DNA of 29,448 bases, from positions 1-29,448 of the forward strand of contig JAHQXB010000177.1 in assembly GCA_029856435.1 (NCBI GenBank), read 5' to 3'. Source of the DNA: Candidatus Jordarchaeia archaeon (lineage in GTDB: Archaea; Asgardarchaeota; Jordiarchaeia; Jordiarchaeales; Jordiarchaeaceae). Position 1 is the stretch's first letter, and the number at the start of each line of letters is the position of its first letter. A program made the position numbers and the translations under genes. The notes under the pieces were generated by a model that ran no database searches, was not told where the DNA came from, and was given only the letters and a program-made list of their open reading frames with translations. Of the stretch, positions 1-29,448 are shown in pieces.

Positions 1-1
1 T

Positions 2-1588
2 GTTCTCAAATTCCTTCGCTTCCAAATCGATGCTCTGAAAAATTTTTTCTGAAACATTCTGGGAAGCGTTTAGCAAGCTGGCTCTAGAATCATCAAGCAA
101 CGAAAAAACAGCACCCCTCAAACCTCCCAGATAATTATTATGTGTTACAATTTCTGATGATAGGGTATCATGAATATTTTTTTGGATAGTTGTGAATGTT
201 GTATCTATTTCTTGGGTGGTTTTTGTGAGTGTTTCTCTTATTTTATCTTTTAAAGTTAAAGCTGTTTGTGTATTTATGTTGAGTTGCTGTTCTAATGCGT
301 CGACGTAATTTTTTTGGAGGTTTTCGCTAGTGGTTATCAAATTTTGATTTTCGGCATCTAAAATTTTTAGTAATTCTGTTTGAAATTCTCTGTATTCTCT
401 GCTGAGTGCTTTTATGTGCGTGTTTAGGTGTTCATTAACGGATCCATTGACTCTTTCAATGACTGAGAGTGCACGGTTGTATCCCGTGTTTACAAGTTCG
501 GTCAATTTTCCAGATGTCGAGTGAACACTGACTTCTTGTGATTTATACAATTTGTTTAGGGCTTTGCTGGCTAAGAGATGGAAGTTAGAGAGCCTTTTGG
601 CATCGTTTATGGCGTTTTCCAAGATTGACTTCTCAACACTGTCATAGAATAGGTCTAGATTTCCCTCCCTGACTTTTATTATTTCTTGGAAACTCATATT
701 TAGAGAAGGCAGAAATTCCTTCACGTCTGTGGAAAAACTGTTTTGATGCCTATCCAGAACAGAAAATGCCTCGCTTTTTGTTTCACTTGCCAGCTCAACA
801 AATCTTACTGAATCTTTTTCGAGTAATTCGATATTTTTACGCTTCATTTGTTTCTGGCTTTCCAAAAGTGCTTTAGAGTTTTCTGACAACTGTTTCTGTA
901 TGCTTTTATTTAGGGACTGGATACTGCCTATAAAGTGTTTGTAGTTGCTGTTGAGCTTCTCTATGAGGCCTTTTTCTGTTATTTCTTTATCTTTTTCGCT
1001 TTTCCCAATTTGTGTGTCCAGAATGTAGCTTAGATTACTTTCATATTGAGAAATACGGTCATTGAAGATTTCCGACTGTTTTCCAATTGTTTCTGATATC
1101 TCTTTTATTCTATTTTCGGTTTCTCTCTCTAAAGTTTTAGCGGTTTGAATAGAAAATTGCTCAAGGCTTTTGGCTGCTTCAACATTTTCATTTCTAATTT
1201 TGGCAATTTCGGTATCAATTATTGTTTTTACGTCGCTCTTCCAAACATTTAACACGTTTTCAAATTCCTTGAGGGTTTCATTGAACTTTTGGTTTATACT
1301 TTTTCTGAAGTTTTCAGTTTCTTTTCTAAACTTTTCAAGGGTTTCCTCAAGTGGCTTAAAGAGGACAGCTGCAGAATACCTCGCCACTACCCCGGGAATT
1401 TTTTTGATGATTTTACGTTTTTCCAGTTTTTCAAGTAAACTTTCCACCTTATTTATAGGAAATTTGGTGTATACACTTATTTCGCCGGGTGTAAGGGTGC
1501 CGTAAAGTAGAATGGTTCCATATATTTGGGCTTCCTCTTCACTTATCCCTATATACTCTATGACCTTTTGGTTTAATGATGCTGCCAT
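2..1588 (-). CDS. TrmB-family N-terminal winged-HTH protein with a long coiled-coil; 3'-truncated by the window edge (at least 529 aa), absent from the ORF track
   Basis: ATG at 1588 (cat at 1586-1588), preceded by GGTG. Manual translation gives MAASLNQKVIEYIGISEEEAQIYGTILLYGTLTPGEISVYTKFPINKVESLLEKLEKRKIIKKIPG, a TrmB-like HTH, followed by E/K/L-rich heptad sequence. I saw no in-frame stop in the stretches read at either end. Confidence 0.8.
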   Translation of the reverse strand, partial: MAASLNQKVIEYIGISEEEAQIYGTILLYGTLTPGEISVYTKFPINKVESLLEKLEKRKIIKKIPGVVARYSAAVLFKPLEETLEKFRKETENFRKSINQKFNETLKEFENVLNVWKSDVKTIIDTEIAKIRNENVEAAKSLEQFSIQTAKTLERETENRIKEISETIGKQSEIFNDRISQYESNLSYILDTQIGKSEKDKEITEKGLIEKLNSNYKHFIGSIQSLNKSIQKQLSENSKALLESQKQMKRKNIELLEKDSVRFVELASETKSEAFSVLDRHQNSFSTDVKEFLPSLNMSFQEIIKVREGNLDLFYDSVEKSILENAINDAKRLSNFHLLASKALNKLYKSQEVSVHSTSGKLTELVNTGYNRALSVIERVNGSVNEHLNTHIKALSREYREFQTELLKILDAENQNLITTSENLQKNYVDALEQQLNINTQTALTLKDKIRETLTKTTQEIDTTFTTIQKNIHDTLSSEIVTHNNYLGGLRGAVFSLLDDSRASLLNASQNVSEKIFQSIDLEAKEFEN

Positions 1589-1680
1589 CTTCAACACCTT
1601 GTTAAGTGTTTTGTGAACTTGAATGAGGCTTTTAAAAGTTAGTTTATGCTGAAGACATTAAACACGTAAGAATAAGTATT

Positions 1681-2625
1681 TCAGGCTTGTGGTGACTGAC
1701 CGATTTGTTTTATGAGATTGTTAATTTGAGCAAAGATACTGATTATCTTTTTAAATGATAAATCAGATTTCTTCTGGGCTGTGGGGGTCTTTATTTCAAG
1801 AACAAAATTGACAGTGTCGTCTGAAAAATAATGGGAAACATAATCAGTATACTGCAAAAATTTTTGTTCCTGTTCCTTCAAAATCCTCCTAATTTCTTCC
1901 GTTTCCGCATTTTGAGAATTTTTCACGGGTATAGCTACATTCAAATACCACAGGCCATCAAACTCTTCCCTCAACTCCAAATTTAATTTATGCTTTTCCC
2001 CAAAAATATTTATCAAGTCACGTATCATTTCGTTCGACTTTATAATTGTGTCGCGGGGATTGATAATAACTACTTCGTTTGTGAGGTCGAAGTAGTAGAT
2101 TCCTTCGTCCACCAAAGCTAATACGTAATCCTCACCTATAGATATAAGAACGTCTGGGGTAGCTCTCTTAAGTTCTATGAACAGTTCTCTTGAGAGTTTT
2201 TTAATGTCTTTTTCGCGTAGCGGCTCCACTAGTCTTTCGCCCCCTCCCGAGAGAATCTTTATAAATTCCTTTATGGGCAGAGTGGTATCAATAACTTTTG
2301 CTTTAGCGCTGCCCTCCAAAAAGGTATTAACATTACTAATTTGTTGCTCGTAACAGAAGCTTGGCAAATCTTTAGTGTCAACCCCAAATTTAATTAAGAG
2401 ATTTAAAAATTTACGGTTTGGGCACGCAGGGCGAAGCGCACACATCATCCTATTGCTCATGCAGCGCTCGCATACTTCTTCCATAGATTCCAAGAAGGCA
2501 TCTACTAAGAAATCAATATTCGCTTCAATATCACCCACCTTTAAAGCTTTAACCAATTTATCTTTATACTTCTTATATTTTCCCTGCAAAGTTGCTCTAA
2601 CTCTCCTAAATTGTAGTCCAAACAA
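1681..2625 (-). CDS. Hypothetical protein with an N-terminal Cys cluster (possible metal site)
   Basis: 314-aa ORF with natural composition, co-oriented with the TrmB gene. Motif CERCMSNRMMCALRPAC...C. The TTG start is uncertain. Confidence 0.7.
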   Translation of the reverse strand: MFGLQFRRVRATLQGKYKKYKDKLVKALKVGDIEANIDFLVDAFLESMEEVCERCMSNRMMCALRPACPNRKFLNLLIKFGVDTKDLPSFCYEQQISNVNTFLEGSAKAKVIDTTLPIKEFIKILSGGGERLVEPLREKDIKKLSRELFIELKRATPDVLISIGEDYVLALVDEGIYYFDLTNEVVIINPRDTIIKSNEMIRDLINIFGEKHKLNLELREEFDGLWYLNVAIPVKNSQNAETEEIRRILKEQEQKFLQYTDYVSHYFSDDTVNFVLEIKTPTAQKKSDLSFKKIISIFAQINNLIKQIGQSPQA

Positions 2626-3131
2626 ATATGAGTGAAATTAAATATAAACTGTTTGCAAGCAGAAAGCACTCCTTTAATGATCTTCTCTTCAAATTTAGAT
2701 TTTTAACGATAGTTATGATCAGCAAATTTCTGTGGAAGCTTTTTATCTAAATATTTTAACAATACCTCAAATACTAAAAGGCGAGCAACCGTTAAAATCT
2801 TTTGTGCTTTTTCATAGATATTCTTGCAGATAAAAATGGAGAAACTCTCCCGTGCAAATATATGCTCGTTTTTTACTCTCCTTAAGTGGTGACAAAGCTT
2901 TACTCATAAAGGGTTATACTTAGATGGTTTGCCTTCCAGCGACTCCATAACACAATGCATGGGTTTCCTTCTCTTTCAGCTGGGATCCCGAAGGCTGAAA
3001 ACAAGACCATATTACAGTCATTGGTTGCTTAGTTTTGACGTACTTTTCCAGCTTTCTAAACATTTCCCAAATTTTTTGATGGAAGGCTCTAATTGGCGTT
3101 GCTATGGCGAAATTAAAAAATGGTGTGGATT

Positions 3132-4553
3132 TTATTTGTATGCGTATTCAATGCTGACTTCCTTCTTTTCTTTTGGATTTAGAGATAGCAACCAGATGGG
3201 GTGGCCTTCAGTATCTTTTTTGGGGCTGTGTGTAGCATTTATGATTTCTGGTTTTGTGTCTTCTGGAGGTTTATCTTTTACCCATAAGATCACTGGTTCC
3301 GGTCTCGTGTTTTCTACTCTGAATTTTATGACATATTTTTTAGTGTAACCTTCGCTTGTTTCTTTTTCATTGAGTTCCACTTTTTCTTGTTCCTTTTCCA
3401 CAATCAAATCGTTAGTATAGCCTATTCGGATTCTAGCTTCCTCATTTACTGGGGTGAACTCGATTCTTCCTTCACTTGTGAATTGTGCTTTTTCCCAGTA
3501 GACCACAGAGCCGGGGGCCCAAGCTAGGTCCTTTGTGTTTGTTATTTTCAGGAAGAGGGTGGGCTTTGATTCGGATGTGTTCCAGAAATATTCTCTAATC
3601 CCCTCCACTGTTTCTTGTATAATGGGAATCAAGACTGAAGACATTTTTGGGATATTTAGGGGTTCAGAAATATAGTACTTGTACGAAATTAAGTTTTGTT
3701 TTGTTAGTGGGGTCTCAGCTTTATTTGCTTCCTTTATGTTTATCTTTGAAGGGTAAATCTGAGTCTGTGATTCAGGGGCTGTTGCTAACTCCAAGTCAAT
3801 TGAAACATCCTTCCAATCTTCAGTTGTGGGATTTGTGAGAACGCCGAAGCCGTAGAGTATGAATTTGCCATTAAGCTCATGGATGTGGTATATCATGTCC
3901 CATTTTTCCAGCCTTTGCAAATATCTAATAATCAGGCTGTGGTTTTCTTTTCCATCGCTGCCGGGATCCAGTTCCCACCCTATGGTTGCCTTAGCTTTGT
4001 TTGGTGTTTGGCTCTGGCGAATTTTCCTAATAATATTTTTACTTGGGATAATTTGATCAACTTCATTCATAGGCAGTCTGATGATGCTTCCCTCTTCTGT
4101 TAATAAAATGAGTTCATCAGTTCTTTCCACTGAATCATTAGTGATTATTAGGTGGCCGTTGGTCTCTGAGCCTAGAATGCGGCCTGTAATCTCCTCGCCA
4201 TTCTTAGTTACTATTTTTGTTTCTTCGTTTACGGAACCTTTAATGATGCTGGATAGGGCTTTATTGGGGTCTATTTGTAACCCTGCGTCTGTTGCTCCAA
4301 ATCCATCACCGGAAATCTCATACTGTATTTTCTTTACTGCACCGCCATCGAGATCTATAACCATTATTGTTCTTAGCACATTGTTTAGATCGTCTAGGTC
4401 CAAATCCAGTGAATAAAGTATTCCCTCCTTTACGGGTAGAGATCCCTGCCGCTCTACTATTGATACTCCGTTTGAAAAGAGTGTAACATGTTTGACTGGA
4501 ATTCTTTTTGATACATCCATAACTTCTTCCCCCAATATTTTCACTTTTTCCAA
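3132..4553 (-). CDS. DUF4139/DUF4140 domain protein
   Basis: N-terminal IPVKHVTLFSNGVSIVER and C-terminal LKITNTKDLAWAPGSV, EEARIRIG, FRVEN..PEPVILWVKD motifs match the DUF4140-DUF4139 architecture. The true start may be the ATG at 4520. Confidence 0.75.
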   Translation of the reverse strand: MEKVKILGEEVMDVSKRIPVKHVTLFSNGVSIVERQGSLPVKEGILYSLDLDLDDLNNVLRTIMVIDLDGGAVKKIQYEISGDGFGATDAGLQIDPNKALSSIIKGSVNEETKIVTKNGEEITGRILGSETNGHLIITNDSVERTDELILLTEEGSIIRLPMNEVDQIIPSKNIIRKIRQSQTPNKAKATIGWELDPGSDGKENHSLIIRYLQRLEKWDMIYHIHELNGKFILYGFGVLTNPTTEDWKDVSIDLELATAPESQTQIYPSKINIKEANKAETPLTKQNLISYKYYISEPLNIPKMSSVLIPIIQETVEGIREYFWNTSESKPTLFLKITNTKDLAWAPGSVVYWEKAQFTSEGRIEFTPVNEEARIRIGYTNDLIVEKEQEKVELNEKETSEGYTKKYVIKFRVENTRPEPVILWVKDKPPEDTKPEIINATHSPKKDTEGHPIWLLSLNPKEKKEVSIEYAYK

Positions 4554-4848
4554 AGATGGGAGAAGCTAATCATCTGAATAGTATTTGGAACAACGGTGTT
4601 CGTTTCACAGGTATTCAAAAGTAGTTTTTCGTACTTAATTCTGTTTGTAATCTCTTTGTAATATCCACTAAACACAAAAGAAATAGTTTGCCAGAGAAAA
4701 ACACTGTACACCAAATCTTGAATGGAAAATGCAAATTTATATGTTGTAATATGATACAAAAAATTCTAAATAAGTCGTAGAGTGATGTAAATACAGATTC
4801 ATTTTTAAGGTTTCAATTCGTAACTAATTATTTAGAGGATGTGACACA

Positions 4849-5805
4849 ATGGGTGAAAAGCAGTTAGCAATCAGAGAGATACTCGCCAAAATTATTAAGG
4901 ACACCATCCAAGAAAGCGTGGAGCCCCCCATCCGTACCGTTATAAAAAGTATACAAATGATCCGAGACCGACTCAACGAACTTGAAGCTTCGGTAGTAAG
5001 TGTAGTTGCAGACCAAGGCGGAAAAATCGACAAACTCGAAGACGATATCACTGTTCTCTCAGAAACAGTCAAAAAGCTCGAAGGAATGTTGAATAAAGCC
5101 TCAGAATCGCCCAAAATAGATGTAACCCAACAGGAGAAACCAAGCACAGAACCGAATTCCATCAAACCCATCCCCGTAGAAATCCCCAGCAGCACCCAAA
5201 CAAGCCCAGAAACAATCACCGTTACGGAGCCGAAAGAAAAAGCAACAAAAAGAAAAATAACTGAAGAGAAAATAAGAGCATTATTCAGTAAATTAGAACA
5301 AGTTCTACCTTCAACTGAAGAGAAACTAGAATCTAAATCAACAATGGAAGACACCTCAAAATCTGCCACTGAGAGAATCTCCACTCCCGAACTCGAAGAA
5401 TTAGGGGAAACCAAACCAGAGAGAGTGAAAGAAGATGCAGTGGACATATTAACGCAAGCGGTAAAGGAGGAAAAAGCCCCCCCAGTGGTGGCAAGAGGTC
5501 AAGAAACAGAAATCAAATCTGAGGAAGAGATTCCCACCATTCCATTAGCGGAGGGCGAAGAGCTTACAGCCATTGAAGGTTCCGGCTCCGAACCAAGAAC
5601 TTCCCTAGATGATTTAACTGCGGAAATAGGTGAACTCGAAATTAAGAGATCCGATCTAGAAAGAAAACTCGGAGACCTTGCGTTCGACCGTATGCGGGGC
5701 CTAATAACAGAGGAAGAATACAGAACTAAGACTCAGGAACTTAGACAAAACCTTGAAAATATATCCCGAAAAATTGACCAAATTATAAACAAAATGAGAT
5801 ACTAA
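4849..5805 (+). CDS. Hypothetical coiled-coil protein with a P/E/T/S-rich linker and a C-terminal SHOCT-like motif
   Basis: 318-aa ORF with a GAGGA/GGATG ribosome-binding site upstream. N- and C-terminal heptads flank a low-complexity centre. The C-terminus reads DLAFDRMRGLITEEEYRTKTQEL. Confidence 0.75.
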   Translation: MGEKQLAIREILAKIIKDTIQESVEPPIRTVIKSIQMIRDRLNELEASVVSVVADQGGKIDKLEDDITVLSETVKKLEGMLNKASESPKIDVTQQEKPSTEPNSIKPIPVEIPSSTQTSPETITVTEPKEKATKRKITEEKIRALFSKLEQVLPSTEEKLESKSTMEDTSKSATERISTPELEELGETKPERVKEDAVDILTQAVKEEKAPPVVARGQETEIKSEEEIPTIPLAEGEELTAIEGSGSEPRTSLDDLTAEIGELEIKRSDLERKLGDLAFDRMRGLITEEEYRTKTQELRQNLENISRKIDQIINKMRY

Positions 5806-5856
5806 AACTATCCTCAAATTAACTTAATCTGCCCCATCACAACTTGGATCACCTAA

Positions 5857-6174
5857 CCGTTCTGACCCCGCGTTGACCTTTAACTTTGGGTCTTTCTCCC
5901 TCAAGTTTCATGGAGAGGCTTTCTCCCGGGGGAACGGTTGAGGCAGGCACGTCTCTCCTGCCTTCGGTGGGAGGATGTTCCCAGTTGTGGCTCTGTCCTC
6001 ATTGGGCTTTTTCTAACTTCCCGCATTCTGGACTTGGCTGGAGTGGGCTGCACGGCGCATGTATGTGTGGTTGTTTTTAAGAGAATGTTGGATTTAATGG
6101 TTTTTCTTTAACGTTAACTGTTGGAAGTTTCTCAAGTTAACAAACTTTCTAAATAGAAGCAGTTTTAACACCCC
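5857..6174 (-). mobile_element. Non-autonomous element family A, copy 1 (IS607-like; candidate omegaRNA scaffold at about 6053->5857)
   Basis: 318-bp repeat, roughly 80-85% identical by eye to 19598-19918 and sharing the same boundaries (CCGTTCTGACCC ... GCAGTTTTAACACCCC). No TIR, TSD or ORF. The minus strand reads GGGGTGTTAAAAC...GGTCAGAACGG. The repeat is certain; the family and strand are inferred. Confidence 0.7.
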
Positions 6175-6705
6175 TTATCTTTTGGGTATCGGGGGGAAAG
6201 GCTTCCCAATATTTCTTTTAACCTGAAAACTGAAATCAGCGTGATTAAAAAATTGTCGAGTTAAACAATTTCTTGACAGTTTGGTTCATCGGTGCTTGTT
6301 TTTCATTGTCCTTCCCCTTTTACACTTGGGAGAATGCCTTTTCCCATCATTTAGCAGCACCAAAATGGAAATCGGCTTAAATTTAACATTGTCGAGATAT
6401 TAATTTTAGTGGGAGATAAATTAGAACCTATTAACCTCGTCCCTGCATATTTGTATAATTTTACAGTGTTATTTTGGGCTTTTTGACTGTTTCCGCTTAT
6501 ATTTTGAAAACTGCATTATACATCTTTAATAAACATATACGAACAGCTCCCTCCTCACTTGGTAGTATTCAATGTTACTAACTTTAAAGAATCCGCGAAA
6601 AAGTGGATTTAAAGTGAAATTAGTTGATAGAGTTAAAAGTTGCGGCTCCATAGTTATGTTTGGAGGAGTTTTTGGAAGATTTTTAATTTCAGGGTGTTGA
6701 ACTTT

Positions 6706-6882
6706 ATGTCGCAAAAATCGGAAAAGGTTTACAGATGTCCCTTATGTGGATTTAAATTTGGTGAGGAAGATTTGGAGAAGTGTTTTGCATGTCCTCTTGC
6801 AAAAATGTGCAATATGGTTTCGTGTCCTGTTTGCGGCTATGAGTTTCCAAAAATGTCCATAAAAAAGGGTGAGAAACACTGA
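6706..6882 (+). CDS. Small Cys-rich zinc/iron-ribbon protein (58 aa, two CPxCG motifs)
   Basis: ATG at 6706 within track ORF 6640..6882. Sequence CPLCGFKF..CFACPLAKMCNMVSCPVCGYEFP has 7 Cys. Confidence 0.75.
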   Translation: MSQKSEKVYRCPLCGFKFGEEDLEKCFACPLAKMCNMVSCPVCGYEFPKMSIKKGEKH

Positions 6883-6984
6883 TTTGATCTTACTCTTCTT
6901 AGGGATTTAACCTTGGCTCTGTCTCTACACTGAGGGAACCTGATTGACCTTTTAATAAGTGGAAATTCGTTGCTAGTATTTCTT

Positions 6985-7332
6985 TTAAGCTGTTACGTAA
7001 CTCTTTATTGCTGTGTATGCTTCTTCTTTTAATTTTAAGGATTTGCAAATATTACAAATCTCTTCTCCAATGTTGAATTTTTCCTTCTCCCCATTCGTAA
7101 GCTTGAGGGTTATTTCTTGAACGAACTCTTTAATTTCAGGTCTAATTTTCAGAATTCTTTCTGTACCTGCTCTCTTGGATGAAAGGTATTGGCTGATGGC
7201 TGCTTGTGTTACGCCAAGCCACTCAGCGATTTTCATCTGGGTGCAATTGTGCTTTTCTGCGAGTTCCCTGGCAATCATAGCTCTAATGGCGGGAAGATAG
7301 CGTTTATTAACAATTTCACAAGGTGTTTTCAT
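6985..7332 (-). CDS. Stand-alone HTH transcriptional regulator (COG2522-like, resembling the ThiR N-terminal domain)
   Basis: MKTPCEIVNKRYLPAIRAMIARELAEK..TQMKIAEWLGVTQAAISQYLSSKR is the characteristic signature of this archaeal family. Confidence 0.85.
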   Translation of the reverse strand: MKTPCEIVNKRYLPAIRAMIARELAEKHNCTQMKIAEWLGVTQAAISQYLSSKRAGTERILKIRPEIKEFVQEITLKLTNGEKEKFNIGEEICNICKSLKLKEEAYTAIKSYVTA

Positions 7333-7385
7333 TCTGCTCTCACACCTTTTCCCCTGTTGATAACGTAATTATACACATTACACAA

Positions 7386-7427
7386 TTTAAACTTTTCTAT
7401 ACGAAAAGTATAATTTAGCAAGCTAAA
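7386..7427 (-). promoter_or_regulatory. BRE/TATA promoter of the HTH gene overlapped by inverted repeats (candidate operators)
   Basis: The minus strand reads GAAAAG-TTTAAA (7397-7386). A perfect IR ACTTTTC-N5-GAAAAGT (7391-7409) covers the BRE. A second IR, TTTAGC-AA-GCTAAA, lies at 7414-7427. Confidence 0.45.
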
Positions 7428-7566
7428 AACTAGCAAAATAAAAATATCACTTAGCAATATACAAAATTAATTTTGAATTATAAAAATAGACAAAATTTCT
7501 CCAAACTCTCGAGGAAACACACTGAAATTTATTTCTAACCCTGGCTTCTGGATCCAGCGTGCAATA

Positions 7567-7753
7567 TCATATGTTTAGGCAGCACTCCTGTTTGTAGGGG
7601 TCTGTTTTTGTGGCTGGCTTTGAGAGAAACCATCTCCCCATCTTTTTTAAGACCTTTGTGTGGAAAAATGGAGGTGGGAAGGGATGCGGAGGCAGGCTAA
7701 AGGCAAGGTCACCACAAAAATTCAGATCCCCGGAGTGGTGTTTAAACATATGG
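7567..7753. mobile_element. MITE family B, copy 1 (187 bp, ~22-bp imperfect TIR, 7-bp TSD TGCAATA)
   Basis: Left end TCATATGTTTAGGCAGCACTCC; reverse complement of the right end CCATATGTTTAAACACCACTCC. TGCAATA sits at 7560-7566 and 7754-7760. Near-identical to 17374-17556. Confidence 0.9.
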
Positions 7754-7780
7754 TGCAATACTCTCCATTGTCAAAGAGGG

Positions 7781-7878
7781 GCTCTAAGTAGAACTTATTT
7801 CCATTTGAGACGGACTATTGGGCCGCTCACTGGGAATTGCCCAGCCTAGCTCTAGTAGAACTTATTTCCATTTGAGAC
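7781..7878 (+). CRISPR. Orphan single-spacer CRISPR-like mini-array (no cas genes in the window)
   Basis: Repeat GCTCT(A)AGTAGAACTTATTTCCATTTGAGAC at 7781-7811 (31 bp) and 7849-7878 (30 bp). Spacer of 37 bp at 7812-7848. The repeat resembles archaeal GTTTC.GTAGAAC...TTGAAAC types. Only two repeats are present. Confidence 0.45.
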
Positions 7879-7956
7879 CCAAACCTTTTTTCTGGGAATT
7901 TTGCCCCCTTCAAAGAGACCCAATCCCTGAGCGCCCTACAAACCTTTTAAACAAGC

Positions 7957-9015
7957 TTAACATAGAACTAATTCCCTATAAGTTGCTAGGGCATTTTCCT
8001 CAGTATTAGCCCCTTTAATTATACCCACTCCCGATTTCAAAATGCTAATATCTATTTCTGAATTCTTTTTTAGTGAAACTCCCAGTTCCGATAATAAAAT
8101 AATTTTATATGATTTACCCAGATTTTCCAAGACTTCTCTAAAATCCAAATCTTGGTCTTTTTCAGGTAATACTATATGTGTGCTTTTCGAAGCTCTGCCG
8201 CAAATGGATTTCACAAGATTTCCCCGTCGCGTTGATTCGAAGAATATTTGGTCGGGTTTCAAGTTGCAAACCTTACATGAGCCTTCTTTTTTTATGGAAA
8301 TTTTTTCAAATGATAGATCCGATGCGTCAACGAAGAGTAGTGTTCCAGCCAATTGGGGAGGTTTTCCCAGTAAAATTCTCACTGCTTCTGCTACCTCAAT
8401 ATTGGCTATGATTGGGGGAACAGGGGGAAAGACTCCTACCTGCCCGCATGTTGGTAACAATTCATCTTTAAGGCTCCCGTAGAAGCATTCCAAACAGGCG
8501 GTTTTTCCGGGAATTATGGTGAAAACACTGCCGTAAGTTTCTATTGCTGCCCCAAAGATATACGGTATGCCCAGTTTGTGGCAAGCTCTATTCAAAATGT
8601 ATCTTGGCTCTAGCTCGTCCAGTCCGTCAACTACAACGTCAACTCCGTCCAAAATTTGCAACACGTTGGTTTCGTCCAGAAAATTGGGCATGGCTTCTAT
8701 GCTTATTTGGGGATTTAACTTTGTGAGTTGGACTTTTGCCGCTTCCACCTTTGGATAATTAATGAGATCCATATTGTATAATCCTTGTCTCTGGAGATTC
8801 GAAACCTCCACAATATCCATATCTACAAGCCTAATGCTACCGATGCCCATCTGAGAAAAGAGGAGCGCCGCATAACACCCAATACCTCCCACCCCTGTCA
8901 CTAGAACTTTGGATTTCTTGAGTTTTTTCTGGCCATTATATCCTATGTAGTCAAGGACAATGTTTCTAGAGTACCTCTCCCTCTCCTCATCCGAAAATAC
9001 AATGTCATTTGACAT
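7957..9015 (-). CDS. ThiF/MoeB/HesA family adenylyltransferase (E1-like)
   Basis: ERYSR, GVGGIG nucleotide loop, DMDIVEVSNLQRQ, CLEC and CKVC zinc ligands, TC-GVFPP, and an extended C-terminal domain containing ICGR. Confidence 0.92.
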   Translation of the reverse strand: MSNDIVFSDEERERYSRNIVLDYIGYNGQKKLKKSKVLVTGVGGIGCYAALLFSQMGIGSIRLVDMDIVEVSNLQRQGLYNMDLINYPKVEAAKVQLTKLNPQISIEAMPNFLDETNVLQILDGVDVVVDGLDELEPRYILNRACHKLGIPYIFGAAIETYGSVFTIIPGKTACLECFYGSLKDELLPTCGQVGVFPPVPPIIANIEVAEAVRILLGKPPQLAGTLLFVDASDLSFEKISIKKEGSCKVCNLKPDQIFFESTRRGNLVKSICGRASKSTHIVLPEKDQDLDFREVLENLGKSYKIILLSELGVSLKKNSEIDISILKSGVGIIKGANTEENALATYRELVLC

Positions 9016-9335
9016 TTAAACCAATCTCCTAATGCAATATTTTAGGAAGGACCACAATATAAAAAGATTATTCGTAAGCATTTTTTAGGCGGAGCCTATT
9101 TTAAGTACAGTTTCTGGTTCTTTGTAGTTGCGGTATAAGAGAAATATTTCAATTTGTAGCGGTGGAAACCGCGCCATATTTACAATAGTTTAGGAAATTA
9201 TAGTTAAACAAGAAAAAATAAGCTTTTCCTCCCCTATTTTTAAAAACTGATAAAGGATATAAAGGTTCAACCATATACATTCCTTAATCTCCCAACCCTA
9301 GAGTATGGTACAAAGTATATGGGCAGGTAGATCAG

Positions 9336-10832
9336 GTGAAGCAATTAATTCATAACGGCATTCTATTTCCACAGTATGACTATAAGGGGTTTTCCATACT
9401 TTTTAAAGGGAAAAGGATCAAACTGGAACCTAAACAGGAAGAGATGGCAGTAGCCTGGGTCAAAAAACTGGGCACAGAATATGTGGATGACTCCGTTTTT
9501 GTTAAAAACTTTTTTAATGACTTTGGCGCGGCCTTGGGTCTGGGAAAAGTTTCTCCAGAAGACTTTGATTTCTCTGAAATCATAAAGTACGTGGAAGACG
9601 AGAAACTCAAGAAAGCAAGCATGTCCAAAGAGGAGAAGAAGAGACTCGCAGCTGAGCGTAAGGAAATCCGTGAGAGAAACAAAGAGAAGTATGGCTACGC
9701 CATCGTAGATGGTAAAAGAGTGGAAATAGGAAACTATAACGCTGAGCCTTCGGGCATTTTTATGGGGAGAGGAAAGCATCCTCTTAGAGGCAAGTGGAAG
9801 GAGGGTCCCAAACCGGAAGATGTTATTCTGAATCTTTCACCCGATGCTCCGAGGCCGCCTGGGAACTGGAAAGAGATTGTGTGGGAACCGGAGTGCATGT
9901 GGATTGCAAAATGGGAGGATAAACTGCGTGGAAAATTAAAGCATGTTTGGCTATCAGACACTTCTCATCTTAAACAGAGAAGGGAAATAGAAAAGTTTGA
10001 TAAGGCTTGGGAGCTTGAGGACAAGATTGAGGAACTCAGGGCACACATAGAGGATAACTTAACAGCTGAGGATGTCAAGAGGAGAAAGATTGCCACTGTG
10101 TGCTACCTCATTGATGCTTTAAAACTGCGTGTGGGGGACGAGAAGGATAAAGATGAGGCGGACACTGTTGGTGCAACCACCCTCAGACCTGAACACATAA
10201 AGTTTGATGAGAATGGATTAACCAAATTCAATTTTTTGGGAAAAGACTCAGTGAGGTGGGAAAAGGAGGTTTACCTTCCACCCCAAGTGATTCGAAACCT
10301 CAAGGAGTTCATTACAGACGCAAAGTCTGCCATCTTTGCAGGGATAAGATCCAGTAACGTTAGCCAGTTTCTGGACGAGGTAGTGCCTGGACTAACCGCA
10401 AAGGTCTTCAGAACATATCATGCCACAAAGGTAGTGGAGAAGGAGTTAAACGAATCCAAAACCACAAAGGACGATCCAGAATATGTCAAGAAAATCACAG
10501 CCAAAATGGCCAATCTGAAAGCTGCCGAAGTGTGCAACCATAAGAAGAAAGTATCAAAAAACTTCCAGAAATCCCTCCAAAATAAAAAGGAACGCCTCAA
10601 AAAACTAAAAGAAAAGAAAACAGAAAAGGCTTACCAAAAAATAAAGGAATTAGAGGCACAAATAGAAATCATGAAGAAAACAAAAAACTATAACCTCACA
10701 ACCTCCCTCAAAAGTTACATCGATCCCCGAGTCTATTATGAATGGGGCAAAAAAGTGGACTACGATTGGAAAAAATATTATCCAAAAACACTTCAAAGAA
10801 AATTCTCTTGGGTTGAAGAAGAAATAGAGTAA
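9336..10832 (+). CDS. top1: DNA topoisomerase IB (eukaryote-like)
   Basis: LIHNGILFP, EPSGIFMGRGKHPLRGKWK and all five catalytic motifs: LRVGDEK (R), FLGKDS (K), TAKVFRTY (R), CNH (H), TSLKSYIDPR (Y). Confidence 0.97.
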   Translation: MKQLIHNGILFPQYDYKGFSILFKGKRIKLEPKQEEMAVAWVKKLGTEYVDDSVFVKNFFNDFGAALGLGKVSPEDFDFSEIIKYVEDEKLKKASMSKEEKKRLAAERKEIRERNKEKYGYAIVDGKRVEIGNYNAEPSGIFMGRGKHPLRGKWKEGPKPEDVILNLSPDAPRPPGNWKEIVWEPECMWIAKWEDKLRGKLKHVWLSDTSHLKQRREIEKFDKAWELEDKIEELRAHIEDNLTAEDVKRRKIATVCYLIDALKLRVGDEKDKDEADTVGATTLRPEHIKFDENGLTKFNFLGKDSVRWEKEVYLPPQVIRNLKEFITDAKSAIFAGIRSSNVSQFLDEVVPGLTAKVFRTYHATKVVEKELNESKTTKDDPEYVKKITAKMANLKAAEVCNHKKKVSKNFQKSLQNKKERLKKLKEKKTEKAYQKIKELEAQIEIMKKTKNYNLTTSLKSYIDPRVYYEWGKKVDYDWKKYYPKTLQRKFSWVEEEIE

Positions 10833-10971
10833 CATTTCAACATTTACACACCGAACTCCCCACTTGTTCTGCGTTTTTCTCCGATATCCTTTTCAGACTA
10901 TTTAGGGGATAAAAATTTGATTAATCCCAAATATTCTAAATTGTATCTAATCCCCATAGGAGGTTATATTT

Positions 10972-11376
10972 TTGAGCCTTAAAAAAGAGGCGGATAAAGC
11001 CTACCAAAAAGCCGAAAATAGCCTACAAAAAAACGATTTAGCAGAAGCAGGTGACGACTTCGAGTGGGCGGGAACTTGCTACCTAGACGCCGGAAACGAG
11101 GAAAAGGCCAAAGAAAGTTTTTTGAAAGCCGCAAATTGCTTCGAAAAATTGGGAGAACACCTGGCAGAGCAAGACTTTCTAGGAACAAGTGCGGATAACC
11201 TAAAGAGAGCAGGAAAATGCTACAAAGAAGGGGGAAACACAGAAAAAATGAAACAGTGCTACAGGAAGGCAGCAGACCTCTACAAGAAATACGCGGAGAG
11301 ACTGGAAAAAGACGGAAAAATGGAAAGAGCAAAACAAGCCCTAAAAGACAGAGAAGAATGCCTAAAAAATAGCTAA
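10972..11376 (+). CDS. Short TPR-like helical repeat protein, alpha-SNAP-like
   Basis: 134 aa, TTG start with a GGAGGT RBS. Repeats of the form A(G/A)xxFxxA(G/A)xCY/F (AGDDFEWAGTCY, AKESFLKAANCF, ADNLKRAGKCY). Confidence 0.7.
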   Translation: MSLKKEADKAYQKAENSLQKNDLAEAGDDFEWAGTCYLDAGNEEKAKESFLKAANCFEKLGEHLAEQDFLGTSADNLKRAGKCYKEGGNTEKMKQCYRKAADLYKKYAERLEKDGKMERAKQALKDREECLKNS

Positions 11377-11582
11377 AACCCTCCAAAAACCCGAACATCC
11401 CCACCACAAAAAACTATTCAAACCATTAGAAAATTCCTCAAATCCAACCTCTGCAGACATCAAGCAGAAGGTACAACATAATGGAATTAGAAATTTTCTT
11501 GGGAGTCGAATCAATTCCTGAAAACCCGTTACCCAAAAAATAAACCAATTATAACAATAAGAATGTATAGGTGCATTAAGAA

Positions 11583-12365
11583 ATGATAGATTTAGATGAT
11601 GTTTCTGGTCTTCCCATATCTTTTGACGAGAGAACAAATAAGTTAATCTCGAAGGAATTGGAACTGCCGCAACCAAGCGTGAGAACTATGGGCGACCTCA
11701 CTAAGGTAGCTAGAAGCTGCGACCTTAAAGTTGATACTGAGGAAATTGCCTACTGGATGTATAGAGACATAGCCCTTCCAGAACATAGGCCTCTGATTGC
11801 CAAGTATAGTTTGAGGTTCGATATAACTGTGATGAAAAATTTCCTGCTGGGAGACGAATATGGTAAAACCTCTGGGCACTATCACCCCAATTTCTACCCC
11901 GAAATTTATGGCGTGCTTCATGGAAAAGCAATCTACATATCACAAAAAAGCAATGAAAACGACCCCCTCAAAGTTGAAGTCTTCACAGCAACAGAGGTAG
12001 AACCCTACGAACTCTGGGTTTCACCCCCCCTACACGGACACACAACAATAAATAAGGAGCCACAAACACTAGTTATGGCGAACTGGGTGTCAAACAAGTT
12101 CCAATCCCTCTACGGACCAATGGAAAGCGCCCGCGGAGCAGCCTACCACCTGGTAAAAACGGAAAAAGGACCCCGCTGGATTCCAAACCCCGCATATAAA
12201 TCAATCCCAAAGAAAATAACAAAAAACAAGATTACCCCACCCATAAAATCCCCAATTTACACACAAGGAATCCAAAAAATAGAGAAACTCTCACAATTCC
12301 TAAACCCCACAAACAAAAACGCTCCAGACCCTTACCCCAAAACCAATAAATCAAACAAAAAATAG
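11583..12365 (+). CDS. pgi: Cupin-type glucose-6-phosphate isomerase family protein
   Basis: YWMYRD, LRFDITV, GDEYGKTSGHYHP, PEIYGVLHGKA and PPLHGHTTIN give the His/His/Glu/His metal ligands of archaeal cupin PGI. Confidence 0.85.
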   Translation: MIDLDDVSGLPISFDERTNKLISKELELPQPSVRTMGDLTKVARSCDLKVDTEEIAYWMYRDIALPEHRPLIAKYSLRFDITVMKNFLLGDEYGKTSGHYHPNFYPEIYGVLHGKAIYISQKSNENDPLKVEVFTATEVEPYELWVSPPLHGHTTINKEPQTLVMANWVSNKFQSLYGPMESARGAAYHLVKTEKGPRWIPNPAYKSIPKKITKNKITPPIKSPIYTQGIQKIEKLSQFLNPTNKNAPDPYPKTNKSNKK

Positions 12366-12442
12366 AAAGAAGCAGCTCAGACACCCATTTAGCAAATTTT
12401 GCAGAGCCTAGCCAAGCCCATCTAACCCCTTTCATTTAAAGC

Positions 12443-13213
12443 CTATATCTTTTCTCTCTGTTCAGGATAAGCAGTCTTAGGCCTCTTTACAATAAACGAT
12501 TCTTCCAGATCCTGGCTCATCTGTCTTGCTATTTGTACCGGTATACCCAAAGCCATATAATTAGGTGGGAACCACGAGTTTCCCGTAGGGTCCAAGGGTC
12601 CTAGGAACACCGAGTTGTGAGGCACCTTTTCTCCCATAGCCGCAGGATAAGTAACTAAGGTGGCACAAGAAGGCCCAAAGGGTGCCAAAACCGCATACAT
12701 ATCTGTCCTCCTGAAGTAAACAAGCGAGCACATATTTCTAATTTGCTCACATGTCCCAAAACAAACAATGGACTTAACACCCGGATCCTCCTCTAGGTCT
12801 TCACAAGCTTGTATCACAGTATACTTTCCGAGGGGCGTTATTTTTCCTATAGATTTGAAGCTCTCCTCAGCAACTTCAGGATTAATCTTTAAATATTCGG
12901 CGGCTCCATCAGCAAATTCCTTGGTGCCCGTAGACACAAAATACTTAATCCAAGGGGCTGGTTCGCTAAAGCCAAGCCAAGATACACCCCCAGGGCAACA
13001 CCCCTCAAGAGCATTATTCCCCAAATAAATGGGAGGCACTTCTCCGCGAACCGCCATAGTAAATATTGCTTTAGCGATGCACCGACTAACTGATTTTGTT
13101 GGAATAGCCCCAGCAGGAATATCCCGCGAACCATATACACACAGCACCCTCGCTTCCAACCTACCCGCCCTAGACAGCCTCCTTCCGACATCCCTAATGG
13201 ATAAACTGGACAT
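12443..13213 (-). CDS. DUF169 domain protein
   Basis: RC..A, GCCPGGVSWLG and FGPSCATLVTYP motifs. The ATG at 13213 follows GGAGGT, whereas the track start at 13231 lies within the RBS. Confidence 0.75.
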   Translation of the reverse strand: MSSLSIRDVGRRLSRAGRLEARVLCVYGSRDIPAGAIPTKSVSRCIAKAIFTMAVRGEVPPIYLGNNALEGCCPGGVSWLGFSEPAPWIKYFVSTGTKEFADGAAEYLKINPEVAEESFKSIGKITPLGKYTVIQACEDLEEDPGVKSIVCFGTCEQIRNMCSLVYFRRTDMYAVLAPFGPSCATLVTYPAAMGEKVPHNSVFLGPLDPTGNSWFPPNYMALGIPVQIARQMSQDLEESFIVKRPKTAYPEQREKI

Positions 13214-13368
13214 ACTTAACCATACCTCCAAGCTGAATTTTTTCAGTTATAACTAAAGAAGCCACCCATATATATAAGCTCTACAGTTTGAAAAGAATTG
13301 CCAGCCCACAGACATAAAATTATTAATAAGAAAAGATCAAATAGTAAATCAATTATTGAGGTGTGAAA

Positions 13369-15003
13369 ATGGCTAAAACTGGCACTGCGAAGATATCCGG
13401 CCAAGAATTATACCAAACCATGAAGGATTTATGTGATTTCGGCTACCGCATAGCAGGAACCCCACCTGCCGAGAAGGCCGAGAAATACATTTACCAAAAA
13501 TTAAAGGAGGCAGGACTACCACAAGTTGATCTTAAACCATTCAGCTTCACACGCTGGTGGTCAGATAGACACGAACTGAAAATCATATCCAAAGAAACAC
13601 CCGGAATCCTCTCCGACCAATCTATCGAAACATTCCCCGTCTACTTCAGCGGCTCCACAAGCCCTGAAGGAATAACCGCCCAAATGGTATACGTGGGCTA
13701 TGGAACACCCACCGATTTCCAAGCAATAGACGTCAAAGACAAAATAGTACTAATAGACAGCAAAATGATACTAAACTTCCACCCTACCTTCACAGTGTTC
13801 GGCTCACTAAAACTGGCAAAAGAAAATGGCGCTCTAGGCGCAGTAATCATCAACGGATCCCCCCTCGATGCCATATCCTACATATTTCTGGGCGAGGGAA
13901 TAGAAGGCTGGGAGAGCAGATTACCCGCCCTCTCAGTAAATAATGACGATGGCAACTATCTAAAAACCCTATGCACAAGAAGCCAAGGTAAACTCACAGT
14001 AAAACTCGTCGAGGAAGTCAAAACCGAAAAAGCAAGCAGCAACATCATAATAGGAACTTTACCGGGAAGGAGCGACGACATCATCCTAATTGGAACCCAT
14101 ACCGACAGCACCTTCACAGGCGCAGTGGATAACGCAGGAGCCAACGCCGGACTAATCGCCCTAGCCAAACACTACGCTCAAATCCCCCTCAAAAAAAGGG
14201 AAAAAACTATGATGTTCGTCGGCTGGACCGGCCATGAAGCAGCCTTCCTCGGAGTCAACAACTTTGTACAAATGCACAAAGACCTGCTCAACAAGATAGC
14301 AACATTCATTATGCTTGATGGGTTCGGATCCAAAGGATGGTACAATCAGGCTGACGGAGGCGTAGTAGAAACTGGATTGGACGAGAAAAGAGGACTCTTC
14401 ATCTCAGACAACCCCGTCCTAACGCCCTTTGTCATGGAAGCCACACTCAAATATAATTTGTTGCCGGCAGCTTACGTCTCAGCAAAATCTCTACCCGTAA
14501 GCGACCTAGGCCCCTTTATCAGAGCAGGAGTCCCCTCCATTCTGGTCATAGGAAAACCCGTAATGTACCACACAAAATACGATACACCAGACAAATGCAC
14601 ACCCGAACAACTCGAAAGATGTGCCAAAGCACACGTACACTTCATCGACAAAATACAGGAAACACCCACCCAACAAATAAAAGAAGCAGACGGCAAACTA
14701 AAAGACACAAAACAATTCATCACCCAAAAGCGGGGAATAACCCCACCCGCAGGATCCTTCACAGTCACACCCAACCCCGTAGTCGAAGGAAACCCCGCAA
14801 TATTCCATGTCACAGTCTTCACAGCACCCCAAAGCATCATACTGGACCTAAATTGGGACTTCGGAGACGGAAACACAGCAAAACTACCCATAACAATACA
14901 CGCATACCAAAAAGCAGGAACATACGAAGCCACCCTAAAATTCATAGACAACTACGGCAACACAGGAACCACACAAAAACTCGTCAGAGTAATAAAAAAA
15001 TAA
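13369..15003 (+). CDS. M28-family metallopeptidase with a PA domain and a C-terminal PKD domain
   Basis: GYRIAGT..AEKA, VYVGYG (PA domain), HTD, VDNAG, GHE, LDG, YHTKYD. C-terminal WDFGDG..HAYQKAGTYEATL is a PKD signature. The ATG at 13369 follows GAGGTG. Confidence 0.88.
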   Translation: MAKTGTAKISGQELYQTMKDLCDFGYRIAGTPPAEKAEKYIYQKLKEAGLPQVDLKPFSFTRWWSDRHELKIISKETPGILSDQSIETFPVYFSGSTSPEGITAQMVYVGYGTPTDFQAIDVKDKIVLIDSKMILNFHPTFTVFGSLKLAKENGALGAVIINGSPLDAISYIFLGEGIEGWESRLPALSVNNDDGNYLKTLCTRSQGKLTVKLVEEVKTEKASSNIIIGTLPGRSDDIILIGTHTDSTFTGAVDNAGANAGLIALAKHYAQIPLKKREKTMMFVGWTGHEAAFLGVNNFVQMHKDLLNKIATFIMLDGFGSKGWYNQADGGVVETGLDEKRGLFISDNPVLTPFVMEATLKYNLLPAAYVSAKSLPVSDLGPFIRAGVPSILVIGKPVMYHTKYDTPDKCTPEQLERCAKAHVHFIDKIQETPTQQIKEADGKLKDTKQFITQKRGITPPAGSFTVTPNPVVEGNPAIFHVTVFTAPQSIILDLNWDFGDGNTAKLPITIHAYQKAGTYEATLKFIDNYGNTGTTQKLVRVIKK

Positions 15004-15142
15004 CCCCCCAAAACTGAAAAACAAAACAAGCCCAAAAAAAGAGCAACAAAACTCACAAAAAATAAAACTACCCTACCTCAGCCCTAAAAAGATAGCTACA
15101 CCAAACAACCAGAACAAAATAATAAAAAAGGGGGAAAAAGAA

Positions 15143-16075
15143 TTACTTTATTAGCTTGACAATATCAGCTACGATGTACTCGAAGCCCACGGCCATAATG
15201 TGGCATCCTGCTGCGCTGGTTGTTTTTTTGAGTTCTTTTAGCCAGCCTTCGAAGAAGTTTAGGTTCCATTCGTCGGTTTTTTGGCGTCGTTCTTCTTTTG
15301 GGGCGTCTTGTATTTTCTTTAGGTCTTCTAGTATTTCTGGTGGGACGAAGATTCCCGGGCAGAATTCATCCATCCATTTGGCCATTTTGTAGGATTTTAG
15401 TGGGCAGATGCCTATTAGTGTGGGTACTTTTAGGTGTTTGACTGCGTCTAGGAATCTTTTTGCTATTTCCATGTCGTAGACTACTTGGGTTTGTATGAAT
15501 TCGCCGCCTACTTTTATTTTGCGTTCTATTTTTAGGATTTCTGGTTCTAGGGGTTCTGCTCCTGGTGCGCCTGCGACTCCTATGTGGAATTTTGGGGGGT
15601 TTTCAATCTCGTTTCCCGCTAGGTCGTGTCCTGCCATTATTTTTCTAATCATGTATACTAGTTGGGCGGAGTCTAGGTCGAATACGGGCATGGATTGTGG
15701 GTTGTCTCCTGATGCGGTGTGGTCTCCTGTTAGTGCTAGTATGTTTTTGATTCCTAGGTTGCCTGCGGCGAGTATGTCTGATAGGAGTCCTAGGCGGTTT
15801 CTGTCTCTGCAGGTTACTTGCCATATGGCTTCGAGGCCGGCTTCTTTTTGTATGAGGTAGGAGGGGACTAGGCTGTTCATGCATCCGAATGATTGTGGGT
15901 TGTCTGTTACGTTTGCTGCTACTACGTGTCCTGCGAGTATTTTGGCGGTGTGGATTACTTCTTCTAGGTTGGTTGTTTTTTCTGGTTCGATTTCTCCTGT
16001 CCATGTCCACTTGCCTGATTTTAGGCTTTCTCCAAGTTTGCTATAAACTTCGGTTATTGGTCCCATTTTTTTCAT
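15143..16075 (-). CDS. metF: Methylenetetrahydrofolate reductase catalytic subunit MetF
   Basis: TGEIEP, NVTDNP, QVTCRDRNRLGL, NILALTGDH, VFDLDS and FIQTQVVYD motifs. Lies directly downstream of metV. Confidence 0.92.
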   Translation of the reverse strand: MKKMGPITEVYSKLGESLKSGKWTWTGEIEPEKTTNLEEVIHTAKILAGHVVAANVTDNPQSFGCMNSLVPSYLIQKEAGLEAIWQVTCRDRNRLGLLSDILAAGNLGIKNILALTGDHTASGDNPQSMPVFDLDSAQLVYMIRKIMAGHDLAGNEIENPPKFHIGVAGAPGAEPLEPEILKIERKIKVGGEFIQTQVVYDMEIAKRFLDAVKHLKVPTLIGICPLKSYKMAKWMDEFCPGIFVPPEILEDLKKIQDAPKEERRQKTDEWNLNFFEGWLKELKKTTSAAGCHIMAVGFEYIVADIVKLIK

Positions 16076-16084
16076 CTCCTCCTA

Positions 16085-16729
16085 TTATTTCCATATGATT
16101 TCGGCTGGTCCGGCTTTTATGCTGTAGTCTCGGGGTTCTCTGAATTTGGTGAAGAGTTCTTCTCTGCCCTGTTCTTTTAGTCGTTTCCAGATGAGTACCC
16201 ATGCGCAGTCTTTGTCTGTGCCTACTTCGCATTTTTCTTTGTTCATTCCGCCGCATGGGCCGTTTAGTAGGTGTTTTGCGCATCTTGTTATGGGGCATAT
16301 TCCGCCTGTTTCGTTTAGTATACAGTCTCCGCATGCTCTGCACATTTCGTAGAATTGTCCTATGCGTTCCACTTCGCCGATGAAAACTGTGTCCAGAGCT
16401 GCAAGTGTGATTTTGTCGCTTGCTTGTGAGATAGTTTGGACTCCAACACCACATGACATAACAATTATGGCATCAGCGTTGGCCATGGCGTCTCCAAGTC
16501 TTTTCAGGTCACGTTTGTCAATTCTGAGGTCGCAGGGGTTTTCAATAACTATGGAGCCGGTAACTTCCTTGCCCCAGTCAGTCAATTTTTGAACCATTGC
16601 TTTGACTTGTTCGTCGCCGCCGGTCTGGCACAAGGTTGCACAGGTTCCGCAGCCCACCACTACTAGTTTTTTGAAGGGTTGTATTACTTCCTTGATTTCT
16701 TCGTCGGATTTTGCCTTGGTAATTATCAT
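16085..16729 (-). CDS. metV: MetV, the Fe-S/zinc subunit of MetFV-type methylene-THF reductase
   Basis: CGTCATLCQTGG, CGVGVQ, CRACGDC, CPITRCAKHLLNGPCGG, CEV..CAW. Confidence 0.92.
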   Translation of the reverse strand: MIITKAKSDEEIKEVIQPFKKLVVVGCGTCATLCQTGGDEQVKAMVQKLTDWGKEVTGSIVIENPCDLRIDKRDLKRLGDAMANADAIIVMSCGVGVQTISQASDKITLAALDTVFIGEVERIGQFYEMCRACGDCILNETGGICPITRCAKHLLNGPCGGMNKEKCEVGTDKDCAWVLIWKRLKEQGREELFTKFREPRDYSIKAGPAEIIWK

Positions 16730-17373
16730 TCTTCCTTCATGCCTCCTATTATTTGGGCGTGGGAATTATTTTTTTGACCCGTGTTTACGGTTGTGAAGGG
16801 GTATATATTTTTGACTGTAAGTTAGTACTAATTGGAGTGTTTAAAAATTGTACATACCTTTTTTGTCTTGGAGGAGGGATAGGGTTCTGAGCCTTTTTTG
16901 GGGGAAGACTTATTTTGTATTTTTTGTGGGTAATTTATTGTTAGTTAAGGGGGTTCTACTTTTTTGGAAAGGAATTAGGGCGTCTGAAGGATTTCCATCG
17001 TTTAAATACATCCAAAAGTGGGATGCACAATTATTGTTTTAGTGATGGTTTTCTCTGTATGTGTATTTTTATTTGGGTTTGATTTTTTGGTGGCAGTTTT
17101 GTTTTACAATTCTCTATTTTGTGGATTGTTTGAGGTTATTTGGATGGTGTGTTTTTGTTATTGTGCTCTTGGGATGTTTTTGCATTTTTTTACTGCCATA
17201 TTAGGGGGGAAACTGAAGGAGGAGGGGAGTTTGAAGAATGGGAAGCTTACCAACTCGCCGGAGGGTTTCCAAAAATGCGAAAAATGGGTTTGGTATGACT
17301 TTGGTTTTTAAAGGTTAATTGAGGGAAAAAGAGGAATTTTTAGTCTGCTTTTATGTTTTTTTGGTTTTCGAAG

Positions 17374-17556
17374 CCATATGTTTAGGCCGTACTCCTATTT
17401 GTAGGGATCTGTTTTTGTGGCTGGCTTGAGAGAAACCATCTTCCCACTTTTTAATACATTTATGTAGAGAAATGGAGGTGGGAAGGGATGCGGAGGCAGG
17501 CTAAGGCAAGGTCACCACAAAAATTCAGCCCCCCGGAGTGTTGTTTAAACATATGG
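17374..17556. mobile_element. MITE family B, copy 2 (183 bp)
   Basis: CCATATGTTTAGG...TTTAAACATATGG. TSD TTCGAAG (17367-17373) / TTTGAAG (17557-17563), one mismatch. The interior aligns with copy 1. Confidence 0.9.
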
Positions 17557-17832
17557 TTTGAAGGGATTCTTAAATGCTAGGTGAATAGGCCATATGTTCA
17601 GCATTGACTTCTAAATTTTTGTTTTATTTGTGGTGGATGGTGTGGTCTGCCTGTTTCTATATCTTCTGCACCCAAAATTTTCACATGAAGGTTTCAAAAA
17701 AGCCAATTTGTGTGAAGCGGAAAAAGGGAAGCGGAGCGTTTCAAGCCCTTCTACCACAACAACCTCACACACTAGGGAGTTTTTATTGAATATATGGAAT
17801 GGGGGATGGGGTTTCACGTTTTTTGAAAATTT

Positions 17833-18828
17833 TTATTCTTTTATTAGGGGTAAGATTTCGTTTCCTATTGTTTTTATGGCTTTGCTTTTGTCGTCTGCGA
17901 TGGGGGAGCCAACTACGATTTGTGATACTCCGATTTCTTTGAGGTCAATCATTCTTTCTGTGACTGTCTCTTTTGTTCCGCAGATTGAGAAGGCGTCTAT
18001 CATTTCGTCTGTTACTGCGGCGAAGGCCTCAGTGATTTTTCCTTTTCCGAGAAGTTCTCGTAGTTTTTCTACGTCTGCTTCTGGAATTTCGTGTCTCTCA
18101 AGGACGATTGCTGGGGTGGCAGCCACAATGAATGTGACTACGGGTGCTGCGAGTTTTCGTGCTTCCTGTTCTGTGTCTGCTAATGAAAAGCTTGTGTAAG
18201 CTGCGATATCGAATTCTTGGGAGTTGTTCCTTAGACTCAGTGTTTCCTTTATTTTAGTTGTTGCAGGTTCCAAGTCTATGGGGTGGGAAGCGTTTATTAG
18301 TGCGCCGTCTCCTAGAGTTGCTGCGAGTTCCAGCATTTTGGGTCCTTGGGCGCCTACGTATACTGGAATTGGCCCGAACTTATTTTTGAAGTTAAGCCTT
18401 GCGCTTTTTATTTTGAAAACTTCTCCCTCAAATTTGACTGTTTCTCCCGCCCATAGCTTTTTGGCTATTGTTATGGTTTCCTGCACTGCTGTTAAGGGTT
18501 TGCTCCATTCAACTCCTAATTGTTTGAGGGTGGTAGCATCCCCCGCGCCAATACCCAATATTGCCCTACCATTTGAAACTTCGTGAATTGAGGCTATTGA
18601 GGAAGCTGTTACTGCAGGGTTTACCAGGAAGGGGTTTGTTACCCCGGTACCAAGTCTGATTTTAGATGTTTGCACCGCGGCCAGGGCTAGGGTTACGTAG
18701 GTGTTGCGATTGTTATAATGGTCGGTTATCCAGGCGAAGTCGAAATTGTTCGCTTCCGCCTCCTTTATGTACTCAACAATTTTATCGATTTTTTGTTGGG
18801 GTACGAGCTCAATTCCTAGTTTTACCAT
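17833..18828 (-). CDS. mer: F420-dependent methylene-H4MPT reductase Mer
   Basis: GIELVP, AWITDHYNNRN, LGTGVTNP, GRAILGIGAGD, PVYVGAQGPKML, VVGSPI. Confidence 0.92.
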   Translation of the reverse strand: MVKLGIELVPQQKIDKIVEYIKEAEANNFDFAWITDHYNNRNTYVTLALAAVQTSKIRLGTGVTNPFLVNPAVTASSIASIHEVSNGRAILGIGAGDATTLKQLGVEWSKPLTAVQETITIAKKLWAGETVKFEGEVFKIKSARLNFKNKFGPIPVYVGAQGPKMLELAATLGDGALINASHPIDLEPATTKIKETLSLRNNSQEFDIAAYTSFSLADTEQEARKLAAPVVTFIVAATPAIVLERHEIPEADVEKLRELLGKGKITEAFAAVTDEMIDAFSICGTKETVTERMIDLKEIGVSQIVVGSPIADDKSKAIKTIGNEILPLIKE

Positions 18829-18873
18829 TTCTGCTTCTTCCTATTTCTTGTTGCTTAAAAAGTGAGAGTGGAC

Positions 18874-19185
18874 TTATGTGCTTCTTATGTAGTCTGCTAG
18901 TTCTTTGCATCCGTGTTTCTCGCAGACTTTGGCGGTTTTTTCTGGTTCTACACTTAGTGCGGCTTTGAATAGGGCTTTCAGACCGTTGTTTGTTTCTAGT
19001 TTGCCCCGTCTCCAGAGTTGTAGGACGGCTCTTGCATATTCTGCGGGCATTGCGTCGGCGTTTTCTGTTTCTAGGACGGTGTCTATTATGTCCTCTACCA
19101 GATCCTCTCTCACTTTTGGATCTACTCTGCTTACAAGTTCGGCTAGCTCAACGGCAGCCAATTTTTCCTTTGCAAACAATACCAT
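18874..19185 (-). CDS. Small all-helical hypothetical protein upstream of mer
   Basis: The ATG at 19185 follows GGAGGT (track start 19203). Contains MPAEYARAVLQLWRRGKLET..GL..L..A...EPEKT. Lies 45 bp upstream of mer on the same strand. Confidence 0.75.
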   Translation of the reverse strand: MVLFAKEKLAAVELAELVSRVDPKVREDLVEDIIDTVLETENADAMPAEYARAVLQLWRRGKLETNNGLKALFKAALSVEPEKTAKVCEKHGCKELADYIRST

Positions 19186-19597
19186 TTTTTTATCTACCTC
19201 CAACCTTTGCTCGACATATTTAGCACATGTTTTGCTTATAAATTAAATGGTATGTTTTAGGAAATAAAAAAATAATAATTCGGGAAATTAAACCACTAAA
19301 TATTAAAGAAAAAAGCATTCATAAGAGGAAAACAGTAATAAAAAAAGGAAAGAAATGTCTGAAAAAAAAGATTCAAAATAAATTTTCGTCAAAAAAATGC
19401 AAAAAAACTGTTAAAAAATTGTTCAAAATAGGAAAACATTATGCTCTTTTTAACCTTAAAACCGATATTAATGTGATTAAAACGAAAAAAGCTTTACCAA
19501 TTTTTAATATAACAATTGATGAAGAAATGACGAAACAGGATTTTACCCCACATTTAATAAGTTAGTGCCAAAAATTTAAATCTAAATGAATGTTTGT

Positions 19598-19918
19598 CCG
19601 TTCTGACCCAGCGTTAACCTAGGTAACTTTGGGTCTTCCTCCCTCAAGTTCCATGGGGAGACCGGTTCACTCCCCGGGGAACGGTTGAAGCAGGCATATC
19701 TCTCCTGCTTTCGGTGGGAGGATGTTCTCAGTTGTGGCCCCGTCCCCCACTGGGCTTTTTCGAACCTCCCGCATTCTGGACGTGGCCGGAATCGGCTGCA
19801 CAACATGTTATGTGTGGTTGTTTTTAAGGGAATGATGGGTTTAATGGTTTTTCTTTAACGTTAACAGATGGAATAAGTTAACAAACTTTATTCTAAATAG
19901 AAGCAGTTTTAACACCCC
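19598..19918 (-). mobile_element. Non-autonomous element family A, copy 2 (321 bp)
   Basis: Full-length homolog of 5857-6174 with identical termini, unrelated flanks and no TSD. Confidence 0.7.
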
Positions 19919-19929
19919 ATTTATTCTTA

Positions 19930-20116
19930 CCATGTGTTCAAGAGGTGTTCCTTTTTTGTGTTGATTCCTTTTTTTGGTGGCTGGGTTGTTTGAGGGAAAT
20001 CCCCGGTTTTTAACATAAACATGTATAAAGATGAGGGCTGGAAGTCATATAGGGGAAAGGGACAGGGCGAAAACGCCACAAAAACCAGCAACAGTGAGTC
20101 CCATCTGAACATATGG
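19930..20116. mobile_element. MITE family B, diverged copy 3 (187 bp)
   Basis: Ends CCATGTGTTCAA / CTGAACATATGG. TSD ATTCTTA (19923-19929) / ACTCTTA (20117-20123). Same length as copy 1. Retains the internal TTTTGGTGGCTGG and CCACAAAAA landmarks. Confidence 0.75.
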
Positions 20117-20240
20117 ACTCTTAACCTCTAATTAGTTGCTGCGGGTTTGCAAAAGGCCTGCGAAGAAAACGAAGAAAATATTGGCTTATGAACTCCTTTT
20201 TCAGGGAAATAAGTAAAAACTTAATGGCGTAACGTTGTGC

Positions 20241-21083
20241 TTATTGGGTGTTTTGAACGCTGAGATTCAGGGTGTTGTGGAGTATTTTGTATACTTGGGG
20301 TTCCTTTATAGGCATGAGGCATACCCCGTCGGCGCCCAGTTCTACCAACATTTTTATATGTTCTTGCGCAAATTCGACGCCCGCCTGCACCTCATCTTCA
20401 GCGTCCCACAGTTTCTCTAGGAGTTCTTCTGGAACGAATAGTTCTGGTATAAATTTGTGTGCAAATTTGGCCTGATTAAATGAAGTAAAAACTCCAACTT
20501 TCATTATACTATACAAGCCGGCCTCCCTGGCCCTATGAATAATATCGAATATTAGTGCAGGGTCGTATGTTTCTAGTGCTACTATGAAGTCCACGCCCGC
20601 TTCTTTTGCTTCTCGGAAATCTACCCGCTCCTCGGTAAGCGGATTAATGGAAAGGCCAATTTTAAGATCTATATCGTAGTCGGGGTCTTCAAATTCCAAT
20701 TCATCTACCATTTTTCGGACTTCTCTTATAACCTCTAAAATGTTTTTTTCAACATAAACCTCGTCAGCGTTTTTTGCCACAAAAACTATGCTCCGCACTC
20801 CCGCTGTTAGTGCCGCCAGAACATCGGAATAAACGGCCTTTTCACTCCTACTGCCATAGGCAATCTCCATTATAGGCTCTACATTAAACTGGGAGAGGAG
20901 CATACAGGGAATAATGGGACTCATATGAATGTACTCGTTAGTGGAATCAGGAATCAGAATGGCGTCAACATAATCACTGAAGGCTTCCACTTCACGTAGA
21001 AATTTGAATGTATCAATCCCCTCTGGGGGATCAAATAATGCTATGGTCATAAATTCTCCACGAACCATTTTCTCCATAGCCAT
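20241..21083 (-). CDS. Divergent MetF/MTHFR-fold protein with altered active-site motifs
   Basis: MTHFR-like pattern (DPP, DAILIPDS, SPIIPC, AL.AGVRSI, AGVDFIV..ETYD, LFVPEELLE, GADGVCLMP). The canonical E-x-x-P glutamate, LxGD and TQ motifs are not conserved. Confidence 0.75.
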   Translation of the reverse strand: MAMEKMVRGEFMTIALFDPPEGIDTFKFLREVEAFSDYVDAILIPDSTNEYIHMSPIIPCMLLSQFNVEPIMEIAYGSRSEKAVYSDVLAALTAGVRSIVFVAKNADEVYVEKNILEVIREVRKMVDELEFEDPDYDIDLKIGLSINPLTEERVDFREAKEAGVDFIVALETYDPALIFDIIHRAREAGLYSIMKVGVFTSFNQAKFAHKFIPELFVPEELLEKLWDAEDEVQAGVEFAQEHIKMLVELGADGVCLMPIKEPQVYKILHNTLNLSVQNTQ

Positions 21084-21090
21084 ATTTATA

Positions 21091-21663
21091 TCAACCCCCT
21101 TTAATTACTAGTTTGCTAACTATCTTCATACCGCTGAGTGCGTCAAAATCCATATATAAGCCCTCTTTTTGATACTGCCAAACTAGGTAACCATCTTTTT
21201 CAGTTAGAGTAATTTTTGCTTCAGCATTTAATTCATTAAGAAATATTATCTCTTCCTTGGATAATATGCTTCTAGCTTCAATAAATCGGCTAAACTCAGG
21301 ATTCGAGTCGTCAAGATTAAAATTAACTATTGGAACCAATTCTAGATCCAGAGGTACTAATATGCTTGGAGGAATTTGTGTGCTCCCATAACCTTCCTCC
21401 TCAATTTTTCTTGTGGCGGAGCCTACTATGCTCTCCGGTATGTCTACCTCGCCTAAACGAGCCTTTCTTACAGTAATGAAGCTCTTTTCCAAATCCATTA
21501 ATCCAGGATAGTGATTTTGCGCTTTTTCACTGATAGACTCATATAACTTATCTATATTATCAGAAATTGCGTAGAAGGCTACCTTTGACTCGTATCCAAC
21601 CTTTGCAACCCACATTATGTTTCCCGAATTTTTCTTTTCTCTTATGGGAACATAAACCTTCAT
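21091..21663 (-). CDS. Hypothetical protein, operonic with the MetF-like gene
   Basis: 190-aa ORF with ATG start and a GGAGTG RBS. Its 3' end supplies the GGGGG RBS of the next gene, 7 bp downstream. Confidence 0.7.
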   Translation of the reverse strand: MKVYVPIREKKNSGNIMWVAKVGYESKVAFYAISDNIDKLYESISEKAQNHYPGLMDLEKSFITVRKARLGEVDIPESIVGSATRKIEEEGYGSTQIPPSILVPLDLELVPIVNFNLDDSNPEFSRFIEARSILSKEEIIFLNELNAEAKITLTEKDGYLVWQYQKEGLYMDFDALSGMKIVSKLVIKGG

Positions 21664-22247
21664 TGCTTGTCACTCCAAATTTTTTCTCTCTCTATAATAT
21701 ATAATACTATTGGCTGAAAATCGGAATTTTTAAAATAATTTTTTTACAGTTTAGTAAAAATAAAGGTAAAAAAAACATTTTTTGGGAAATTTTTTTCCGA
21801 AAAAGTTCTCGCGCCTTCTCTGAAAAACCTATTTTATAAACTTTTTGGTACGTTTAGCGGTAAAAATATGTTTCTTTCTTTCCGTTTTTTGGTTACAAAC
21901 TAAACAATTTGTTATTAGATATACGACCCTTTTTTCCAATTAATGAAACTAAAACTGTTTGGTCTATTTTAGTGAATTACTTTTTATTTTTGTTGCTAAT
22001 ATCGTCCCAAAATTGGTTTTAAACTTTTAAAACTAATAGAAATCATGTTCCTTTTTACCAAAATTCGTTTTCCCCTTAAAATTGGCTTACTTGCACGTTT
22101 TGGATTATCAATTACTATTTTCAAATATTTTTAGCGTTAATGTTTATGGTTTTATTCCAAAATGTTTATAAATTTTCCGAAATAAGTACTCTAAAGTAGA
22201 GCACCTAAAAATAATCGCTTCACTTAAGTGTAGAGGAGGAAAAAGGT

Positions 22248-22685
22248 ATGGAGCTGGATCCAATTAATAAGAAAATTATGGAAATGCTAATCAAGGATTC
22301 CAGAAGACCGTATAGGGAAATCGCTGACGAACTAGGGGTAACAGAGTCCACCGTGAGGAAGAGGGTTAAAAAATTGGTTGAAGACAAGGTTATTGAAAGG
22401 TTTACAGTGGCACTTAACCCCGAGAAAAGCGGAAAATCAATAATAGCCTATGTTGTAGCCTATCCCCAGAACCAGAGGGAGAGAGAAGTAGAAGAACTTG
22501 TCAAAGAATTGCCTGAAGTCGTGGAAGCCTACGCCATGTCCGGCAAGTGTGGTGTAAACATGAAAGTCGTGGTAAAGGATTTACCAAGCCTAAATGCCTT
22601 CCTAGAAAAATTGCAAAGCGAACCAGCAATAACAGCCCTCGAGAGTTGTATAGCACTCAAAGAATTAAAAAGATCCCTGATTTAG
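22248..22685 (+). CDS. Lrp/AsnC family transcriptional regulator
   Basis: LDPINKKIMEMLIKDSRRPYREIADELGVTESTVRKRVKKL HTH plus a RAM domain (VVEAYAMSG). GGAGG RBS. Confidence 0.95.
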   Translation: MELDPINKKIMEMLIKDSRRPYREIADELGVTESTVRKRVKKLVEDKVIERFTVALNPEKSGKSIIAYVVAYPQNQREREVEELVKELPEVVEAYAMSGKCGVNMKVVVKDLPSLNAFLEKLQSEPAITALESCIALKELKRSLI

Positions 22686-22937
22686 AACCTCCCGCCCCCA
22701 GATTGGACGCTATGATACGTTAGAATGATCAATTTTTCTCACACAAAAATATTATTGCTATGGAAAAACATTCCCAAAATTCGTAGAAGCTTGTAGTTTT
22801 TAGTGTTTTCAAATTTGGCTGGAATCTTCAAAAAGGGGAAGAAGTGTTATTTTAATCGTCGGTCCTCAATTTATTTTGAATGCCCGAATCGTAGCCAAAT
22901 AGTTTGAGTGGCGTTTATGAAGTGAAAAAATGAGGTT

Positions 22938-23378
22938 TTGGAGATAATGATGAAACTGGATGACATAGACGAAAAGCTGATTAGAATACTCTCGGAGGAT
23001 GGTAGAAAACCGATTAGTGATATTGCTGAAGAGCTTAACCTGAGCATTGCCACCGTTAGAAAAAGGATTCAAAGATTGGTTGATGAAGGCATAATTAAAA
23101 AGTTTACCGTAGTACTGAACCCGGAACTATCTGAGAACAGGATAACCTCAATTGTGACAGTGCAACCAGCGACACACCGATTGAACGAGATAGTGAATAG
23201 GCTTGCCGAATTTAAAGAAGTGGAGGAAGCATACCTTTTGACGAGGGGATGTGGCTTAATCATGAAGGTTAATGCCAACAGTCTCCCCGAACTCAACGAT
23301 TTCATTGAAAAGGTGAGAGGTATAAAGGGAATAATAGATATAGAAAACTGTTTAGTGCTGAGAAAAATCAAGGAATAA
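22938..23378 (+). CDS. Lrp/AsnC family transcriptional regulator (tandem paralog)
   Basis: LDDIDEKLIRILSEDGRKPISDIAEELNLSIATVRKRIQRL. The likely start is the ATG at 22947 or 22950. Confidence 0.95.
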   Translation: MEIMMKLDDIDEKLIRILSEDGRKPISDIAEELNLSIATVRKRIQRLVDEGIIKKFTVVLNPELSENRITSIVTVQPATHRLNEIVNRLAEFKEVEEAYLLTRGCGLIMKVNANSLPELNDFIEKVRGIKGIIDIENCLVLRKIKE

Positions 23379-23567
23379 AAATTAAAAGTAACACCTCCAA
23401 AATTTGTAATTTCTGAATGCAGCTAATAATAACTTGGGACACGTGAATTTCTCTTCTTATATTTTAGTAATTAAAATGATTTTTTGAATCAGTTTGCATA
23501 CTTCAAATCTTGGCTAATGTAACAAAGTTTTTGCTCGTTGAAGTTTTATTGGGCGGATAATTTTGGT

Positions 23568-23581
23568 GGAAAATTTATAAA
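23568..23581 (+). promoter_or_regulatory. Candidate BRE-TATA promoter of the hdr operon
   Basis: GGAAAA-TTTATAAA about 95 bp upstream of the hdrA ATG, matching the archaeal consensus. Confidence 0.5.
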
Positions 23582-23673
23582 TGGGATTCATCACCGTTCC
23601 TTGGAAGAATGTTGGCTTTGCGGGCTTACTTTTTCTGGGCACTGTTTCCTCAATATGAGAAGGTGTAAGAGTA

Positions 23674-26040
23674 ATGGTTGAAGTTCCACGGGTTGGAGTT
23701 TTCATATGTCACTGTGGCTCAAACATTGCTGGTGTAGTTGACATGCCCAGTCTCGTTGAATCCCTCAAAAAATTGTCAAACGTTTATGTTGAAGATTACA
23801 CCTATATGTGTTCTGACCCCGGCCTTAAACTAATTATTGATAAAATTAGGGAAGAAAAACTGGAAAGGGTAGTTGTGGCGTCCTGCACACCCAAACTCCA
23901 CGAAAAACTATTCCGGGAAGCCGTAGAGGAAGCTGGTCTCAACAAGTATTTGTTAGTCATCGCCAACATAAGGGAGCAGTGCTCTTGGGTTCATAGAGGG
24001 GACAACATGAGAGCCACGAAAAAGGCAGAGGATCTCATAAAAATGGCTATTGAGAGGGCACGGCTAATGCAGCCCCAACCCATACATACCGTACCCGTGG
24101 AGAAAAGAGTCCTAGTTATAGGGGGAGGAGTTACAGGAATAACCGCCTCCCTCAACCTCGCAGATATGGGATATGAAGTATACCTAGTGGAGAAAAATCC
24201 CAGTATTGGAGGCCACATGGCCCAGTTAGACAAAGTCTTCCCCTATCACGACTGCAGCATATGTATACTGGCACCCCTAATGGTGGAAGCCAACAGACAC
24301 CCCAAAATCAAGTTAATAACTTACGCCGAAGTAGAAAGCATATCAGGCTGGATAGGCAGTTTCAAGGTAAAAATAAGGAAGAAGCCCAGATACATCAAGG
24401 AAGAGGAATGTACAGGCTGCGGCATCTGCGCAGACTACTGCCCCGTAGAAGTTCCCAACGAGTTTGACTGTAGATTGGGAATGAGAAAAGCGGTGTATAT
24501 GCCCTTCCCTCAGGCTACCCCCACAGTTTACACCATTGATCCGGAGCACTGCATTGGTTGCCGAAGCTGTGAAGGGGTTTGTAATCGGGAAGCAGTAGAC
24601 CTGAACCAGAAGGAGGAGCTAATTGAGAACATTTTTGGAGCAATAATCATCGCTACTGGATTTGACACCTTTGACCCCACAGTTAAGGACAACTATGGCT
24701 ATGGAAGGTTCGATAATGTGGTCACCAGTCTGGAACTGGAGAGGATGTTTTGCGCCTCAGGACCCACCATGGGAGCCGTTGTTAGACCCTCAGACGGCGT
24801 ACCTCCCAAGAGGGTTGTTTTTGTCCAGTGTGTGGGTTCTAGAGATGAGAGTATTGGCAAACCTTACTGCTCTCGTGTTTGTTGTACCTACGCGGTGAAA
24901 GAAGCCAAAGAAATAAAGGATCACATTCCGGGTTCCGAGGTATACGTCTTTTATCAGGATATGAGGACTTTTGGTAAGGGGTTCGAAGAAGCTTACCACG
25001 ATGCTATAAGTGAGTATCGGATTCGATTCATTAGAGGAAGGGTTAGCAAAATAATAGAGAACCCCAAAAGTAAGAATCTTATAGTTAGGGCAGAAGACAC
25101 CCTAATGGGGCGGCCTGTAGAGGTGGAGGCAGATCTTGTAGTTCTCTCTGTAGGTTTATCGCCTCCAAAGGATCAGGATAAGTTTTTGTCAAAAATTGGG
25201 ATTCCCCTAAGTAGTGATGGTTTCATTCTTGAACGCCACCCCAAACTAAGGCCGGTGGAGACTCAAATAGCGGGAGTCTACGTTGCGGGTTGTGCTCAGA
25301 GCCCTAAGGATATTCAAGACAGTATTTCCCAAGCGGGAGCGGCGGCGGCTAAGGTTGCTGTTTTGCTTTCAAAGGGCGAGGTGGAAATTGAACCCTACGT
25401 TCCAGTTTTAGATCCTGAAGAGTGTTTCAAATGTGGTATATGTGCCACGACCTGTGATAGGGGAGCAATCTCCATTGGCAAAGAAGGAGTGAGTATAAAC
25501 GCTGCTGGTTGTGAGGGTTGCGGTGCTTGTGCTGCGGCTTGTCCGTCGGGGGCGCTACAGATTCCCATATCTACAGACGCCCAGATATTGGGTGAGATAG
25601 ATGCCGCTTTGAGGGATAAAAAGGAGTACCCGCTCATAGTAGCATTCCTGTGCAATTATTGCGCTTATGAGGCTGCAGACACCGCGGGGCTTAACAAGAT
25701 AAGATATCCAACTAACGTACGTCCTATATGGGTTATGTGTAGCGGGAGGGTGAATCCACAGTTTGTACTTGAGTCTTTTGAGAAGGGTGCAGATGGAGTA
25801 CTCATAATGGGTTGCTATCCTCAGGATTGCCACTTCCGGACGGGTTTTCTGAAAACCCAGCGAAGGGTGGAAGTGTTGAGTGAGATGCTCAAATCCATTG
25901 GAATTAATCCAAGAAGACTGAGATTGGAGAGTGTTTCAGCGTCGGAGGGTAAAAAGTTTGCCATGGTAGTGAAGGAGTTCACGGAGGAACTGCGTAGTTT
26001 ACCAACAATTGGAGCAGAGCTTTCTGAAAAGGTTATGTAG
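23674..26040 (+). CDS. hdrA: Heterodisulfide reductase subunit A fused to a C-terminal MvhD domain
   Basis: CHCGSNIAG, YMCS, SCTP, NIREQCSWVH, VIGGG FAD motif, DCSIC, CVGSR..YCSRVCC and four CxxCxxCxxxC motifs. C-terminal MvhD motifs: FLCNYCAY, VMCSGRV, GCYPQDCHF. Confidence 0.96.
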   Translation: MVEVPRVGVFICHCGSNIAGVVDMPSLVESLKKLSNVYVEDYTYMCSDPGLKLIIDKIREEKLERVVVASCTPKLHEKLFREAVEEAGLNKYLLVIANIREQCSWVHRGDNMRATKKAEDLIKMAIERARLMQPQPIHTVPVEKRVLVIGGGVTGITASLNLADMGYEVYLVEKNPSIGGHMAQLDKVFPYHDCSICILAPLMVEANRHPKIKLITYAEVESISGWIGSFKVKIRKKPRYIKEEECTGCGICADYCPVEVPNEFDCRLGMRKAVYMPFPQATPTVYTIDPEHCIGCRSCEGVCNREAVDLNQKEELIENIFGAIIIATGFDTFDPTVKDNYGYGRFDNVVTSLELERMFCASGPTMGAVVRPSDGVPPKRVVFVQCVGSRDESIGKPYCSRVCCTYAVKEAKEIKDHIPGSEVYVFYQDMRTFGKGFEEAYHDAISEYRIRFIRGRVSKIIENPKSKNLIVRAEDTLMGRPVEVEADLVVLSVGLSPPKDQDKFLSKIGIPLSSDGFILERHPKLRPVETQIAGVYVAGCAQSPKDIQDSISQAGAAAAKVAVLLSKGEVEIEPYVPVLDPEECFKCGICATTCDRGAISIGKEGVSINAAGCEGCGACAAACPSGALQIPISTDAQILGEIDAALRDKKEYPLIVAFLCNYCAYEAADTAGLNKIRYPTNVRPIWVMCSGRVNPQFVLESFEKGADGVLIMGCYPQDCHFRTGFLKTQRRVEVLSEMLKSIGINPRRLRLESVSASEGKKFAMVVKEFTEELRSLPTIGAELSEKVM

Positions 26041-26049
26041 GAGGATTAG

Positions 26050-27396
26050 TTGTTGAGTGATCGTGTAGAATTGGAAATCACAATGGATGTGCAGGACGAC
26101 AGGCTAATTTTTAAATGGAATACTGAGAAGCTGAAGAAAACACTTGACTATGACGCTTCAAGATGTTCGGGCTGCGGCTTGTGCAAATTGGTCTGTCCCT
26201 GTGATGCCATAGAGATGGGGCCGATACCTGAGATTGCAATGGGGGAGATAGATGCTCCCAAAGTGATGGTTGACCAGAACAAGTGTTCCTACTGCGGTTT
26301 GTGCTCTGCGGTTTGCCTAACAAAGGCTATGAAGCTTAAAATGGATGATCAGTACATTCAAGAAAACCCTGACTATCCCCAGTTTCTAAAGGACATTGAA
26401 ATAGACAAGGAGAAGTGTATTCCTTGCGTGTTGTGTGAGCATGCTTGCCCCAATAAGTCTATTACTGCTGATCTTAAGGTTCCCAAAAAGGAGGACTTGG
26501 TTATCTACAGGAAGGAGCCGGGTAAAATAGAGGGAGAGATTACAATAGACAAAGAAAAATGTACCTACTGTGGACTCTGTGAGAGGCTTTGCAAAGCTAT
26601 AGAGATTAGCTGGAGAGATGTAACCCCAAATAATCCCGCTCCCGGATACGATATCAGAGTGGTGGAGGATGAGTGTGATTACTGTGGGCTCTGCGAAAAA
26701 ATATGTCCAGACAAAGCAATCAAAGTTAATTGTAAAACTGAGGTTGATAGGGAAGTAAAAGATTTAGAGTGGACTGGAGAAATTAAAATAGATCGGGAGA
26801 AGTGTTTAACCTGTGGTTGGTGTAAAGCCGCTTGTCCAAGGGATGCTATACGGGTCACAAAGGCCTTTGAGGGAGAAATTCGCTTACACCATCCCGAGAA
26901 ATGCGATCCTGTGGGCTGTAAAGCCTGTCTAAACATTTGCCCCTCGAAGGTGTGGTTTATTCCTGAAACTATGGAGGAGAAGGAGAAATTTGACAAGATA
27001 GCCTTCAACCAGGATTTCTGTGGTTTCTGTGGGGCCTGTCAGAATGCCTGCCCAGAAAAAATCATAGAAGTTATAAGAAAGGATGTTCGGTACACAAAGC
27101 CGAATGAAACCCCTTGGAGCAGAATGTGGGAGCAAACATTCTTGAAGCTGGTGGGCAAAGCCGAAAAGATGCCCAAAATACGCATAGTGAAAATTGAAAA
27201 GATAGAGGAGGAAGAACCCACCATTCCTGAGGTGCAGGTTCCAGAGCTTACAGAGGAGATGAGGGAAAAACTATCTCAGCGTATAAAAAAGGCTAGAGAC
27301 TTTCTTAACGAGAAGAGCACGAGAATGCTCACAGAGAAGGGCAAAACAGAAAAGATCATAGAACGTTTGAAGAGGGAACTGGAGGTGGCTCAGTGA
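26050..27396 (+). CDS. Polyferredoxin with 8 [4Fe-4S] motifs, FwdF-like
   Basis: Eight CxxCxxCxxxC motifs counted, including the variant CDPVGCKACLNICP. Charged helical C-terminal tail. Confidence 0.9.
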   Translation: MLSDRVELEITMDVQDDRLIFKWNTEKLKKTLDYDASRCSGCGLCKLVCPCDAIEMGPIPEIAMGEIDAPKVMVDQNKCSYCGLCSAVCLTKAMKLKMDDQYIQENPDYPQFLKDIEIDKEKCIPCVLCEHACPNKSITADLKVPKKEDLVIYRKEPGKIEGEITIDKEKCTYCGLCERLCKAIEISWRDVTPNNPAPGYDIRVVEDECDYCGLCEKICPDKAIKVNCKTEVDREVKDLEWTGEIKIDREKCLTCGWCKAACPRDAIRVTKAFEGEIRLHHPEKCDPVGCKACLNICPSKVWFIPETMEEKEKFDKIAFNQDFCGFCGACQNACPEKIIEVIRKDVRYTKPNETPWSRMWEQTFLKLVGKAEKMPKIRIVKIEKIEEEEPTIPEVQVPELTEEMREKLSQRIKKARDFLNEKSTRMLTEKGKTEKIIERLKRELEVAQ

Positions 27397-27998
27397 CAAC
27401 AGACGGAAACATGGCATTATCCTCAGAAAAATGGAGTTGGAAATTCTTCGACAGAGTAGCAGGGCTGGACAGCAAAAAAATAGAGAACTGTTTCTCTTGC
27501 GGGGCCTGCGTGGGCGACTGTCCAGCGGCCAAGAATTCCAGTTTTAATTTCAGAAAAATTATTTATGATGTGGCGCTGGGTGAGGAAGAGAAGGTCTTAA
27601 GCAGCAAGGAGGTTTGGTACTGTTTCCAATGTTTCTTCTGTATGAATAAGTGTCCTTGGAGAATAGGAATACCCTACATTATTTCTCGACTGAGAAGGAT
27701 GGCTTTGGAGAGGGGTTATGGTTGGGATTTATTGGAAATCCTGAGTGGTGTGGGTAGGAATCTAGTGGAGAGTGGGTTATCTATTAGTCCCCGGGATTAC
27801 GCTAGGCTGGATCCCAAAAAGGCGGAGAGGGAGTTGACTGAAATGCGGCTGGAGATGGGTCTGCCTGAGAAATACGAGGTTTCAAGTAAGGCGATGGAGG
27901 AGTTAAAAGTTATTTTGAAGGAAACAGGGTTTAGCGAAGAGTTGGAGAAGTTGAATAAGAATGTGAAAGAATTCAAGAAGTGTTCAGAAAACTATTAA
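27393..27998 (+). CDS. hdrC: Heterodisulfide reductase subunit C
   Basis: CFSCGACVGDCP and CFQCFFCMNKCP. Overlaps the stop codon of the polyferredoxin gene. Confidence 0.92.
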   Translation: MTTDGNMALSSEKWSWKFFDRVAGLDSKKIENCFSCGACVGDCPAAKNSSFNFRKIIYDVALGEEEKVLSSKEVWYCFQCFFCMNKCPWRIGIPYIISRLRRMALERGYGWDLLEILSGVGRNLVESGLSISPRDYARLDPKKAERELTEMRLEMGLPEKYEVSSKAMEELKVILKETGFSEELEKLNKNVKEFKKCSENY

Positions 27999-28011
27999 GG
28001 GGGATTAATTA

Positions 28012-28932
28012 TTGGTGAATGTGCAAAGATTGGGAAGGATTCCAGATAACGGTACTTTTTTCTATTTTAGGGGTTGTTTCATAAATAATTTTTATCCCGG
28101 CATTGAGTCAGCTACCAGATTTGTGCTTGAAAAGTTGGGTGTTAACTATGTGGTAAGTGATGACCAGACCTGCTGCGGAACCCCCGAATTTAGTTCTTTA
28201 AATGCTGATACTGTGCTCACCTGCCTTGTGGGGAGAAACTCCAGCATTATATTGGAGAAAACGCCTTACGTTATTACGGATTGTAACGGGTGCTATTCCT
28301 CTTTCTATGTGGCTGAGGCGTTAATGGAGAATCCTCAGGTAAAATTCCAAACGGACAAGATTCTCAAGAAGATTGGGAAAAAATTTGAAAAAGTGGAAGT
28401 TATTCACATAGCAGACCTCTTTTACAAGAAAATGAGTGAAATACTAAAAAAGACAACTTTTGGCCTTGGAGAGCTAAGAATGGCGGTGCACTATGGTTGC
28501 CACTATTCACACGTTGATGGAGAAAAGGGCTTAGACAGTGTGGAAAATCCCTCATTCATAGAAGAAATGGTTGAGAAACTGGGCGGAACCCCTGTAGAGT
28601 ACACTGAAAAAACTTTGTGCTGCGGGTTTGGAGGAATACAACAAACAGTTCACAAAACCATTGCCTATGCTGTTACCCAGAAGAAGTTCGATAGCCTGTC
28701 AGACGCCTATGCGGAGGCTATAGTGGTTATTTGTCCCTACTGTCTTAATGTTTTGGATAAGTATCAGGGAAACCTTCTAGATGTTGAAATGCTGGAAAAC
28801 CCAATTCCCGTAATACACCTATCTCAACTGTTGGCTCTACTTATGGGAGCGGAGCCCAAAAAACTGGGGTTCCAAATGCACAGAATACCAGTGGAACCCA
28901 TAATTGCTAAACTGTCGCCTAAAGAGACCTGA
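28012..28932 (+). CDS. hdrB: Heterodisulfide reductase subunit B
   Basis: Two CCG domains: FRGC...TCCG...DCNGC and HYGCH...LCCG...CPYC. Confidence 0.93.
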   Translation: MVNVQRLGRIPDNGTFFYFRGCFINNFYPGIESATRFVLEKLGVNYVVSDDQTCCGTPEFSSLNADTVLTCLVGRNSSIILEKTPYVITDCNGCYSSFYVAEALMENPQVKFQTDKILKKIGKKFEKVEVIHIADLFYKKMSEILKKTTFGLGELRMAVHYGCHYSHVDGEKGLDSVENPSFIEEMVEKLGGTPVEYTEKTLCCGFGGIQQTVHKTIAYAVTQKKFDSLSDAYAEAIVVICPYCLNVLDKYQGNLLDVEMLENPIPVIHLSQLLALLMGAEPKKLGFQMHRIPVEPIIAKLSPKET

Positions 28933-28941
28933 ATTTCTAGA

Positions 28942-29376
28942 ATGTTAACCAAAAGGTTTATGGTTGATTTTTGCGGTGTTTTTTTGGTGCTCTTTATGCC
29001 TTCGATTAGCATTATCGCCCGTAAACTGCTAGGGGTTGATTCCAGTCTCTCTTTTGTTGACTGGCTAATACTTTTGTGGCTTTATTCCAACCCTTCAGAT
29101 TCCGGAAAACGCTCACTAACCTCTCTCCAGAAAGCTTTGAAGCGAATCCCTGACTTTCACAAGCCAGATGGGAACCTTGCATTCAAAGATTCTCAGCTAG
29201 AACAATTAATATTATCCTCACTAAAAAAACTTAAGGAGAGAGGGTTTGTAAAGGTATTCTCATCACAGGATGGATACACCATAATAGAACTCACGGTGGA
29301 GGGAACAAACTTCCTAGGAAGCAACGTATCAGACTCAGACAAAAACTTTCTAAGGGAGTACGGAATGCTAAAATAG
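28942..29376 (+). CDS. Hypothetical winged-helix (MarR-like) protein
   Basis: 144 aa starting 9 bp after hdrB. C-terminal SLKKLKERGFVK...IELTVEG resembles a wHTH wing. Confidence 0.6.
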   Translation: MLTKRFMVDFCGVFLVLFMPSISIIARKLLGVDSSLSFVDWLILLWLYSNPSDSGKRSLTSLQKALKRIPDFHKPDGNLAFKDSQLEQLILSSLKKLKERGFVKVFSSQDGYTIIELTVEGTNFLGSNVSDSDKNFLREYGMLK

Positions 29377-29448
29377 CCGTTCTGACCCAGCGTTGACCTT
29401 TAACTTTGGGTCTTTCTCCCTCAAGTTTTATGGGGTCTTTCTCCCGGG
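29377..29448 (-). mobile_element. Non-autonomous element family A, copy 3 (truncated by the window edge)
   Basis: CCGTTCTGACCCAGCGTTGACCTTTAACTTTGGGTCTTTCTCCCTCAAG matches the start of copies 1 and 2 at the same boundary. Confidence 0.7.

What the first reader, a model, noticed from the sequence alone, without database searches (positions are those of the whole stretch)
5857..6174. Protein-free ~320-bp mobile cassette (3 copies in 24 kb) resembling a stand-alone IS607/TnpB guide-RNA module
Seen: copies at 5857-6174, 19598-19918 and 29377 to the window end share exact boundaries, with no TIR, TSD or gene. The minus strand begins GGGGTGTTAAAAC and ends GGTCAGAACGG. The element has an AT-rich ~115-bp end with repeated TTAA motifs and a GC-rich ~195-nt segment whose stems covary between copies. 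Examples: GGCAGG/CCTGCC versus AGCAGG/CCTGCT; GGAGA/TCTCC versus GGGGAG/CTCCCC; an invariant long-range pair CCGTTC (5857-5862) / GAACGG (5932-5937); and a GACCC/GGGTC stem. A conserved CTTAAAAA (minus strand, 6081-6074) lies ~25 nt before GTGCAGCC at 6053, where an archaeal TATA box would be. Established: IS607 elements use a serine recombinase, recombine at a GG core without TSD, and their TnpB guide scaffold ends at the right end, with flanking DNA supplying the guide. Inference: these are minimal, self-promoting omegaRNA cassettes that are mobilised and used in trans. Each would make a different guide: TTAGGTGATCCAAGTTGTGA, ACAAACATTCATTTAGATTT and CTATTTTAGCATTCCGTACT. This amounts to a dispersed guide repertoire in a probable Asgard-like archaeon. 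The ...AACGG right-end resemblance is from memory, not from a search.
Basis: partly seen in the sequence, partly recalled or inferred. Interest (0 to 1): 0.8.

Follow-up and report, generated by a model that had tools for sequence, protein, structure and literature searches.

The report
IS607-derived miniature transposon with guide-RNA remnant
The 318-bp repeat is a gene-less miniature derivative of an IS607-type insertion sequence (serine recombinase plus the RNA-guided nuclease TnpB) that keeps both transposon ends and the stretch that templates the nuclease's guide RNA; it has about 58 copies in this Asgard archaeon, most of which look like decaying relics, and guide-RNA-only mobile elements are already a described kind.

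Summary
The repeat is real. Three copies lie in the window and 58 loci in the 3.5-Mb genome. The ends are sharp, with no inverted repeats, no target duplication and no gene.

Relatives carry the same ends around tnpA(serine recombinase)-tnpB. One same-order genome has a complete LE-tnpA-tnpB-RE element. One same-genus genome has 750-bp deletion intermediates. Two open tnpB genes end in a right end 89% identical to this element.

Related genomes have empty sites for copies A and B. They show a GG run (C run on the window + strand) at the junction and no duplication, as expected for an IS607 serine recombinase.

The GC-rich half is therefore the decayed tnpB 3' end plus right end, which is where omegaRNA is templated.

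The functional claim is not supported. This assembly has no cognate tnpB or tnpA. Stem mismatches among copies show no strand bias (34 G-U : 31 A-C : 29 transversions). Twelve copies carry nested MITEs. The proposed TATA box is polymorphic.

Standalone mobilised omegaRNAs are already described, so I class this as a new member of a known kind. Other first-stage notes of this scan flagged the same family in other windows of this genome.

The parts
5857..6174 (-). Copy A of the miniature IS607-derived element (318 bp). In the sense of the former tnpA/tnpB genes it reads LE -> RE on the minus strand.
   Evidence: boundaries. (precisely absent from the orthologous sites of G003 and G004).
6121..6174 (-). 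Left end (LE), 54 nt, starting GGGGTGTTAAAACTGCTTCTATTTAG. It contains the TTTGTTAA box (6144-6137). That box is homologous in position to the TTTATTAA box about 30 nt upstream of the tnpA ATG in the parent.
   Evidence: 78% identical to the LE of the complete element in G008 (L069:2728-2676) and 85% to the LE of the G003 intermediates. for the box and the ATG.
6054..6120 (-). AT-rich spacer of unclear origin.
   Evidence: 2.5% divergence at the block. (the CTTAAAAA box is polymorphic).
5960..6053 (-). Decayed tnpB coding remnant. It holds ..SPECG.. of the zinc ribbon and the RuvC-III region, with an internal deletion relative to intact genes.
   Evidence: alignment with the G003 intermediates and with open TnpB genes P0001/P0002.
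5857..5959 (-). Right-end module, 103 nt: the last codons of tnpB plus the RE, i.e. the omegaRNA-scaffold template. It ends ...GGGTCAGAACGG.
   Evidence: 89% identical to the 3' ends of open tnpB genes (L137:746-845, L138:5030-5129); four helices, 91.9% paired.
5857..5862 (-). 3' arm (GAACGG in sense) of the long-range helix that closes the RE module. It lies directly next to the flank-derived guide position.
   Evidence: helix 1: 95.8% paired in 40 sequences. Conserved in the tnpB-linked relatives.
5932..5937 (-). 5' arm (CCGTTC in sense) of the same long-range helix.
5837..5856 (-). Flank that would supply the guide (TTAGGTGATCCAAGTTGTGA) if an omegaRNA is made. This is inferred only.
   Evidence: Position relative to the RE, by analogy with IS607 TnpB (paper 10.1101/2023.11.20.567912). 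No expression data.
19598..19918 (-). Copy B (321 bp, 84% identical to A).
   Evidence: Empty site in G003.
29377..29448 (-). Copy C: only the RE-side 72 nt are present, cut by the contig end.
   Evidence: The window is the whole contig C123.

Best explanation
The repeat is a non-autonomous, internally deleted IS607-family insertion sequence. The left end still carries the position of the tnpA promoter box. It is fused, through an AT-rich spacer, to the decayed 3' end of tnpB and the right end.

Shown:
- It shares both ends with tnpA(serine)-tnpB elements in related Asgard genomes.
- It inserts at a GG run (C run on the window + strand) with no target duplication.
- It has amplified to about 58 loci.

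Inferred:
- An IS607-type serine recombinase supplied in trans binds short subterminal repeats (GTTAAC-containing) in both ends. It excises the element as a circle and integrates it by crossover at a GG dinucleotide, with a mild preference for T before the Gs.
- Because the right-end module is the omegaRNA template of the parent, a transcript entering from the left end could yield a TnpB guide RNA. Its guide would be the flank next to ...ACGG, and its natural target would be the element's own vacated site.

In this genome most copies are probably inert relics. No cognate tnpA or tnpB is assembled, and the copies decay without regard to RNA pairing.
For: Origin:
- G003 (same genus) has 750-bp elements with the same two ends. 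Their minus strand reads the tnpA HTH (PF12728, E 6.6e-9), a TnpB RuvC-II piece and the zinc ribbon/RuvC-III.
- G008 (same order) has a complete 1.8-kb LE-tnpA-tnpB-RE element with HTH_17/MerR + Resolvase (E 3.2e-19) and a 396-aa TnpB (PF07282, E 3.9e-17).
- Open TnpB genes P0001 (Jordarchaeaceae MAG) and P0002 end in an RE 89% identical to the family consensus. P0002 is preceded by a 5'-truncated resolvase gene.

Insertion chemistry:
- Empty sites exist for copy A in two genomes and for copy B in one. A C run (GG in sense) sits at the junction and nothing is duplicated.
- There are no TIRs.
- The LE flank has T at -1 in 25/47 loci. This is like the TGGG target/TAM of the IS607-type CboIStron, whose omegaRNA scaffold ends ..UCGG; here it ends ..ACGG.

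Family behaviour:
- There are 58 loci.
- The ends are more conserved (5-6% divergence) than the interior (9-12%).

Decay:
- In four RE helices the 26 own-genome copies depart from Watson-Crick as 34 G-U: 31 A-C: 29 transversions.
- 12 copies hold nested MITEs.
- Fold z-scores are -0.19 and -0.25.

Partners:
- The best TnpB in the assembly is 24-36% identical to the cognate type.
Against: - No complete parent with closely matching ends was found. The only element with both ends is 68-78% identical at them and carries a stop in its tnpA HTH. The elements with an 89%-identical RE lack the LE.
- The assembly is fragmented and loses IS bodies at contig ends. Absence of a cognate tnpA/tnpB is therefore weak evidence.
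- The four RE helices do show compensatory changes between the miniature copies and the tnpB-linked relatives: 6 pairs, 11 cells, with 0/500 shuffles reaching this. The module was therefore under RNA-level selection in the parents and could still work in the better-preserved copies.
- The most conserved block of the whole element lies in the AT-rich spacer. I cannot say whether it is a recombinase site or a promoter.
Confidence: 0.8

Rival explanations
1. One reading: the copies are working, self-promoted stand-alone omegaRNA genes. Each supplies a different flank-derived guide to a TnpB encoded elsewhere, on an unassembled IS or an extrachromosomal element. Together they form a dispersed guide set.
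For: - The RE module is the omegaRNA template of the parent.
- The LE keeps the position of the tnpA promoter box.
- Standalone omegaRNAs that work in trans are documented (PMC10691335; PMC10055086).
- The assembly demonstrably loses IS bodies at contig ends.
- Covariation exists across the wider family.
Against: - No TnpB above 36% identity to the cognate type is in a 97.8%-complete assembly.
- Departures from pairing among copies are strand-symmetric and include many transversions.
- The RE helices are the least conserved part of the element.
- 7 copies have another MITE inside the scaffold.
- Known flank-derived guides serve homing to the empty site, not a target repertoire.
Confidence: 0.12
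2. An IS200/IS605-type palindrome-associated element (PATE) moved as single-stranded DNA by a Y1 HUH transposase.
For: It has no TIR and no TSD and carries a TnpB-derived right end, as PATEs do.
Against: - The relatives with these ends encode a MerR-HTH + resolvase-type TnpA, not Y1.
- No conserved 4-5-nt target motif abuts the LE.
- The junctions lie in a G run, as for IS607.
Confidence: 0.03
3. A family of cellular structured RNA genes transcribed from the plus strand (riboswitch-like or other) and unrelated to transposition.
For: - RNAalifold gives a lower energy on the plus strand (-116 vs -85; -81 vs -67).
- One upstream helix has more plus-strand G-U.
Against: - No Rfam family matched above its curated threshold. 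At permissive E-values there were five weak sub-threshold matches, the best at E 0.11.
- The sequence is homologous to tnpB coding DNA on the other strand.
- The insertions are polymorphic between species with clean empty sites.
- Copies are scattered, nested and truncated.
- Overall G-U asymmetry is absent.
- The plus-strand fold z-score is -0.25.
Confidence: 0.02

Closest known systems
IS607-family elements with TnpA(serine)-TnpB-omegaRNA, e.g. the Clostridium botulinum IStron (bioRxiv 10.1101/2023.11.20.567912) and IS607/ISC1904 (Boocock & Rice 2013, PMC4058570)
   Same: - The parent encodes a MerR-HTH + resolvase TnpA followed by TnpB.
- No TIR and no TSD, with crossover at a GG dinucleotide.
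- Flanks show little pattern apart from a T/G-rich motif before the LE.
- The RE lies at the tnpB 3' end.
- The scaffold ends ..NCGG next to the flank.
   Different: - The window element has lost both genes and is 318 bp.
- It has no group I intron.
- The host is an Asgard archaeon.
- The TAM and cleavage are untested.
Standalone mobilised omegaRNAs / PATE-like gene-less IS200/IS605 derivatives (Altae-Tran 2021 as cited in PMC10691335; Meers et al., PMC10055086)
   Same: Short, gene-less and multi-copy. It is bounded by the parent's LE and RE, keeps the omegaRNA template, and would need both transposase and TnpB in trans.
   Different: - Those described in the papers read here belong to, or are discussed with, Y1-transposase IS200/IS605 elements with hairpin ends and a fixed TAM. 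This one derives from a serine-recombinase IS607 element.
- No compatible effector is found in the same genome, whereas the published cases had one.
Classical prokaryotic MITEs (TIR + TSD), several families of which fill this same genome
   Same: A non-autonomous deletion derivative, 0.3 kb long, with tens of copies. It sits at insertion sites in or near intergenic DNA and breaks the assembly at contig ends.
   Different: It has no terminal inverted repeats and no target-site duplication.

Membership tests
IS607 family (as a non-autonomous derivative) | Transposase is a serine recombinase with an N-terminal MerR-type HTH | tested here: met
   This is not in the window element, which has no gene. 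It is met in elements sharing its ends: the G003 intermediates (HTH_17, E 6.6e-9), G008 (HTH_17/MerR + Resolvase, E 3.2e-19) and L138 (resolvase C-terminal part upstream of tnpB).
IS607 family (as a non-autonomous derivative) | Ends are not inverted repeats | tested here: met
   No inverted repeat of 40 nt or more in the window. LE GGGGTGTTAAAAC.. and RE ..GGGTCAGAACGG are unrelated.
IS607 family (as a non-autonomous derivative) | Insertion at a GG overlap dinucleotide without target-site duplication | tested here: met
   Empty sites for copy A (G003, G004) and copy B (G003) have a run of 2-5 C (G in sense) exactly at the junction, with nothing duplicated. The exact crossover position inside the G run cannot be fixed.
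IS607 family (as a non-autonomous derivative) | Mobilisation by the cognate TnpA | not testable with these tools
   This needs an excision/integration assay. The TnpA genes found in the own genome are only 41-54% identical to the parent type, and the one IS whose ends could be read (C177) has unrelated ends.
TnpB omegaRNA (standalone form) | Sequence derives from the tnpB 3' end and the transposon right end | tested here: met
   The last 103 nt are 89% identical to the 3' ends of open tnpB genes. Decayed CPECG and RuvC-III codons lie upstream.
TnpB omegaRNA (standalone form) | Conserved secondary structure supported by covariation | tested here: inconclusive
   Across 40 sequences including tnpB-linked ones, 91.9% of cells are paired (34-55% when slid) and 6 pairs have double changes. 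Within the 26 own-genome copies, departures are strand-symmetric. RNAalifold found no consensus on that alignment. Single-copy z-scores are about -0.2.
TnpB omegaRNA (standalone form) | A compatible TnpB effector in the same genome | tested here: not met
   The best matches to the cognate TnpB types are 24-36% identical. The covariance model finds only the copies and one distant RE family. Caveat: the assembly is fragmented.
TnpB omegaRNA (standalone form) | Transcribed, with a 3' guide copied from the flank | not testable with these tools
   No RNA data. The promoter is inferred only from the position of the parent's TTTATTAA box.
IS200/IS605 PATE | Y1 HUH transposase parent, and a fixed 4-5-nt target/TAM at the LE | tested here: not met
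   The parent TnpA is a resolvase type. The LE flank has only a T bias.
Classical MITE | Terminal inverted repeats and target-site duplication | tested here: not met

The most novel reading that the evidence does not exclude
The better-preserved copies are live guide-RNA genes. They would be driven by the retained tnpA promoter region and serve a TnpB encoded on an unassembled IS or an extrachromosomal element of this Jordarchaeia lineage. The Asgard host would then carry some 50 chromosomal guide loci. Their role might go beyond homing, for example retention of many elements by one nuclease, or regulation.
Probability: 0.1. Interest if true: 0.65.

Novelty: new member of a known kind. Interest (0 to 1): 0.35.

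Why it matters
- It settles what a conspicuous repeat of this Asgard genome is. Several first-stage notes had flagged it as an orphan structured RNA, a riboswitch-like RNA or an omegaRNA.
- It gives a worked example of a serine-recombinase (IS607) lineage producing gene-less, guide-template-bearing miniature elements. Different deletion forms arose in sister genomes.
- It defines the ends, the target (a G run, often preceded by T) and a covariance model that can be used to annotate the family.
- It also warns that about 58 loci, 11 of them at contig ends, fragment these assemblies.
- If any copies are expressed, they would be a natural case of one TnpB serving many elements. On present evidence that is unlikely in this genome.

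Tried and rejected
- Rfam at curated thresholds gave nothing. At permissive E-values it gave five weak sub-threshold matches, the best at E 0.11, which I read as chance.
- No tRNA or tmRNA genes were found.
- Orphan ends next to large ORFs (C165, C179) looked like candidate autonomous copies. By their sequence the ORFs look like ordinary cell genes (an acyl-CoA-synthetase-like protein and a protein built of repeated ~100-residue units); I did not run a family search on them. Other solo LE fragments (C147, C148) have no transposase beside them.
- The one IS607 in the own genome with an intact TnpA (C177) has unrelated ends.
- RNAalifold on the 40-sequence alignment returned almost no structure, so helices were set by hand and counted with controls.
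- The 'plus-strand G-U paradox' did not survive a count over 26 copies.
- Pattern scans for a closer complete parent failed. The LE 22-mer gave nothing in metagenome contigs. The RE 20-mer gave only one solo remnant. The RE 18-mer and an LE 21-mer gave nothing in viral contigs. In species genomes the RE 18-mer hit only three Asgard MAGs plus chance bacterial hits.
- The covariance model on the own genome recovered the copies plus a distant second RE family, but no tnpB-linked copy.
- No structure prediction or complex prediction was run, because no claim here depends on one.

Full report
**Observation.**
- The window is an entire 29.4-kb contig. It holds two full copies of a ~320-bp repeat (5857-6174, 19598-19918; 84% identical) and the first 72 nt of a third at the contig end (29377-29448).
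- Aligning 24 full copies from the genome with their flanks gives sharp common boundaries, CCGTTCTGACCC...GTTTTAACACCCC on the + strand. The flanks are unrelated, and there are no inverted termini and no duplicated target. No ORF of 80 aa or more lies inside.
- nhmmer profiles of the two ends and the middle find 58 loci in the 3.54-Mb, 181-contig assembly. Of these, 39 have all three parts, 24 are 300-349 bp and 11 touch contig ends.
- Copies differ from the family consensus by 5-12% per site.

**What it derives from.**
- The same-genus genome G003 (record titles: Candidatus Jordarchaeia QZM_A3) has elements with the same first ~100 and last ~50 nt but different interiors of 345, 386 and 750 bp.
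- The minus strand of the 750-bp form reads three pieces. The first is the start of an IS607-type transposase, MEKFYTTGEVAKLFRVS...KKWAYAGKIKFIKTPGG (PF12728 HTH_17, E 6.6e-9). The second is a TnpB RuvC-II piece (..IVLEKLKGIR...). The third is the zinc ribbon/RuvC-III region (..EEDRDVIAVRNLL..), which runs into the GC-rich part.
- A same-order genome, G008, has a complete 1.8-kb element:
  - The LE starts GGGGTTCTGAAACTGCTTCTGTTTAG.
  - tnpA has HTH_17/MerR then Resolvase (E 3.2e-19), with one in-frame stop in the HTH.
  - tnpB is 396 aa (PF07282, E 3.9e-17).
  - The RE ends ..GTTAACGCTGGACTAGAACGG.
- A protein search with the G003 TnpB fragment found two open TnpB genes. P0001 comes from a Jordarchaeaceae MAG and P0002 from a JGI metagenome. 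Their 3' ends plus RE are 89% identical to the last 103 nt of the family consensus. P0002 is preceded by the C-terminal two thirds of a resolvase-type tnpA.
- The LE of the window family is 78% identical to the G008 LE and 85% to the G003 LE.
- The element is therefore an internally deleted IS607-type IS. The genes lay on the window minus strand. The AT-rich ~120 bp is the LE side. The GC-rich ~197 nt is the decayed tnpB 3' end plus RE.

**How it inserts.**
- Orthologous loci in G003 and G004 (flanks 91-92% identical) lack copy A precisely. They read ..ACCTA-CC-TTTTATC.. and ..ACATA-CCCCC-TTATC.., against ..ACCTAA[element]TTATC.. in the window.
- G003 also lacks copy B together with a neighbouring 198-bp MITE. 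It reads ..GT-TCCC-ATTTA...
- In each case a run of C (G in sense) lies at the junction and nothing else is duplicated. This matches the IS607 mechanism of crossover at a GG overlap dinucleotide via a circular intermediate (PMC4058570).
- Across 47 LE junctions the base before the G run is T in 25.
- In the IS607-type C. botulinum IStron, TnpA selects TGGG with GG strictly required. TnpB uses the same TGGG as its TAM, and the omegaRNA scaffold ends ..UCGG. Here the scaffold would end ..ACGG.
- GTTAAC occurs once near the RE and twice in the LE in the family consensus. These are candidate recombinase sites by analogy with the small repeats described for IS607/ISC1904. This is inference.

**The RNA question.**
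- By established knowledge, omegaRNA comes from the tnpB 3' end and the RE, with the guide copied from the flank. The RE module is therefore an omegaRNA template by descent.
- I aligned 40 sequences: 26 own copies, 11 from G003/G001 and 3 tnpB-linked ones from G008/G041. Four nested helices are 91.9% paired, against 34-55% when partners are slid:
  - CCGUUC/GAACGG, closing the module next to the guide;
  - CCUCCC/GGGAGG;
  - GACCCA/UGGGUC;
  - an inner GUUAC/GUUAAC hairpin.
- Six pairs show double changes, mostly between the miniature copies and the tnpB-linked elements. The parents' RNA was therefore probably under selection.
- Within the own-genome copies, however, departures from Watson-Crick in these helices number 34 G-U, 31 A-C (which would be G-U on the other strand) and 29 transversion mismatches. 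That is what neutral decay gives. It also removes the 'strand paradox' raised by another note.
- The RE helices are the least conserved region (11.7% divergence), while the termini are the most conserved (5-6%). This fits selection for transposition, not for RNA function.
- Copy A folds no better than shuffled sequence on either strand.
- Rfam had no match above its curated thresholds, only five weak sub-threshold matches.

**Partners.**
- The assembly has 17 TnpB-like matches. The best matches to the cognate types are 24-36% identical.
- The closest TnpA is 54% identical and sits in an IS with unrelated ends.
- Twelve copies are interrupted by other MITEs. Seven carry the same TIR element inside the scaffold at a CCCGGG site, in both orientations.
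- Caveat: IS bodies are lost from this assembly. An identical 121-nt RE-like sequence lies at five contig ends. IS607 tnpA starts lie at three contig starts, with a fourth copy running off a contig end.

**Promoter.**
- In the G008 parent and the G003 intermediates, a TTTATTAA box sits about 30 nt before the tnpA ATG, a leaderless-type layout.
- The window family keeps the box at the same distance from the LE tip but as TTTGTTAA.
- Transcription into the RE module is possible but unproven.

**Comparison and verdict.**
- Gene-less, mobilised omegaRNA-bearing elements are already described: standalone omegaRNAs acting in trans (PMC10691335) and PATE-like elements (PMC10055086).
- My literature searches found no paper describing an IS607-derived gene-less element, in Asgard or other archaea.
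- The exact RE 18-mer occurs, apart from chance bacterial hits, only in three Asgard MAGs.
The 'working dispersed guide repertoire' is not supported here.
- I class it as a new member of a known kind, of moderate interest.

Noticed in passing
G000 contig ends C26:1-121, C30:1-121, C33:1-121, C161:1-120, C174:21859-21979 (minus strand), and C41:~5260-5383: An identical 121-nt sequence ends ..CCCACAACGG and is followed by unrelated flanks. It has the same layout as the RE module (..CCGTTGGCGGCGAAAGCCCTCCATGA..). Its closing helix reads CCGUUG/CAACGG, a compensatory variant of CCGUUC/GAACGG. It probably marks a younger, multi-copy TnpB-bearing IS whose body is missing from the assembly.
   Followed up: partly
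G000 contig starts C98:1-420, C92:1-420, C35:1-420, and C53:13560-14291: Four copies of the left end and start of an IS607-type tnpA (MPMERLYTLKEAKQPLG...VIGYARVSSASQ), all running off contig ends. This is another unresolved IS607 family, with ends unlike the element studied.
   Followed up: partly
window 7568-7754 and 17375-17557: A separate ~187-bp MITE with terminal inverted repeats CATATGTTTA...TAAACATATG. BLAST gives 25 hits of E 1e-8 or better in the genome, 83-95% identical to the window copy.
   Followed up: partly
window 19930-20116: Another ~190-bp repeat lies directly beside copy B. It has ends CCATGTGTTCA...TGAACATATGG and copies in G000, G003 and G004. It is absent, together with copy B, from the orthologous G003 site.
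   Followed up: partly
G000: C22:19037-19541, C45:1022-1519, C84:26160-26644, C126:242-734, C136:6443-6934, C138:37763-38263, C150:203-854: Seven copies of the element carry a ~165-190-bp TIR MITE (CGATAGATTCGC...GCGAATCTATCG) at the same CCCGGG site, in both orientations. This suggests a MITE with a palindromic target preference.
   Followed up: partly
G008:C24:46-98 and 12975-13027: Two matches to the LE lie 12.9 kb apart on one contig of the same-order genome. Only the second was examined, and it belongs to the complete IS. The first lies at the contig start.
   Followed up: no
L071 (G041:C48:2500-7000), 1584-2789 and 3073-4302: A Promethearchaeati MAG has a 401-aa TnpB with a homologous RE but no tnpA upstream. 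A second, unrelated 409-aa TnpB converges on it from the other strand.
   Followed up: no
window 9336-10832: A eukaryote-type DNA topoisomerase IB (PF01028, PF02919, PF14370) is encoded between the repeat copies.
   Followed up: no
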